Shown one piece after another: positions 1-52,993 of a DNA stretch of 52,993 nt. The stretch is from Candidatus Yanofskybacteria bacterium RIFCSPLOWO2_01_FULL_39_28 (GTDB lineage Bacteria; Patescibacteriota; Minisyncoccia; 2-02-FULL-40-12; GWA2-44-9): positions 1-52,993 of the forward strand of contig MGKE01000008.1 in NCBI GenBank assembly GCA_001794635.1, read 5' to 3'. The translations under genes were made by a program, and so were the position numbers. The notes beneath the pieces are model-generated. The model did not search any database, was not told the DNA's origin, and was given only the letters and a program-made list of their open reading frames with translations. How positions within the stretch are numbered: position 1 is the first letter of the stretch; each line of letters starts with the position of its first letter.

Positions 1-291
1 GCCATCATCATTTGCCCAAAAATACGATCTTGCTACAATGAAAACACATATCAACTTAGTGTCTTAAGAATGGGGTCCACTTCAAAGAGACTCCGAAAAG
101 AAGGCCGAGAATTTGTCGTTACCGGCTGTCAAGCTGACGCAACTGAACTTAACAGACAGTTTTTCAATGAATTTTGCCAATCTCTCCAAAGATTCATTGA
201 CCTCAAAGGTTTTGGCGTTGATTGGGACAAAAGATGTGCAGAAACATTGTTGTCATTCATGACTTCTTTAGAAATTCACGCCAGATCATAA
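1..291 (+). CDS. 3' part of a hypothetical protein (open from window edge)
   Basis: Frame 1 is open from base 1 (AIIICPKIRS...) to TAA at 289-291, followed by a terminator. Confidence 0.6.
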   Translation, partial: AIIICPKIRSCYNENTYQLSVLRMGSTSKRLRKEGREFVVTGCQADATELNRQFFNEFCQSLQRFIDLKGFGVDWDKRCAETLLSFMTSLEIHARS

Positions 292-316
292 ACCGACGCA
301 AGTCGGTCTTTTTTTT
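292..316 (+). terminator. Intrinsic terminator
   Basis: ACCGAC-GCAA-GTCGGT hairpin (GNRA loop) plus T-run. Confidence 0.8.
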
Positions 317-342
317 GACAAAATCTGTTTTTTTGTTATTAT
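315..342 (+). promoter_or_regulatory. sigma70 promoter of ARH-Nudix operon
   Basis: TTGACA-16-TATTAT with extended -10 TG. Confidence 0.7.
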
Positions 343-370
343 ATTGGCACTACCTTAACAACATGGGGCT

Positions 371-1405
371 TTGATGCAAAAAGTGACCTTGGATCAAATC
401 CGCGGAATGTTTGTCGGTATTGCTATCGGAGATGCTTTGGGTATGCCGGTTGAAAATTTATCTGCTGAACAAATTAAAGCAAAATATGGACGGCTTACTG
501 AATATGTCCGACCCGATGGCCACAAATGGTTTGATGGACGTGAAGCCGGAACTTGGACCGACGATACTCAGCTCACCCTTTTGGTTGCTGATTCTTTAAT
601 AGAACGAAAAGCTTTGGAAGTGTGGGACTTGGCCAACAGACATGTTGAATATTTTAAAAGAGAAGGAGATTTAGGATTTGGCCCAACAACCAGAGAGGCA
701 ATCAATAGACTCATTTCCGGAATTCATTGGGTAGAATCAGGTATAAGCAATAATCCCAAACATGGGCTGGGAAATGCTATGCCAATGAAAGTCGCTCCTC
801 TGGGAGCATACTCTGTTTCGCCATTTTTCAGAAAATGGTCTTATTGCCACACGCTTTTTGAAAGCAACCTTCGAGACTTTACCCTGATGACTCATTACAG
901 AAACATAGCCGTTGAATCAGCTTTTGCTCATGTAGCGGCCATTGAGTTCTGCCTGGAATGGAATGTCAGTAAAAGAAATATGGTTGATAATTTCATAACC
1001 GTTATAATTAACGCTTGTGAATCAGCGCCCAAAATTGAAGAAAGGTTCAAATCAGAAGATTCTCTGCTGAAACTGTTTAAATCATTTGTAAATCTGCCTT
1101 TTCAGGTGATGATAACTGATGACTTCATTGAAAGATTCGGAGGAGGAACAAGTTATGTTTATAACTCTCTCCCCTTCTCATATGGATTTTTCTTGAGAGA
1201 TCCTTTTGAGATTGACACTCTTTATGACGTAATCAACGCTGGCGGTGATACCGATACCAACGGCTCAATTGTTGGCGGAATGTTGGGCGCCTTAAACGGT
1301 GTTTCTATCTTTCCGCAACACCTGATTGACAGTTTGTGGCAGAAGGAAAGAATTCTGGCAACGGCTGATAAGTTTTACGAAACATTTTTCCAGGAATCAG
1401 AATAA
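371..1405 (+). CDS. ADP-ribosylglycohydrolase (DraG/ARH family)
   Basis: [32 protein letters not shown] motifs. Confidence 0.93.
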
Positions 1406-1983
1406 TGTACAAAACCCAACTTGATTATATATTTTGTCCTTTCTGTGGAAGGTATTTGGAAGTAACCGTAGAAGAGGGGCAAGAATTAAAATACTGCTCT
1501 CAATGTAAATGGAAACACTATCTAAAACACGACATTGCTGTTGCCGGCATAGCCGTAAGATTCAATCCTCTACCTGAAACTTTGATGGTTTTAAGAAATA
1601 GAGAGCCAAATCCAGGTAAATGGTCATTCCCGGCTGGATTTGTAAACTTTGGGGAACGTCCCGATAATGCACTAATCAGAGAAGTCCGCGAAGAAACGGG
1701 TTTAACTGTAGTAAGAGCAAAGTTAATAAAAGAAGTGGTGTCAGATGATGACCCAAATAGAAGCCCCAAACAACAATCCAGATTTTATAAAATGGTCGTG
1801 ACTGGGAAAGTAAAAAATCAAGACCAAGAAGAAAATTCTGAAATAAAATGGCATAGCTTAAGCCGACAGATTCCGGTTCCGGAAATTGCCTGGGGAAACC
1901 ACGAACTATTATTTAGATATATGCAAGGAGACGTCTTATCTTTTATGGAATGGGCTGAATACTGGAAATCTGAAGTCCGCTAA
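1405..1983 (+). CDS. Zn-ribbon Nudix hydrolase (ADP-ribose/NADH pyrophosphatase-like)
   Basis: CPFC/CSQC ribbon; Nudix box [23 protein letters not shown]; TAATG coupling to ARH. Confidence 0.9.
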
Positions 1984-1997
1984 ATGCGGATTTTTTT
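1973..1997 (+). terminator. Intrinsic terminator
   Basis: GTCCGC-TAAAT-GCGGAT plus T-run. Confidence 0.75.
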
Positions 1998-2010
1998 ATT
2001 ATTACCACTG

Positions 2011-2046
2011 TGTCTTATAATTGTGCATATGCACAATTATAAGACA
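2011..2046. repeat. Perfect 36-bp spacerless palindrome
   Basis: TGTCTTATAATTGTGCAT|ATGCACAATTATAAGACA, directly upstream of the pncB -35 box. Confidence 0.95.
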
Positions 2047-2047
2047 A

Positions 2048-2076
2048 TTGACTACTTTGTTAAATTAATGTAGAAT
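2048..2076 (+). promoter_or_regulatory. sigma70 promoter of pncB
   Basis: TTGACT-17-TAGAAT; SD GGAGG at 2101 before ATG 2113. Confidence 0.75.
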
Positions 2077-2112
2077 ATGGAGAATGTTCGTTGTCAATTT
2101 GGAGGAATAGAC

Positions 2113-3552
2113 ATGCTCAATTTTGACCGCTATCATGCCACCATGGGCAATTTTTCTCTGACTGACCATGCCAAGCTTCCATCAGGTAAACTTCTAGCTG
2201 ATGAAATGACAACTTTTTATGTTACTCAAAGAAAACTCAAGTTTGCCCCGTGTGTTGGCCACGATCGTCTCAAAGCTGCTCTTCGTGAAACAGAATTAGA
2301 TGTTCCCCATCTTGATTTTTTAAGAAGAGACAAGGCAAATCTTTCTTTGCTAGCTGATAAACTGTCGTCGGCTTCAAAACATGATTTTGAGGTTAGGGCC
2401 GTAACACCTGGAACAATTATGTTCAGCGGTGAGCCAATTGCTGACATAACTGGCCCCTTCTGGTTCACCCAAATGCAAGAAGTTAAATTTGAACACGCTT
2501 TTGACGAACCGATGACAGTGGCCAGTAGAGCATTAAAAGTAAGGAGAGCCGCTGGCGACAAACATGTTTCCGGTTTTTCACTAAGAAGAGACGGGAGCGC
2601 GGAACGATCTCTTGAGGTAAATAAGTACGCTTACATCGGTGGGTTTGATGACACTTCTTTCATGGAAGCGGCTTACCAGCTTGGTATTAACCCTGTTGGA
2701 ACAATCGCTCATTACTATATCCAGGCCTTTTTGGAATTTTTGTATGCCCTTCATCCGGAAAGAGATCCTCAAGGAAGAAAAAAGCATTTTGAGCAAATAG
2801 CTTTTGAGAAATGGTTGGATGCCAATCCCAACGGCACTACACTCCTTCTAGATACGTTACTGCTCAAACATGGCATAATCCACGCCATCCGAGCGGCTAA
2901 AAGTTCAGACGCCAGACGAAAAGCCCTAAAGTTTGTCCGGATTGATTCTGGGGATTTGCCTAAAAATACGCTTTGGATCAGGCGAATGCTTGACGCAAAC
3001 AATATGAAAGATGTCGGGATTATGGTTACATCGGATCTTGATGATCAAAAAATTAGAGAAATTGTCCAGACATGCTGTGACGTGGATGGATTCGGTGTCG
3101 GAACTAAGTTAATCGCCGAAGTTGAATCAGTAGCCGGAGTTATTTTCAAAATGTGCAAAATCGGTAAACAAGCTACTATGAAACTGTCTGAAAACCCCGA
3201 GAAAGGAACTTTGCCTGGCAAAACACAGGTTTGGCGGTTTATTGATAATGAAGGATTCTACATAAAAGACGTTATAACAATGGATATGGAGGTGCCTTTA
3301 AAAGAAAATTACGCTTCAGTTGCCGCTCTGCTTAGACCCTTTTTCGGAAGAAACAACCCTGATCCGTGGGTTCCAAACATTCACGATCAGCGTCAATTTG
3401 TTATTGAACAAATGAAACACTTCCGAGACATAGAAAACTATCCCGTTGAACTAAGCTCTTCTCTTCAAATCTCCATCGCAAACCTGCGAAAACGCCTATT
3501 GGAAGATGAGATGGGTGAAGAAGATGTGGTAATGGTTGATTACCCTGAATAA
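2113..3552 (+). CDS. pncB: Nicotinate phosphoribosyltransferase
   Basis: FSLRR, GTIAH (phospho-His), VRIDSGD, TSDLD, FGVGT, MKLSENPEKGTLPG motifs; start moved from 2077 to the SD-supported ATG. Confidence 0.85.
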   Translation: MLNFDRYHATMGNFSLTDHAKLPSGKLLADEMTTFYVTQRKLKFAPCVGHDRLKAALRETELDVPHLDFLRRDKANLSLLADKLSSASKHDFEVRAVTPGTIMFSGEPIADITGPFWFTQMQEVKFEHAFDEPMTVASRALKVRRAAGDKHVSGFSLRRDGSAERSLEVNKYAYIGGFDDTSFMEAAYQLGINPVGTIAHYYIQAFLEFLYALHPERDPQGRKKHFEQIAFEKWLDANPNGTTLLLDTLLLKHGIIHAIRAAKSSDARRKALKFVRIDSGDLPKNTLWIRRMLDANNMKDVGIMVTSDLDDQKIREIVQTCCDVDGFGVGTKLIAEVESVAGVIFKMCKIGKQATMKLSENPEKGTLPGKTQVWRFIDNEGFYIKDVITMDMEVPLKENYASVAALLRPFFGRNNPDPWVPNIHDQRQFVIEQMKHFRDIENYPVELSSSLQISIANLRKRLLEDEMGEEDVVMVDYPE

Positions 3553-3563
3553 TATAGTAAACA

Positions 3564-3586
3564 AAAAGTCCCCAGAGGGGACTTTT
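3564..3586. terminator. Bidirectional terminator
   Basis: AAAAGTCCCC-AGA-GGGGACTTTT between convergent genes. Confidence 0.8.
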
Positions 3587-3590
3587 AAAT

Positions 3591-4001
3591 TTATTGAACC
3601 TTATCTTTGATTCCGTTTTTGCTTATTCTCAACCTACGGAACCGATAGAAAACAAGAAAAACATATTGCTTGTAATCCCTATGAATAGCCAAGCCAGTCA
3701 AAAGAAAACCTAATCCTGACCAAAACATTAACTTAGCATAAGCCATACTTATACTCATGTGGTATATATCAGCCACCGCCCAAAAAATATTCATTAACAA
3801 CCAAGAATTTACGGCCATTACCGCCAAAACAGAACCGCTGTGTCTCTCTATGTAGAAAAATGTCATAAAGTTGAAAAAAATTGCCGGACAGATCAATACT
3901 CCTACCGCTATCGGCCATTGAAGCATCCAAGACCCATCAAGCAAAAACCAGGAGATAGTACCAAGTGTTTCAAACATCTCAAGCTTCTTATCTCTGGTCA
4001 T
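3591..4001 (-). CDS. Hypothetical membrane protein (about 4 TM)
   Basis: 136-aa hydrophobic ORF, GGAG SD. Confidence 0.7.
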   Translation of the reverse strand: MTRDKKLEMFETLGTISWFLLDGSWMLQWPIAVGVLICPAIFFNFMTFFYIERHSGSVLAVMAVNSWLLMNIFWAVADIYHMSISMAYAKLMFWSGLGFLLTGLAIHRDYKQYVFLVFYRFRRLRISKNGIKDKVQ

Positions 4002-4081
4002 AAATTACTCCGTCAAAGTGCTTAATATAGCATATCATAAAAATAAAAAAAATCAAGTTACAAAAATCGCCCGAAGGCGAT

Positions 4082-4471
4082 TCAAATAACTAACTGAATT
4101 TTTGGATTCTGGGAAAGGCAGAGATAAATGGCAGCAGCAATACAATCAGCCAGGAATCCCCTGCCAACATCTTTATTGTGCATTTTGACACCGTGCTGGA
4201 AAGCCTCTTCAACCTTTTTCATAAATGTTCTTTTAGATGAATTCATTATAGATTCATGCATCATTTTGATCGTTGGAAATCCGTTAACAAATTCTCCGTT
4301 ATGAGCAATTCCCGTAGGGGTCGTAGATGAAGCAAGATCAGCTGAATAATATTCGTGAACATTACCAACTTCCGAATGTTCAGGCACCGGTCGATCGTTA
4401 TACCGGCACAATTTATGAGCAAATCTCTTCATTTCAATAAGTTGATCCACGTCATGTTTTTCCTTTTTCAA
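4082..4471 (-). CDS. Hypothetical protein
   Basis: 129-aa ORF followed by AATCGCC-hairpin terminator (4062-4082). Confidence 0.6.
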   Translation of the reverse strand: MKKEKHDVDQLIEMKRFAHKLCRYNDRPVPEHSEVGNVHEYYSADLASSTTPTGIAHNGEFVNGFPTIKMMHESIMNSSKRTFMKKVEEAFQHGVKMHNKDVGRGFLADCIAAAIYLCLSQNPKIQLVI

Positions 4472-4584
4472 TGAACTTTCAGTTTATTATACAATACATA
4501 ACAGAATTGACAATACCTAGTTTTAGTGCTATTTTATATCCGTGTTCCTTGAATTATATTCGTAGCCAAATCTAAAGAAAGGGG

Positions 4585-5244
4585 TTGCTAATGCTGGCAA
4601 CACTTGAACGTTGGCGAGATCTTTGCCACCATCTTGGCGCTAAAGATAATCCTGATACCGGAAAAACTATTTTCAACACTTTTGGTGAACTTGTAACCAA
4701 ACATACTGAAAGTAACCGTCATTATAACAACATACAACACCTAGATGAAGGTTTAGTGCTTATAGACCAAGTAAAGCACTTGGCAGAAAAGCCGGACATT
4801 CTGGAAATGGCCTGGTGGTGGCATGATGAAACCTACAACATAAAAACGGAAACAAAGCTAAACGAATTAAGAAGCGCGACAAATGCTTTCATAGCTCTAA
4901 TAGAATTAGGCGTACCTGATCAAGTTTGTGTCACAATAATGGCACGAATTATGCCAACATTACACAGTTATATTCCTACTGATTTTGACGATAAGCTTAT
5001 GGTTGATATTGATTTGGTGCATTTAGCTGCTCCGTGGGAAAGTTTTTGTTTAAACGCAGAAAACTTAAGAAAAGAATATGACACTACTGTTGAAAAATTC
5101 CGAATTAGACAAGCTGAATTTTTACACAATTTTACCAAAAACCGAAAATACGTTTTCTTAACCGAATCATTCAGAGTTAAATACGAAAAACAGGCCAGAG
5201 AAAACATCAGAAGAGTCCTTGAGTTTAATCAAGGAACCCCCTAA
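4585..5244 (+). CDS. HD-superfamily metal-dependent phosphohydrolase (COG4339-like)
   Basis: RHYNNIQH, WWHD, NE..SA, DIDL motifs; promoter TTGACA-17-TATTTT at 4507-4535. Confidence 0.85.
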   Translation: MLMLATLERWRDLCHHLGAKDNPDTGKTIFNTFGELVTKHTESNRHYNNIQHLDEGLVLIDQVKHLAEKPDILEMAWWWHDETYNIKTETKLNELRSATNAFIALIELGVPDQVCVTIMARIMPTLHSYIPTDFDDKLMVDIDLVHLAAPWESFCLNAENLRKEYDTTVEKFRIRQAEFLHNFTKNRKYVFLTESFRVKYEKQARENIRRVLEFNQGTP

Positions 5245-5282
5245 TTTAGGGGTCAATCCGCACCGAGCGGATTTTTTAATAC

Positions 5283-5310
5283 TTGACTTCTAAAATCTAG
5301 GTGATATAGT
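5283..5310 (+). promoter_or_regulatory. sigma70 promoter of nadA
   Basis: TTGACT-16-TATAGT with TG; SD AAGGAGG at 5339-5345. Confidence 0.7.
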
Positions 5311-5349
5311 GTAAATATAACACTAAGTTCTTTGAAATAAGGAGGCTTT

Positions 5350-6459
5350 GTGAACAAGCTGGTTCTGCCTGGCGATATTCTACGGGCTAGGGACGCAATT
5401 GCTGCCATACCCAAAGTTGACTTAGGTCCACCGATTGAGGTCCCGCCAATTCCGGAAGAAGCCAAACCAAATGGTATAACCGACGAAGAAAAACAATGGC
5501 TTACTCGTGAAATCAACCGCTATGTAAAAGAAAGAAATGCGCTCGTTTTATCCCATAACTACGAAATTCCTGATATACAAGATGTTGCCAAATATAAGGG
5601 TGATTCTATTTTTTTGGCTCAAAAGGGCAGTGAATCTGACGCTGATGTTATAGTTGAAGCGGCCGTTCTGTTTATGCCCCAGATCTTGGCCGTAATGAAA
5701 AAACCTCATCAGATTATACTTGCGCCCAGTCTCAATGCTCTTTGTTCGCTGGCCGCTCACGCTGATCCGAACAAAATAATGGACTGGAAAAAAGATAATC
5801 CGACAGGAATAGTAATAAGTTATGTAAATACCTACATAGAAGTAAAGGCGCTGAGCAATTACTGCTGTGGCTCGGCTAATGCCGCCAAAGTTATTGAACA
5901 TGTTGCTAAAACTTATCCAGATTCTCCCCTGCTTTTCTTGCCAGATGTTCATCTGGGATTCTTTGCCGCAAAAACTCTTGAAGAAATGGGTCAGTCAATT
6001 GACCGGCTCTGGTTGATGATGGGCGCTTGTCATGTCCACAATGACATCCGTCCTTATCATGTAGACAACGCCAGAAAACAACATCCCAACGCCGCCATTG
6101 CCGTCCATCCTGAATGCGGCTGCACCTCAAGCTGTATGCGCCAAGTCCAAACTGGAGAAATACCGCTAAAGTTGGTTGGATTCCGTTCAACATCAGGCAT
6201 GTTCAAATATGCTGAAGAAATCCCGCAAAAAGAAATAATCATAGCCACCGAAGTTGGCAATATATACCCCCTATCCAAAGCCGTTCCCAGCAAGACATTT
6301 ATCCCAGCCAATCCGGACGCAGTCTGTGCCTATATGAAACAAAACACTCTCCGCAATCTTTATGAATCTCTGCGTGACATGAAATACGAAATAACGGTTG
6401 ACCCAGAATTGGCTAAACAAGCTAGGGTACCGATTGAAAGAATGCTGAGAATTGTATAA
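5350..6459 (+). CDS. nadA: Quinolinate synthase
   Basis: HNY, GDS, CSLA, YVNT, CHVH, HPEC, CAYMK (three 4Fe-4S Cys). Confidence 0.93.
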   Translation: MNKLVLPGDILRARDAIAAIPKVDLGPPIEVPPIPEEAKPNGITDEEKQWLTREINRYVKERNALVLSHNYEIPDIQDVAKYKGDSIFLAQKGSESDADVIVEAAVLFMPQILAVMKKPHQIILAPSLNALCSLAAHADPNKIMDWKKDNPTGIVISYVNTYIEVKALSNYCCGSANAAKVIEHVAKTYPDSPLLFLPDVHLGFFAAKTLEEMGQSIDRLWLMMGACHVHNDIRPYHVDNARKQHPNAAIAVHPECGCTSSCMRQVQTGEIPLKLVGFRSTSGMFKYAEEIPQKEIIIATEVGNIYPLSKAVPSKTFIPANPDAVCAYMKQNTLRNLYESLRDMKYEITVDPELAKQARVPIERMLRIV

Positions 6460-6490
6460 GCTAAATTCGCCAGACTAAAGGAAAATCAAA

Positions 6491-6973
6491 ATGCCGCATA
6501 CCCATCCCAGGATTTGCTGGACTACATCAGTTTATATTGTATATAAAAATAAGATACTTTTGGTTCTTCATAAAAAATTAAAAAGCTGGCTCCCCGTCGG
6601 CGGACACATTGAACTGGAAGAAGATACGGCTGAAGCGCTAGAACATGAGGTCAGAGAGGAATGCGGCCTGGATATAACCTTGCTTAGCCCGCCATTACCC
6701 AATGTACCCGAAGCAACTGACATAAAGTTTCTCCCTATACCAAACGGCTTTGATATTCATGGAATAGGTAATGGCCGAAAACACCAAAATCTTGTTTATT
6801 TTGCAATCAGTTCAAACAATCAGGCCGTCTTAGCTCCGCTTGAGCATGATGGTTTGCGCTGGTTCACTGAAAAAGAATTAGATGATCCGTCTTGGGAAAT
6901 CTGGCCCAGCGTCAAATTTTACGCCAAAGAAGCCCTTCGACAGATTCAACAAGCTCAGGATAAAAAATCCTGA
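6491..6973 (+). CDS. Nudix hydrolase
   Basis: WLPVGGHIELEEDTAEALEHEVREECGL. Confidence 0.9.
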   Translation: MPHTHPRICWTTSVYIVYKNKILLVLHKKLKSWLPVGGHIELEEDTAEALEHEVREECGLDITLLSPPLPNVPEATDIKFLPIPNGFDIHGIGNGRKHQNLVYFAISSNNQAVLAPLEHDGLRWFTEKELDDPSWEIWPSVKFYAKEALRQIQQAQDKKS

Positions 6974-6978
6974 GTTTT

Positions 6979-8697
6979 TTATTTCAAGAGCTTAAGCATT
7001 TCTTGCCAACTTCTGGTATTTATAATATCAGTCTTAGTTGCCCAACCGCGGCGGGCTTGGGCGATGCCGTATTCAAGGTATTGTAAATGATAAATGTGGT
7101 GAGCGTCGGAATCAATGGCGAATTTGACGCCCATTTCTACGCCTTTACGGATATATTCGTCTTTGAGATCCAAACGATCAGGAAAAGCGTCAATTTCCAT
7201 GACAGTTTTGGTTCTTTTGGCGGCTTTTAATAATTCCTCGACATTGACCGGATAAGCAGGCCGTTTATTGATTATCCGACCAGTAGGGTGAAAAATTATG
7301 TCTACATTGGGATTTTCCACCGCTCGAATTATGCGGTTAGTCATATCCCCTTCCGACATATTAAAATTCTGATGAACCGCCGCTCCAACAACATCAAGTT
7401 TAGCTAAGATCTCGTCATCAATATCCAGCGTGCCATCTTTCATGATGTTAACTTCGGCACCTTTAAGAACCTTGAACTTTGAACTTTTAAACTCGCGATT
7501 GACTTCGTCAATCGCCGCCATTTGTTTTAACAACCGCTTCTCGTCACTTCCACCGGTCATAGCCAAAGATTTAGTATGGTCAGTAATACATATATATTCC
7601 AGTCCCATCTTTTGAGCCGCCCCGGCCATTTCTTTAATGGAATGTTTACCGTCAGTCCAATCTGTTTGGACTTGTAAGTCGCCTTTTAAGTCTTCGTAGC
7701 CGACCAATTTCGGCAGTTTACCTTCAAGAGCCGCTTTAATTTCACCGGAGTCGTTGCGAATTTCCGGAGGTATCCAATCCATACCGAGTTTTTGATAAAC
7801 TTCTTCCTCTGTTTTTGAGGCCAGCAACTGTTTATTTTTCCAAAGGCCATAATCGTTCAAAAGCCATCCCTTTTTTTCCGCTATAGCGCGAATAGCGATG
7901 TTGTGATGTTTGTTTCCAGTCCAAGCAATCATAGCCGCGCCGAATGATTTGGGCGAAACAACTGATATGTCAGCGTCCATATCTATATCTAAGCGCACTA
8001 ATGCCCGGTACTCTCCTTTAGTATAAACGTGTTTTATTTCAGGAAATTTTAAAAATTTATTAATAATCTCCGTAGGATTATCTGAAAACGCTATGAAATC
8101 AAGATCACCAATCGTTTCTTGCCTGCGACGCAAAGAACCGCCAAATTCAGCCAATTCTACTCCTGGTAAAGATCTGATTTTTTCAAGTAAGGTTTTGGCT
8201 ATTGGCACAGCATAGCCCAGAATTAGCCTTCCGCCTGAACTTTTAACAAATTCTATGCCTTTCAGGATTTTTTGCTCGGTTTTTTCACCAAGACCCTTTA
8301 TCTTTCTTATTTTCCCGGCTTTGGCCGCTTCTTCAAGCTTTTCAAGATTTTTTATCTTTAGCTTTTTATAGAGGAGGAGTATCGTTTTCGGCCCGACCCC
8401 CTCAACTGAACGTAAGCACTCAATATCAACCGGCAATTCTTTTTTTAACTTTTCATAATTTTTAATATGGCCGGTTTTGATATACTCTTCAATATGTTCG
8501 GCGATACTGGCACCGACTCCGGGAATATTTTCAAGAGCTTTCAAGTCCCCATTTTTATAAATATCTTTGACGTCTTCTTCCAAATTTTCCAAAACCTCTG
8601 ACACTTTCTCATAAGCTTGGGGCTTGAAAGCCACTCCTTTTATTTCAAGAAATACCGCCATTTCGCGGAAAATTTTAGATAATACTTGATTTAACAT
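6979..8697 (-). CDS. polX: DNA polymerase X with PHP domain
   Basis: HhH motifs, GSLRR, GDLD, C-terminal PHP (TDH, DSDAH). Confidence 0.95.
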   Translation of the reverse strand: MLNQVLSKIFREMAVFLEIKGVAFKPQAYEKVSEVLENLEEDVKDIYKNGDLKALENIPGVGASIAEHIEEYIKTGHIKNYEKLKKELPVDIECLRSVEGVGPKTILLLYKKLKIKNLEKLEEAAKAGKIRKIKGLGEKTEQKILKGIEFVKSSGGRLILGYAVPIAKTLLEKIRSLPGVELAEFGGSLRRRQETIGDLDFIAFSDNPTEIINKFLKFPEIKHVYTKGEYRALVRLDIDMDADISVVSPKSFGAAMIAWTGNKHHNIAIRAIAEKKGWLLNDYGLWKNKQLLASKTEEEVYQKLGMDWIPPEIRNDSGEIKAALEGKLPKLVGYEDLKGDLQVQTDWTDGKHSIKEMAGAAQKMGLEYICITDHTKSLAMTGGSDEKRLLKQMAAIDEVNREFKSSKFKVLKGAEVNIMKDGTLDIDDEILAKLDVVGAAVHQNFNMSEGDMTNRIIRAVENPNVDIIFHPTGRIINKRPAYPVNVEELLKAAKRTKTVMEIDAFPDRLDLKDEYIRKGVEMGVKFAIDSDAHHIYHLQYLEYGIAQARRGWATKTDIINTRSWQEMLKLLK

Positions 8698-8703
8698 TGG
8701 GGA

Positions 8704-9327
8704 CTATGCTTTATCCGGTTGAGGTTTAACCTGACCCTGGTCGACTTTGGCTTTTAGATCTTTGTATATTTTAATTTGTTGTAAAATTCCGAAAACAGCT
8801 AAAATTCCAGCTGCAATAAAAACTGCTTTAAAACCTAGCCGATTGGCTAAAACTCCACCAATTGCTGCTGAACCAGCAGTGGCTATCCCGATCGTAATTG
8901 ATTCAAACGACCACTCTATATTCTCATGACGCTTATCTAGGTGTCTTGAAAAAATGGCATACCAAGGCGGCACCAAAAAAGCCAGACCAATACCGTAAAT
9001 TGCCTGAATCATGTACAGGTGAGATATCTTGCTGGCAAAAAGGTAAAGGAATGGGGCAATAGCTATAAGAAAACCTCCAAGAACCATGGAATAAAAATCA
9101 TCATACTCGCCGTGATTTCTATCAAGATACTTGGCAATCGGCAGTTGCAACACCACTTTGAACAATTGGGTAATGCCGGCAGCAAAACCAATTACCTCTA
9201 TTGACCCGCCTTCAATTTGCTTAGTTACAAAAATTGCAAATATCGGACCATAAAGACCCAGTCCGGAGTTAAGATAAAAATCTGAAATAATCATTGTCCG
9301 AATAACATGATTGATACGCATAGGCAA
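8704..9327 (-). CDS. Half-size MFS transporter-like membrane protein
   Basis: About 6 TM; AKYLDR resembles MFS motif A. Confidence 0.75.
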   Translation of the reverse strand: MPMRINHVIRTMIISDFYLNSGLGLYGPIFAIFVTKQIEGGSIEVIGFAAGITQLFKVVLQLPIAKYLDRNHGEYDDFYSMVLGGFLIAIAPFLYLFASKISHLYMIQAIYGIGLAFLVPPWYAIFSRHLDKRHENIEWSFESITIGIATAGSAAIGGVLANRLGFKAVFIAAGILAVFGILQQIKIYKDLKAKVDQGQVKPQPDKA

Positions 9328-9444
9328 AGTAACTAGTGGTTAGTATCTAGTGATTAGTTTAGCAGATTTAATTAAAAAATAAAATCAACTTTAACAAGTT
9401 GATTTTATTTTACTAGTCACTAAACACTAACGACTAATCACTTC

Positions 9445-10686
9445 TTATAAATGGGGGAAGCCGTAACCCGAATTATCATCTTCTCCTACCGGAGGAATTA
9501 AGTCGCCTGAAAATGTTTTAAGTAAGTTGCGAGTAGCCGAATCCGGGTCCTCGGCATCTTTCTGCCATAATTTTGCCGCAAGTCCTGTGATATGAGGCGT
9601 GGCCATGGAAGTGCCTGATAAAATCACATAGCCGCCATCTTTCCAAGTTGATTCAACAATAACTCCTGGGGCGGCAAACTCTATATCGCCCTGCTCAATA
9701 ACATTAGCGGTGGTTGTGGAGTTAACACCGCGTGAACTCCAGTCAGCTATATCAAAATTAATATCAAAAGCTCCTACGGCAACGGCATCTGGATTAGCAC
9801 CAGGATAATCAATACTGCCGGCATCGGGTCCGTCATTACCGGCAGCGGCAATTATTAGAACGTTTTTACTAACAGCATAAGAAATAGAGTCTTTAATGAG
9901 GGAGCTTTCCGTATCACTTCCCAAGCTTAAATTAATAATATTAGCGCCCTGGTCAGCAGCAGTCTTAATAGCAGTAGCTATATCATCAGACCAACAAGAA
10001 CCATTCGCGCCGCAAACCTTATATGAAAAAAGGTTAGATTCCGGAGCAACACCGTATATACCCTTATTGTCAGAACCGCCATCTGCAAGAATAATACCGG
10101 AAACATGAGTTCCGTGACCGTTTTTGTCTTCACATTTACCGTCAACAACCGGCTGTTTAGCTGCGGTAAAATCTTTACATTGGCTTATTCTTCTTTTAAG
10201 GTCAGTATGATCTGCAAACACGCCCGTATCCAAAACAGCAATATTGACATCTTTTCCGCCTGAAGTTATGGAAACAAGAGGATTGTTTCCATAAATAGCT
10301 TCTATGCCCCAGGGTAACTGGTCAGAAGGAAGAAGACGGGTTTGAGGAGTTGTCGGTTTAGAAGGTTTTGCCTCGGTTTCACTGTTTTTATCTTTTTCCT
10401 GATCATTAGAAACAGCACTAATAGAATCAGCGTTTTCTGCCAAAATAAAAATCTTTTGAACCGGTACCGCATCTACACCAAACACCTTAACAACTCTGAG
10501 CTGCCATTCGGTCAGATCAGAAGTAAACCCATCCTTAAACTCGTGCCTGACACCAAACGATTTCTTCCAAAAACCAGAGTTTGACTTGACCAAATAGCGA
10601 GTATCATCAGTAGCTCCTTGAGCAACGCTAGAAAACCCGAAAACAAGGGAAAAGATAAGAAAATAAGCTATTTTTTTGATGTTCAT
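9445..10686 (-). CDS. Secreted subtilisin-like serine protease (S8)
   Basis: Signal peptide; LDTG, HGTHV, AAGN, GTSMATPH. Confidence 0.95.
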   Translation of the reverse strand: MNIKKIAYFLIFSLVFGFSSVAQGATDDTRYLVKSNSGFWKKSFGVRHEFKDGFTSDLTEWQLRVVKVFGVDAVPVQKIFILAENADSISAVSNDQEKDKNSETEAKPSKPTTPQTRLLPSDQLPWGIEAIYGNNPLVSITSGGKDVNIAVLDTGVFADHTDLKRRISQCKDFTAAKQPVVDGKCEDKNGHGTHVSGIILADGGSDNKGIYGVAPESNLFSYKVCGANGSCWSDDIATAIKTAADQGANIINLSLGSDTESSLIKDSISYAVSKNVLIIAAAGNDGPDAGSIDYPGANPDAVAVGAFDINFDIADWSSRGVNSTTTANVIEQGDIEFAAPGVIVESTWKDGGYVILSGTSMATPHITGLAAKLWQKDAEDPDSATRNLLKTFSGDLIPPVGEDDNSGYGFPHL

Positions 10687-10724
10687 ATATTATCATTTAA
10701 ATATAACATATCCAGCTAAAATTA

Positions 10725-11423
10725 TCAAAAATTATCCACATCACTTTTATCGTTGCCGTTAAGCACTTTATCCAGCCCGTTTTTAATCTTTTCGCTAAGG
10801 TATCTGATCCTTTCATGCATTAAAATAGATTGAACAAAAGCCGATTTAATAGCCAGTTTAAGTATATAAATTAAAACAATCGCCCCACCCAAGAAAATTA
10901 TAAAATATGTAAAATTTCTTAAATAAATTATGAAAAATTTGTAACTCTGACCGAAGAAATAGCCAATAAATAAAGTCATCGCCACCCAACCAATTGAACC
11001 AATAAAGTTGTACAGAGTAAATCTTTTAAGATTATACTTCAATGAGCCGGCTATAATCAGAGCGGCGATAGTCAAAGAAAAAGTGAATTTGGTTATAATT
11101 ATTGCTTTGCCGCTGTGGATTTCAAAATAATGCTGAACGGTGTTTATTATCTTCTCGCTTTTTGGGTCTTTCCTGCCCCATTTATCTATTGGTTTGGCCC
11201 CACCAAAATATCCAACTAAATACCAAAGATAACCATTAACCGTATACCCCAGAGTAAAGACTAAAAAAGTAGGCAATAATGGAATTGAATTAGTAGAAAC
11301 CAAAAAACCTCCTAGAACCATCGTGTTCAGCCCCTCAATCATCGCCCCGAGAAACAAAAAAATATACTTATGTTCAAGAATTAAGGGAAAGTGCAGCTGA
11401 AGAAAATTTAGGAATTGTTCCAA
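10725..11423 (-). CDS. DedA/VTT family membrane protein
   Basis: IEG, Y..GY.GG, AG...Y..F..YN motifs. Confidence 0.85.
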   Translation of the reverse strand: MEQFLNFLQLHFPLILEHKYIFLFLGAMIEGLNTMVLGGFLVSTNSIPLLPTFLVFTLGYTVNGYLWYLVGYFGGAKPIDKWGRKDPKSEKIINTVQHYFEIHSGKAIIITKFTFSLTIAALIIAGSLKYNLKRFTLYNFIGSIGWVAMTLFIGYFFGQSYKFFIIYLRNFTYFIIFLGGAIVLIYILKLAIKSAFVQSILMHERIRYLSEKIKNGLDKVLNGNDKSDVDNF

Positions 11424-11516
11424 TTCTTCCTACCAATTACGAATCAAAACGAATTTACAAATCTACAAATTCTTTAATCTTTATCCGTAGATTCGTATAT
11501 TTGTGACTATTCGTAA

Positions 11517-12125
11517 TTAGTGGTTAAACTGTCTTAGGGTTTCAAAATCCTTTTTAAGATCTTCCTTCATATTTCCATTATACACCGCCACGGCCGGATG
11601 GTATAAGGGAATGATTTTAACGGCACCATAATTAATTTGGGCTTCCAAAATTTTACCATGCATCTGGCTGATTGATTCAAGCTGGCTACCCAAGCCGAAT
11701 TTATTAATTATATAAACCATGGAGAATCTGCCAAGGGTAGCAATGACTTGCGGCTGGATTATTTCTATCTGACGATCAAGGTAAGAAGAGTAGGACTCAA
11801 TTTCATGAGGCAAAGGATCGCGGTTCATTGGCGGCCGGTCTTTAACGATGTTGGTAATATAAACATCATTTCTTGGAATATTAATTGAGTTTAAAAGTTC
11901 GTCAAGAATCCTACCCGATGCCCCGCAGAAAGGCCTTCCAGTTTCGGCCTCATTTTTACCAGGCGCTTCACCGATAAACATAATTTTAGCATAATGACTG
12001 CCTTCGCCTATCACTGGAAAAACTTTATTTTGAACCCTTTCGGCATAAAGAGGCAAGTCTTTACCATGAATTATTTCATCTTTGATTTTGCGAAGAAGTT
12101 CGGTGCGGTTATTTTGAGTATCCAT
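11517..12125 (-). CDS. udg: Uracil-DNA glycosylase family 4
   Basis: IGEAPG, GRPF, TN, YHPA motifs. Confidence 0.93.
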   Translation of the reverse strand: MDTQNNRTELLRKIKDEIIHGKDLPLYAERVQNKVFPVIGEGSHYAKIMFIGEAPGKNEAETGRPFCGASGRILDELLNSINIPRNDVYITNIVKDRPPMNRDPLPHEIESYSSYLDRQIEIIQPQVIATLGRFSMVYIINKFGLGSQLESISQMHGKILEAQINYGAVKIIPLYHPAVAVYNGNMKEDLKKDFETLRQFNH

Positions 12126-12193
12126 AATCTATTTCATACTAATACTTATTTTGGCAAAATAAAACCTGCCCAGAGTTGGGCAGGCCGGAAGTT

Positions 12194-12625
12194 TTAGTAT
12201 TCTCGCTCTTCGCCAAAAATCATAAATGAAGGAGTGTCTTGATGACGCTTTTTTGTTTGAGAATCACTATTCTCTTTTTTTTCTTCGCAATCCCTGCATC
12301 TAGCGGCAAAAGGAAGAGCTGCTAAACGTTTAATGCTAATATTGTGTCCACAATCTAAACAAATACCATATATTCCCTCATCAAAACGCCGGATTGCTTC
12401 GTTGAATCTTTTCAATGTTTCACTATTAAGTCTAGCCAGAGAATCTTCCACACAATCACGATTCTGTTGATCGGCTTGATCAGCCGAGTCACCTAAAACT
12501 CGCTTAATTTCGTTATCAGTTCCAGAAGCAATAACTGCTTTGGTTTTAATGCTTAGTTTAGTTTCCAAAGCATCTCGCTTTTCAACAAGTATACGGCGGA
12601 CATCTTTTCTGTTTCGCTCGGCCAC
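12194..12625 (-). CDS. dksA: DksA/TraR C4 zinc-finger protein
   Basis: DSADQA coiled-coil tip; YGICLDC...RL.ALP...CRDC. Confidence 0.85.
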   Translation of the reverse strand: MAERNRKDVRRILVEKRDALETKLSIKTKAVIASGTDNEIKRVLGDSADQADQQNRDCVEDSLARLNSETLKRFNEAIRRFDEGIYGICLDCGHNISIKRLAALPFAARCRDCEEKKENSDSQTKKRHQDTPSFMIFGEEREY

Positions 12626-12709
12626 TTTGGTCTCCCTTACCGTAAAAGGACTGACTTAATTTATAGCATTTGTAATGAAGAATGTCCACCCCGCACCTTG
12701 AAGTTGAAG

Positions 12710-12747
12710 ATTGTCATAAAATAGGCAATTGCTTATTTTATGACAAT
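12710..12747. repeat. 38-bp near-perfect palindrome, copy 1
   Basis: ATTGTCATAAAATAGGCAA|TTGCTTATTTTATGACAAT; 37/38 identical to 46780-46817. Confidence 0.9.
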
Positions 12748-12763
12748 GGAAAATTGTAAATTT

Positions 12764-12788
12764 AAAGGGGCGACACTTTGTCGCCCCT
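12764..12788 (-). terminator. Intrinsic terminator after small ORF
   Basis: AGGGGCGAC...GTCGCCCCT stem followed by T-run on minus strand. Confidence 0.75.
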
Positions 12789-12792
12789 CACT

Positions 12793-12930
12793 TCACCGAT
12801 TCTTCTTCCGCCCGTGGTAACAGCGGCCTCGGGCAGTGCATGCGCCTGTGCGCGTATGCTTCACGCGGCCCTTGATTTGGGCCTTGTCCACGGTCTCGAA
12901 TTTGACCGCATAGGCTCTCTTTTTGGCCAT
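12793..12930 (-). CDS. 45-aa basic small protein (below ORF-track cutoff)
   Basis: MAKKRAYAVKFETVDKAQIKGRVKHTRTGACTARGRCYHGRKKNR; SD TAAGAGG, terminator right after the stop. Confidence 0.7.
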   Translation of the reverse strand: MAKKRAYAVKFETVDKAQIKGRVKHTRTGACTARGRCYHGRKKNR

Positions 12931-12944
12931 GATGTACCTCTTAT

Positions 12945-14354
12945 TTAAATTATATCACTATTTGAGATAAAAGTCAATATGCCGAGAGATCCCCACAAAA
13001 CCAGACTTCCCTGCTGGATAGTTAAGAAAAGATGGTCAAAAAACCCAATAAAAAGCAGAGAACAGAAGAAAACTAGAAAAGATAACTGATACGGTCTTTG
13101 TAAATTAGTTTTTAAAATAAAATCTTTAATAATATAAATTAAAAAAACAACGAAAGATAAAATGCCCAAAACCCCAGTTTCAGAATAAACAAGCAGATAG
13201 ATATTATGCACCGGCTGATAAGTATAATTAGGCAAGTTGGATTTATTTTCAGCCAACCAGCCGACGAAATTACCGATTCCAACGCCAAACAAATTAAATC
13301 CTATTTTTAAAGATTCCTTGGCATAAAACGTCCTCAATTCAATCGCTTGGTCTTCGCCACTAATCGTAAGCCGAACTTTAATTTCATTAAAGTAAAAAGA
13401 ACTGAAAATAACCAAGACACAAAAACTGACCAACAAAATAGCTTTAATTCTTTTACGACCATCTTTAGTGCCAAAACTTAAACGATAGTTACGGCGAAGC
13501 CGAATTATAATCACTCTAAGACAAAAAGATGCAAACCAAACAAAGATAATCGTTCTGGAAAACGTAGTAAGAAAGGCAAGGAGTAAAACACCGTAAAAAA
13601 CCAGTGTGACCTTGTCCCGTAAAGGGACGTGGTCCCAACGGGACTTTACGTCCCAACTATCGGCTAGAGGTTGATGTTCTGAGTGAAGGCGGGAATATAA
13701 ATAAATAAAGTAAAAAGAAAAGAGAGCTAGAAAAAGATAAACAGCCAAAACATTGGGATGAGGAGTTGTGCCATAAACACGAATAACCTTTTCTCCTGTC
13801 GGAAGATAAAATGAAGCGATTCCCGACAAATCAGAATTAATAATACTTTCGCCGAGAAATCTTAAACCAGTGCTTGATTGTTTAAAAAATTGGATAATTG
13901 CTATGACTGATTGGAAAATTCCTCCGACAAAAATAGCCAAAAAAGAATTGTAAAGGCCAAACTTTTTTAAAGCATAATTTACTAGATACCAATAAAAAAC
14001 CGAAAATTCTAACAACTTTAGCCATTGAAACCAACTGACTATCGGATTAGTTGAGTTTGTGATTGAAATAGCAGAAACAGCAAGAAAAATAATTAAAAAA
14101 TACTCATAAACTTTAAAATTTTGAATTGCACTTTTTATTTTTAACTTTTTACTTTTAACTTTAGGTGTCGTGGATAGAAAACTATTATATAGCCAAAACA
14201 AGAAAAGTATAAAAAACAAAACATCCGTAAAATATATGGACACCGACGTCCACTCATTGAACCGCCAGCCTTCATACCACAAAATTTTCCTAGTTTGGAA
14301 AGGAATTGAGAAAAGTAATAAATAAAAAAGATATTTTTCTAGTTTTTTGAACAT
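12945..14354 (-). CDS. O-antigen ligase/polymerase (Wzy_C) family membrane protein
   Basis: R.YGT..HPN.LA, TFSR, GVGIGNF, PVHNIYL..E.G, FDH. Confidence 0.88.
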   Translation of the reverse strand: MFKKLEKYLFYLLLFSIPFQTRKILWYEGWRFNEWTSVSIYFTDVLFFILFLFWLYNSFLSTTPKVKSKKLKIKSAIQNFKVYEYFLIIFLAVSAISITNSTNPIVSWFQWLKLLEFSVFYWYLVNYALKKFGLYNSFLAIFVGGIFQSVIAIIQFFKQSSTGLRFLGESIINSDLSGIASFYLPTGEKVIRVYGTTPHPNVLAVYLFLALFSFYFIYLYSRLHSEHQPLADSWDVKSRWDHVPLRDKVTLVFYGVLLLAFLTTFSRTIIFVWFASFCLRVIIIRLRRNYRLSFGTKDGRKRIKAILLVSFCVLVIFSSFYFNEIKVRLTISGEDQAIELRTFYAKESLKIGFNLFGVGIGNFVGWLAENKSNLPNYTYQPVHNIYLLVYSETGVLGILSFVVFLIYIIKDFILKTNLQRPYQLSFLVFFCSLLFIGFFDHLFLTIQQGSLVLWGSLGILTFISNSDII

Positions 14355-14359
14355 TGTTC

Positions 14360-14501
14360 GCTTTCGGGACTAGCCATCTTCAGCACGCCTCCGGCCAGCC
14401 AGCGCTGGCCTCAGCTATTATCGCCCTCGCTTTTCCGCCTAAGAAGGCGGAACCATGCAAAGCTTCGGGTCTCAAATGCTTTAGATGGCCAGTCCCTACG
14501 C
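14360..14501 (-). repeat. Rod-shaped structured element, copy C (short variant)
   Basis: Reverse complement shares GCCATCT-AAGCA-TTGAGACCC...TAGCTGAGGC...GCCGGAGGCGTGCTGAAGATGGC with copies at 17510 and 23419. Confidence 0.85.
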
Positions 14502-14599
14502 TTATAACTTTTATAAAATTAAATAGTCGGCTACGCTCAATGCTTTAAATATATACTTTTTTTATTGAACCAGAAAGTGGATTTTTGAAATTAAAAAGC

Positions 14600-14638
14600 C
14601 CCGCACCAGAGGTCGCTATGCGCGACTTGGTGCGGGGA
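14600..14638. repeat. CCCCGCACC/GGTGCGGGG hairpin (REP-like, likely terminates the upstream minus-strand gene)
   Basis: CCCCGCACCA...TGGTGCGGGG; a half copy CCCCGCACC lies at about 12689. Confidence 0.7.
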
Positions 14639-14648
14639 CTTAACTGAC

Positions 14649-16490
14649 TTACTTCTTCGGGATCTGTTTCTCAAGCTCCCGAAGTTGTTCTGGTGTCAGA
14701 TTCTTTATCCGCTCTGTGATTGTCCGGGCATCCTCGGTTGCTTCTCGACTGCCACGAGCCTTCTCGTCAGCAGTACGGGCTTCGGTCTGGATCGGACTTT
14801 CAGACAGCTTGATTGCTAGATTGTCGAAGCTGTGCATCGGGATGACGTCCCGATCAGAGACGTATATCTCGATTCTCACCAGGTGGCCCTCTCTGGTGAC
14901 CGGCAGTTCCGGCGAATGACCGGCACCTGCGGTAAACAGATGGGGAATGTCCTTCAGATAGAGGTAGTACACCGTACCTTGCGTTGGAGTGACTTCACTC
15001 CCCACAAGAGACACAATGCCTTCAACGACCTGTAGGTTTCGGTTGCCTTCGACTGTTGCCCGACGTCCGGTTTCAGTCAGAAGTTTTTCGTAGTTCCTAA
15101 CTGTTTCTTGAGCGCTTCGTCCGCTTGCAACGGTCTGAATGTCGTTGATCGAAACCATGGCCACTCCTTGGAAAGCATGGCTTTCGTTCAGGAGCGGAAC
15201 CACGGCTGTCGGCAGGCCATTGACGTTGTACAACTGAACCGCTGCACCGTGCAGATGCTTGAACTGGATGTCCTGATTCTTATTGACTGCATCCAACACA
15301 GCTGACGTTGTACCGCCTCCCGGCATTTGGTATCTGATGGTCTTGCCTGTCCGAGAGTTGGTATAGACGAGAGCAACCAGTGAGTCGTCACTGGAATTTG
15401 TCGAGGTAATGTCAGTCACCCATTCCGGCTGATCGCCGTTGCCATAGATGAGCAAAGCGCCGTCTCTGTCAGACATGGTAAGGCCTTTCTTGCCCCACCA
15501 GCTGTTGAGCCATCCACTCGAGTACGAACCTTGCCAATTCAGGTAGTTGACGATGAAGTCGTCGGAGACGACCCGGTCAACCCAGCTGGGTACTTTGCTC
15601 AGTTCGTGGAATGTGTTGTTGCCCGAGAACGGATCAACAACCACTACTCCAAGAACTTTTGCACCCGACCAGCCGAGAGTCGGCTTGAAGGCAGTGATAA
15701 CCCACCACGGGTTTCCTTCGTCGTCGATCTCAAGCGATGTTTCAGTTAGGCCAGTGCCGAGATAACCGTTGTTTCGTAGATAACGCTCCAGATTGTCACC
15801 AAAGAAAGCGCCGGGCGTATAACGCATACGCTTTCCTTCGGGGAACTGGACAAGCTCGGCCTGTCGGTGAGGATCTTCTCCTGACACCTTGACGTAGCCG
15901 GGAGTGCCGTTGGTGTTCAACCAGACACTGAAACCGGCGAAGTCCAACGGTGCCACGAAAGTCAGCTCGCCTTTGATCATCTGCACGGTCATCGTCCCAA
16001 GTTCGAACTGGCTTCCAATGGCGCCGGCGGTACCAAGCACCTTCTGGGCTTGATACGAGGCGTTCTCGTTGCTTGCCATTCTCATGTGAGCCGGATCTTT
16101 CGGCTGAATGTCCTGAGTCCAAACCCGCTCTTCAATATCACCCAAGTGGTTGATGACTGAAGCATAGGTATTCGCTCGAAGCATTGCCGAATTGAAGAAG
16201 GCAACTCCGATGTAGATCACGACTGCACCGACAGGAAACACCCACAACAACGGGGTGCCGTCGTCGTCAGCAACAGCAATAATCGCCGCAACCACCCACC
16301 AGATCATGGTCATGAATCCCACGAGTCCGAAGAGCGGATAAACGGTCGTTGCCACAGCGACGTAGAAAATTGCCCAACCAAGAACGAAGGTCACGACGCC
16401 TTGCACGACAGCAGCAATCGGCCTTTTCACCAACATGAGCGGGAGAGCGCCAACAACCGCACTGATCAAAGCCGCAAATAGATAATACAT
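14649..16490 (-). CDS. Hypothetical membrane-anchored protein, GC-rich
   Basis: 4 N-terminal TM plus large soluble domain; SD AAGGAG before ATG 16490; visibly higher GC than flanks. Confidence 0.85.
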   Translation of the reverse strand: MYYLFAALISAVVGALPLMLVKRPIAAVVQGVVTFVLGWAIFYVAVATTVYPLFGLVGFMTMIWWVVAAIIAVADDDGTPLLWVFPVGAVVIYIGVAFFNSAMLRANTYASVINHLGDIEERVWTQDIQPKDPAHMRMASNENASYQAQKVLGTAGAIGSQFELGTMTVQMIKGELTFVAPLDFAGFSVWLNTNGTPGYVKVSGEDPHRQAELVQFPEGKRMRYTPGAFFGDNLERYLRNNGYLGTGLTETSLEIDDEGNPWWVITAFKPTLGWSGAKVLGVVVVDPFSGNNTFHELSKVPSWVDRVVSDDFIVNYLNWQGSYSSGWLNSWWGKKGLTMSDRDGALLIYGNGDQPEWVTDITSTNSSDDSLVALVYTNSRTGKTIRYQMPGGGTTSAVLDAVNKNQDIQFKHLHGAAVQLYNVNGLPTAVVPLLNESHAFQGVAMVSINDIQTVASGRSAQETVRNYEKLLTETGRRATVEGNRNLQVVEGIVSLVGSEVTPTQGTVYYLYLKDIPHLFTAGAGHSPELPVTREGHLVRIEIYVSDRDVIPMHSFDNLAIKLSESPIQTEARTADEKARGSREATEDARTITERIKNLTPEQLRELEKQIPKK

Positions 16491-16661
16491 CTCTTTTCTC
16501 CTTGCTATTTGAGGCATAGCTGCCGTCCGGGTTGTCGACGAACTGTCTCAACTGATGCCTATATTTTAACATAATCTGCGTATTTTTGTCAATGGTTTGA
16601 CTGAATTAAATCTTTATTTAATAATCTAGACCAGTATCTTGAAGTTTGAGAAGGATAAATT

Positions 16662-17060
16662 GTGAATGGAGCAATGATTTTGCAAGCGGCTATTGCTGGA
16701 CTATTTTTCAGTGTTTGGCCTCTTTTGATGAACAGAAGCGGGCTTCCAGGTATGCACGCAGCTTTTATTTTTGTATTGATCCAGCTTCTAATTATTACTC
16801 CACTAGTAATAAGCGGTCTTGATTCAAACATGTTTAACCGCTGGTCTGTTGCCGCAAGCATCTTTGCATCTATTGGATTATTAATATTTACCAACGGACT
16901 TGAAAAAATATCCCCTAAAGAAGTAAGTAATTTTTTTGTTATAGTACTGGTAGTCCAAGTCTGCGTCCCGGCAATATACCAGGTCGTCCTTACCGGCATA
17001 ACCCCGCAAAGAGCATTGGGTTTCGCCGCCGCCCTAATCGCCGCGATTTTGTTAAAGTAA
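16662..17060 (+). CDS. Small membrane protein (DMT/EamA half-like)
   Basis: About 5 TM, SD AAGGA, GTG start. Confidence 0.7.
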   Translation: MNGAMILQAAIAGLFFSVWPLLMNRSGLPGMHAAFIFVLIQLLIITPLVISGLDSNMFNRWSVAASIFASIGLLIFTNGLEKISPKEVSNFFVIVLVVQVCVPAIYQVVLTGITPQRALGFAAALIAAILLK

Positions 17061-17127
17061 ATACATAAATATTGACTTTTAAATACCGTGGTGTTAATAT
17101 AAACAAGTTCTGAGAGAGGACCTGACA

Positions 17128-17436
17128 TTGAAAATACTCTTGAAAATACTGCTTCGGTTCTTTTTCATTTTTGCCATGTTTTTATTTATTGGATGTGAGG
17201 AGTCTCAGGCAGCAAAAGAAATAAGACTAAGACAAACAGCCGAAAGAGTTACACAACAAAAGGTCAGAGTTGCCGAAGAAATAGTTTCAAATATAAACTA
17301 CTTCATGGACCCGAGAACAAAACTTTGTTTTGCTTATTACCGGGAAAATTATTCTAAGGGTGGACCAGCTCTTGCCACCGTCCCCTGTGAAGCGATCCAG
17401 CCTAACTTGCTTGGCACAGCCCCTATTTCTGAGTAA
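17128..17436 (+). CDS. Hypothetical lipoprotein
   Basis: Signal with FIGC lipobox; terminator CCCGTCAG/CTGACGGG at 17447-17475. Confidence 0.7.
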   Translation: MKILLKILLRFFFIFAMFLFIGCEESQAAKEIRLRQTAERVTQQKVRVAEEIVSNINYFMDPRTKLCFAYYRENYSKGGPALATVPCEAIQPNLLGTAPISE

Positions 17437-17509
17437 GTGTATCTTGCCCGTCAGTAAAATCTGACGGGTTTTTATTTTATAAAAACCAACTGATGGTTAC
17501 GGTCGAGAA

Positions 17510-17697
17510 ATCGAGCCCAGCCCTTGGCCATCTGAAGCAATTGAGACCCCGAGGTCGCTGGATGATATAATATTGGCCGTTTTAGGCCAAATCAGCCAGC
17601 GACCAGAGGGGCGAACTTAGCTGAGGCGACGAGGCAGCTCCGGAGGAGTGCCGAGGAGCCGGAGGCGTGCTGAAGATGGCTTAGGGCTGGGCGAGAT
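17510..17697 (+). repeat. Rod-shaped structured element, copy A
   Basis: Core 17523-17688 nearly identical to 23432-23600; self-complementary ends. Confidence 0.92.
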
Positions 17698-17728
17698 GGA
17701 TGAAGAATTAGTAAGGTGAGAGCAATTT

Positions 17729-18877
17729 TTACCTCGTAAATAATGTATAACCAATACCGCCGGCAAAGATAAAAGCCAAGAGATATAACGTCCAAGCGGG
17801 AATTCGTAGACTATATTCCGGAACCCTGTCGCCATGTGATTTTGCTTTGATATACATGAATATAAGAATGAAGGCCTCAAGTCCAATCCCAACTGCTCCG
17901 GCCAAACTAATAACGTCAATAAAATTCCTTAATCCTCCCAAAAACAAAACAAAAGGCGGAGTAACAACCAATAACCACGATATTTTTCTTCCAAACCCAT
18001 AATCAAGCATGAAAACCTCAAGTAAAGCAGTGCTAAGCATAAGATACGAAGTACTGACAGCCATAATACCGAATAAAGAACCAAGAAATACTATTCGTCC
18101 GCCAATTTGGTCAATCAGGCCGCTAATAGCATCGGGAGTAGTTGAATCACCGGAAATCCCTAAAACGGTAAGCCCAAAAACAAAATACAAAATCGCAACT
18201 AATAATACTGAGGCAAAGATAGCTTTCTTAAAATAATTCTCACTACCAGTAAGGATCCGGCGTTGAATCGGTATCGCCGACAAACCGCCAAAAGCAAAAA
18301 GTAAAACTCCGTAAGGAAAGAACCAAAACTCAAGATTTACATACGAATAGTTTGAAAGATTAACATCCCCTATTCCAAAACCAAAGATAAGGCCGATAAC
18401 GGCAATGAAAAGAAAAGAAAGCCCAAGTTCCACCCAAGCTACCGTTCTGATACCAAGCAAAACCAAAAAAGAAGCAATGCCAAAAAACCAGATACTAAAA
18501 CTGCTGGGAGACAAATAAAAAACAGAGGATAAGACATTCGGTAAAAATTCACCGGCAATAATAATATAAGCAAGCAGGGCGGCATAAGTTGTCAGGAGCA
18601 AAGAAAAGAAAAGCAGTCGTTTCCAGAAATTGCCAAGATAAAGCTGGGTATAACCAACCATCTGATGGGGCTGATGAGTTCTCAGAATAACTTCGCCGTA
18701 AATAAAGTATAAAAACAAGGTAGCCAGTCCGGTACCAATCAAAAACAAAAAACCGATCCAGAAACCGGCTTTAGCAAAGGCGAACGGAATTCCAAAAACC
18801 CCGACCCCAACCATTGTTCCAATTAATACGGCCGTTGCCTGAAGGAATGGCTTATTTTTCAGAATCTGAATCAACAT
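17729..18877 (-). CDS. Aromatic amino-acid permease (Mtr/TyrP-like)
   Basis: GTMVGVGVFGIPF..AKAG, YGVLLFAFGG; about 11 TM. Confidence 0.88.
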   Translation of the reverse strand: MLIQILKNKPFLQATAVLIGTMVGVGVFGIPFAFAKAGFWIGFLFLIGTGLATLFLYFIYGEVILRTHQPHQMVGYTQLYLGNFWKRLLFFSLLLTTYAALLAYIIIAGEFLPNVLSSVFYLSPSSFSIWFFGIASFLVLLGIRTVAWVELGLSFLFIAVIGLIFGFGIGDVNLSNYSYVNLEFWFFPYGVLLFAFGGLSAIPIQRRILTGSENYFKKAIFASVLLVAILYFVFGLTVLGISGDSTTPDAISGLIDQIGGRIVFLGSLFGIMAVSTSYLMLSTALLEVFMLDYGFGRKISWLLVVTPPFVLFLGGLRNFIDVISLAGAVGIGLEAFILIFMYIKAKSHGDRVPEYSLRIPAWTLYLLAFIFAGGIGYTLFTR

Positions 18878-19388
18878 GATGAACACCCTCCTTTAATTCT
18901 CCGAAAATCCCTTCTCCTCTATATCGCATTTCTCTAGTCAAATATTTCTCAACCAACCAAAGTCCGCCTAAAACCAGATAAACAATCAGGGTTGTAATAA
19001 TAGCGGCTGAATACATTCCTAAACCACTGGCAATACCGACTATTGCTACCGCCCAAAGACTGGCCGCAGTTGTAGTCCCTTCAATTTTGCTTTCCCTTCT
19101 CAAGATCGTGCCGGCGCCAATAAAACCAATGCCGACGATAATATTGGCGATAAGATGATAGTCAAAACCATATTCCCCGTTAACCGATGGATAATTCTCA
19201 AAAAGATATATGGAAATTACACTCGCCAATGCTGCGCCCAAGCAAACAAGAATATGAGTTCTCAAGCCAGCTACTTTTCCAGAACGCTCTCGCTCAAATC
19301 CAACAATCCCGCCAAGCAAAGTAGCTACTAGAAGCTTGTCTATGGTGTCAAAATCTAATTTAGACAAAATATCGGTCAGCCATTCCAT
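18852..19388 (-). CDS. MgtC/SapB family protein
   Basis: GFERE...AGLRTH, GIGFIGAG, TTAASLW. Confidence 0.92.
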   Translation of the reverse strand: MEWLTDILSKLDFDTIDKLLVATLLGGIVGFERERSGKVAGLRTHILVCLGAALASVISIYLFENYPSVNGEYGFDYHLIANIIVGIGFIGAGTILRRESKIEGTTTAASLWAVAIVGIASGLGMYSAAIITTLIVYLVLGGLWLVEKYLTREMRYRGEGIFGELKEGVHHVDSDSEK

Positions 19389-19448
19389 AGACTTAAGATT
19401 AGAATATTTAAAAAAACAAAACAACTAAAATTGTGAACATTTCAATTA

Positions 19449-21785
19449 CTACTTGAGAGCTATCTTGAGGACATCTTCCATTGTTTTAGCAAAATAGAAC
19501 TTCATGTCTTTTTTAATTTCTTTGGGAATATCCTCCATGTCTTTTTTATTCTCTGCCGGAAGAATTACGACTTTAAGCCCGGCTCGGTGAGCGGCCAAAA
19601 CTTTTTCTTTAACTCCGCCAATTCCCAACACCTTGCCGCGAAGCGTTACTTCTCCGGTCATGCAGACTTCTTTCTTGAAAGGTTTTTTCAAAAACATGGA
19701 TATAAGAGCAGTTGTTATGGTAATACCGGCTGATGGTCCGTCTTTTTTGATTCCCCCTTCAGGAACATGGATGTGAATATCATCTCCGCTAAAATCTTCT
19801 TTCACACCAAATTTTGCTGAATAAGCCCGAGCAAAACTCAAGGCGGCTAAAGCCGATTCTTTCATCACTGATCCCAATTGACCAGTTATGGTAAGTTTTC
19901 CCTTGCCAGGCATTTTAGTAACTTCAATATCCAAAATCTCTCCCCCAACCGGCGTCCAACCAAGACCAGTAGCCCGACCAATCTCGTCCTTAGTTTCAGC
20001 CATCTGGTGAGAATATTTTGCCGGACCAAGATAATTATGTACCGTTTCTTTGGTTACGGTTATTTGTTTATGAGAAGACGATTCAACGAGTTTTCTTGTA
20101 ATTTTTCTGGCAATCGCCGCCAGTTGGCGCTCCAAGTCTCGGACCCCAGCTTCTCGAGTGTGTTTTTGAATAATATCTGAAAGAGCTGAGTCAGAGAAAG
20201 TTAAAGCTCTTTTTTTGAGCCCATGTTCAATAAACAACTTGGGTAAAAGAAAGTTTTTGGCAATATGCAGTTTTTCCATTTCAGTATAGCCGGGAAAGGG
20301 AATAACTTCTAAACGGTCTCTCAAAGCTGGAGGGATTGTTTCAAGAACATTAGCTGTAGTGATAAACATTACTTCTGACAAATCAAAAGGCACTTCAAGA
20401 TAATGATCTGAAAAAGAATTGTTTTGTTGCGGATCTAAAGCTTCCAAAAGCGCCGCTGAAGGGTCACCGCGGAAATCCATGCCAATTTTATCTATTTCAT
20501 CAAGCATAAAAACAGGATTCTTGACTCTAGCCGTATTGAGACCCTGTATTATTCTTCCCGGTAAAGCGCCGACATAAGTCCTTCGGTGGCCCCTGATTTC
20601 AGCTTCGTCTCTTAAACCGCCCAGAGACACCCTGACAAATTTGCGCCCCAACGCTTTGGCAACAGATTGGCCGATTGAGGTTTTGCCAGTGCCAGGCGGA
20701 CCGACAAGACAAAGAATCGGCCCTTTTAATTTACCGACTTGTTTCTGGACAGCTAAATATTCAAGGACCCGTTCTTTAACTTTGGTTAAACCGTAATGAT
20801 CTTGGTTTAAAACTTTTTCCGCTGTCTTGAGATCTATTTTCTCTTTTGTTTTTTTAGACCAAGGCAATTCTACAATCAAATCCAAATAAGTTCTCAAATA
20901 TGATACTTCCGGATTAAAAGGAGGCATTTTCATCATACGGTTTAACTCTTTGGTCGCCTTTTCTTTAACTTCCTTAGGCATTCCGGCTGATTCAATCTTG
21001 GTTCTCAAACCATTAAATTCATCTTTTTCATCGTCAACACCAAGCTCTTTTTCAATGCTTTTCAGCTGTTCCCGCAAAAATAATTCTTTTTGCATCTTGC
21101 CGATTTGTTTTTTGGTTTCTTTGGTAACAACTTTTTCAGCTTCTGATATTTCAATCTCACGGGTTAAAAAATAGTTAAGCTTTTTCAGGGCTTCAACTGG
21201 ATTTACGGCCTCAAGAATACTCTGCTGGTCTTGAATTTCCAGGCCCAAATTTACCGTAACCAAGCTGACTATTTGGTCGGTGTCTTTAATTTGAGACATC
21301 ATATAAATTATTTCCGGAGACACTGACGGGAAAGATTTGAATTCAGAAATAGTGCGGAACTGGTCTATCACTAATCTGGTCAAAGCCCTTTCTTCAAGAT
21401 CATCACCGCTCGTTCCTTTGCCGGCCATCGGCTCAAATTTAACTTTAAAAAACGGCTCTTCGCTGGAAAAATCAGATATTCTGGCTTTAACCAGTCCTTC
21501 TACGTCAACCTTTGACGAGCCGTCGGGTAGTTTAAAAGTGGAAACTATTCGGCCCACAGTGCCGACCCGGAATAAATCAGGAGTCTGAACATTGTCTTCA
21601 ATGTTTTTCTGAGTAACAAAAAACACCAATCTTTCATTGGTCATTGCTTGTTCCAACGCCGTCATTGATTTGGGCCTTTGAACAATAAGGGGAATTACAA
21701 CTTTCGGGAAAAGAACGGTGTTTTTAAGTGCTATCAACGGTAATTCCTCCGGAATAAATATATTGTTTATTTTAAAATTCGGCAT
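19449..21785 (-). CDS. lon: ATP-dependent Lon protease
   Basis: GPPGTGKT, DEIDK, KDGPSAG, GGVKEK. Confidence 0.98.
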   Translation of the reverse strand: MPNFKINNIFIPEELPLIALKNTVLFPKVVIPLIVQRPKSMTALEQAMTNERLVFFVTQKNIEDNVQTPDLFRVGTVGRIVSTFKLPDGSSKVDVEGLVKARISDFSSEEPFFKVKFEPMAGKGTSGDDLEERALTRLVIDQFRTISEFKSFPSVSPEIIYMMSQIKDTDQIVSLVTVNLGLEIQDQQSILEAVNPVEALKKLNYFLTREIEISEAEKVVTKETKKQIGKMQKELFLREQLKSIEKELGVDDEKDEFNGLRTKIESAGMPKEVKEKATKELNRMMKMPPFNPEVSYLRTYLDLIVELPWSKKTKEKIDLKTAEKVLNQDHYGLTKVKERVLEYLAVQKQVGKLKGPILCLVGPPGTGKTSIGQSVAKALGRKFVRVSLGGLRDEAEIRGHRRTYVGALPGRIIQGLNTARVKNPVFMLDEIDKIGMDFRGDPSAALLEALDPQQNNSFSDHYLEVPFDLSEVMFITTANVLETIPPALRDRLEVIPFPGYTEMEKLHIAKNFLLPKLFIEHGLKKRALTFSDSALSDIIQKHTREAGVRDLERQLAAIARKITRKLVESSSHKQITVTKETVHNYLGPAKYSHQMAETKDEIGRATGLGWTPVGGEILDIEVTKMPGKGKLTITGQLGSVMKESALAALSFARAYSAKFGVKEDFSGDDIHIHVPEGGIKKDGPSAGITITTALISMFLKKPFKKEVCMTGEVTLRGKVLGIGGVKEKVLAAHRAGLKVVILPAENKKDMEDIPKEIKKDMKFYFAKTMEDVLKIALK

Positions 21786-21831
21786 TTCTAGAATATTTTA
21801 ATAAATTTTGAGAAAAAGTCAACCAATCAAC

Positions 21832-22563
21832 TTAGTAGTACCAATCTTCTCTTGGTGGGGCATCTTTTATGAGTTCAAAGGCCTCTTCGGCTGTATCAAC
21901 TATTTTATAAATAAGAAAATCTTCTTTATCTATTGTCTTGTACTCTTGATATAGAACATTTTTTAAACAATTATCTATGTGGCCCCAGTAATCTGTTCCT
22001 ACTAGAACAACTGGTATTTTTTCTGATATTTTTTTGGTTTGGATCAAAGTTATCAACTCAAAAACTTCATCCAACGTTCCCAGCCCGCCAGGAAAAAATA
22101 CATACGCCCGAGCGGCAAAAGAAAGCATGACTTTTCTTACAAAAAAATAATGGAAAGCTGCGCTTTCCTGGACATAGGGATTTATTCTTTGTTCCATTTC
22201 AAGCTGGATATTTAATCCGATTGACTTGCCTCCGCCCTCAACCGCTCCCCGATTGCCTGCTTCCATAATACCGGGACCGCCGCCAGTAACTACGGCAAAC
22301 CCGTCTTCAGCCACCATTTTACCCAGCTTACGGGCTTCTTCATACCATCTATCACCTTCAACGGTTCTTGCAGAACCAAAAAAGGACACTGTTTTTTTAA
22401 AATCAGCTAAAAATTGCCAACCATCAACAAATTCAGAAAGTATCCTAAACACTCTCCAGTGAAGTGAAGTCCTGAAATCTTCCCCCGGTTTAGGTTTTGG
22501 CTTTGGCGGCGGTAGTTTGGAAGCCGGAAGATTTAGCTTGCTCTTTTTAATACCATTAGTCAT
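21832..22563 (-). CDS. LOG family nucleotide phosphoribohydrolase (TIGR00730-like)
   Basis: FGSAR, TGGGPGIMEA, PGGLGTLDE. Confidence 0.92.
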   Translation of the reverse strand: MTNGIKKSKLNLPASKLPPPKPKPKPGEDFRTSLHWRVFRILSEFVDGWQFLADFKKTVSFFGSARTVEGDRWYEEARKLGKMVAEDGFAVVTGGGPGIMEAGNRGAVEGGGKSIGLNIQLEMEQRINPYVQESAAFHYFFVRKVMLSFAARAYVFFPGGLGTLDEVFELITLIQTKKISEKIPVVLVGTDYWGHIDNCLKNVLYQEYKTIDKEDFLIYKIVDTAEEAFELIKDAPPREDWYY

Positions 22564-22612
22564 AATAAATTTATCTTACAACTTTGAGGATATTTTTGAA
22601 GAGGATAACTTA

Positions 22613-22840
22613 GCTCGCCCCCACCTCATCTTCATCAAAGGACTACGCCTCATGGAGTCCTTACAGTCGCAGAGGTTATATTTTCTCTGACCAATGGTGG
22701 TTGCCCCCGGTCAGGCCATGCGGATCGGCCAAAATCCCGACCGAGCCTGACCACCCCCATTGGACTCCCAGGAAAATATAACCTCTGCTCCTTAATGACT
22801 ATCTATTCGTTGTATTGATTCAGATGAGATGGGGCTACGC
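22613..22840 (-). ncRNA. 228-nt rod-like structured RNA candidate (6S-like, or divergent copy D of the rod element)
   Basis: Closing stem CCCCATCTCATCT/AGATGAGGTGGGG, central bubble, 17-bp stem GCAGAGGTTATATTTTC/GAAAATATAACCTCTGC, apical stems. Confidence 0.6.
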
Positions 22841-22953
22841 AATATTGACGGCTAAAAGGTTTCAAAAATGGTACGGAAAGGATTCGCTGTGATTTTTTTA
22901 TACAAAACTTGCAAAGTTAATAAAAATGTGATATAATCTGAAACGAGGTGAAT

Positions 22954-23226
22954 ATGTCGCCACTCCCAGTGAGATCAGGTCGATTAGAGGATCCGGTTTT
23001 CCTAGAAGAATTTCGACTACACATTGTCTCGGAACTTCTGGAACTGGTCACCCATCCTGGTTCTGGATATGGCTCCAGAGCTAGCGAAATTTACACTCGC
23101 TTTGACAACGAAGGACAACTTCCTCTTAGTGACAGACTCGTAGACGGTATGTTTGTAAGATGCTGTCAGGAAATCAGACTAACTCCTGACGAAATCAACC
23201 AACTCCAATCCCAATGGTTTTCCTAA
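22954..23226 (+). CDS. Hypothetical protein
   Basis: Promoter TTGCAA-17-TATAAT (22909-22937), SD GAGG, terminator at about 23273-23312. Confidence 0.7.
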   Translation: MSPLPVRSGRLEDPVFLEEFRLHIVSELLELVTHPGSGYGSRASEIYTRFDNEGQLPLSDRLVDGMFVRCCQEIRLTPDEINQLQSQWFS

Positions 23227-23418
23227 AAGTTATCCTTCTAACTCAACTGATCAACATCTGCCAAATTATACAAGCCTCGCATGGTTAATCACCACACGAG
23301 GCTTTTTTGTTTTCACGAAAAAATATAAAAATTGCGTTGCCTTAGGTTTTCTGAAACCTTTGACAAACATGTTAAACATCGAGTGTTTAACATTGCTTTA
23401 ATAATTTGAACCGCAAAC

Positions 23419-23609
23419 AGCGAGTGAAGCTCTTGGCCATCTGAAGCAATTGAGACCCCGAGGTCGCTGGATGATATAATATATTGGCCGTTTTAGGCCA
23501 AATCAGCCAGCGACCAGAGGGGCGAACTTAGCTGAGGCGACGAGGCAGCTCCGGAGGAGTGCCGAGGGAGCCGGAAGCGTGCTGAAGATGGCTTAGGGCT
23601 TCGCTCGCT
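23419..23609 (+). repeat. Rod-shaped structured element, copy B
   Basis: Near-identical core to copy A, with a different but self-complementary outer stem. Confidence 0.92.
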
Positions 23610-23613
23610 CACA

Positions 23614-24984
23614 CTACAACTCGAAACCTTCTCCCATCTCCGGTACAAATGTTTCCACGTTAAATTCTTCTCTTATTTTACCAGATAAAACTGAACTGGA
23701 ATGGTATTCGCCGTGAATAATAAAAACTTTTTTAAGATTGCCGTCTTGTTTGGCTTTACCGACCCAATCTATCAACATTACCTGGTCGGCGTGAGCCGAA
23801 TAGCCCTCTATTGACCGAACTGAACAATTAACCTGAACCTTCTGACCAAGAATTTTAACTTCTTTCTTGCCATCTAATATTTGTCTTCCCGGTGAACCTT
23901 CAACCTGATAACCGACAAAAAGAATCGTGGAATTAGGATCAGGCAAATATTCCCTCTCGTGGTAAAGTATTCTACCCCCCAGTGACATCCCCGAACCGGC
24001 AATAATTATTTTAGAAAATTTTATATCATTGATTGCCTTAGATTCCTGACTTGAAAAAGTAAGATGAAGTCCTGGAAAATTAAATATATCGTCACCCGTT
24101 CTAATGTCATGGATAACTTTTTTGTTAAAATAACGCTCATAGTTTTTGTAAACTTTGGTTAATTTAATCGCTAAAGGCGAATCTAGAAATACCGGAATTT
24201 TGGGTAAAGTTTCATGTTCTATAAGTTCATTAATTTCATAAATTAACTCCTGAGTCCGTTCAATGGCAAACGTTGGAATCATTAACGTTCCGCCTTTTTT
24301 GACTGTTTCCTCTATTACTTGCCGTAAAATTTCTTTCTTATCCACGTTTTTATCATGCAACCGATCACCATAGGTTGATTCTACGACAACATAATCGGCC
24401 TGGTTAGGCATATCATAGTGCTTAAGAAGCGGAACCGGATAATTACCCAGGTCTCCTGAAAAATAAATACTCTTTGACACTCCGGTTTCTTCTTTCCAGT
24501 TTATTTCAATTATGGCCGATCCCAATATGTGGCCAGCATCATGAAAAATAGCTTTAATATCTTGGCCTAAATCCAACTCTTCTCCATACTCAACCCCTTG
24601 TGACAAAAGAAAGGCCTGATGCAAGTCTCCAGAGCTAAATAAGGGATCGTGGCCATCTTTTTTTGCTTCGTCTTTTATAAGATCCATATTATCGTCAAGG
24701 GCAATGGCCGATAAATCAATGGTCGGTTTCGTTGCAAAAAATTTTCCCCGAAAACCCTCTTTATATAATTTGGGCAATCGGCCAGAATGATCGGCATGAC
24801 TGTGAGTAAGCAAAACAAAATCTATTTCTTTCGGATCGTAAGCAAATGAAGAATAATTTAATGTCTCAGCAAATTTGGAACCCTGGAAAAGTCCGCAATC
24901 AACCAAAATCTTTTTTCCTTTGTGTTCAAGTAAAAAATTGGATCCTGTTACTTGTTGAGTAGCGCCGTAAAATGAAATTTTCAT
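23614..24984 (-). CDS. MBL-fold beta-CASP ribonuclease
   Basis: THSHADH, AGHILGS, SGD, ESTYGDR, SAHAD, HGE. Confidence 0.95.
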   Translation of the reverse strand: MKISFYGATQQVTGSNFLLEHKGKKILVDCGLFQGSKFAETLNYSSFAYDPKEIDFVLLTHSHADHSGRLPKLYKEGFRGKFFATKPTIDLSAIALDDNMDLIKDEAKKDGHDPLFSSGDLHQAFLLSQGVEYGEELDLGQDIKAIFHDAGHILGSAIIEINWKEETGVSKSIYFSGDLGNYPVPLLKHYDMPNQADYVVVESTYGDRLHDKNVDKKEILRQVIEETVKKGGTLMIPTFAIERTQELIYEINELIEHETLPKIPVFLDSPLAIKLTKVYKNYERYFNKKVIHDIRTGDDIFNFPGLHLTFSSQESKAINDIKFSKIIIAGSGMSLGGRILYHEREYLPDPNSTILFVGYQVEGSPGRQILDGKKEVKILGQKVQVNCSVRSIEGYSAHADQVMLIDWVGKAKQDGNLKKVFIIHGEYHSSSVLSGKIREEFNVETFVPEMGEGFEL

Positions 24985-25805
24985 ATTAAAGAGATTAGAT
25001 AACCGATTATCGTCATTGTGGCTATAGGCGGTAGGGCAGCCATTGGTTTTCTTTCTTTTTGATTTACAAAAATTAAATGAGTCAAAAATAAACCGGCAAC
25101 CACAAAAACAGCAACTATTATGGCCCGGCTGATTGATGTAGCTGCTACTGAACTTACAAAAACCAGAGGCAATCCAATATCACCGGATCCTAAAATCATA
25201 AACTTTTCACCAAATTTTTGCCCAGCTTCTGGTTTGTGATAGAAAAAGTCTCCCATTTCAAACGGGATCACAAAACCAAGAATCGCCCCGCTTTCAACCA
25301 TACCCCTAGCCATTTGAACCATGTGTTTAGTCCAGTAAACCGCAAGAATATCATAGAAAGACAGGATAACAAGCAAGGCAATACCCATGTTTGGAGAAAT
25401 AGTAATACCTAAAATACTAGCGATACCGGCTATGCCAAACATAATTGAAACATCATGAACAAAAACATTGCGGGCCATAATAAAAATAGCAACTAAAGAT
25501 ATTGCCAACAAAACATCCCAAGGAAAATCTACAAATGAACCAAATATAATTTGAGAGCCGGAAAAAATAATAAGCAAGAGAAAAAACCTGAAGGCAAACA
25601 CGTTAACCTGCCTGAATCTTTTCATTAGTAAAATAAGGACTGCAAAAAATACCAAAAACAAACCGAGACCATCAAAAGAAAACTGTGGCGCAATAGAACT
25701 TTGTTCAACCAATGGAGCATAACGATAAGCAATAATAGCGCCAATCAAAAAAGTAGGGATAAACAAAATCAACTCTTTTAGAAATAACCCCGGTTTAATG
25801 ACCAT
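24981..25805 (-). CDS. Presenilin-like GxGD intramembrane aspartyl protease
   Basis: YD, LGSGD, MAALP motifs in a multi-TM protein; ATGA overlap with the nuclease gene. Confidence 0.85.
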   Translation of the reverse strand: MVIKPGLFLKELILFIPTFLIGAIIAYRYAPLVEQSSIAPQFSFDGLGLFLVFFAVLILLMKRFRQVNVFAFRFFLLLIIFSGSQIIFGSFVDFPWDVLLAISLVAIFIMARNVFVHDVSIMFGIAGIASILGITISPNMGIALLVILSFYDILAVYWTKHMVQMARGMVESGAILGFVIPFEMGDFFYHKPEAGQKFGEKFMILGSGDIGLPLVFVSSVAATSISRAIIVAVFVVAGLFLTHLIFVNQKERKPMAALPPIATMTIIGYLISLI

Positions 25806-25827
25806 GCAAAAAGTTTAAAGTTTTAGT

Positions 25828-26280
25828 TTATCTGACAATTATTGTACCGACTTCTTCGTTTTTCTTGTCATTATAATAACCAAATATCCCTTTCTCTGAA
25901 AAAGTATAAGAAAAGTAGCTTCCTTGAGGAATATCTCCAACACTGTCAAAGAGGGGTATCTTGCTTACGCCTTGAATATCAGCAATTACTCTAATACCAA
26001 AGAAGCTTTCATTCTTAAATCTAACCGTATCGCCAGCCCTTATCCTTAAATTTGTCGGGCTAAAAACTCCGCTCTTATAGATAACCGTATAGAACCTCGG
26101 CTCTTTTGTAATTTCTGGTGTTACTGTTGGAATGTTGGAAGATAAATTTCTGGTATCGCCCATGATTTGGATAGCCCCAGCCAGCAAAAGAAGCATCATA
26201 ATAATAAGTACCCAAAACACCGCCGGATTATGGCGGTCAGGGCCATTTTTGATTGCGCTAATCAGCTTCGGCTCAAACAT
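25828..26280 (-). CDS. Membrane-anchored cupredoxin-fold protein
   Basis: FSP..L.I..GDTV.F.N...F.YTF...G...Y; Cys/His/Met ligands absent. Confidence 0.75.
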   Translation of the reverse strand: MFEPKLISAIKNGPDRHNPAVFWVLIIMMLLLLAGAIQIMGDTRNLSSNIPTVTPEITKEPRFYTVIYKSGVFSPTNLRIRAGDTVRFKNESFFGIRVIADIQGVSKIPLFDSVGDIPQGSYFSYTFSEKGIFGYYNDKKNEEVGTIIVR

Positions 26281-26332
26281 ATCCCTATTTTAACATAAAA
26301 TTTGCCCAAAACAAAAAGACCCTTGCGGTCTT

Positions 26333-26827
26333 TTAAAAACTTAGATATTCTTTTAAAAATTCATTCGCCTTATGAAAAGCGCACTTCAGGTCATCAGATC
26401 TTCCATGTCCAGAATTTGGACAGTCAACTTGAACAATAAAAATATCTAGATTATCCCAGGAAATTGCATTTCCTGAAAACTCAAAATTGAGCCAAAACTC
26501 TTGTGTCAATTTAAAAACTTCCAAGTCTCTTTTAACATCTTCTATAAAGTTACGGTCTTTGGTCAAAATAATAAAAGCGCATCTGGCCGGATTTATTTTG
26601 CCTTCAGCAATACCGTTAATTATCCTGGAAACAAAGTATAAAAAAACCCTTAAGTCTGACCAACCTTGGAATTTTTTGGTATTGCAGTGCTCAACTGTAA
26701 CTTGGTTTTTAAAGCGATGCAGACACAAAATGCCTGGCCTGGTTTGGCAGTTTTCCTGGCATCTCTCTAGAGTTGGCAGATTAGCATCAAAACATATAAC
26801 GGCTTCCAGTTCCTTTTCTGTGCCCAG
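26333..26827 (-). CDS. PIN-like (DUF5615/Mut7-C type) protein, probable CTG start
   Basis: Frame open upstream of 26728 giving FDANLP; SD..V and ILTKDRNF motifs; SD AAAGGA 7 nt before CTG; promoter TTGACC-17-TATCAT at 26894-26866. Confidence 0.6.
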   Translation of the reverse strand: MGTEKELEAVICFDANLPTLERCQENCQTRPGILCLHRFKNQVTVEHCNTKKFQGWSDLRVFLYFVSRIINGIAEGKINPARCAFIILTKDRNFIEDVKRDLEVFKLTQEFWLNFEFSGNAISWDNLDIFIVQVDCPNSGHGRSDDLKCAFHKANEFLKEYLSF

Positions 26828-26871
26828 AGACGTATCCTTTCAAAGAACCACGAGTTGATGTAAATATGATA

Positions 26872-28236
26872 CTACCCTGATTTGAGAAGGTCAATAACGG
26901 TTTGTTTGTCTGACCACGGTATCTTTTTATTCCTGGCTGCAGCCATAGACGTTTCCGAACCCTTGCCGGTAATTATCACCGTATCGCCTTTTTGAGCCAT
27001 AGAAATTGCTTTTTGAATTGCTTCTTTTCTATCTAAAATTTTACTTGTTACTTGTTGCTTGTTACTTGTTGCTGATGAAAAACCAGAAGCAATTTGATCT
27101 AAGATTTCTTCTGGTTTTTCATCATACGGGTCTTCGTTGGTCAAAATTATCTCATCACAATATTGAGCCGCCATCCGCCCAAACTCCGGTCTTTTCCACT
27201 TATCTCTTCCTCCTCCAGCTGCTCCCAAAACGCAAACGAGCTTATTTGCGTTTTGGGAGCCCTGAGCTTGTCGAAGGGCCAGTTCATTTTTCAACGTCTT
27301 ATATACTGCTTCCAAAGAATCCGGTGTATGGGCGTAGTCCACAACTACATTAAACGGCTCTCGTTGCAAGAACTCCATGCGACCGGGAATAAGTTTGATA
27401 GATTCAAGCGCTGGTTTCATGCTTGGCAAATCTATTTTATACATCGCTCCCACCGCCAACGCCGCCAGACAGTTCATCACATTAAATTCGCCCGCCAGAT
27501 TAATATCAAAGTAAGTGCCATATAATTCAAAGGAAGTTCCTTTTTGTGTTAATTTGACTTTATCAGCAACTAGGTCGCCCTTTTTCAGGCCAAAAAATAT
27601 TTTATGCTTAGCTGGAAAGTTACCGAACAAATCCGTGTGCTGATCGTCAGCATTAATTACATGAATATTTTTGGTCTTATTAAATAATTCCTGTTTGGCT
27701 TGATAGTAATTTTCAAAAGAACCGTGGCTTTCAAGATGTTCTTTGTGTAAGTTAGTAAAAACAGCGCAATCAAAACTAATTCCCAAATGTCTTTTTTGCT
27801 TAATACCTTCTGAAGTCACCTCCAAAACAAAATATTCACAACCAGCTTTTACTGCTTCGGCTAATAATTTTTGAAGCCGAAAACGGCCAGGCATGGTCAT
27901 TTTCAAAGTGTTCGGCCATTCTTTGTCTTTTATTTTGTATCCAAGAGAGCCACAAGCAGCGACTCCCCCCACTTGGACGTTCAACTTCACCCCACTTGGA
28001 CGTTCAACTTCCAAGTCAGCCTCTAAAATTTTTGTGATCAGATAAACAACCGTTGATTTACCCTTGGTTCCAGTTACACCGATAACTTTTAATTTCTTTG
28101 AAGGAAATCCATAAACCAAAGCTCCCGTGTAAGCGAGGATTGCGTGATAAGCAGGCTGAAAAAAATTAAAAACTGATTTTGGTATCAGCTTCTTGACACT
28201 AAATAATACTTTGTCTAATATGTTCTCTTTGAGCAT
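26872..28236 (-). CDS. murE: UDP-N-acetylmuramyl-tripeptide synthetase
   Basis: GVTGTKGKST, EVTS, TNL..EHLE.H, PGRME, DYAHTPD, NEDP, GKGSE. Confidence 0.95.
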   Translation of the reverse strand: MLKENILDKVLFSVKKLIPKSVFNFFQPAYHAILAYTGALVYGFPSKKLKVIGVTGTKGKSTVVYLITKILEADLEVERPSGVKLNVQVGGVAACGSLGYKIKDKEWPNTLKMTMPGRFRLQKLLAEAVKAGCEYFVLEVTSEGIKQKRHLGISFDCAVFTNLHKEHLESHGSFENYYQAKQELFNKTKNIHVINADDQHTDLFGNFPAKHKIFFGLKKGDLVADKVKLTQKGTSFELYGTYFDINLAGEFNVMNCLAALAVGAMYKIDLPSMKPALESIKLIPGRMEFLQREPFNVVVDYAHTPDSLEAVYKTLKNELALRQAQGSQNANKLVCVLGAAGGGRDKWKRPEFGRMAAQYCDEIILTNEDPYDEKPEEILDQIASGFSSATSNKQQVTSKILDRKEAIQKAISMAQKGDTVIITGKGSETSMAAARNKKIPWSDKQTVIDLLKSG

Positions 28237-28299
28237 AGAATAGTCAAAATATATCATAAATTAACCAAAAAGTAAGCCTTTTTCGGGCACGACTAACTG

Positions 28300-28328
28300 T
28301 TGACAAAGTAATATCAGTATGTTATACT
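28300..28328 (+). promoter_or_regulatory. Near-consensus sigma70 promoter of the large RNA
   Basis: TTGACA-17-TATACT with extended -10 TG. Confidence 0.85.
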
Positions 28329-28334
28329 TAAAAA

Positions 28335-28869
28335 ATACTTGTTCTTACTGGGCCTTATGGGGGTTCAGAAAAGGCTTCAAGAAACCAAGCTTAGCTTGAT
28401 AGAAGCCTTTTCCGAGTCCCGTAAACCCGAATAAAAAACTTCGGAGAGACTTGGGGCTTTAAGAAAGGAGGGGTAAAATTATGTCTTTCGCCGGGAAATC
28501 GGCGAGAAGAGCGAGTGGTTCCGTACACAAGCCGGAAACACAACCACCCCCTCTTCAGTGTAAAAAACCATTCTGGAAAGACGGGTCTGTGCGGACCTGA
28601 CATCACCGCACGGGAGAGCTTCGGCTCTCCCTCCTTCATCTTTGATCTTAATCTGAAATATATTAAGATTATAGATGAGGGGAGCAGGTACGGGAAGATG
28701 CGAGGCGAACTACCCGAACGCATCACCTGCCACCCTCAATCTCCCGTCCTTAGCAAATAGAAGCTGGACGGGCTAGAGACCAACCACTTTCGCCTAGAGC
28801 TAATAAGTGGGAGGGTACTGAATGCGGACATTCGGTGGTACGCCGGGCTAGCAGCCCGGCTTTTGTTTT
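28335..28869 (+). ncRNA. Unidentified large (~530 nt) highly structured RNA
   Basis: Promoter and terminator bracket back-to-back stems with G-U pairs and a C(UUCG)G tetraloop; no credible long ORF. Confidence 0.75.
28842..28869 (+). terminator. Intrinsic terminator
   Basis: GCCGGGC-TAGCA-GCCCGGC then TTTTGTTTT. Confidence 0.85.
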
Positions 28870-29799
28870 CTAAAAAATCTTTCTGGCTAGTGAGTAGACT
28901 AAGTACCAAAACCTTGAGACGACTAAATCAAATGAGCCGGGATATTCTTTTAAATCCCCTCCCCAACCAAGCTTGAAACGAGTTACACCTGGCCACTTTT
29001 TTGCATCAATTCCCCACAAGTCATAATTAGTAAGCTGGTAAGCTGGTAAGCTGGTAAGCTTAAGAAATTTAATAATGTTCCAGTGCATAAAATATGGCGC
29101 CATTAAGTTCTTATATTCCCTATCCATCGCTCCATGAAGATAATAAGCGAAGTTATGATATATCATAACCATTGCTCCTCCGATATATTTATCTTGAAGT
29201 TTCACTAGAAATAATTTAGTGATTAATTCTTGTCCTTCACGGAAAAAATTAAGCATTTTTTCGTAATACTCTTTTGAGTTGGTTGAGAATTGATCTTTTT
29301 TAGCCGTTTGTTTTAATAACTTCCAAAAGGTGTCAATGTCATTGCTTTCCTCAAGCACCAGACCCTTTTTTTCAGATAAGTTGATATTATATCTGGTTTT
29401 ATGATGCATTCGTGATAATAACTCTTCTTCTGATAAGTTAAGATTAATAATTACTGTCTTGGAGGGCTGAATTTGTTTTCGCGATCGTCTAAATCCTTTT
29501 CTATATAAAAGTTCCATAACTATGTCAGATAGCGGCTCAACTTTAACAAAAATTGCTTTTTCTTCTTTCGCTAAATATTTTAAATATTTAATAAAATTAG
29601 CTAACTCATTTTTGATTCCGCCTCTTATATCATCTAGCTTTACTTCTGGCCCGTGAGGTATATACAAATAACTTTTTCCAAACGGAAGATCATGCTTTAT
29701 TATATTGGCCCTGATCTTACTATCGTTAAATCTCCAGACTTTATGTCCAACACTTTCCTGAAACTTCGCCCACTCTTCCGTTTGTAGAAATGATTTCAT
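28870..29799 (-). CDS. FemAB/FemX family peptidoglycan bridge aminoacyltransferase
   Basis: SFLQ..W..F, Y.PHGP, KTRYNI, YDLWG, GVTRFK.GWGG. Confidence 0.92.
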   Translation of the reverse strand: MKSFLQTEEWAKFQESVGHKVWRFNDSKIRANIIKHDLPFGKSYLYIPHGPEVKLDDIRGGIKNELANFIKYLKYLAKEEKAIFVKVEPLSDIVMELLYRKGFRRSRKQIQPSKTVIINLNLSEEELLSRMHHKTRYNINLSEKKGLVLEESNDIDTFWKLLKQTAKKDQFSTNSKEYYEKMLNFFREGQELITKLFLVKLQDKYIGGAMVMIYHNFAYYLHGAMDREYKNLMAPYFMHWNIIKFLKLTSLPAYQLTNYDLWGIDAKKWPGVTRFKLGWGGDLKEYPGSFDLVVSRFWYLVYSLARKIF

Positions 29800-29909
29800 T
29801 GTGGATAAATTAGCGAAAAATTCTCAATAGCTTGGAATCATCTGAAGGGGTGTTAGCAGATTGATTCCCATATGTAATCTTTCTTGATTGTAATATATTA
29901 AATACTTTT

Positions 29910-30251
29910 TTAAAGCTTTGTTGATTTATCCAAAATTTTGACAATCCTACTCATGGCGACAAATCCGTAGGCCCAAAGTAATGGCAGCCAAATAGGCATT
30001 ACCCCAAACAAACTGTTTCTATAAAACACCTCCACTCCGGTAAGAATAAAAATATATTCAAAGAAAACCATCAGTAAAAACCCGGCCACGAAAATTAACG
30101 ATTCCTTGGGCTCTCTTTTCTTCAAGAATGACACAACAACAACCAACCCAAATGCCGCTGTTAATAGAAAATCATTAGAAATTAACGGTATCAACCCAAC
30201 CATTACCAAAATCGGAATAGAGTTTAAAAATATTTTGTAGATTTTATTCAT
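29910..30251 (-). CDS. Small membrane protein
   Basis: 4 TM; P.WLP.LW motif. Confidence 0.75.
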   Translation of the reverse strand: MNKIYKIFLNSIPILVMVGLIPLISNDFLLTAAFGLVVVVSFLKKREPKESLIFVAGFLLMVFFEYIFILTGVEVFYRNSLFGVMPIWLPLLWAYGFVAMSRIVKILDKSTKL

Positions 30252-30281
30252 AAATAAGATGGGGCGAAGCCGAGATTATAA

Positions 30282-30893
30282 CTATCGTTTTCCGAGCAAC
30301 CTCAATGCTTCCCGGACTCTCTCCTCAAGTGTCTTACCCTTAGATTCTTTCAAAGCATCTTTAGCTTGATATTGGCTGTAACCAAGAGCCAAGAGAGCTT
30401 CTATTGCCTGTCCCTCCTGACCTAAGTCTATTCCTTTCAAGTCTCCAATGTCCAAATGATCAACTTTGTTTTTGAGTTCAAGTATTAATCTTGAAGCTGT
30501 CTTAGGGCCTAATCCCGAAACTCTTTTTAAATAATCTGCGTCCTCATTGATAACCGCAGCCTTAAGATGTTTCGGCTCAATCACTGAAAGAATACCCATA
30601 GCGCTCTTCGGCCCAATGCCGTTTACACTGGTAATCAAATGAAATAACTCCAAATCATCCTTATCCGGAAACCCGTACATATCAAAAGTCCCCTCTCTCA
30701 TATTTAGTTGAGAATGAATAAATAATTTGACCTTACCCCCATTGACATCGGAGTTTGTTTTTGCTAAAATATTTAATACCTTGGGGGATACTATTACCCT
30801 ATACCCTATACCCCCCTGACCGGGCAGGCCGGTATTCAAAATGACGTATTTATCACCAAAATGTTCAATTGTTCCCTCTAAAAAGCTAATCAT
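30282..30893 (-). CDS. ruvA: Holliday junction branch migration protein RuvA
   Basis: MISFLEG, GIGY, YGF, GIGPK, GLGPKTA.R.ILELK, AL.ALGY. Confidence 0.97.
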   Translation of the reverse strand: MISFLEGTIEHFGDKYVILNTGLPGQGGIGYRVIVSPKVLNILAKTNSDVNGGKVKLFIHSQLNMREGTFDMYGFPDKDDLELFHLITSVNGIGPKSAMGILSVIEPKHLKAAVINEDADYLKRVSGLGPKTASRLILELKNKVDHLDIGDLKGIDLGQEGQAIEALLALGYSQYQAKDALKESKGKTLEERVREALRLLGKR

Positions 30894-30910
30894 TATATTA
30901 AGAGTAGCAA

Positions 30911-32971
30911 ATGTTTAAACTAACATCAAAATATTCTCCAACTGGCGATCAGCCAGACGCAATCGCCAAACTCACTAAAGGACTTAAATCCGGCAAAAAA
31001 CACCAGGTGCTTTTGGGTGTAACGGGTTCAGGAAAAACTTTTACCATGGCCCAAGTTATTGCCAACTATGGCAAGCCGACCTTAATTGTTTCCCACAACA
31101 AAACTCTAGCCGCCCAATTATATAAAGAATTCAAGGAATTTTTCCCAAACAACGCCGTTCACTATTTCGTTTCATATTACGACTACTACCAGCCCGAAGC
31201 CTATATCCCCCACACTGATACCTATATTGAAAAAGATTCAAAAATTAATGAAGAGATAGACCGTCTAAGACATGCCGCTACCCAGGCTTTGATGTCCAGA
31301 GATGACGTAATTATCGTTGCCTCTGTTTCCTGTATATACAACCTTGGCTCGCCGGAAGAATACAAAAACATGGGTCTTAATATTTTTGAAAGCCAGAAAT
31401 TAAAACCCGACGAACTAATCAGGGGGTTAGTCCGCTTACAATACGCCCAAGACATAGAACTGAAGAGAGGCTGTTTCCGTAAAACCAGAAACGAAATAGA
31501 GCTGATGGGACCGGACGGACAAAATATTTTTAAAATAACTTTTGGGCCGATTTACTCTGCAACCTCAAAAAACAAATACACCCCGTCGGAAGGAATAATA
31601 AAAATAGCTCACGCCAGCATTACCGAGCCGGAAGAACTTGAAACCAAAGACCCCCAGTTTGAAAAAATCCTTGAAACCACAATATTGCCGGCTAAATATT
31701 GGTTAACTTCGGATAACAAAATAGGTATTGCCATTGAAAACATCAAAGCCGAACTTCAGCAAACAATGAAAGTTCTTAAAAAGAAAGGTAAAACTTTTGA
31801 AGCTAACCGTTTATATGAAAAAACAATGAGAGACATTGAAATGATGAGAAAAACTGGCTATTGCCACGGTATTGAGAACTACTCAAGACATATTGACTTC
31901 AGAAAATCCGGCGAACCACCTTATACTCTTCTTGACTTCTTTATTTCTAAGGGGGGATTTTTGACCATTATAGACGAATCGCATATTTCCCTGCCACAGT
32001 TCCGAGGAATGTATTTCGGCGATCATTCCCGCAAAAGCACTCTGGTAGATTATGGTTTCCGCCTGCCTTCAGCTCTAGATAATCGCCCTCTTAAGTTTCC
32101 GGAATTTGAAAAAAGAATACAAAATTTAGTTTACGTTTCAGCCACACCAAGCGAATATGAATTAAAAAAGGCCGGCAAAGAAAACATTGCCGAGCAGCTT
32201 ATCCGTCCGACCGGACTTCTTGATCCGACTATTGAAATACAACCGACCGAAAACCAGATTGAACACCTAATTGATGAGGTTAAAAAAAGAATCGTAAACA
32301 AAGAGAGAATAATTGTTACAACCTTGACCAAGAGAATGGCCGAGGATCTTTCAGAATTTTTGGCTGATGCCAAAATTAAAGTTAATTATCTTCACTCGGA
32401 GATTAAAACCTTAGAAAGGTTAAAAATATTAAAAGACTTCCGTCTTGGAACTTATGACGTGCTAGTCGGAGTTAACTTGTTAAGAGAAGGACTTGATTTG
32501 CCAGAAGTTTCTCTAATAGCTATTCTTGATGCTGACAAAGAAGGATTCCTCCGAAACACAACCACCCTTATTCAAACCATGGGCCGAGCGGCAAGGCATG
32601 TTAATGGTCACGTAATTCTCTACGCCGACAAGATGACCAAATCTATTCAGTCAGCCATGCATGAAACAATGCGCCGAAGAGAAAAACAGGAAGCCCACAA
32701 TACCGCTAACAACATTACTCCAACTACAATCATAAAAGCTATTGGTGATTTTGACCTACCAATTTCAAATAATGGCCTTGGTAAAACTAGACGCTGGGGC
32801 AAAGAAGAAGATGACATGGTTTATGTTTTCGGAAATGGCAGTAAGAATAAAATAATCGGCCAACTGACCAAAATGATGGAGCGCGCCGCCAAAAAAATGG
32901 AGTATGACAAAGCACTAGCATTACGGGAACAAATTAGGAAAATAAAAACCGGCTCGGTGGAGTCGGCTTGA
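30911..32971 (+). CDS. uvrB: Excinuclease ABC subunit B
   Basis: GVTGSGKT, YYDYYQPEAY, DESH, REGLDLPEV, GRAAR, C-terminal UVR. Confidence 0.98.
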   Translation: MFKLTSKYSPTGDQPDAIAKLTKGLKSGKKHQVLLGVTGSGKTFTMAQVIANYGKPTLIVSHNKTLAAQLYKEFKEFFPNNAVHYFVSYYDYYQPEAYIPHTDTYIEKDSKINEEIDRLRHAATQALMSRDDVIIVASVSCIYNLGSPEEYKNMGLNIFESQKLKPDELIRGLVRLQYAQDIELKRGCFRKTRNEIELMGPDGQNIFKITFGPIYSATSKNKYTPSEGIIKIAHASITEPEELETKDPQFEKILETTILPAKYWLTSDNKIGIAIENIKAELQQTMKVLKKKGKTFEANRLYEKTMRDIEMMRKTGYCHGIENYSRHIDFRKSGEPPYTLLDFFISKGGFLTIIDESHISLPQFRGMYFGDHSRKSTLVDYGFRLPSALDNRPLKFPEFEKRIQNLVYVSATPSEYELKKAGKENIAEQLIRPTGLLDPTIEIQPTENQIEHLIDEVKKRIVNKERIIVTTLTKRMAEDLSEFLADAKIKVNYLHSEIKTLERLKILKDFRLGTYDVLVGVNLLREGLDLPEVSLIAILDADKEGFLRNTTTLIQTMGRAARHVNGHVILYADKMTKSIQSAMHETMRRREKQEAHNTANNITPTTIIKAIGDFDLPISNNGLGKTRRWGKEEDDMVYVFGNGSKNKIIGQLTKMMERAAKKMEYDKALALREQIRKIKTGSVESA

Positions 32972-32982
32972 GTTGTTACTAC

Positions 32983-33405
32983 TTAAATTTCAGATTTAAA
33001 TTCCAGATCATATCGGCTCTTTAGAAAATCTGTTATCTCTGTTATAACATCGTCGTGGTCAGTAAAGCCCCTGACATGAACCCAGTTGCCACCTTGATGT
33101 TCAAAACAGTTATATTGAATTTTTTCATTTTGATGGTCGGGGGTGTGTTGAAGAGAAGCATAGAAAAGAAACCAGGGCTTGTCATTCTCGTCGTGGTAAA
33201 TATTGATTAGTTGTTCAATCCCGCCGTTTTGGTAATAAGAATCTATTTTCAGATAAACTTGTTTTCCGCCATGAACAGCCGGAACTGAAACTGACTCCAT
33301 CTTCCACGTTGAATAGTCAGGAAGAGCAACTTGGGCAGTAGCTAAAGAACTGAAGATCAATGTTGCAAAAACGGTCAATACGGCCGGCCAAAGACGGAGT
33401 TTCAT
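32983..33405 (-). CDS. Secreted hypothetical protein
   Basis: MKLRLW... signal peptide ending ATA-Q; SD GAAGGA. Confidence 0.7.
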   Translation of the reverse strand: MKLRLWPAVLTVFATLIFSSLATAQVALPDYSTWKMESVSVPAVHGGKQVYLKIDSYYQNGGIEQLINIYHDENDKPWFLFYASLQHTPDHQNEKIQYNCFEHQGGNWVHVRGFTDHDDVITEITDFLKSRYDLEFKSEI

Positions 33406-33478
33406 GATTTCCTTCATTATCAAATAACATTTACCCTGCTTGTATAATATAAACAAATATAGTAATATAAGCAATACC

Positions 33479-33733
33479 GTGCCAATTACAGCATCAGCAA
33501 AAAAGGCGCTAAGACAATCCATAAGGCGAAAAGCCAGAAATTTAATACGCTCAAATGCTTATAAAACAGCTGTTAAACAGTTAAAAAAGGCAGTCGCTAC
33601 CAGCAAAGAAGAGGCCCAAAAACTTCTGCCTAAGGCCTACAAAGCCATAGATAAAGCCGCCAAAACCGGCGTCATCAAGAAAAATAAAGCCGCCCGACTC
33701 AAGTCCGGTGTTGCCAAACTCTTAGTCAAGTAA
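33479..33733 (+). CDS. rpsT: 30S ribosomal protein S20
   Basis: (M)PITASAKKALRQ...IDKAAK.GVIKKNKAARLKS; GTG start. Confidence 0.97.
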   Translation: MPITASAKKALRQSIRRKARNLIRSNAYKTAVKQLKKAVATSKEEAQKLLPKAYKAIDKAAKTGVIKKNKAARLKSGVAKLLVK

Positions 33734-33761
33734 AAACCGGCCGCCTCAGGCGGCCGGTTTT
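33734..33761. terminator. Bidirectional terminator
   Basis: AAAACCGGCCGCC-TCA-GGCGGCCGGTTTT. Confidence 0.85.
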
Positions 33762-34842
33762 AAACTCTCTTTGCCACATTCAAAACAATTCCCACTCCAG
33801 CCAGTAGAACCATCATTGCTGTTCCGCCGTAACTGACAAATGGTAAAGGAATTCCGGTCAAAGGCACTAAACCAATTATTGCTCCGATATTTAGAAATGC
33901 CTGGCCGACAATCCAGGCCACCACTCCCATTACAAGTAGTTTACCAAATTTATCGCTAATATTGTGGGCTGTCTTAACCGTTAGAAAGGTAAAAAATACA
34001 AATAACCCAATCAAGACGCCTGCTCCAACCAGACCCAGCTCTTCTACCAAAATTGCAAAAATAGAATCATTGGTTACTTCGGGAAGAAAGCCAAATTTTT
34101 GAGTACTCTTGCCAAAACCAACCCCAAACATACCTCCCGAACCAACAGCAATAAGAGATTGGTTTAACTGGTAAGAAATACCTCTCGGATCAATTGATGG
34201 GTCAAGAAAAGTCTTAACCCGATTAAATCTATAAGGTTCAACCACAATCATCAAACCCAGAACACCAATAATAAGCAGGCCGATAATTAAAAAATGTTTG
34301 ACCGGAGAACCGGCGAAAAAATAAATGGCCGATGAAATTATTGTTACTATGATTAGTGTTCCGATATCTGGCTGAAGCAAAAGAAGAATTGCTACAAAAC
34401 TCAAGACAATAAGAAATGGGGCTGTGCCATAAGACCAGTTTCTGATTCTCTCATCGCGATTGCCAAACCAAGCGGCCAGATAAATTATTAGAGCCAATTT
34501 TAAAATTTCTGATGGCTGGAGAGATAAGCCGCCAATATCAAGCCACCTTGTTGCGCCTTTTAAGTTGTGACCAAAATTAGGCAGAAAAACCAAGATCATC
34601 ATCAAAAGAGCGCCAAACAAAATCGGAAGTGACACTTTTTTCCAAAATTTATAATCAATTTTAAAAAACAAAAACATCAATGCCAATCCGGGTAAAACAC
34701 CGTACAATAGTTGGTGGGTTAAATAATAATAAGAAGAACCGAATTTCTTCTGTCCTTCCACAATTCCAGCCGACGACAAAACAATTAGTCCAAAAATAAG
34801 CAGAAGTAAGGTTGTAGCAAAAATCGCTTTAGCCATATACAT
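33760..34842 (-). CDS. ftsW: SEDS peptidoglycan polymerase FtsW
   Basis: GATRW, QPSE, QPDIGT, YQ, PE..ND.IF...EELG, TG.PLPF.SYGG. Confidence 0.93.
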   Translation of the reverse strand: MYMAKAIFATTLLLLIFGLIVLSSAGIVEGQKKFGSSYYYLTHQLLYGVLPGLALMFLFFKIDYKFWKKVSLPILFGALLMMILVFLPNFGHNLKGATRWLDIGGLSLQPSEILKLALIIYLAAWFGNRDERIRNWSYGTAPFLIVLSFVAILLLLQPDIGTLIIVTIISSAIYFFAGSPVKHFLIIGLLIIGVLGLMIVVEPYRFNRVKTFLDPSIDPRGISYQLNQSLIAVGSGGMFGVGFGKSTQKFGFLPEVTNDSIFAILVEELGLVGAGVLIGLFVFFTFLTVKTAHNISDKFGKLLVMGVVAWIVGQAFLNIGAIIGLVPLTGIPLPFVSYGGTAMMVLLAGVGIVLNVAKRV

Positions 34843-34877
34843 CTAGTATAATATAAAACCCGAGATTTATCTCGGGT

Positions 34878-35597
34878 CTATTCCTGAAAACTTTGAAGAT
34901 CAACTAATTTCTTGTAAATCCCATTTAGGGCCAACAACTCGTCGTGTCTGCCAATCTCAGCAACTCCTCCGTCGTGAAGAACAACTATTTTGTCTGCCTT
35001 TTTAACAGTGCTTAAGCGATGAGCAATAATTAATGTGGTTCTGCTCTTAATAAGCACTTCTAGGGCCTGTTGAACATACATCTCTGATTCAGAGTCAAGA
35101 GCCGAAGTTGCCTCGTCTAAGATAAGAATTTTCGGGTCCCTAACGAGAGCTCTGGCAATAGCCACTCTCTGTTTCTGACCGGCTGAAAGTTTAACTCCCC
35201 TCTCTCCTACAATCTGATCGTAACCATCAACAAATCTTTTTCCGGTGATAAAATTATGAGCATACGAGACACGAGCGGCCTCTTCAATAACCCTTTCATC
35301 TTTCATCTTATCAATATCACCATAAGCAATATTGAGCCTGATAGTATCGTTGAAAAGAGAAACATCTTGAGGAACAACAGCCATCTGTGACCTTAGTGAG
35401 TTTAAAGTCAAACATTTTATATTATTGCCCCCAATCATGATTTTACCTTCCGATGAATCATAATACCTACATATCAGATCTATTAGTGTTGTTTTTCCTA
35501 CACCGCTTTCTCCCACAATAGCAACTGTCTCGCCTTCTTTAATGGTTAAATTTATTTTCTTTAGAACTGGATCGCTGGTTTCTTTATATCCAAAAGA
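34878..35597 (-). pseudogene. 5'-truncated ABC exporter (NBD only)
   Basis: SFGYK...GESGVGKT, LSAGQKQR, DEATSALD; no TMD and no proper start, stops upstream of about 35615. Confidence 0.75.
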
Positions 35598-35757
35598 CCA
35601 ATATGCTATAGGATTTTCCTATGACTACACCCACCAAGAACCATCCGAAGGCCAAAACAAAGAATATATGGATCCGGTAATGGATATCTTAAAAAGAAAA
35701 TTCGGTAATGACTTGGTTGGTTGGGACATCGCTTCGCCAGTCTGGATAATTAAATAA
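35598..35757 (+). pseudogene. 3' fragment of an unknown gene
   Basis: ...QYAIGFSYDY...WDIASPVWIIK* abuts the truncated ABC gene head-to-head. Confidence 0.45.
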
Positions 35758-35835
35758 AATTTAAACTGTAACCAAAAGGGTTAAGGACACGGAATTATAA
35801 AACCGCCGAGAGGCGGTTTTATAATTTGATAATGT

Positions 35836-36072
35836 TTATTTTTTACCCAAAAGTCGAAGAAATTCCTGAACAGGTATTTTTGATTGTCGCAAAATACTGG
35901 CCAAATCCTTTCTAGATATATCTCGCGTATGCCGAGGTACTGTTGCAAATCTATTGTGGTCTTTAAAATGCCTGAGAAATACATGACTTCCTTTTTGTCT
36001 GACGACAAAAAAACCAGCTTTCAATAAAACTCTAACAATAGCCGAATAGTTGAGCATCGGTAAAATGCTCAT
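35836..36072 (-). CDS. hicA: HicA toxin (mRNA interferase)
   Basis: L.KAGF..VRQKGSH...VP.H...L.SILRQ. Confidence 0.92.
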   Translation of the reverse strand: MSILPMLNYSAIVRVLLKAGFFVVRQKGSHVFLRHFKDHNRFATVPRHTRDISRKDLASILRQSKIPVQEFLRLLGKK

Positions 36073-36350
36073 AGATGCATTGCCACTGGACCGGAAAGTT
36101 TAGAAAATTTTCCGCGGCCACTTACCCGGCCTTCATCGTCAATAACGACCTTGTCGTCATCAAAGGCAACCTCACAAAGTAGTTCAATGAGGTCTTTGGC
36201 CATATATTTGGCATCGGAAAGCGTTGAGCCCTGTGTCATTGTCTTGTCAAAACTCGGGACTTCAACAAGAAACAACTTGTCAGCGCGATCGTACCATATT
36301 GCCACGTTAAAATTTCCATATTTAGTTTTTATCAAATATTTCTTTTTCAT
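36069..36350 (-). CDS. hicB: HicB-like antitoxin, short form
   Basis: VEVPSF...TQGST..DA..MA.D.I; ATGA overlap with hicA. Confidence 0.85.
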   Translation of the reverse strand: MKKKYLIKTKYGNFNVAIWYDRADKLFLVEVPSFDKTMTQGSTLSDAKYMAKDLIELLCEVAFDDDKVVIDDEGRVSGRGKFSKLSGPVAMHL

Positions 36351-36374
36351 ATACCCGTAAACATAGCATGGAAA

Positions 36375-37478
36375 TTAGAAAAATGAAATAGGTGGAATTT
36401 TTGAATCTATTAAAAAAATAATGAGTCCAATAATAGCCCCGATAGCTGATACCATCCAAAAACGCATTGTGACTTGTGTTTCAGGCCAGCCGAGAGCTTC
36501 AAAGTGATGGTGAATAGGCGTAGAAAGAAATATTTTCTTGCCACGCAATTTTTTAGAAATTAATTGAATAATAACCGAGCCGGACTCCATTATAAAAATA
36601 ATGCCGATTGGTATAAGAAGTAGTGGTGTGTTAGTAAGCATAGCCACAACACCGATAGTCACCCCAAGGGCCATTGAACCGGTATCACCCATAAAAAACT
36701 TGGCCGGATAAATATTGAACCACAAAAAGGCGACCAGCGAACCCATAATTGCCGCCATAAAGACAACTAGATCCATCCTGCCTTGATCAAAAGCAATAGC
36801 GGCATAGGCTCCAAACATAGTAAGAAAAACACCGGCTGCCAGACCGTCCAGACCATCAGTTTCATTGGCAGAAAAAGCCGAAGCCATAATTATAAAAACA
36901 AAGAAAACTATATACCACCAACCAACTTCTAAATCTCCAAGAAAAGGAATATTAATAAAGTCCCAGCCGAGCTTTGTATAAAACCACCAAGCGCCGCCAG
37001 CCCCGACAAGGGCATACATAATCAAACGATGACTCATTCTTAATCCACCGCCGCCAGGCCCAACTCTTAAAACTCCAAGAAAATCATCAAGTAAACCAAA
37101 CAAAGCCGCCACTATCATCGCCGCAAAAGGAACCCAGGTTTGCCCACGAGAAAGGAAGTTGAACTGACCAAGAACGGAATTAGGATACCATTTTGATAAT
37201 AACCAAAATCCAAGCGTCAAAATAACAACTGCGGCCCAAATCACCACCCCACCCATAGTTGGTGTTCCCTCCTTTTTCTTGTGTATTTTACCCATGATAG
37301 AACCCCCCTCTGTATGAAGCAGTTTAAATGCAGTTTCAGTTTTAATTTGTTTGCCTAGGTTGTGTTTATATAAAATTTTTGTCCAAAAAGGAGTAATTAA
37401 AAATGTTACAAAAAAAGCCAGTGTCGCCATGATGAATATACGAACCACATTAAATATTGTGAAAACACTATCGCTCAA
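36375..37478 (-). CDS. mraY: Phospho-N-acetylmuramoyl-pentapeptide transferase
   Basis: GTPTMGG, LDD, NETDGLDGLA, FMGDTGS, PIHHHFE; start uncertain. Confidence 0.96.
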   Translation of the reverse strand: MSDSVFTIFNVVRIFIMATLAFFVTFLITPFWTKILYKHNLGKQIKTETAFKLLHTEGGSIMGKIHKKKEGTPTMGGVVIWAAVVILTLGFWLLSKWYPNSVLGQFNFLSRGQTWVPFAAMIVAALFGLLDDFLGVLRVGPGGGGLRMSHRLIMYALVGAGGAWWFYTKLGWDFINIPFLGDLEVGWWYIVFFVFIIMASAFSANETDGLDGLAAGVFLTMFGAYAAIAFDQGRMDLVVFMAAIMGSLVAFLWFNIYPAKFFMGDTGSMALGVTIGVVAMLTNTPLLLIPIGIIFIMESGSVIIQLISKKLRGKKIFLSTPIHHHFEALGWPETQVTMRFWMVSAIGAIIGLIIFLIDSKIPPISFF

Positions 37479-37590
37479 TTTAAAATTAAAAATTAAAAAC
37501 TCAAAACTACAATTCAAAATCTAAAATTTATTTAATAAATTTTGAATTTTAACCTGAAATTTTAACTTTTAAATTTTTACTTTTAACTAT

Positions 37591-38526
37591 CTACTGCCAT
37601 TTATACGCTTGCCTGGCCCAGTCTATTAATTTCTGGGTATCACCAAACCGATCTTGCGACCCAAGAACAATACTGACAATTTTGGATGGATAATCGGGAA
37701 CGCTGGCTACCAATATCATACACTGACCCGCCCCATCTGTATAACCAGTTTTGCCGCCAACCAAATCTTTTATTAATCCGATGAGCAGATTAGTGCTTCT
37801 AGCTGTATGTTTAATTTTCTCATCACTTGATTCAATAATCGTTGTCTTCTTGGCTGATATGTCCCAAATCTCCTGATAGTTCAAAGAGTATTCTACCAAT
37901 TTTATTAAATCTTGAACAGAAGAATGGGCATTATCATTCAACCCGGCCGGATCAATAAAATTAGAATTAAACATTCCGAGTGATTGTGCTTTCAAATTCA
38001 TTTCTTGAACAAAATCTATTTCGCTGGTTTTTGCGTAAGAAACTAGGGCATAAGCAGCGTCATTAGAAGATTCTATGAGCATCAGTTTCAAAAGATTGCG
38101 GATGCTAATTTTTTCACCTAAATACAAATCCTGTTTCTCTCCATCTACCTTAATTGAGTCTTCTGAAATGGTTACAATATCATCTAAGTTCGTCTTTTCC
38201 AATACTATAACCGCACTCATAATTTTAGTTAAAGAAGCTATTGGAAGTTTTAAGTCGCTATTTTTTTCAAACAAAAAACGGCCTGAGCGAGTGTCATAAA
38301 TTAGAGCCGATTTGGCGCTTAACACTGGCTCAGGAAAATTTGAATTTAGGACTGGGATATAATTCGGCCCGGAGATTGGCAGTATAAAAGCTTGTTGTTT
38401 TTCGTCAACATAGTCATAAGAAAAACTAATTACTCCAACGTTGTCCCTAGAGTTTTTAAAGACGAAAAAAAAGTTAACGGCAAAAAGAACAATTATGGTA
38501 ATTGTGGCAAAATAAACTTTGAACAT
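37591..38526 (-). CDS. D-alanyl-D-alanine carboxypeptidase (S11)
   Basis: SLTK, SSN, KTG motifs. Confidence 0.93.
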   Translation of the reverse strand: MFKVYFATITIIVLFAVNFFFVFKNSRDNVGVISFSYDYVDEKQQAFILPISGPNYIPVLNSNFPEPVLSAKSALIYDTRSGRFLFEKNSDLKLPIASLTKIMSAVIVLEKTNLDDIVTISEDSIKVDGEKQDLYLGEKISIRNLLKLMLIESSNDAAYALVSYAKTSEIDFVQEMNLKAQSLGMFNSNFIDPAGLNDNAHSSVQDLIKLVEYSLNYQEIWDISAKKTTIIESSDEKIKHTARSTNLLIGLIKDLVGGKTGYTDGAGQCMILVASVPDYPSKIVSIVLGSQDRFGDTQKLIDWARQAYKWQ

Positions 38527-38534
38527 TACTAAAA

Positions 38535-39956
38535 TTACTTTTCAATCTTTAGGTGCAATTCTTTAAGCTGCTTTTTACTAAGCTCTGAGGGTGCAACCAT
38601 AACCGACGTGCGGCCAGAGCTTGTTTGGGGAAATGCCTGAACCTCTCTCAAAAATTCCTCTCCGGTAAAAGTCATAATCAATCTTTCTATTCCATGAGCA
38701 AGGCCGCCGTGCGGCGGAGCCCCATATTTAAATGCTTCCAACATATGGCCAAATTGCTCTTGTATTTCTTCTTTTGTATAACCCATTACCTTAAAAACAG
38801 CTTCCAACATTTCTGATTTGTGGGCGCGAATACTACCGCCGCCAACTTCAAACCCATTGCAAACCAAGTCATATTGAGTTGTGAGTATTTTGTCTATGTT
38901 TTCACCCTTCAAAAGCCAACCTACGTGTTCCGGCTTGGCATGAGAAAATGGATTGTGAGTAAAAGTCCAGTTACCTTCAGTGTTTTTTTCAAAGAATGGA
39001 AAATCTTTTACCCAGGCAAAAGCTAAAATCCCGTTCTTTTTATCTTCTTCGGTTCTTAAGTCAAACTTATCCGCACCAAATTTATCCATAGCTTCCTGGT
39101 AAGTAAATACCGGAAATGGCTTTTGTTTTAATTTGTAACCCATTCCTTCTGCGACCGTTGTGATCATCTCTTCATCTAAAGCCATAAATTCTTCCTGATT
39201 CACAAAACTCATTTCCATATCAATTTGGCTATGCTCAAATCCCCTATCCGCCCTCAAATCATCATCGCGTAAACAGCGAGCTATCTGGAAATATTTTTCA
39301 AAACCGGCTACCATCAGCAATTGCTTATACTGTTGCGGACTTTGTGGTAAAGCAAAAAACTTGCCTGGATTAATACGCGACGGCACGACAAATGTACGCG
39401 CACCTTCAGGAGTCGGAGCCGAAAGTATCGGCGTTTCAATTTCTATAAATCCTTTTTTAAATAAAAACTGTCTGATGCGATCTACAAACTCAGAGCGCAG
39501 TTTTATGTTTTTCTGAAGACGAGGTCTCTTTAAATCCAAATATCGGTATTTCAAACGCATCTCTTCATCAATATCATGACCGTCAGTATCAATAGGAAAA
39601 GGCATTGCTTCCGACTGGTTTAAAACTTCCAGTTCCATTGGTTCTATTTCAACCTTGCCAGTTTCAATTTCCGGATTAACCATTTTTTCTGGACGTTGCT
39701 TAACAAGTCCTTTCACGCGAATGACCCATTCCGGACGAAGTTTTTCAGCCAGGTCATAGAGGTTAAACCTCTCGGCAGATTTAGATTTAACCTCAATCTC
39801 TGGGGATTTGACAAAAACCATCTGAACTACTCCACTTCTGTCCCGCAGATCAATAAAAATTATTTTCCCCTGATCACGCCGGACATTAACCCAACCGAAA
39901 AGATCAACTTCCTTTCCGACAAGGTCTTTAGTTTCAGCTATATAAGTGCGTTTCAT
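38535..39956 (-). CDS. aspS: Aspartate-tRNA ligase (short, GAD-less form)
   Basis: OB fold, ALPQSPQQYKQLLM, RDDDLRADR, GAPPHGG. Confidence 0.95.
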   Translation of the reverse strand: MKRTYIAETKDLVGKEVDLFGWVNVRRDQGKIIFIDLRDRSGVVQMVFVKSPEIEVKSKSAERFNLYDLAEKLRPEWVIRVKGLVKQRPEKMVNPEIETGKVEIEPMELEVLNQSEAMPFPIDTDGHDIDEEMRLKYRYLDLKRPRLQKNIKLRSEFVDRIRQFLFKKGFIEIETPILSAPTPEGARTFVVPSRINPGKFFALPQSPQQYKQLLMVAGFEKYFQIARCLRDDDLRADRGFEHSQIDMEMSFVNQEEFMALDEEMITTVAEGMGYKLKQKPFPVFTYQEAMDKFGADKFDLRTEEDKKNGILAFAWVKDFPFFEKNTEGNWTFTHNPFSHAKPEHVGWLLKGENIDKILTTQYDLVCNGFEVGGGSIRAHKSEMLEAVFKVMGYTKEEIQEQFGHMLEAFKYGAPPHGGLAHGIERLIMTFTGEEFLREVQAFPQTSSGRTSVMVAPSELSKKQLKELHLKIEK

Positions 39957-40007
39957 GATCAAATATTAACATAGAAAGTATAAACAATAAAGAAAAAGGC
40001 TCGCAAT

Positions 40008-40262
40008 TTAACGCGAGCCAGTCCGAACTATCCGCCCTATATTAATAAAACCAAGTAGAGCCTGTTTCCACGTTGTCGGGTTTTTTTGAATAGGTGGTAA
40101 TTGATCTATACGTTGATTAACCCAACTCCTGAAAGGAGGATCTTCCTCATTACCATAAGAAGGGTTACCCCCAGACGAAATGCTCACAGACAACAAACCC
40201 AAAGCCACTATTAACCAAGCAATTAGCAACAATAAGCTCCCTACAACAATCGCAACATTCAT
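40008..40262 (-). CDS. Small hypothetical membrane protein
   Basis: N-terminal TM, SD GGGGAG, terminator at about 39993-40019. Confidence 0.55.
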   Translation of the reverse strand: MNVAIVVGSLLLLIAWLIVALGLLSVSISSGGNPSYGNEEDPPFRSWVNQRIDQLPPIQKNPTTWKQALLGFINIGRIVRTGSR

Positions 40263-40278
40263 CTCTCGCTCCCCCTTG

Positions 40279-41259
40279 CTAGACCAACGAACTGGAAATT
40301 ATTCTATCAAATAAGTCGGAAAGTGTCAAGCCGGCCACTTGAGCCGCCTTAGAGAAAAGCGAATTAGTTGTTAGCCCTGGAAGAGTGTTGGTCTCAAGAA
40401 CATAAACATCGTTTCCACGAACAATCATATCGGTTCTTGAATAAGCTTTGCATCCCAATAATTGATGGGTTTTAACAGCAGTTTCTTGAATCCGTTTCGT
40501 AACTTCTTCATCCAAAAAGGCCGGAGTTATCTTGTCACAATAACCAGTAGTATATTTAGCTTTATAATTAAAAAACTTATTCCCCTTTTTGGGCACAATC
40601 TCGGTCACAGGCAATGCTGCCACTTGCTGGCCATTGTAATTTTCAAGAACCCCACAAGTTACCTCCTTACCGTCAATAAACTCCTCTATCAAAATTTTGC
40701 CGTCTAATTTAAAAGTTTCTTTAATTGCCTTTTCAAGTTGAGTTAAATTTTTGACTATTTGTACTCCCACCGAAGAACCACTGGAACATGGCTTAACAAC
40801 TACCGGCAAATTAGTTACCTTGCCAACAAAAAGCTTTAGCAACGCCTGGTAGTTATCCCCTTTTCTTATCTTCAATGTCTTTGGAACCTGTAAACCGGCT
40901 AACTTAAATATTTCTCGGCTTCTTAATTTGTCCATCGCCAAAACTGACCCGCAAATACCAGAACCGGTATATCGGACACCGTGGTATTCCATTATAGCTT
41001 GGGCCTTTCCATCTTCGCCAAATGAACCATGAAGCGCGTTGAAAACAATATCACAGCTTTTTAGAGCGTTGACATCAGTAGATGGTTTGCCGTCAACAAA
41101 CCATTTCTTGTCTTTTGAGATCTTTATAACAACCGGCTGGTACTTAGACTTGTCTAAATTATCAAACACATTCTGGCCCGTAGCTAAAGATATTTCGTGT
41201 TCTGCTGAAGGCCCGCCCATTAAAATACCTATTTTGAGCTTCTTTTTTAGTATTTTCAT
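40279..41259 (-). CDS. ddl: D-alanine-D-alanine ligase
   Basis: GGPSAEHEIS, LHG..GEDG, GSSVG, KY, E.NTLPG. Confidence 0.96.
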   Translation of the reverse strand: MKILKKKLKIGILMGGPSAEHEISLATGQNVFDNLDKSKYQPVVIKISKDKKWFVDGKPSTDVNALKSCDIVFNALHGSFGEDGKAQAIMEYHGVRYTGSGICGSVLAMDKLRSREIFKLAGLQVPKTLKIRKGDNYQALLKLFVGKVTNLPVVVKPCSSGSSVGVQIVKNLTQLEKAIKETFKLDGKILIEEFIDGKEVTCGVLENYNGQQVAALPVTEIVPKKGNKFFNYKAKYTTGYCDKITPAFLDEEVTKRIQETAVKTHQLLGCKAYSRTDMIVRGNDVYVLETNTLPGLTTNSLFSKAAQVAGLTLSDLFDRIISSSLV

Positions 41260-41343
41260 TATTTTTAAATAATCTACCACGAAAAGATACGCCCGACAAA
41301 TCATCTTGACTAAACCAATCAAAAGTTATAAAATCAAAGCAAC

Positions 41344-41928
41344 ATGATTGATCGTGATATTTTTTTCAATTCTATAGATAAAGAGCTGGGAACCGAGGAT
41401 AGGGATCGGATTGAGTGGGCTTATTCTTTGGCTAAATACTACCACCGACCCCAAGTTCGTGACAGTGGTGAGAGATATTTTGAACATTGCAAATCTGTCG
41501 CCATGATATTAATAGAATTTGCCCCAACTTCGCCAAGCGAAATTATAATGGGACTGCTTCATGATATATGCGAGGATCAATTCGTTCCCCGAGGAATGAT
41601 GCGCCAGCTATTCGGTGAAAAAATAGACGAGGGATTAAAATTACTTTCTAACCAAAAAACAATATTCAGAACAATGGCCAAAATAGAAAAAATTGACCGG
41701 CCCAAAGAAGAATATTTTGCGATGCTTATGGACGCACCCTTAGGAGTTAGGAAAGTAAAGCTGGCTGACCGATTGCATAATTTAAAAACTCTGGGCGAAT
41801 GCGCCCCCGAAAAAATAAAAAGAAAGGTTGCGGAAACAGAGAAGTATATATTTCCATTGGCTAAAAAAACTGACAGCAAACTCTTTGAAGCAATCAGAAA
41901 AGAATGTAAAAAATTTAATACAAAATAA
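41344..41928 (+). CDS. Small alarmone hydrolase (RelA/SpoT HD domain)
   Basis: H..Q.R.SGE.YF.H, LLHD..ED, VKLADRLHN. Confidence 0.9.
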   Translation: MIDRDIFFNSIDKELGTEDRDRIEWAYSLAKYYHRPQVRDSGERYFEHCKSVAMILIEFAPTSPSEIIMGLLHDICEDQFVPRGMMRQLFGEKIDEGLKLLSNQKTIFRTMAKIEKIDRPKEEYFAMLMDAPLGVRKVKLADRLHNLKTLGECAPEKIKRKVAETEKYIFPLAKKTDSKLFEAIRKECKKFNTK

Positions 41929-41936
41929 AAACAGCA

Positions 41937-42341
41937 TTACTTAGCTGTTTTTTTATTTCTAATTTCCAGCAATTCCACTTGGACATTGTTTACATAAAGC
42001 TTGTATGGTTTTGAAAGATCACACTCTTCTTCTGGTTTACGGCCACACTCAAAAGTCACATCTGCGATATTGTTTATGTGTTCAGAGAAAAGATGCAAAT
42101 GTCCAGGAGAAGGACGAAAATGGATATTTGTTTTGTCATCAACCATCTGAACCCAGACAGAACCGTCGTTTTCAACTTTTAGAATCCAGGATTCGTCGTT
42201 ACTGTCTTTGTGGAAAGATTCTGTGACTAGAGGAACCGGATCTGGCAACTGACGGTCAAAATCTGAACGATATAACATTAAAAAGTTAATAAAAACAAGA
42301 ACTAATAAAATCAGAATGAGCACTTGTCTCTTAAGTGACAT
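41937..42341 (-). CDS. Hypothetical secreted or membrane-anchored protein
   Basis: N-terminal hydrophobic segment. Confidence 0.65.
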   Translation of the reverse strand: MSLKRQVLILILLVLVFINFLMLYRSDFDRQLPDPVPLVTESFHKDSNDESWILKVENDGSVWVQMVDDKTNIHFRPSPGHLHLFSEHINNIADVTFECGRKPEEECDLSKPYKLYVNNVQVELLEIRNKKTAK

Positions 42342-42461
42342 AATAAAACAACCCCTATGTCAAAAAACGATTACTAGATTTATATAACAAAGAACACTAA
42401 GGGTCAAATTGTGTTTAACAAAACATTAAAGTGTTATAAAATTAAAAACTGGCTAAGCCAG

Positions 42462-42968
42462 TTAAATAGTAATCGTTAATTCGGGAAAGGGAATGCTTGC
42501 TATCTGTTTTTCTCTTATATCCTGACACTTATCATGAACCTGAACCAATTTCTTTTCAAATGAATTTCCTTCCAGTACATAAACTTCAACAGCTATTCTG
42601 TTTACCCCCCAGACTTCCTTTTTACACCAATGACACAATGGCAGATTCTGACTGCTGGCGGTGTAATCCCCATTAACCGTTTCGGTTATTTTGTCTTCCA
42701 ACACTAGGACAGGAAATTTTTGATCGTCTCTGTTGGGGTTCCATAAACCATCCACCTTGGCCATCCTGGGGCCACTCTCAGAAAAACTTAGATGGAGCAG
42801 ATTTTTGCCAACAGTTAATACTTTGTATATATAAAAACAACTAAGACCCCTCCTCATTAATTGTTTTCTCAAAAATTCCATAACTTTTTTATCATCCCTA
42901 CTACTTTCAAGCGAAAGAGTGAAAACACTGCCGTGCGAATCATGGACATTCAAAATCTGTGCCTTCAT
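42462..42968 (-). CDS. Hypothetical protein with CxxC...HxxC motif
   Basis: SD GAGG, upstream TTGACA promoter, downstream hairpin. Confidence 0.7.
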   Translation of the reverse strand: MKAQILNVHDSHGSVFTLSLESSRDDKKVMEFLRKQLMRRGLSCFYIYKVLTVGKNLLHLSFSESGPRMAKVDGLWNPNRDDQKFPVLVLEDKITETVNGDYTASSQNLPLCHWCKKEVWGVNRIAVEVYVLEGNSFEKKLVQVHDKCQDIREKQIASIPFPELTITI

Positions 42969-43052
42969 AACACCTCTCTAATATGTAAACGAGCGTACCA
43001 ATATATTAACTTAAAAAATCATATATGTCAACTACCACATTATTTTAAGAGT

Positions 43053-43889
43053 TTATTGATAAGAACTAATAAGATTGGCCAATATTTTTCTCTTTTCTAA
43101 AGACCTTTTCCAAACACTGTTTAACCGCTTGCCATTTATTCTTAGGCCCTTAGAAAAATTGATTTCCTTTGCAAATTTTTCAATATTTATTCTTTTAGTT
43201 ATTAGGATTTCGTTAAAACGATAACTTACAGACGACGATATCCCGAATTCATTTAGCAAACTCGCTACCAAACCAAGAATTTTTTTATTGTGCTGATATC
43301 CCTTTATCCTACGTTTACTGTTTTTGGATAATCTAAAATCAACCGACCCCTCATCATCAAAAAAAGCTTTTAAAAATTCACGCTTACATTTAACTGATAA
43401 ATTTTTGATATCCCTTATCAACTTCTCGGACTTTTTATTAAAATAGTTTGCCAACTCTACGTTATGATAAGCCACGCGAACCACACCCTTACTATAATAT
43501 ATCTTTGGCTTGCCATCATATATTTTGGCCATTTTAAAAACAAAATTCCTGATTAACGAACTATTGCGGTTATAATACAAAATTCCACTATTTCTAATTG
43601 CTCCATCAAACAACATGTGTCCGACAAGGTTAACCAGAGATGGCGACCATCTGTTAAATTTAATATAACTATGTCCCAGCAAACTTTTACCCTTAGCAGG
43701 CCCCTTTCCTTTTATTGTGTTCGCTTTAATATTTTTGATTTTCTTTACTAATTTATTGCTTTTTGGAATGTTTTTAATGTGAAAATAGACCGTTGTTTTG
43801 GGTTTGTTTGTTATTCGGCAAATTTCTCCTAATGTATGACCTTTGTTTCTTAAATCCTTACACCAATTTTTAAATTCTACGAGTTGCAT
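43053..43889 (-). CDS. Free-standing double-motif LAGLIDADG endonuclease with N-terminal HTH
   Basis: GHMLFDG and FLKAFFDDEGSV motifs. Confidence 0.88.
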   Translation of the reverse strand: MQLVEFKNWCKDLRNKGHTLGEICRITNKPKTTVYFHIKNIPKSNKLVKKIKNIKANTIKGKGPAKGKSLLGHSYIKFNRWSPSLVNLVGHMLFDGAIRNSGILYYNRNSSLIRNFVFKMAKIYDGKPKIYYSKGVVRVAYHNVELANYFNKKSEKLIRDIKNLSVKCKREFLKAFFDDEGSVDFRLSKNSKRRIKGYQHNKKILGLVASLLNEFGISSSVSYRFNEILITKRINIEKFAKEINFSKGLRINGKRLNSVWKRSLEKRKILANLISSYQ

Positions 43890-43895
43890 TCAGTG

Positions 43896-43968
43896 TCCGC
43901 CCAGTAGGAGTCGAACCTACGACCCTCTCGTTAAAAGCGAGCTGCTCTACCAACTGAGCTATGGGCGG
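43896..43968 (-). tRNA. tRNA-Lys(UUU)
   Basis: Cloverleaf CCGCCCA/TGGGCGG, loop CTTTTAA, GGTTCGACTCC; CCA not encoded. Confidence 0.95.
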
Positions 43969-44085
43969 ATTAAACAATTCTAGCATAATGAATAAATTAA
44001 GTAAATGGATGTTTGGGGATAAAGTCCTAAGTTCGTTAGTTAAGTGAATATTATTACATTAAGAAAATAATTTATTATTAATAAA

Positions 44086-44146
44086 CCGTTCCGATTCTAC
44101 CCTACAGGGCGGACAGGTTGACAAAATGCCACGAGAGTGGTATTTT
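44086..44146 (+). promoter_or_regulatory. 30-bp motif plus sigma70 promoter, copy 1
   Basis: CCGTTCCGA-N9-ACAGGGCGGACA then TTGACA-17-TATTTT. Confidence 0.7.
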
Positions 44147-44175
44147 GTTTTGTAGTTCTCAAGAAAGGATCTTCA

Positions 44176-44463
44176 ATGCCATCTCTTAACGAGATTGAGA
44201 TTCCAATCGGTAAATTTATATTGCTTGGAGGAGGAGTTGGCGGAGAGCTTGGATTTTCTCTATGTGGTACTTTTTCAACCGTAGAAGAGGCCCAACGAGA
44301 AAAAGATAAATGGTTAGGTCGGGCACCTTTTTATGCTTCTAACCACGCAAACGCTAAAGGAGAAAATCTAAGTTCGGATATTATCTGTGATCCAGATAGG
44401 TGTTTGGAATATCTTGGAATGACTTTTGATATCTACAATGATAAGAAAGAACGAGTCGGCTAA
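44176..44463 (+). CDS. Hypothetical protein
   Basis: SD AAAGGA, own promoter and terminator. Confidence 0.7.
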   Translation: MPSLNEIEIPIGKFILLGGGVGGELGFSLCGTFSTVEEAQREKDKWLGRAPFYASNHANAKGENLSSDIICDPDRCLEYLGMTFDIYNDKKERVG

Positions 44464-44498
44464 ATGCCGGCTTTTTTATATAAAAATCTCCTCAATTT

Positions 44499-44558
44499 CC
44501 GTTCCGACTTCCTGCCACAAGGCGGACACTTGACGATGGTATTGTTTAATGCTACCAT
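44499..44558 (+). promoter_or_regulatory. 30-bp motif plus sigma70 promoter, copy 2
   Basis: CCGTTCCGA-N9-ACAAGGCGGACA then TTGACG-17-TACCAT. Confidence 0.7.
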
Positions 44559-44559
44559 T

Positions 44560-44847
44560 TTGTATCTTTTACATCCCGAGCAAGTGGACTATTGGACCGC
44601 GCATCCTGGATTTGTTGGTTTAATATTGTTATTTTTATTTGCTTTTTTCCCAAGAGTTTCAATGCTCTTTACCATAGCTTTTACTTTTACTTGGAAGGGG
44701 TGGCTTGGCTGGTTATTTCTACCCTCTTTCGTTGTAGCTTATCACGCAATCAGCATATACGGTGAAACTAACCCGATTTTAGCTGGTATCGCATGCTTGT
44801 GGGTTTTATCTAAAGTTATTGGTTTTGTTCTAAAAATTCTTTCTTAA
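44560..44847 (+). CDS. Small membrane protein
   Basis: Hydrophobic ORF with FFPR motif; start uncertain; terminator GCCGACT/AGTCGGC at about 44863. Confidence 0.65.
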   Translation: MYLLHPEQVDYWTAHPGFVGLILLFLFAFFPRVSMLFTIAFTFTWKGWLGWLFLPSFVVAYHAISIYGETNPILAGIACLWVLSKVIGFVLKILS

Positions 44848-44915
44848 TCATTTTGAATAAATTGCCGACTAACTAGTCGGCTTTTTAATTAAAAAATAAA
44901 AAGCGGGATTACCGC

Positions 44916-45440
44916 TTAGATTATTTTTAACTCCTGAAAGATATCAAACCACACTAGTTCAAGACCTGGCGACTCCTGCCACTGGGATTCTATTGATTCC
45001 TTAATTGAAGCCACCCAAGATTTTTCTTCGGCTTTTTCAGCTAACTTGAGCCGCTTCAGATACTCATGAGTCTTAGTGGCTAGAATTCTTATTTCTTCAA
45101 CCGACATCCAACCAACCCATTTAGTCTCATCTAAACTCGGCCGTAGCTGTCCTTGCCATTTAACTTCAAAAACTTGCCAAAAATGATAAAGACCGCCGCG
45201 ACGGCACAGGTTATTCGTTTTGCCATTTTTGATGAGAACCAGAGGCCTGGGAGCACCGACTATTTCAAGGCCGGTTTCTTGTCTGAATTCTTTGCAACAA
45301 GCCAACGGATATTGATCACCATCACAATGGCCAGCCGGCGGAGCAAAACCAAATGGAAATTTTTTTCTTTCAATCATTAATATTTTTCCCTCGCCGTCTC
45401 TGGCTATTGCTCCAACAGAGGTGCGATCACATACATCCAT
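44916..45440 (-). CDS. Nudix hydrolase (divergent box)
   Basis: PPAGHCDG...KEFRQETGL; TAATG-coupled to the HD gene. Confidence 0.85.
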   Translation of the reverse strand: MDVCDRTSVGAIARDGEGKILMIERKKFPFGFAPPAGHCDGDQYPLACCKEFRQETGLEIVGAPRPLVLIKNGKTNNLCRRGGLYHFWQVFEVKWQGQLRPSLDETKWVGWMSVEEIRILATKTHEYLKRLKLAEKAEEKSWVASIKESIESQWQESPGLELVWFDIFQELKII

Positions 45441-46705
45441 TAACCATTCTCCTTCTTTATGAGTTGATAAATTTTCAAGGAATTCCTGTATATTACATCC
45501 CTCTCGCCAACAATGCAAACCCTGATCGCAAGATAGTCACTCATTTCCGACTTAAGGGCTTCAAAATATTCTTTCTGGGTATCTTTAAGTGAAAGTATGC
45601 GGCCATTGTCGTGATACAATATGTCTTGAGGAACAAACCGCCAAGGAGTTAAGGTTGGCACAATTACCACTTTATGAACCGGCACTTTTACCAATTTAGC
45701 AACCTTTGATTCAAGTTTTTCTAAGTCCTTGGGTGAAGCACGACCCATCAGTTTTTCAAAAAATTTCAAATCCTCTCCAATAACTTTAATCTTCTTGCCG
45801 GCAATCCTTTCTTTGAATTCCCTGTTTTTTAAACGAATCACCAAACCAGTCCGGGGAAGCACCCTATTTTTAAAACAATTGTAAAGAAAATGAAGGTCTT
45901 CGTTTTTACTGGTATAGATCAAAGCCAGCATTTCATTGTCGTTTAGTTCCCACAATTTAGACGGATTAAATTTTTCCAAATTCATTAGTATGGCTATCAT
46001 TTTCTGTAAAAACCTCTGACTGATAAGGGCCGACTTGTGAAGATAAACTTCTTTATACATATAAATATACAATCTCTGCATTTGCTTAGCCGCTTCAAGT
46101 GATTTCTTGTCAATAACAAGTTTGCCTTTCAAATAAATCAAGTAGTTAAAAATACTCTCAATGTCAGGCCTTTGGCCAAAACCGGTATGGTATGTATCCC
46201 GTTCAAGATAATCCAGCTTATCCATACCGACATTTTTATCCATTACAATATTGAAAAGTGGGTTTTGATGCTTAAACATTTTTTTTATAAATTCATAGTC
46301 GCCGCCGCTTTTTTTAACCGCGTTTTTCATTTGTTCAAGCACAACGAGGCCGTTTTCATTCTCATCGCCTCTTAACTGAGTCAACTCTTCTATCCCATGA
46401 GAAAAAGGCCCGTGACCAATGTCGTGCATCAAAGCAAAGAGAGGTACATTTTTGACTTCGTGTTTATTTAAAAAACCGCCTTCGGCCATTTTTTTGCAAA
46501 ATCTTTTGGTTTTTCTATAAACTCCTAAAGCATGCTCAAAACGATTGTGAGTTGCCCCAGGAAAAACCGCCAGCGTCGTCCCAAGCTGGGAAATGTGAAG
46601 CAGCCGCTGGAACAGAGGGTGATTGATTATCGGCATTATTTCTCGTATATCTATAGATTCATTGGGCGGAATACGAATATACTTTTTGTAGAACTTGTTA
46701 AGCAT
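45440..46705 (-). CDS. HD-domain phosphohydrolase (SAMHD1/dNTPase-like)
   Basis: QRL..ISQLG, HNRFEHALG, HDIGHGPFSH, DKLDYL.RD, VY.HK. Confidence 0.92.
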   Translation of the reverse strand: MLNKFYKKYIRIPPNESIDIREIMPIINHPLFQRLLHISQLGTTLAVFPGATHNRFEHALGVYRKTKRFCKKMAEGGFLNKHEVKNVPLFALMHDIGHGPFSHGIEELTQLRGDENENGLVVLEQMKNAVKKSGGDYEFIKKMFKHQNPLFNIVMDKNVGMDKLDYLERDTYHTGFGQRPDIESIFNYLIYLKGKLVIDKKSLEAAKQMQRLYIYMYKEVYLHKSALISQRFLQKMIAILMNLEKFNPSKLWELNDNEMLALIYTSKNEDLHFLYNCFKNRVLPRTGLVIRLKNREFKERIAGKKIKVIGEDLKFFEKLMGRASPKDLEKLESKVAKLVKVPVHKVVIVPTLTPWRFVPQDILYHDNGRILSLKDTQKEYFEALKSEMSDYLAIRVCIVGERDVIYRNSLKIYQLIKKENG

Positions 46706-46779
46706 GGATACTATAAGTATCTAGTTTTGAGTAAATAAATCAAGCTCGCTCAAAGACTCAAGTTTATTATTTATTGTAA

Positions 46780-46817
46780 ATTGTTATAAAATAGGCAATT
46801 GCTTATTTTATGACAAT
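46780..46817. repeat. 38-bp palindrome, copy 2
   Basis: One mismatch to 12710-12747. Confidence 0.9.
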
Positions 46818-46848
46818 CTAAAAAACGCTCATATTTGAGCGTTGTAAA

Positions 46849-47214
46849 TTATGACTCTTCAAGAATTATTCTCTTTTTGAACTGGCCACGTTTTTGGGCT
46901 TTCTTTCTTTTTACTAACATGACTCTTGGTATTTGGGATTTGATCAATGGCCCCCCCCTTTCACCCCGATACCGTAAAACCGCGTCAAGAACTTCCAAGA
47001 AATCTGCTGTTTCTTCAATGAGTTTTTCTTCGTTATCTTCTGTTGCGACATACTCTTCTATTGCTTCTAATAACTCCCCGCATTCTTCTTCAAGTTTTTC
47101 TTTCAATTTATTCCAAAATTCATAATTACTGCTAGCCACATGAAACTTAAGCTTCCCACCCCTCTTTTTAATAATTTCCGGAATCCTGTCCCGCACCAAC
47201 TTATTGTATTTCAT
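46849..47214 (-). CDS. MazG-like NTP pyrophosphohydrolase (COG4997-like)
   Basis: YNKLVRDRIPEII, KL.EE..E, EE.AD.LEV, K...RG.F. Confidence 0.9.
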   Translation of the reverse strand: MKYNKLVRDRIPEIIKKRGGKLKFHVASSNYEFWNKLKEKLEEECGELLEAIEEYVATEDNEEKLIEETADFLEVLDAVLRYRGERGGPLIKSQIPRVMLVKRKKAQKRGQFKKRIILEES

Positions 47215-47215
47215 T

Positions 47216-47428
47216 TTAAGTGTAAGAAATACTTTTGCCAGTAACAATATTTTTAACCTGCGCTATTCCTCCAATTGTATCTGCAATACCAACCCAATGT
47301 TTTGCTTGTTTGGTAGCCTCGTTTTTACTCATTAATCCCTCGTATTTTAAATTGGATCCATGGCCACTAACATACAAGCCATACCAATGATCAATAAAAA
47401 AGTATAGGGTGATTTTTAAAAATTTCAT
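47216..47428 (-). CDS. Hypothetical small protein
   Basis: SD GGGAG; stop abuts the MazG-like start. Confidence 0.55.
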   Translation of the reverse strand: MKFLKITLYFFIDHWYGLYVSGHGSNLKYEGLMSKNEATKQAKHWVGIADTIGGIAQVKNIVTGKSISYT

Positions 47429-47544
47429 TATGTTCTCCCATCATGTAAATATACTAAACTCAAACTAACACAACACAAAAATAAATCAATAAAACAAAGC
47501 TAATCTTTAATATTTTGCAGACCATTTGGTTTCAAGGCTAACAT

Positions 47545-47687
47545 AATACTCAAATTAGTTAATAATTTGCTTTACTCAATAAATTTTAGTCGGAAAAATT
47601 AAACAATGGTTATGATATATCATAACCATTGTTTAATGCACACGGATACTAAAATTTATTGAGTAAATTGAGACTAATTTGAGTATT
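47545..47687. repeat. Composite inverted repeat with a central perfect 40-bp palindrome
   Basis: Arms 47545-47559/47673-47687 and 47571-47590/47648-47667; core 47598-47637. Confidence 0.9.
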
Positions 47688-47725
47688 TGTCCGAAGAAAT
47701 CCAACCGGTCGAAAAATATGAAAGA

Positions 47726-49564
47726 TTAGCTTTGTTCATTACCACCCATCGCCTCTTCCAATGCTTTCCTTAAATCATTAGTATTAACTTCAACCTTGGG
47801 TCTTTCTTTCCTTTCGTCCATCCTTCTGCCTCTAAAGTTAACTGGACCTTCCCTAAGTGCTTGGTTTAATGAGACGGGCCGTGGTTGTTCTAATGGTTTT
47901 GGCGGTTGAAATTGAGGTTTAGGCGATAACTGTTGAGCTTGAGATTTTGGTTGAATTTGAGGCGGTATTTGAACCTGGAGTTTAGTTTCAATCCTGGTTT
48001 CTGTTTGCAGTTGTGGTTTAGTCTGTAATGGTTGCGGAGATCTTTGCTGCCGCTCTTCCGGAGCAGACCTGGATCTTTGATCAGGATATTGTGTGGCAGA
48101 ATACATGTCTTGTCTAGGCGAGCCGCCGTAGCGAGCCTCGCCTGAAGGCGGGCGGTCAAAGGATGGCCGTCTATCTTGTTCAAAACGTCGTGGTTCAGGC
48201 CTTGGACCGGAATCACTAAATCTGGGCTGACCATCATAGCGAGTTTTGGGCTTTGGCTTCTCTTCGGCCTGCATAGAACCAGCCCATTCAGCAATAAGTT
48301 GCTCAACCACTTCACGAGGTGTGGCATAGGTTTTTCTAGAAAATTCAATAACTTCTTCCCGGTTTGTTTTTTCTAATTTAGGAAACGGTGGAATAGTCTG
48401 GGCGGAAAAACCTCTTGAAGAAACTCCGTCAATCATTAATTTTAGGTAAATATTATATTTACCTAAATTAACAATGTCGTTCATCAAAAAATCCGGCTGA
48501 AACCATTTTTCCAGAAACTCTCCATCTTCAGCTCCCACTCTGAAAGAAATTATTGTGCCGACATTACCAAAAACAGCATCCATAACTGGTTCTTCCATTT
48601 GTTTGATGTATTGATGAGCCATGATCAAACTCAAATGATATTTTCTGGCCTCGGATAATATATTAGCAAATGATTCGGTGGCAAAATGCTGGAATTCGTC
48701 AACATATAAATAGAAATCCAACCGATCTTTTTCGGCTATATCCACTCTAGACATAGCGGCTAATTGGATTTTGGTTACCAAAAGTGCGCCAAGTAATCGT
48801 GAAGCGTCTTCTCCGATTTTTCCCCGAGAAAGATTAACAATAAGAATCTTGCCTTCATCCATAATTTTCCTAACATCAATAGCAGAACGGACTTGACCAA
48901 TAATATTTCTGATTAAATTGTTGGAAATAAATTGACCGATCTTGTTCTGAATGGCCGGTGTCGCTTCCTGCATATAACGGTCGGTGTATTTGGCAAACTC
49001 GTCAACCCAGAAAGACCTGACAATCGGATCTTTGAGATTAGCTACAACTTTGTCCCGATAGTCTTTGTTGGAAAGCATCCTATTAATTCCCAGCAGGGTG
49101 GCTTCCGGATATTCAAGCAAGGCCAAAATAGTATTGTTTAAAATATATTCCATTCTACCCGACCAAACTTCAACACCGAATATTTTCTTGAAAACCCCCA
49201 GAAGACCGGAAGCAACCAAATGACGAAATTCATAGCCGACTTTTTCCATCACATTAAAAGCGATGGGGTGGCTTAAATCGCCAGGATCAAGATAGATTAC
49301 ATCTTTTATCCTTTCAGCTGGAATATGATCCAGAAGATCATCAGCGGCGTCACCATGAGGATCTATATAAGCAAGACCTCGGCCAGCTTCAATATCCTGA
49401 ATAGCCATATTCTTTAAGAATTCGGTCTTACCCATTCCCGTAGATCCGACTACATACATATGGCGACGGCGATCATCTGATTTAATGCCAAACCGCCACC
49501 TTTGATTACGGAAGTTTGTCTCTCCTAAGACGACCAATTGATTGTCAGTATTTTTAAGCATCAA
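47726..49564 (-). CDS. VirD4/TraD-like (HerA/FtsK superfamily) ATPase
   Basis: GSTGMGKT, IDPHGD, YVDEFQ, SEARKY, AHQ; low-complexity P/Q/R tail. Confidence 0.9.
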   Translation of the reverse strand: MMLKNTDNQLVVLGETNFRNQRWRFGIKSDDRRRHMYVVGSTGMGKTEFLKNMAIQDIEAGRGLAYIDPHGDAADDLLDHIPAERIKDVIYLDPGDLSHPIAFNVMEKVGYEFRHLVASGLLGVFKKIFGVEVWSGRMEYILNNTILALLEYPEATLLGINRMLSNKDYRDKVVANLKDPIVRSFWVDEFAKYTDRYMQEATPAIQNKIGQFISNNLIRNIIGQVRSAIDVRKIMDEGKILIVNLSRGKIGEDASRLLGALLVTKIQLAAMSRVDIAEKDRLDFYLYVDEFQHFATESFANILSEARKYHLSLIMAHQYIKQMEEPVMDAVFGNVGTIISFRVGAEDGEFLEKWFQPDFLMNDIVNLGKYNIYLKLMIDGVSSRGFSAQTIPPFPKLEKTNREEVIEFSRKTYATPREVVEQLIAEWAGSMQAEEKPKPKTRYDGQPRFSDSGPRPEPRRFEQDRRPSFDRPPSGEARYGGSPRQDMYSATQYPDQRSRSAPEERQQRSPQPLQTKPQLQTETRIETKLQVQIPPQIQPKSQAQQLSPKPQFQPPKPLEQPRPVSLNQALREGPVNFRGRRMDERKERPKVEVNTNDLRKALEEAMGGNEQS

Positions 49565-49699
49565 AAGTTGTAAATGCTAGTTATTAAATTAAAAATGTAA
49601 ATATCAAAATTAAAAATGACAATGTAAAATCATAAAATTTTCTGAATTCTTATAATTTTTACATTTTGAAATGTAATTTTTCATTTTGATTTTTGATTT

Positions 49700-50950
49700 T
49701 TACATTATCGGCAGTCCTACCGGTGGTTCGCCCTTTTTAGCTTCAACACGAGGTAATAATGGAGACTTCACTCCAACATCAGGAAAATGGTAAATCGTCG
49801 CCAGTTCTTCAGTGTTTAAAACGTATTTCATAAAAGGCATTTTTCTTTCTTTAAATGCCTGATAAATAGATACTTTCTTACGATAGAGTTTTGATTTCTT
49901 AAATAGTCCTTTGGCAAAAGTCAGAGTAAGTTTATTGTGTTTGAACCCGTTTAAATTCAGGGAAGAAAACTGCCTGAAAGCGCCGGTAACACCAGCGACA
50001 TGAGCTTGGTGAAAGTCATCTTTCAGTCCAATATACAAAAACCTGATTCCTGTTTCGTAACCAAGTTTATCCCAACTGCGTTCAACCGCTTTTAATATCT
50101 CTTGCTTGCCCGGACTTAAGTCAGCTCTCTTTTCTTCTTTTTTATCAGATGAAGAGCCGCTCACACCGCCTATGGCTTTATCTATGGAGAAAATTACATC
50201 AGATAAAAAGTTGCCCTTTAATGACGGGGTTGATTTACCCATAATTTTGTCTATTTCGGCTTGACCTTTCTTAATCCAACCATCACCAGTAGGAGCACCT
50301 AGAATCTGGACCCATATTTGTTCCCCGGCATGAAGAGTGCTAAAAAGTTCCGACAATGAAGCTAGAGGATCAACCCTCTTCGGATCATCCGGACCCATGC
50401 CTTTTTCTTCAAATTCAGGGTAGGTTCTGATGGGGAAAGCATCGGGTTTGTTTAATATCATTTCCGCGCCCCATAAATCATATTTGTCATCCGGAAGAGT
50501 TATGGGCAAATCATTAACATAGTCCGGTGCTTCTGATATCTCTGATTCAGGATATTGGGCATAAATTTGAGATTCTACAACATTTCTATATTTCTCCTGG
50601 GTTCGGATATAGAAATGAGTTTCCCCGCCCCTGCCAACCATTTCAAAAGAATACCAGTCAGGGACTTTTCCTTTAAAAAGTCGGGCGTGCCATTTTATCG
50701 GTATAACATAAACTCCATGCAAACCGGCAAAAACCTGCTCCATCGCTTTTGGACTTTTACGAACTTCGTGGGGTGGAGTTATCTCAAGCAAAATCCACTT
50801 TAAAGAAAGCCGGTATTTTAGATTTGTATAAATTTTGAGAGCAGAGAAAGAAACAATAAATAAAAGAACAGGCAAATAGATCCACCAAAAAAAGAGTAGA
50901 AATGAAAAAACCGTCTTGATACTATCAAGTATTAAAAGAAATGAATTCAT
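49700..50950 (-). CDS. Conserved membrane-anchored protein upstream of the ATPase
   Basis: TM, then LEI..P, SFE, YP, EELATIYHFP. Confidence 0.8.
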   Translation of the reverse strand: MNSFLLILDSIKTVFSFLLFFWWIYLPVLLFIVSFSALKIYTNLKYRLSLKWILLEITPPHEVRKSPKAMEQVFAGLHGVYVIPIKWHARLFKGKVPDWYSFEMVGRGGETHFYIRTQEKYRNVVESQIYAQYPESEISEAPDYVNDLPITLPDDKYDLWGAEMILNKPDAFPIRTYPEFEEKGMGPDDPKRVDPLASLSELFSTLHAGEQIWVQILGAPTGDGWIKKGQAEIDKIMGKSTPSLKGNFLSDVIFSIDKAIGGVSGSSSDKKEEKRADLSPGKQEILKAVERSWDKLGYETGIRFLYIGLKDDFHQAHVAGVTGAFRQFSSLNLNGFKHNKLTLTFAKGLFKKSKLYRKKVSIYQAFKERKMPFMKYVLNTEELATIYHFPDVGVKSPLLPRVEAKKGEPPVGLPIM

Positions 50951-50960
50951 TCGCTAATGA

Positions 50961-52022
50961 CTATACTTTTCTTAAAACGTAGCTTCCGTCTTCCTTTTTT
51001 GAAAAAACTTTGGAATCTTGAAGGTTTAAAAGGATAGTGTTTTCTTTAACCATTCTAGCATTCATAACCTTGGCCACCAAATCAGCTTTAGCTAAAGGTT
51101 TATTTGAGCTCCTAAGAACATCTACTAAAACGTCTTTGACGGTTCCCGGTTTATATCCCCACTCTGATAAGCCATACATCCCCCGACCAACTAAAACAAA
51201 CCTTGAGTCTTTGATAAGTTCATTATGAACAGTTTGAACATTGGCCTTTTTGGATGAAAACCCTGTTTCATTGATAAGTTTGGCTATTTCAGAAAAGTGT
51301 TTGGGTTGGCTTTCCTTTTTTAGTATCAAGTAAGCTTTATCCCTAACACCCTTTGGTTTAACTTCAGCCCAACCAACTAAACCGACTTCACCGAATACGT
51401 TTTTGCCAAGTTCCTTACTTATATTTAAAAGCATATTAAAATCTTTGGTGCCCCTAACCCCACTGTTAGCAACAAATAAGGCAAGCTCAGATGCAGCAAC
51501 GGGGCTTTTGTTACCTTCAAGAACTCTGACCACTTCCAATACATTGGTTTTGAATAAATCGGCACCTTGTTTGTCCACAGCCCAAAAAGAATGGAATAAG
51601 TCGTTTTCTCCAAATCTAACCGGCTCTCCGGCAAGAGCGAGAACGAAAACCAATGAAGCGTTAACCACATTCTCCCTATCATTTCCACTGAAAGCCTTAA
51701 ACATTTCGCTTTCCTTCATAACTCCCCCGTTGCCAGCCAATATTTCTTTGGCCAAAGATACATATTTAACTATATCAGGAGAACTGGCAACAGATTTAGC
51801 AAGCTGATTTAGAGAAAACTCTTCTATTTGCCTAACCCTTTCCCTGGTTATGCCGTAGCTTTTGCCTATTGACTCAAGGGTTTCTTTTTTGCCTGTTTTC
51901 AGACCAAAACGACGGGATATGATATCCTTATTTCTAGACGACAAGCTCTTCATTAGTAGAGCCGCTGTTTTTGTTATAGCAGAACTTGAATTTGCCATGT
52001 TTGACTTAGCTTTCTTTCCCAA
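50961..52022 (-). CDS. Sigma-70 region 4 plus HARE-HTH DNA-binding protein
   Basis: RRFGL...TLE.IG..YGITRERVRQIE; VHNELIKD.RFVLVGRG.Y; promoter TTGACC-17-TATCAT at 52066-52038; alternative start 51998. Confidence 0.85.
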   Translation of the reverse strand: MGKKAKSNMANSSSAITKTAALLMKSLSSRNKDIISRRFGLKTGKKETLESIGKSYGITRERVRQIEEFSLNQLAKSVASSPDIVKYVSLAKEILAGNGGVMKESEMFKAFSGNDRENVVNASLVFVLALAGEPVRFGENDLFHSFWAVDKQGADLFKTNVLEVVRVLEGNKSPVAASELALFVANSGVRGTKDFNMLLNISKELGKNVFGEVGLVGWAEVKPKGVRDKAYLILKKESQPKHFSEIAKLINETGFSSKKANVQTVHNELIKDSRFVLVGRGMYGLSEWGYKPGTVKDVLVDVLRSSNKPLAKADLVAKVMNARMVKENTILLNLQDSKVFSKKEDGSYVLRKV

Positions 52023-52069
52023 AAAGCTGTTTAATATATGATAGCATTAGTATGTAAATAGGTCAAGTG

Positions 52070-52993
52070 TTGATTACTGAGTTAGGTGAATAATGCGGTT
52101 ATCCCACTCATCCACTCAAGAATTTCCATGATGCTGGTAAGGTAGCAGTTGGCACGGAAGTTCTTGAGATGACGAGTTCTCTCTTCACCAAGTCTGAAGA
52201 CCCGCTTCTTTCTCGAAAAATATCTCTCAATCTCTGATCTTTTGTTAAGAAAGCTTCGGTTAAGGGTTCTACCTCCCTCTTTTCCTTTCCGATTTCTGGT
52301 AATGGCTTCCGAAGTCAGGCCGACAACCTCTTTGTGAGTGCGTCTGACTGGGATGCCGACTTTGGCATGTTTCCATTTTTGTTTAGCTTTGAAAACTAAT
52401 TCTTCTCCGTCATAGCCCATATCAGCTAGAAAACTTTTGACCTTTTTCCTCCATTCTTTAGGCGAACCACGAATTAAGTTTTTACCGAGCATAATATCTG
52501 ATCTGGCTCCAGGAGTAGCCACCTGAAGTAATGGCAATCTGGTCTTAAAATCAATCATTTGATGAAGTTTAAAGCCATTTTTCTCCTTGTAGCCATTGTA
52601 TTCGGAACCAATCTCATCTTTCTTGGAATATGTTTCGACAAAGGATGAATCAACAATTAGATTTAACTTTTCTCGGTTCTTCACTATCCAAGAAACCAAG
52701 GTTTTGAATATTACAGGAAACCACAGTTTTTTAATCAATCTCTGCCTGAATTTTACAAAGGTTGTATGGTCTATCCCAGACATACTCTCTAAATCTCGGT
52801 AACTGCAACCTTGAACTTGTCGATACATCAGCCAACAGAACATGATTACTTTATCATAGCCTTTTCGACCTCTGGGATTCGACCCCAGAAACTTACTGAG
52901 AGTTTTTCTTACTGTTGGATTGTTCATCCATTGAAATCGGGCATAGACTGGGATAGGATTAAAAGAACAAGAAGCGCCTATTTGGTTAAATGG
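52070..52993 (-). mobile_element. Insertion sequence (other end probably outside the window)
   Basis: Intact transposase; no matching inverted-repeat pair visible in the window. Confidence 0.65.
52082..52927 (-). CDS. DDE transposase (IS4/IS5-like)
   Basis: VDSS, GFKLH, ADMGYD, R.EIER.F. Confidence 0.9.
   Translation of the reverse strand: MNNPTVRKTLSKFLGSNPRGRKGYDKVIMFCWLMYRQVQGCSYRDLESMSGIDHTTFVKFRQRLIKKLWFPVIFKTLVSWIVKNREKLNLIVDSSFVETYSKKDEIGSEYNGYKEKNGFKLHQMIDFKTRLPLLQVATPGARSDIMLGKNLIRGSPKEWRKKVKSFLADMGYDGEELVFKAKQKWKHAKVGIPVRRTHKEVVGLTSEAITRNRKGKEGGRTLNRSFLNKRSEIERYFSRKKRVFRLGEERTRHLKNFRANCYLTSIMEILEWMSGITALFT

Follow-up and report, generated by a model that had tools for sequence, protein, structure and literature searches.

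A candidate family of small, dispersed, fold-selected non-coding elements in one CPR family

What are the two near-identical, rod-shaped repeats that lie behind minus-strand genes on a contig of Candidatus Yanofskybacteria bacterium RIFCSPLOWO2_01_FULL_39_28? The stretch analysed, here called the window, comprises all 52,993 nucleotides of contig MGKE01000008.1. An initial annotation, made from the letters alone, took copies A and B for a non-autonomous mobile structured RNA or ssDNA element or a repeated ncRNA family. We put a probability of about 0.55 on a related reading, namely that they belong to an undescribed family of small dispersed non-coding structured elements, selected for their fold, in one CPR family. 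The family has neither an Rfam match nor a report in the literature searched.

The copies in the window and their immediate neighbours, with scores from covariance model R1, are as follows:

14359..14503, minus strand: copy D (66.1 bits, E 9.9e-17)
17446..17479, plus strand: terminator-like hairpin and T run of the plus-strand ORF upstream of A; it lies outside the element and bounds the upstream spacer
17510..17697, plus strand: copy A, whole element (158.2 bits, E 8.6e-44 for 17521-17688), made up of an outer rod stem (ATC-GA-GCCCAG / CTGGGC-GA-GAT), the P1-P3 rod, a three-way junction and two arms
17729..18886, minus strand: Trp/Tyr permease family gene, convergent neighbour of A, its stop 32 nt from the rod end of A
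23419..23609, plus strand: copy B, whole element (148.3 bits)
23614..24984, minus strand: beta-CASP metallo-beta-lactamase RNase gene, convergent neighbour of B, its stop 4 nt from the rod end of B

The initially described positions of A and B, the near-identity of their cores (97%) and their site just past the stop of a minus-strand gene all hold. Both copies are real, and the genome total is four: D lies in the window, and C lies outside it on contig C14 and is 79% identical. The element is GC-rich and 145–190 bases long. Copy D has the junction and rod seen in A and B; its arms are short, its loop is TGCATGG and it lacks TATAAT. A and B are oriented opposite to D, all within 10 kb of co-oriented genes. 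A further BLAST match, at C14:19370-19392 in the gene of an L32-like ribosomal protein, is due to chance. Upstream of A and of B lie small ORFs that are mutually unrelated and without a Pfam match.

Folded as RNA, copy A reaches -110.4 kcal/mol (z -9.63), and none of 200 shuffles does equally well. With DNA parameters the value is -53.4 kcal/mol (z -7.48), and the reverse strand also folds (-94.7 kcal/mol, z -8.86). The initially proposed rod is present, but not as a simple rod, since a three-way junction with two variable hairpin arms caps it. The rod spans ∼35 bp and is broken by sheared-type G-A tandems; those already noted (CATCT-GA-AGCA/TGCT-GA-AGATG, CCCC-GA/GA-GGGG, ATC-GA/GA-GAT) were recovered by both reading and folding. 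Tandem G-A is abundant throughout, with a bulge of 0 or 1 nt beside it, as are GNA or GNRA-like loops. The junction core is nearly invariant (UNGAGA, CGAAY, UAG, and GA facing GGA). Across the family, the UNGAGA columns 26 and 28–31 are constant in 53–54 of the 54 lettered rows. Both arms are free in length and sequence while keeping their pairing. The principal parts are:

17540..17546, plus strand: junction strand ATTGAGA of copy A, whose base 1 pairs with base 6 of CGAACTTA
17563..17571, plus strand: TGATATAAT, extended -10-like motif of copy A, 19 nt after TTGAGA
17613..17628, plus strand: junction strand CGAACTTA of copy A, then GCT-GA-GGC, the 5' side of the P6 arm with its G-A tandem
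17658..17680, plus strand: GCC-GGA-GGC-G-TGCT-GA-AGATGGC of copy A, the 3' sides of P6, P3 and P2 with G-A tandems
23472..23480, plus strand: TGATATAAT of copy B

The outer stems had been described as wholly different between copies and yet self-complementary. Reading and folding agree on the second point: GCCCAGCCC pairs with GGGCTGGGC in A, and AGCGAGTGAAGC with GCTTCGCTCGCT in B, where every pair is Watson-Crick or G-U. The first point does not stand, as both stems are homologous to a rod extension of ∼11 bp common to the whole family (5' AAGCG.AGG, 3' CC.GAGCG), and a limited set of stem types recurs across genomes. Judged by sequence, what looked copy-specific in these stems is rapid change within a homologous part of the element and not target DNA. 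Insertion into the loops of pre-existing terminator hairpins, as a way to account for copy-specific stems, was considered and dropped, given that the outer stems share a conserved CGAR core. The ends are inverted-complementary, yet they carry fixed non-complementary G-A positions and an excess of G-U, and their sequence varies between copies. Neither A, B nor the other copies listed has a direct repeat or target-site duplication by reading, in agreement with the initial annotation.

The structure was tested on 56 distinct metagenome copies and 44 pairs, with shuffles and slid partners as controls. Pair cells pair in 93.9% of cases over the 56 rows, against 71.3% in shuffles and 33–43% with slid partners. 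Compensatory changes on both sides occur at 35 of the 44 pairs, a count that none of 500 shuffles reaches, with the reservation that the rows are related by descent and the shuffle counts are therefore not probabilities. The invariance of columns 184–197 and 286–295 of alignment A5 is partly ascertainment, being fixed by the search pattern. One junction pair (25-190) is CG in 19 rows, UA in 19, AU in 13, GC in one and something else in two. Pair cells hold 110 G-U against 14 A-C, and because of this imbalance only the strand with the sense of A and B can be the one selected to fold. It is thus a single strand, the plus strand in A and B, whose fold is under selection. Covariation extends to the larger alignment, and the earlier suggestion of single-strand folding in place of MITE-type terminal inverted repeats is supported.

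The first arm displays a promoter-like motif. Of 90 copies, 75 carry TAnAAT, in 43 cases with TGn as well; in the variants TAAAAT and TACAAT, A-11 and T-7 are unchanged. In the fold of copy A, the T at -12 of TGATATAAT is paired and positions -11 to -7 are unpaired; all five positions are unpaired in 58 of 73 minimum-energy folds, and two different arm architectures preserve this display. The -35-like TTGAGA sits in the junction. Fifteen of the 90 copies lack TAnAAT, including the amplified type of genome G026, with three of the 15 being unreadable at a locus edge.

The family has a narrow distribution. We ran model R1 on 61 genomes (the window's own, 36 others of its family and 24 from three sister families) and found the element in 13, at 1–11 copies each, which answers the copy-number check that had been suggested. 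All carriers belong to the window's family, a CPR family with records under the title Candidatus Yanofskybacteria; the element is in 12 of the 36 other family genomes and in none of the 24 sister-family genomes. A pattern scan of genome contigs returned 27 stretches, 26 of them real, from records titled Candidatus Yanofskybacteria or, for TPA assemblies, Candidatus Saccharibacteria. In metagenomes, 71 of 78 stretches match the model. A lone Paenibacillus pattern match falls within coding DNA and goes unrecognised by the model. On viral contigs, none of 44 pattern matches fits the model at its position, and one 15.1-bit match falls elsewhere in contig L114; the phage and plasmid collections did not yield the element.

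Copies lie in intergenic DNA, usually with the 3' end against the stop codon of a convergent gene. Of 46 locus groups, 43 have a downstream neighbour, which lies on the other strand in 31 and is co-oriented in 12. Gaps have medians of 21 nt on the downstream side and 243.5 nt on the upstream side. In 18 of the 31 convergent groups, the stop is within 12 nt of the model's end, inside the outer stem. At most 7 of 90 loci share any one flanking protein family. We dropped the idea that the element is a promoter for co-oriented downstream genes; these have their own -10-like hexamer 7–9 nt before the ATG.

Comparison of filled and empty sites, as initially suggested, shows that B is missing after the orthologous RNase gene in all five congeners and A after the orthologous permease gene in all three readable ones (G001, G002 and G004). 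Together with copy numbers of 1–11, these absences point, indirectly, to gain or movement. Retention in place is seen as well: G001 and G006 are filled at the same site, as are G006 and G030, which is of another genus, and the element lies upstream of the same FtsK-like gene (proteins 73% identical) in G004 and G005. No transposase, reverse transcriptase (RT) or neighbour gene was found to track the family, in line with the remark that no cognate enzyme was evident. For example, RVT_1 is present in 46 of 61 genomes and in none of the carriers G004, G006 and G010, which does not suit a retron ncRNA or another RT-dependent retroelement, and Y1 genes likewise do not follow the element. The initial proposal of a mobile structured RNA or ssDNA element or repeated ncRNA family is supported as to a strand-specific fold, and movement has indirect support.

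Of the outcomes named initially as refuting, an Rfam match and a lack of covariation were both looked for, and neither was observed. Searches of known families gave no assignment. With Rfam 15, the window yields a single match, to a tRNA at 43896-43968. At E values up to 10, region 17300-17900 gives four matches, the best at 17.8 bits against a 49.5-bit threshold; the only one inside the element is a weak match to sR53 (10.5 bits), and no family reaches its gathering threshold. The literature searched on noncoding RNA in Patescibacteria and Parcubacteria and on Yanofskybacteria, supplementary files excepted, yielded no such element.

Small dispersed structured intergenic repeats are known from several bacteria (e.g., ERIC/IRU, Neisseria Correia, Bacillus cereus bcr1, pneumococcal BOX/RUP and Rickettsia RPE). 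They are 100–200 nt long, multicopy, non-coding, intergenic near gene ends, and form imperfect palindromes that fold on transcription. Some carry promoter-like boxes, and the mobilising enzyme is often unknown. The element resembles ERIC, Correia, bcr1, BOX, RUP and RPE in size, copy number, site at gene ends and lack of coding. It differs in its three-way junction, covarying junction pair and repeated G-A modules, in its strand specificity, in its lack of a target-site duplication and of Rfam, plasmid or phage matches, and in its confinement to one CPR family.

The selected molecule would most likely be an RNA of ∼150–200 nt, transcribed through the element, that may act at gene ends as a folded module for protein binding or processing. 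New copies could arise by rare insertion or duplication and then be homogenised within a genome by recombination between copies. TGnTAnAAT in the first arm might be read by a sigma-70-type RNA polymerase, the simplest case being an internal promoter directed toward the 3' side.

Several observations count against such an RNA. A strong terminator-like hairpin stands before each of A, B and D, and the copies share no consistent upstream promoter, so that transcription of the full-length plus strand is hard to explain. The fold is stable as DNA, and G-T wobbles, tandem G-A and GNA loops suit single-stranded DNA too. Against an internal promoter, its product would comprise the 3' half only and be unable to form the covarying rod.

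Few known genomes are as small and compact as those of CPR bacteria (Patescibacteria). The element is unlikely to be junk because such compact genomes keep 150–200 nt of non-coding sequence at up to 11 sites under structural selection. Its RNA-like architecture has no described relative, combining a three-way junction, recurrent G-A modules and over 30 covarying pairs with a specific site against convergent stop codons and a predicted polymerase-recognition motif. The family offers a tractable entry to gene-end regulation, non-coding RNA and genome dynamics in mostly uncultured bacteria; members of the lineage are described as symbionts or parasites of methanogenic archaea. Should it turn out to bind polymerase as a mimic, to be a ribozyme or to be a mobile RNA that needs no enzyme, the element would represent a new class.

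The folded strand may instead be single-stranded DNA, which we consider unlikely: either a non-autonomous relative of HUH/Y1 elements (IS200/IS605, REP-RAYT) or an ssDNA site for RNA polymerase priming or transcription. A strand-specific fold that is stable with DNA parameters, abundant tandem G-A and GNA or GNRA-like loops, and the absence of a visible upstream promoter all suit this reading. The -10-like display would likewise fit, with duplex up to -12 and unpaired -11 to -7 conceivably forming a pre-opened -10. The enzymes fit less well. Y1_Tnp is found in 32 of the 61 genomes, including nine of the 13 carriers; it is also in 23 of the 48 non-carriers and was not found in carriers G000 (the window's genome), G004, G006 (nine copies) or G008, and TnpB is in none of the five carriers examined. 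The ends showed neither a conserved target tetranucleotide nor a pair of subterminal hairpins. The opposite orientations of A/B and D within 10 kb of co-oriented genes are at odds with strict coupling to the replication strand, and an unpaired -10 without template-strand bases opposite makes transcription from the folded form hard to picture. Single-strand DNA promoters and minus-strand origins (F plasmid Frpo, the filamentous-phage minus origin, rolling-circle sso) are strand-specific folded rods of 150–300 nt with -35/-10-like boxes that the holoenzyme reads, the -10 being partly unpaired. Those are borne by plasmids or phages, one per replicon, whereas the element is chromosomal and multicopy, places its -35-like TTGAGA in the junction and lacks the -10-like box in one-sixth of copies.

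It is improbable that the element is an ordinary MITE, in which the rod would be terminal inverted repeats for a DDE transposase acting in trans, the interior a remnant with the transposase promoter, and the covariation a product of subfamilies with matched ends. The element is small, multicopy and intergenic, with ends that are inverted-complementary apart from the fixed G-A positions; its presence varies among congeners, and TTGAGA-19 nt-TGnTATAAT inside it could pass for the promoter remnant of a deletion derivative. Candidate enzymes exist as well: an IS4-like DDE transposase lies in the window itself (52082-52927), and G006 and G026 have rve-type genes. However, BLAST of the element in its own genome finds nothing at the IS4-like gene, and G004 (100% complete, four copies) has none of the six transposase or RT families tested (RT, Y1, TnpB, IS110, DDE_Tnp_1 and rve). 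A and B lack a target-site duplication. The ends are equally asymmetric in all lineages, with GA facing GA, which is non-complementary as duplex DNA. The G-U excess would not be expected of inverted repeats in duplex form, and the inner arms and a junction pair covary. None of the loci examined holds a longer, ORF-bearing version; the solitary 5'-motif matches examined as possible traces of one are chance matches in coding DNA.

The prevalence of convergent neighbours, with stops so often inside the outer stem, raises the question of whether the working form is the reverse complement, a REP/ERIC-like hairpin in the 3' UTR of the convergent gene that acts as terminator or shield against 3' exonucleases. 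The reverse strand folds well, as given above, and the moderately A-rich bases before the 5' end give ∼45% T after the rod on that strand. We nonetheless hold this to be quite doubtful. On the reverse strand the 110 G-U cells become C-A mismatches and all G-A tandems become pyrimidine-pyrimidine, which places selection on the other strand. The T enrichment is weak and alike on both sides (∼0.4–0.47 on the plus strand, ∼0.45 on the other), and no terminator was called at the rod ends of A, B or D. The 12 groups with a co-oriented downstream gene do not fit, and a terminator has no need of a conserved three-way junction.

The folded plus strand, as RNA or ssDNA, might mimic an opened promoter that captures a sigma-70-type holoenzyme, but this reading is a long shot. 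The strand would present a duplex with TG at -15/-14 ending at T-12 and then unpaired A-11 to T-7, a display common to both arm architectures. If the reading held, the element would be a multicopy 6S-like polymerase decoy or a landing pad at gene ends, in a lineage where 6S RNA was not found. 6S RNA (RF00013) is likewise ∼180 nt and mostly double-stranded, with duplex followed by an unpaired -10-like stretch that resembles an opened promoter. In contrast to the central bubble between two coaxial stems of 6S, the element has a three-way junction; it is also limited to 13 of the 61 relatives, at 1–11 copies each, and lacks a template strand facing the -10-like stretch. RF00013 does not match the element, and because it matches none of the 61 genomes, absence of 6S cannot be correlated with the element.

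Least probable is a new class of self-cleaving ribozyme: such RNAs are typically multicopy and built around a three-way junction in which few bases are invariant and the peripheral stems are free, and the element has invariant junction bases beside freely covarying stems in a multicopy, patchy family, but it matches no Rfam ribozyme even at E up to 10, shows no sign of a cleavage site, and has junction strands (NUWGAGA, CGAAYNUA, G) that by reading do not fit the hammerhead core, the strand from third to first helix being G and the 7-nt strand differing at three essential positions.

The G-A modules of the element also recall K-turns and box C/D RNAs. TIGR-Tas stem-loop guide arrays with box C/D-type G-A motifs are described for CPR bacteria (PMC12045711), and the element shares with these motifs tandem sheared-type G-A that flanks helices and recurs along the RNA. 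The bulge in the element is 0 or 1 nt as against 3 in a K-turn. Compared with TIGR-Tas, the copies are dispersed singletons rather than arrays, and their variable parts are paired stems rather than unpaired guides. L7Ae family proteins (PF01248) are above cut-off in none of the 61 genomes.

Logan contigs from four DNA runs are broken inside the copies, as expected of a repeat, and none joins across an empty site. One joint, 17549 to 17659, has a shorter side of 20 letters and is too weak to read; one contig runs across B, unchanged.

The copies below are best read as members of a new family of structured elements, lineage-specific and dispersed, in which selection keeps the fold of the + strand (the strand drawn for A and B) at each site. 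Four copies are found in the window's genome (815 kb in 15 contigs, 39% G+C, 86% complete):

17510-17697, + strand, copy A with its full rod (repeat search, BLAST, folding and R1, the covariance model of the family)
23419-23609, + strand, copy B with its full rod (repeat search, BLAST and R1)
14359-14503, - strand, copy D (BLAST within the genome)
contig C14 of the same genome, copy C, 79% identical (BLAST within the genome)

The initial annotation described A and B, and both are real: a repeat search of the window picks them up as a pair of direct-repeat blocks (98% and 94% identity), and BLAST within the genome aligns them at 97% identity over 173 bases. The genome search added C and D; R1, which was built from nine copies, recovers exactly these four. 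Copy D has both ends and the middle motifs in common with the family, and its arms are short. In one contig from each of two DNA runs, 17549 is joined to 17659, skipping 109 bases of A's arms with just 20 letters on the shorter side; this joint may represent a shorter variant or another organism's copy.

Folded as RNA, the + strand of copy A reaches -110.4 kcal/mol (z -9.63, with 0 of 200 shuffles as good). The plain rod originally proposed is replaced, on folding, by a rod that carries a three-way junction and two arms. From the outside inwards, the fold comprises an outer stem, helices P1-P2, a G-A/G-A tandem, the 4-bp helix P3 and the junction, from which arms P4-P5 and P6-P7 emerge. The arms vary freely in length and sequence among copies, and the element spans ~100 to 210 nt within the limits of the R1 model. 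The junction strands are nearly fixed, with 5′ UNGAGA, CGAAY-N-UA, and GA opposite GGA in P6. The UNGAGA strand, whose columns lie outside every search pattern, is invariant in 53-54 of the 54 rows having a letter. The pair formed by base 1 of the 5′ junction strand with base 6 of the second strand covaries over all four Watson-Crick types (CG 19, UA 19, AU 13, GC 1, other 2). A recurrent module, consisting of a helix, 0-1 bulged base, GA opposite GA, and a helix, occurs in the outer stem, P2/P3, the junction loop, P6 and, in many copies, also P4.

The outer stems of A and B had been called completely different, a claim refuted by side-by-side comparison of many copies, in which they are part of the element. 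The outer stem is an ~11-bp extension with the 5′ strand (A)AGCG-N-AGG and the 3′ strand CC-N-GAGCG; A (ATCGAGCCCAG / CTGGGCGAGAT) and B (AGCGAGTGAAG / CTTCGCTCGCT) carry variants of it, and the changed 3′ outer strand of B turns the G-A tandem into Watson-Crick pairs. The outer stem and P1 evolve far more quickly than the core, and their changes are always compensated. Because the same P1 types recur beside different arm types in different genomes, the sequences point to an exchange of modules between copies.

Selection on the fold was assessed with the 76 metagenome matches, which form 56 distinct rows with 44 pairs; the search pattern fixes columns 184-197 and 286-295, which are therefore uninformative. 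Standard pairs fill 93.9% of cells, versus 71.3% in column shuffles and 33-43% with slid partners. The covariation sought in a larger alignment is present: 35 of the 44 pairs have changed on both sides, and 0 of 500 shuffles attain any of the five measures, in a comparison whose rows are related to one another. We put RNA ahead of single-stranded DNA as the folded molecule by about two to one, since the junction is multi-helix and conserved, one of its pairs covaries, G-U is tolerated and the loops are GNRA-like. The rival, a single-stranded DNA element or single-stranded DNA polymerase site, would share the selected fold, and the + strand of A also folds with DNA parameters (-53.4 kcal/mol, z -7.48). 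An ordinary MITE would likewise be dispersed and self-complementary; a neutral palindrome or duplex-DNA inverted repeat is expected to have equal numbers of G-U and A-C, and the pair cells hold 110 G-U versus 14 A-C. This excess and the G-A tandems bear out the single-strand fold that had been favoured over MITE-type repeats. G-U far exceeds A-C, and on the other strand the G-A tandems would read as pyrimidine-pyrimidine mismatches; selection therefore acts on the + strand of A and B. The family's nearest known counterparts are presumably the small structured intergenic repeats found in other bacteria; it is set apart from them by a junction with RNA-like architecture, by selection on one strand and by the lack of target duplications.

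The genomic context was summarized after pooling copies with common flanking genes, which reduced 90 distinct copies to 46 locus groups. The 3′-side neighbor is an opposite-strand gene in 31 of the 43 groups having a neighbor, and for 18 of these 31 the stop codon of that gene is ≤12 nt from the R1 model end and so inside the outer stem. The median gap is 21 nt at the 3′ side versus 243.5 nt at the 5′ side. Such a placement would suit a terminator or stabilizer working on the opposite strand, which in copy A also folds strongly (-94.7 kcal/mol as RNA, z -8.86); the strand preference of the pairs argues for the + strand instead. The initial placement of A and B past a gene's stop holds. Copy A has on one side a + strand ORF with its terminator-like hairpin (17446-17479) and on the other the stop of a gene of the Trp/Tyr permease family. 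For copy B, the nearby stop is that of a beta-CASP RNase gene, 4 nt away. Copy D is flanked by a terminator on one side and by the beginning of an O-antigen-ligase-like gene on the other. A, B and D are each preceded by a strong terminator, and no clear promoter was found ahead of them. Any one flanking protein family recurs at no more than seven of the 90 loci, those few being orthologous loci.

The first arm holds TAnAAT at a fixed place in 75 of the 90 copies (three are unreadable here, at a locus edge), with TG two bases ahead in 43 of the 75. The motif occurs in two architectures: within an asymmetric internal loop, 19 nt past TTGAGA, or within a terminal loop, 26-27 nt past the junction. 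Minimum-energy folds leave positions -11 to -7 all unpaired in 58 of 73 copies, and at least five of the six bases ahead of the hexamer are paired in 68 of 73. The variants seen are TAAAAT and TACAAT; the position at which they are changed is the least constrained in the sigma-70 -10 consensus. The motif is missing from copy D, the type found in the related genome G026 and some other short copies. To judge from its sequence, it looks like a site of RNA polymerase holoenzyme recognition, and may act either in duplex DNA, as a promoter directed to the 3′ side, or as a mimic displayed in single-stranded form. Where the downstream gene is co-oriented (12 groups), the gap contains a -10-like hexamer belonging to that gene, 7-9 nt before the ATG. 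Downstream of copies (loci L221, L086, L089, L165 and others), the TATAAT-like hexamer of a gene often lies as little as 7-9 nt ahead of its ATG, suggesting that leaderless mRNAs occur in the lineage.

Among 61 related genomes, BLAST finds relatives in nine and R1 in 13, including 12 of the 36 other genomes of the window's family; none of the 24 genomes of three sister families of the order has the element by R1. R1 counts 11 copies in G026, nine in G006, five in G018, four each in G000 (the window's genome), G004 and G005, three in G033, two each in G001 and G030, and one each in G003, G008, G009 and G010. When one genome of each prokaryote species was scanned with a sequence pattern, 27 stretches came up; 26 match R1 (27 model matches), and their records bear the title Candidatus Yanofskybacteria or, in the case of some TPA assemblies, Candidatus Saccharibacteria. 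The remaining stretch, from Paenibacillus, is a chance match within coding DNA. A pattern scan of metagenomes gave 78 stretches, 71 of them containing 76 R1 matches. Viral contigs have pattern matches, none of which holds up as an element, and blastn found nothing in plasmid and phage collections; across the genome, viral-contig, plasmid and phage searches, the family was not found outside the window's lineage. A ribozyme is a further, weaker rival for the folded molecule. The match to a known RNA family that would have told against the initial annotation did not arise: no Rfam 15 family passes its gathering threshold, and relaxing the cut-off to E 10 brings up nothing meaningful. The literature searched, supplementary files aside, and passages of PMC12045711 hold no description of this element family.

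Comparison of filled and empty sites, as initially proposed, shows no element after the stop of the orthologue of B's neighbor in five of five congeners, or of A's neighbor in three readable congeners. A fourth, G006, carries a partial copy ~750 nt away, oppositely oriented and at the end of a contig. Conversely, G001 and G006 share a filled site, and so do G006 and G030, which belongs to another genus (flank proteins 60-64% identical). Upstream of an FtsK-like gene (proteins 73% identical), G004 has a full copy and G005 a 3′-truncated one (L017 1480-1560, G005:C7) that ends 8 nt after TGGTATAAT, 57 nt upstream of the gene. An RT gene (337 aa ORF) lies directly upstream of this truncated copy. 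The nearest relative is within the same genome for 26 of 37 rows, and at the common G001/G006 site each copy is closer to its own genome's paralogues than to its counterpart. Because sites are empty or filled among relatives and paralogues are nearest, the family appears to gain and lose sites, to retain some for long and to be homogenized within genomes.

The suggested check for a linked mobilizing enzyme came out negative: G004, which is 100% complete and has four copies, contains none of RVT_1, Y1_Tnp, TnpB, IS110, DDE_Tnp_1 and rve. RVT_1 occurs in 46 of the 61 genomes (none in G004, G006 or G010), and Y1_Tnp (Y1-type transposase or RAYT-like) in 32 (none in G000, G004, G006 or G008). In five element-bearing genomes, TnpB and IS110 are each found in none, rve in two, and DDE_Tnp_1 in one, as only the IS4-like gene at the window end. 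This transposase ORF (52082-52927, - strand, Pfam E 2.1e-19) continues to the end of the contig, and its region has no similarity to the element by BLAST. The RT genes of the 46 small genomes encode ~340-360 aa. L7Ae-family genes above cut-off and Rfam 6S are each found in 0 of the 61 genomes.

Other repeats were seen in the window and near some copies. G026 copies (L079, L073, L084, L078, L080) are embedded in a larger mosaic: a 5′ fragment of another copy is fused at ~20 nt upstream, and repeats of a second, unrelated family lie directly downstream or, when inverted, upstream. In G006 (L099, on G006:C40, and L075 ~2950-3400), another repeated segment starts directly after gene stops, and in L075 it is fused with the element's 3′ third. 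The window also holds an AT-rich 67-nt direct repeat (14094-14160 and 37522-37588, 75% identical) and a 50-nt repeat (12704-12753 and 46774-46823, 90% identical) with an ~36-bp operator-like palindrome, one copy of which lies directly upstream of a small zinc-finger gene (12194-12625, - strand), DksA/TraR-like by reading.

What the first reader, a model, noticed from the sequence alone, without database searches (positions are those of the whole stretch)
28300..28869. Stand-alone ~530-nt highly structured RNA of unknown class between murE and the femX-like gene
Seen: a near-perfect promoter (TTGACA-17-TATACT) and a strong terminator enclose a GC-rich stretch of almost continuous helices. These include a long 5' hairpin (28350-28428, G-U pairs favour the + strand), a junction closed by GGAGGGG/CCCCTCT, GTGCGG/CCGCAC, GGGAGAGC-UUCG-GCTCTCCC (28612-28631), an extended TCATCT/AGATGA arm, nested GCAGGT/ACCTGC and GATGCG/CGCATC, an ACCCTC/GAGGGT multiway junction and ACTGAATG/CATTCGGT. 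A pseudoknot is possible (UACAC 28524-28528 with GUGUA 28558-28562), and ACGGG recurs four times. Both neighbours are on the minus strand, so it is not a leader. Known: the hallmarks of RNase P (GAGGAAAGUCC), tmRNA (tRNA-like ends), SRP helix 8 and group II intron D5 are absent. Inference: a large ncRNA in the OLE/ROOL/GOLLD size class, possibly undescribed.
Basis: partly seen in the sequence, partly recalled or inferred. Interest (0 to 1): 0.9.

Follow-up and report, generated by a model that had tools for sequence, protein, structure and literature searches.

The report
Undescribed large structured RNA gene
A stand-alone RNA gene of about 535 bases, wedged between two cell-wall genes of a tiny groundwater bacterium, folds into helices kept by compensating mutations, matches no known RNA family and was found in one genus only, so it looks like a new class of large non-coding RNA whose job is still unknown.

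Summary
Window 28335-28869 (+) sits between a near-consensus extended -10 promoter and an intrinsic terminator. It folds far better than shuffles (z -7.4) and is GC-rich in an AT-rich genome. It matches no Rfam 15 family.

Homologs with the same promoter, core helices and a terminator occur in 5 other species of the same genus; record titles say Candidatus Yanofskybacteria. A model of the 5' hairpin hit 6 of 105 genomes of the order, in 1 of 49 genera, and 0 of 150 other genomes sampled from the class.

The 5' hairpin and the long arm keep 96% and 93% pairing with compensatory changes. There are 22 G-U cells against 5 A-C cells, which fits the + strand. No ORF is conserved.

It is not RNase P, tmRNA, SRP RNA, 6S or a T-box.

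The size is modular, 396-940 nt. Three species carry an extra 3' domain, one copy is truncated and one species lacks the RNA.

Conserved Shine-Dalgarno-plus-start modules with mini-ORFs, one ending in the terminator loop, hint at ribosome engagement. That mechanism is inferred. No RNA run was available to test expression.

The parts
28300..28328 (+). Promoter: -35 TTGACA, 17-nt spacer ending in TG, -10 TATACT
   Evidence: One search gives 11 of 12 matches with TG before the -10. The same layout, TTGAC(A/T)-17-TGn-TA(T/A)A(C/A)T, stands before all 6 of 6 homologs.
28335..28359 (+). Predicted 5' end and 5' leader (GTTCTT-type motif)
   Evidence: The start is inferred from the -10 position and is not measured. 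The leader motif is shared by 4 of 6 homologs.
28360..28420 (+). P1: long 5' hairpin. Seven pairs, a bulged A and C, 11 pairs, an internal loop and an apical stem.
   Evidence: 18 pairs were counted on 6 sequences: 96.3% of cells paired, 5 pairs changed on both sides, and 2 of 500 shuffles reached that. Model R1 scores 58-101 bits in the 6 species.
28421..28588 (+). Variable domain. It is species-specific and absent from G003. It holds SD-like AAGGAGGGG (28465-28473), ATG 28481 and a 39-codon ORF that is not conserved.
   Evidence: A related contig in run X14 changes 4 codons of this ORF and all 4 changes alter the amino acid (my reading, table 3).
28589..28611 (+). Hairpin X (GTGCGG/CCGCAC)
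   Evidence: It folds in 4 of 4 species that have it. G000 differs from GCTGGG/CCCAGC of the others at 3 of 6 pairs, on both sides each time. I aligned these stems by hand.
28612..28631 (+). Hairpin F (GGGAGAGC-TTCG-GCTCTCCC)
   Evidence: 8 pairs on 4 sequences, 96.8% paired, with 1 change on both sides (A-U to G-C in G004). The helix is mostly invariant, and 128 of 500 shuffles score as high. It is also present in G001 with an inserted hairpin.
28633..28682 (+). Arm: long hairpin CCTTCATC...GATGAGGG
   Evidence: 19 pairs on 6 sequences, 92.9% paired. Three pairs (6 cells) changed on both sides; 2 of 500 shuffles reach the covariation score. 15 cells are G-U.
28684..28730 (+). Hairpin H (GCAGGT...ACCTGC), a variable expansion
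   Evidence: A hairpin of different sequence and length (21-80 nt) stands here in each of the 5 homologs that reach this far.
28732..28783 (+). Conserved CCCTC strand, hairpin I (CCCGTCC 28743-28749 with GGACGGG 28766-28772) and a conserved single-stranded TAGA-CAA stretch
   Evidence: Hairpin I folds in 5 of 5. G004 and G001 keep it with different base pairs.
28809..28836 (+). SD-like GGGAGGGT followed by hairpin ACTGAATG/CATTCGGT, which holds ATG 28822
   Evidence: Pairing of GGGAGGGT with ACCCTC is not better than shuffles (170 of 300 shuffles as good in G000).
28822..28851 (+). Nine-codon mini-ORF (MRTFGGTPG) whose stop codon TAG lies in the terminator loop
   Evidence: G004 has MRSFGGTPG with its stop in its own terminator loop. 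A contig of run X14 reads GGT TGA at the same place if the frame is kept (table 7).
28842..28869 (+). Intrinsic terminator: stem GCCGGGC/GCCCGGC followed by a T-run
   Evidence: All 6 homologs end in a G+C-rich hairpin followed by a U-run.

Best explanation
This is an independent gene for a large, modular, structured non-coding RNA of a family not yet described. It was found only in one genus of Candidatus Yanofskybacteria.

Shown or directly readable:
- It has its own strong promoter and an intrinsic terminator on the + strand.
- Its conserved core is P1, hairpin F, the arm, the CCCTC strand and hairpin I. These are held by compensatory changes, while peripheral domains come and go.
- No ORF is conserved.

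Inferred mechanism, about 0.3-0.4 on its own:
- The folded RNA engages the translation start machinery.
- Each copy carries one or two Shine-Dalgarno-plus-start-codon modules with mini-ORFs of 2-39 codons.
- The 3' module sits 20-21 nt ahead of a G+C-rich hairpin. In the short forms (G000, G004) that hairpin is the RNA's own terminator, and the stop codon lies in its loop.
- A ribosome loaded there would melt the hairpin. Ribosome access, set by the upstream fold, would then decide whether the RNA ends at 28869 or runs on, antisense, into the FemAB gene.

That it is a real structured ncRNA gene of a new family: about 0.9.
For: Gene signals: promoter and terminator are found in the window and in 6 of 6 homologs.

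Fold: z -7.4. GC island.

No known family.

Homologs: syntenic copies beside murE and/or the FemAB gene in G001, G002, G003, G004 and G006.

Covariation:
- P1: 96.3% paired, 5 pairs changed on both sides, 2 of 500 shuffles as high.
- Arm: 92.9% paired, 6 cells changed on both sides, 2 of 500 shuffles reach the covariation score.
- Hairpins X, F and I are kept with different pairs.

Strand: 22 G-U cells against 5 A-C cells in P1 plus the arm.

Not coding: translated matches are only 10-30 aa long, lie in several frames on both strands and sit over the conserved nucleotide patches. The single 66-aa match has 29% gaps. Neither ORF has a Pfam hit.

Ribosome modules:
- 14 SD-plus-start sites on the + strands of the 6 RNAs, 7 on the reverse complements, and 5.0 +/- 2.2 in 300 shuffles with a maximum of 13.
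- The start codon is kept although the spacers differ.
- G000 and G004 mini-ORFs are MRTFGGTPG and MRSFGGTPG, each with its stop in the terminator loop.
- In G003 and G006 the stop comes directly before hairpin K1, 21 nt after the AUG.
Against: - No expression data exist. No RNA run was available, so neither transcription nor the ends are measured.
- The RNA is dispensable. R1 finds none in G005 (90% complete), and the G002 copy stops after the arm.
- The SD-plus-start sites are homologous between species, so the 14 are not independent events.
- G-rich strands are expected in any G+C-rich helix.
- The peptides are not conserved, apart from the G000/G004 pair. There, one of the 'synonymous' changes is also a compensatory change in the terminator stem.
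- I saw no antiterminator helix when reading the sequence upstream of the terminator. I ran no search for one.
- No gene follows on the same strand.
- Pairing of the SD-like strand with CCCTC is no better than shuffles in 3 of 5 species, and only modestly better in G001 and G006.
- Whole-molecule MFE does not prefer the + strand: 2 of 6 RNAs favour it by 4-6 kcal/mol, 2 are within 2.3, and 2 favour the minus strand by 9-13.
Confidence: 0.4

Rival explanations
1. It is the same stand-alone RNA gene, but it works purely as a folded RNA: a protein-binding scaffold, an RNP component or a ribozyme. The SD-like stretches are just the purine strands of G+C-rich helices and the mini-ORFs are accidents.
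For: - A conserved core with variable peripheral domains is the usual pattern of functional structured RNAs; this is established knowledge, not a call.
- P1 has many invariant positions, including its bulges. That would suit a protein-binding site.
- The mini-ORF peptides are not conserved.
- The E-module ORF takes 4 amino-acid-changing substitutions in a close relative (my reading, table 3).
Against: - Start codons stay at SD-appropriate spacing although the spacers differ (14 sites against 5.0 +/- 2.2 in shuffles).
- The stop codon sits in the terminator loop in G000 and G004, and in a contig of run X14 if the frame is kept.
- No partner protein gene is linked to the RNA. Its neighbours are ordinary cell-wall genes.
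Confidence: 0.3
2. Its main role is as a cis-antisense element. The gene lies in reverse orientation inside the femAB-murE operon, so its transcription or its RNA interferes with the operon read-through transcript and sets murE or FemAB levels.
For: - The FemAB gene and murE abut in 15 of 29 related loci, so they probably form an operon.
- In the carriers the RNA gene lies between them on the opposite strand, with its -35 about 30-90 nt from the murE start.
- No promoter-like or terminator-like site was found on the minus strand in 28000-29200. murE may therefore depend on read-through across the antisense of this gene.
- A 12-nt copy of the P1 3' strand lies in the murE 5' region.
Against: - Antisense action needs no set of about 10 helices kept by compensatory changes.
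- Other genes separate the RNA from the FemAB gene in G002 and G006, and from murE in G003.
- The extra 3' domain and the variable domains have no role in this model.
Confidence: 0.15
3. It is a neutral or selfish lineage-specific insertion that is decaying. It would be a remnant of a mobile or phage-derived RNA that landed in an insertion hot spot and has no present function.
For: - The distribution is narrow, 1 of 49 genera in the order.
- It is lost in G005 and truncated in G002.
- The femAB/murE junction carries unrelated inserts in other genera; 14 of 29 loci have more than 150 nt or other genes there.
Against: - Promoter, terminator and helices are kept in 6 species whose FemAB proteins are only 59-74% identical.
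- There is no match in phage records or viral contigs.
- There are no paralogs in the genome and no flanking direct repeats.
Confidence: 0.08
4. It is a very divergent form of a universal RNA that Rfam models fail to find in this genome, namely RNase P RNA or SRP RNA.
For: - RF00010 finds no RNase P RNA in G000, G003 or G006, although rnpA is present in G000.
- RF00169 and RF01854 find no SRP RNA in G000.
Against: - G001 has a bona fide RNase P RNA (107 bits) elsewhere as well as a syntenic copy of this RNA.
- Five RNase P RNAs of the genus and family find nothing at this locus by blastn.
- RF00169 finds no SRP RNA in any of 31 genomes of the order, while this RNA occurs in one genus only.
- ARAGORN and cmscan find nothing tRNA-like or SRP-like at the locus.
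Confidence: 0.02

Closest known systems
Large ornate bacterial ncRNAs of unknown or recently studied function (OLE, ROOL, GOLLD, raiA, HEARO; Rfam families)
   Same: It is a stand-alone gene of 400-950 nt with many helices and G+C richer than its genome. A conserved core is combined with variable expansions.
   Different: None of their covariance models matches, even at E up to 10. No link to phages or prophages was found. The distribution is one genus of Patescibacteria. The likeness is of size and style only, and I recall their properties rather than having tested them.
Bacterial RNase P RNA (type A, RF00010)
   Same: It is a large structured RNA with its own promoter and peripheral helices that vary between species. 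Rfam fails to find an RNase P RNA in this genome.
   Different: There is no model match at the locus. It has no similarity to the genus's own RNase P RNAs. It coexists with a normal RNase P RNA in G001.
Leader-peptide transcription attenuators and T-box leaders
   Same: A Shine-Dalgarno site, a start codon and a short ORF run into an intrinsic terminator. A GGTGG-N-AC stretch just before the terminator recalls, from memory only, the acceptor-binding bulge motif of T-box leaders.
   Different: No gene follows on the same strand. I saw no alternative antiterminator helix on reading the upstream sequence, and ran no search for one. RF00230 gives no match at the locus. The RNA is several times longer than such leaders.
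tmRNA
   Same: It is a structured RNA that carries a short internal reading frame.
   Different: The genome has a normal tmRNA elsewhere (142.9 bits). ARAGORN finds no tRNA-like domain here. These modules have SD sites and start codons, which I recall tmRNA frames lack.
Cis-antisense RNAs inside operons (excludon-like arrangements)
   Same: It is transcribed against a probable femAB-murE operon.
   Different: Its extensive conserved secondary structure and modular domains are not features of that class.

Membership tests
RNase P RNA, bacterial type A (RF00010) | Match to the covariance model at or above 100 bits | tested here: not met
   The best match in the whole genome is 8.6 bits and lies elsewhere. 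There is no RNase P hit at the locus at E up to 10.
RNase P RNA, bacterial type A (RF00010) | Sequence likeness to the RNase P RNAs of close relatives, including their conserved P4 strands | tested here: not met
   blastn of 5 RNase P RNAs (G001, G002, G004, G005, G007) against G000 gave no hit at the locus. The best hits anywhere were about 25 nt at E 0.002.
RNase P RNA, bacterial type A (RF00010) | It is the genome's only RNase P RNA | tested here: not met
   G001 has a 107-bit RNase P RNA on contig C9 and a syntenic copy of this RNA on C15.
tmRNA (RF00023) | tRNA-like domain and model match | tested here: not met
   tmRNA is found at G000:C14:80456-80806 with 142.9 bits. ARAGORN finds 0 genes in 28000-29200.
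SRP RNA (RF00169, RF01854) | Model match, including helix 8 | tested here: not met
   No SRP hit at the locus at E up to 10 and none in the genome. RF00169 also finds none in 31 of 31 genomes of the order, so the models may simply fail in this order.
T-box leader (RF00230) | Model match (Stem I, antiterminator bulge) | tested here: not met
   No hit at the locus. The best hit in the genome is 9.9 bits on contig C11.
T-box leader (RF00230) | Regulated gene downstream on the same strand | tested here: not met
   The next gene after the terminator is the FemAB gene on the opposite strand.
OLE, ROOL, GOLLD, HEARO, raiA and all other Rfam 15 families | Match to the family's covariance model | tested here: not met
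   The window has 1 match at gathering score, a tRNA at 43896-43968. The locus has 15 hits at E up to 10, all 12-21 bits and far below cut-off. The relatives' loci have none.
Leader-peptide attenuator | SD, start codon and short ORF overlapping an intrinsic terminator | tested here: met
   ATG 28822, stop 28849-28851 in the loop of the terminator 28842-28860. G004 has the same layout.
Leader-peptide attenuator | Mutually exclusive antiterminator helix and a regulated downstream gene | tested here: not met
   No gene lies downstream on the + strand. I saw no upstream complement of the terminator's 5' strand when reading the sequence; this part is by inspection only, with no search run.
Stand-alone structured ncRNA (generic) | Own promoter and terminator, kept in homologs | tested here: met
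   for the window. 6 of 6 homologs have both.
Stand-alone structured ncRNA (generic) | Helices supported by compensatory change | tested here: met
   P1 has 5 pairs changed on both sides and the arm has 3 pairs (6 cells). For each, 2 of 500 shuffles reach the covariation score. There are only 6 related sequences, so this is support and not proof.
Stand-alone structured ncRNA (generic) | Transcribed, with defined ends | not testable with these tools
   All 16 runs listed are DNA metagenomes.

The most novel reading that the evidence does not exclude
This would be a new class of large RNA that uses ribosomes as its read-out. A variable, folded sensor body controls access to a conserved Shine-Dalgarno/AUG mini-ORF, and a ribosome terminating on that mini-ORF sits in the RNA's own terminator hairpin. 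Translation would then switch the RNA from a terminated 535-nt species to a read-through antisense transcript against the FemAB gene. FemAB enzymes consume aminoacyl-tRNA, as I recall for the family. The mini-ORF has 3 Gly codons among its 9. The element could therefore couple the charged-tRNA or translation state to cell-wall cross-bridge synthesis.
Probability: 0.12. Interest if true: 0.85.

Novelty: categorically new. Interest (0 to 1): 0.62.

Why it matters
Only a handful of bacterial RNA classes above 400 nt are known, and each has opened new biology.

This one comes from the Candidate Phyla Radiation, whose non-coding RNA content is almost unexplored. My literature searches found nothing on large ncRNAs in this group.

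It offers a compact natural series for structure work:
- a minimal form with the 5' hairpin joined directly to the arm
- forms with one or two extra domains
- a truncated form

It also raises a testable link between a structured RNA, ribosome loading and its own terminator.

Its narrow distribution limits its general reach. It may be a lineage-specific regulator rather than a widespread class.

Tried and rejected
RNase P RNA. I considered it because RF00010 finds none in G000, G003 or G006 while rnpA is present. I rejected it because G001 has both RNAs and the genus's RNase P RNAs do not match the locus.

tmRNA, SRP RNA, 6S. No match at the locus. tmRNA lies elsewhere. The SRP and 6S models find nothing in the genome, and RF00169 finds nothing in 31 of 31 genomes of the order.

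T-box. A short stretch before the terminator recalled the T-box bulge. RF00230 gives nothing at the locus and no gene follows on the same strand.

Protein-coding reading. The 111-aa (-) and 81-aa (+) ORFs have no Pfam hit. Six-frame comparison of the 6 homologs gives only short matches in many frames on both strands.

Strand from whole-molecule MFE: ambiguous. The strand rests on the promoter, the terminator and the G-U counts.

Junction helix ACCCTC/GAGGGT: no better than shuffles. The numbers of 300 shuffles that paired as well were 170, 83, 94, 18 and 34 for G000, G004, G003, G001 and G006.

The MFE pairing of the 5' leader (28336-28340) with 28471-28475: a related contig in run X14 changes 3 of these 5 pairs on one side only (my reading, table 3), so it is not supported.

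Pseudoknot 28524-28528 with 28558-28562: not testable, because that domain is not alignable in the other species.

Phage or mobile origin. No match in 50,697 phage records. Three pattern hits in viral contigs were not confirmed by R1. No flanking repeats.

Wider homolog hunts:
- The metagenome pattern scan gave 2 stretches. One is real and scores the same in R1 as the G001 copy.
- The genome-contig scan gave 5 stretches. Three are real and correspond to G001, G004 and G006.
- The extra 3' domain (model R2) was found in 3 of 105 genomes of the order, only in G001, G003 and G006, and not elsewhere in G000.

Expression: no RNA holder listed.

Read laying showed further relatives in two groundwater runs, X10 and X14. 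Only differences and loose ends are given, so I could not add them to the alignments.

Supplementary files of papers were not consulted. For the two 2026 bioRxiv preprints I saw only term counts, all 0. For the other papers I saw only the search listings.
Full report
WHAT IS IN THE SEQUENCE.

Window 28300-28869 holds, on the + strand, a promoter with 11 of 12 consensus positions and a TG extension: TTGACA at 28300-28305, a 17-nt spacer and TATACT at 28323-28328. It also holds one intrinsic terminator, with a stem at 28842-28860 of 8 pairs (7 of them G-C) followed by a T-run.

The 535 nt between them fold to -213 kcal/mol, against -164 +/- 6.7 for 100 dinucleotide shuffles (z -7.4; 0 of 100 as stable). 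The reverse complement folds almost as well (z -6.6).

GC is 0.50-0.53 across 28400-28899 and 0.28-0.47 in the flanks.

Both neighbours are on the minus strand. One is a Mur ligase (26872-28257; PF08245, PF02875). The other is a FemAB-family protein (28870-29799; PF02388).

KNOWN FAMILIES.

Rfam 15 at gathering score finds only a tRNA elsewhere in the window. At E up to 10 the locus gives 15 hits of 12-21 bits. All are hairpin-level noise, and none is to RNase P, tmRNA, SRP, T-box, OLE, ROOL, GOLLD or an intron. The relatives' loci give nothing either. ARAGORN finds nothing.

The genome is 815 kb in 15 contigs and 86% complete. It has a normal tmRNA and rnpA, but no detectable RNase P RNA, SRP RNA or 6S RNA.

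RNase P RNA is found in 38 of 41 relatives. The three without a match are G000, G003 and G006. That made RNase P worth testing, and three results speak against it:
- G001 has a 107-bit RNase P RNA on another contig as well as a syntenic copy of this RNA.
- The genus's RNase P RNAs find nothing at this locus.
- In the relatives the RNase P gene often lies at contig ends, so an assembly gap is the simpler reading.

SRP RNA is missed by RF00169 in all 31 genomes of the order that I searched. That gap has nothing to do with an RNA confined to one genus.

HOMOLOGS.

A DNA search of 61 genomes found partial matches in G001, G003 and G006, all of the same genus. They are collinear and lie beside murE and/or the FemAB gene.

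A synteny search with the FemAB protein examined 30 loci, one of which (G009) I dropped as cut off. The two genes abut in 15 of the remaining 29, and 14 carry more than 150 nt or other genes between them.

One of those inserts, in G004, is a clear further homolog. A covariance model of the leader plus 5' hairpin (R1) then also found G002.

R1 hit counts:
- 6 of 62 genomes of the family
- 6 of 105 genomes of the order, in 1 of 49 genera
- 1 of 151 genomes of a class-wide sample, that one being G000 itself

It was not found in G005, which is 90% complete.

Record titles of three matching contigs name Candidatus Yanofskybacteria twice and 'Saccharibacteria' once. Pattern scans of the metagenome and viral collections added nothing new. 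The phage records gave no match.

Nine DNA runs of groundwater or soil metagenomes hold at least half of the sampled words. Laying four runs showed further, more distant relatives in two other groundwater runs.

ARCHITECTURE.

All six copies start with TTGAC(A/T)-17-TGn-TA(T/A)A(C/A)T and end with a G+C-rich hairpin plus a U-run.

The shared core, in order:
- a 5' leader
- the long hairpin P1
- hairpin F, followed directly by the long arm CYTCATC...GATGAGGG
- a variable hairpin H
- a conserved CCCTC strand
- hairpin I
- a conserved single-stranded TAGA-CAA stretch
- an SD-like purine stretch with a start codon

Sizes of the stretches I cut out, which include the terminator and a few flanking bases:
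- 396 nt for G002, truncated after the arm, which there is followed by seven U
- 540 nt for G000
- 551 nt for G003, where P1 is joined almost directly to the arm
- 640 nt for G004
- 723 nt for G001
- 940 nt for G006

G001, G003 and G006 carry an extra 3' domain of about 200-290 nt. It is absent from G000 and from the rest of its genome, and a model of it (R2) hits only those three of 105 genomes.

EVIDENCE THAT THE FOLD IS SELECTED.

- P1: 18 pairs on 6 sequences, 96.3% of cells paired, 5 pairs changed on both sides, and 2 of 500 shuffles reach this. Slid registers give 25-64% pairing.
- Arm: 19 pairs, 92.9% paired, 3 pairs (6 cells) changed on both sides, 2 of 500 shuffles reach the covariation score. 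Slid registers give 38-56%.
- Hairpin F: 8 pairs, 96.8% paired, but nearly invariant. There is one A-U to G-C change, and 128 of 500 shuffles score as high.
- Hairpin X: G000 differs from the other three species at 3 of 6 pairs, on both sides. I aligned these stems by hand.
- Hairpin I: kept in G004 and G001 with other base pairs.
- Variants in the related contigs of runs X10 and X14 turn two G-U pairs of P1 and one of a G000-specific hairpin into G-C (my reading, table 3).

Only six related sequences underlie these counts, so they are support, not proof.

STRAND.

P1 and the arm hold 22 G-U cells against 5 A-C cells. All six promoters and terminators read on the + strand. Whole-molecule MFE does not decide the question.

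CODING.

No ORF is shared. Translated matches between the homologs are short, occur in several frames on both strands, and lie over the conserved nucleotide patches. The two longest ORFs have no Pfam hit.

WHAT MIGHT IT DO.

The one recurrent non-helical feature is a translation-start look-alike: a purine stretch of the AAGGAGG or AGGTGG kind, then ATG or GTG 5-9 nt later.

The six RNAs hold 14 such sites on the + strand, against 7 on the reverse complements and 5.0 +/- 2.2 in 300 shuffles with a maximum of 13. The sites are homologous between species, so they are not 14 independent events. The start codon does persist, however, while the spacers differ.

The ORFs are tiny:
- MR-stop in G002 and G006
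- M-stop in the extra domain of G003 and G006
- 6-15 codons elsewhere
- 39 codons in G000

The peptides are not conserved. In a close relative the 39-codon ORF takes 4 substitutions, all of which change the amino acid (my reading, table 3).

The exception is the 3' module of the two short forms: G000 has MRTFGGTPG and G004 has MRSFGGTPG. In both the ORF runs into the terminator stem and its stop codon lies in the terminator loop. A third short-form relative in run X14 reads GGT TGA at that place if the frame is kept.

In G003 and G006 the corresponding mini-ORF stops directly before the first hairpin of the extra domain. The distance from the AUG to the hairpin is 20-21 nt in 4 of 5 copies.

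A ribosome terminating there would cover the hairpin. I therefore rank a ribosome-engaging, terminator-coupled mechanism first among specific mechanisms, at about 0.3-0.4.

A plain protein-binding or catalytic scaffold is nearly as likely (0.3). A cis-antisense role against the femAB-murE read-through transcript gets 0.15. That transcript probably exists: no minus-strand promoter or terminator was seen in 28000-29200, and the two genes abut in 15 of 29 relatives.

Weighing against any essential role, the RNA is missing from G005 and truncated in G002.

NOVELTY.

No Rfam family matches. Literature searches found nothing for large or structured ncRNAs in Patescibacteria, the Candidate Phyla Radiation or Yanofskybacteria (listings and term counts only). 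On this evidence it is a new RNA class with a narrow distribution.

Noticed in passing
G000 whole genome; rnpA at G000:C14:154553-154864: RF00010 finds no RNase P RNA in G000, G003 or G006, although 38 of 41 relatives have one and rnpA is present in G000. In the relatives the gene often sits at contig ends, so an assembly gap is likely. The RNase P hits in G002 and G004 are weak (39 and 46 bits), and their printed 5' parts lack the P4 5' strand seen in G001, G005 and G007.
   Followed up: partly
G000 and 30 relatives of the order: The small SRP RNA model RF00169 hits 0 of 31 genomes, and RF01854 hits nothing in G000. The SRP RNA of this order escapes the Rfam models or the tool's first-look filter.
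   Followed up: no
femAB/murE junction, window 28258-28869, and loci L034-L062: The junction is an insertion hot spot. The two genes abut in 15 of 29 related loci. The other 14 carry 290 to more than 1500 nt of unrelated, mostly AT-rich sequence or extra genes.
   Followed up: partly
L006:2156-2593 (-): In G006 a 145-aa TrpR-like ORF (PF01371) lies between the RNA and the FemAB gene. It is flanked on both sides by an AT-rich palindromic repeat of about 22 nt.
   Followed up: partly
window 29030-29059: An 8-base unit is repeated about 3.5 times in tandem inside the FemAB-family ORF.
   Followed up: no
window 28274-28285: A 12-nt near-copy (92%) of the 3' strand of hairpin P1 (28403-28414) lies upstream of the RNA's -35 box. 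On the other strand this is just ahead of the murE start codon.
   Followed up: no
L004:1808-2081, L005:879-1090 (-), L006:1814-2099: An extra 3' domain of about 200-290 nt, with very conserved stretches and a long terminal hairpin, is found only in G001, G003 and G006. That is 3 of 105 genomes of the order with model R2. It holds an SD-like site followed by ATG-TAA in G003 and G006.
   Followed up: partly
L004:1-1374 (-): In G003 the gene upstream of the RNA is not murE. It is an ORF of at least 458 aa with no Pfam match.
   Followed up: partly
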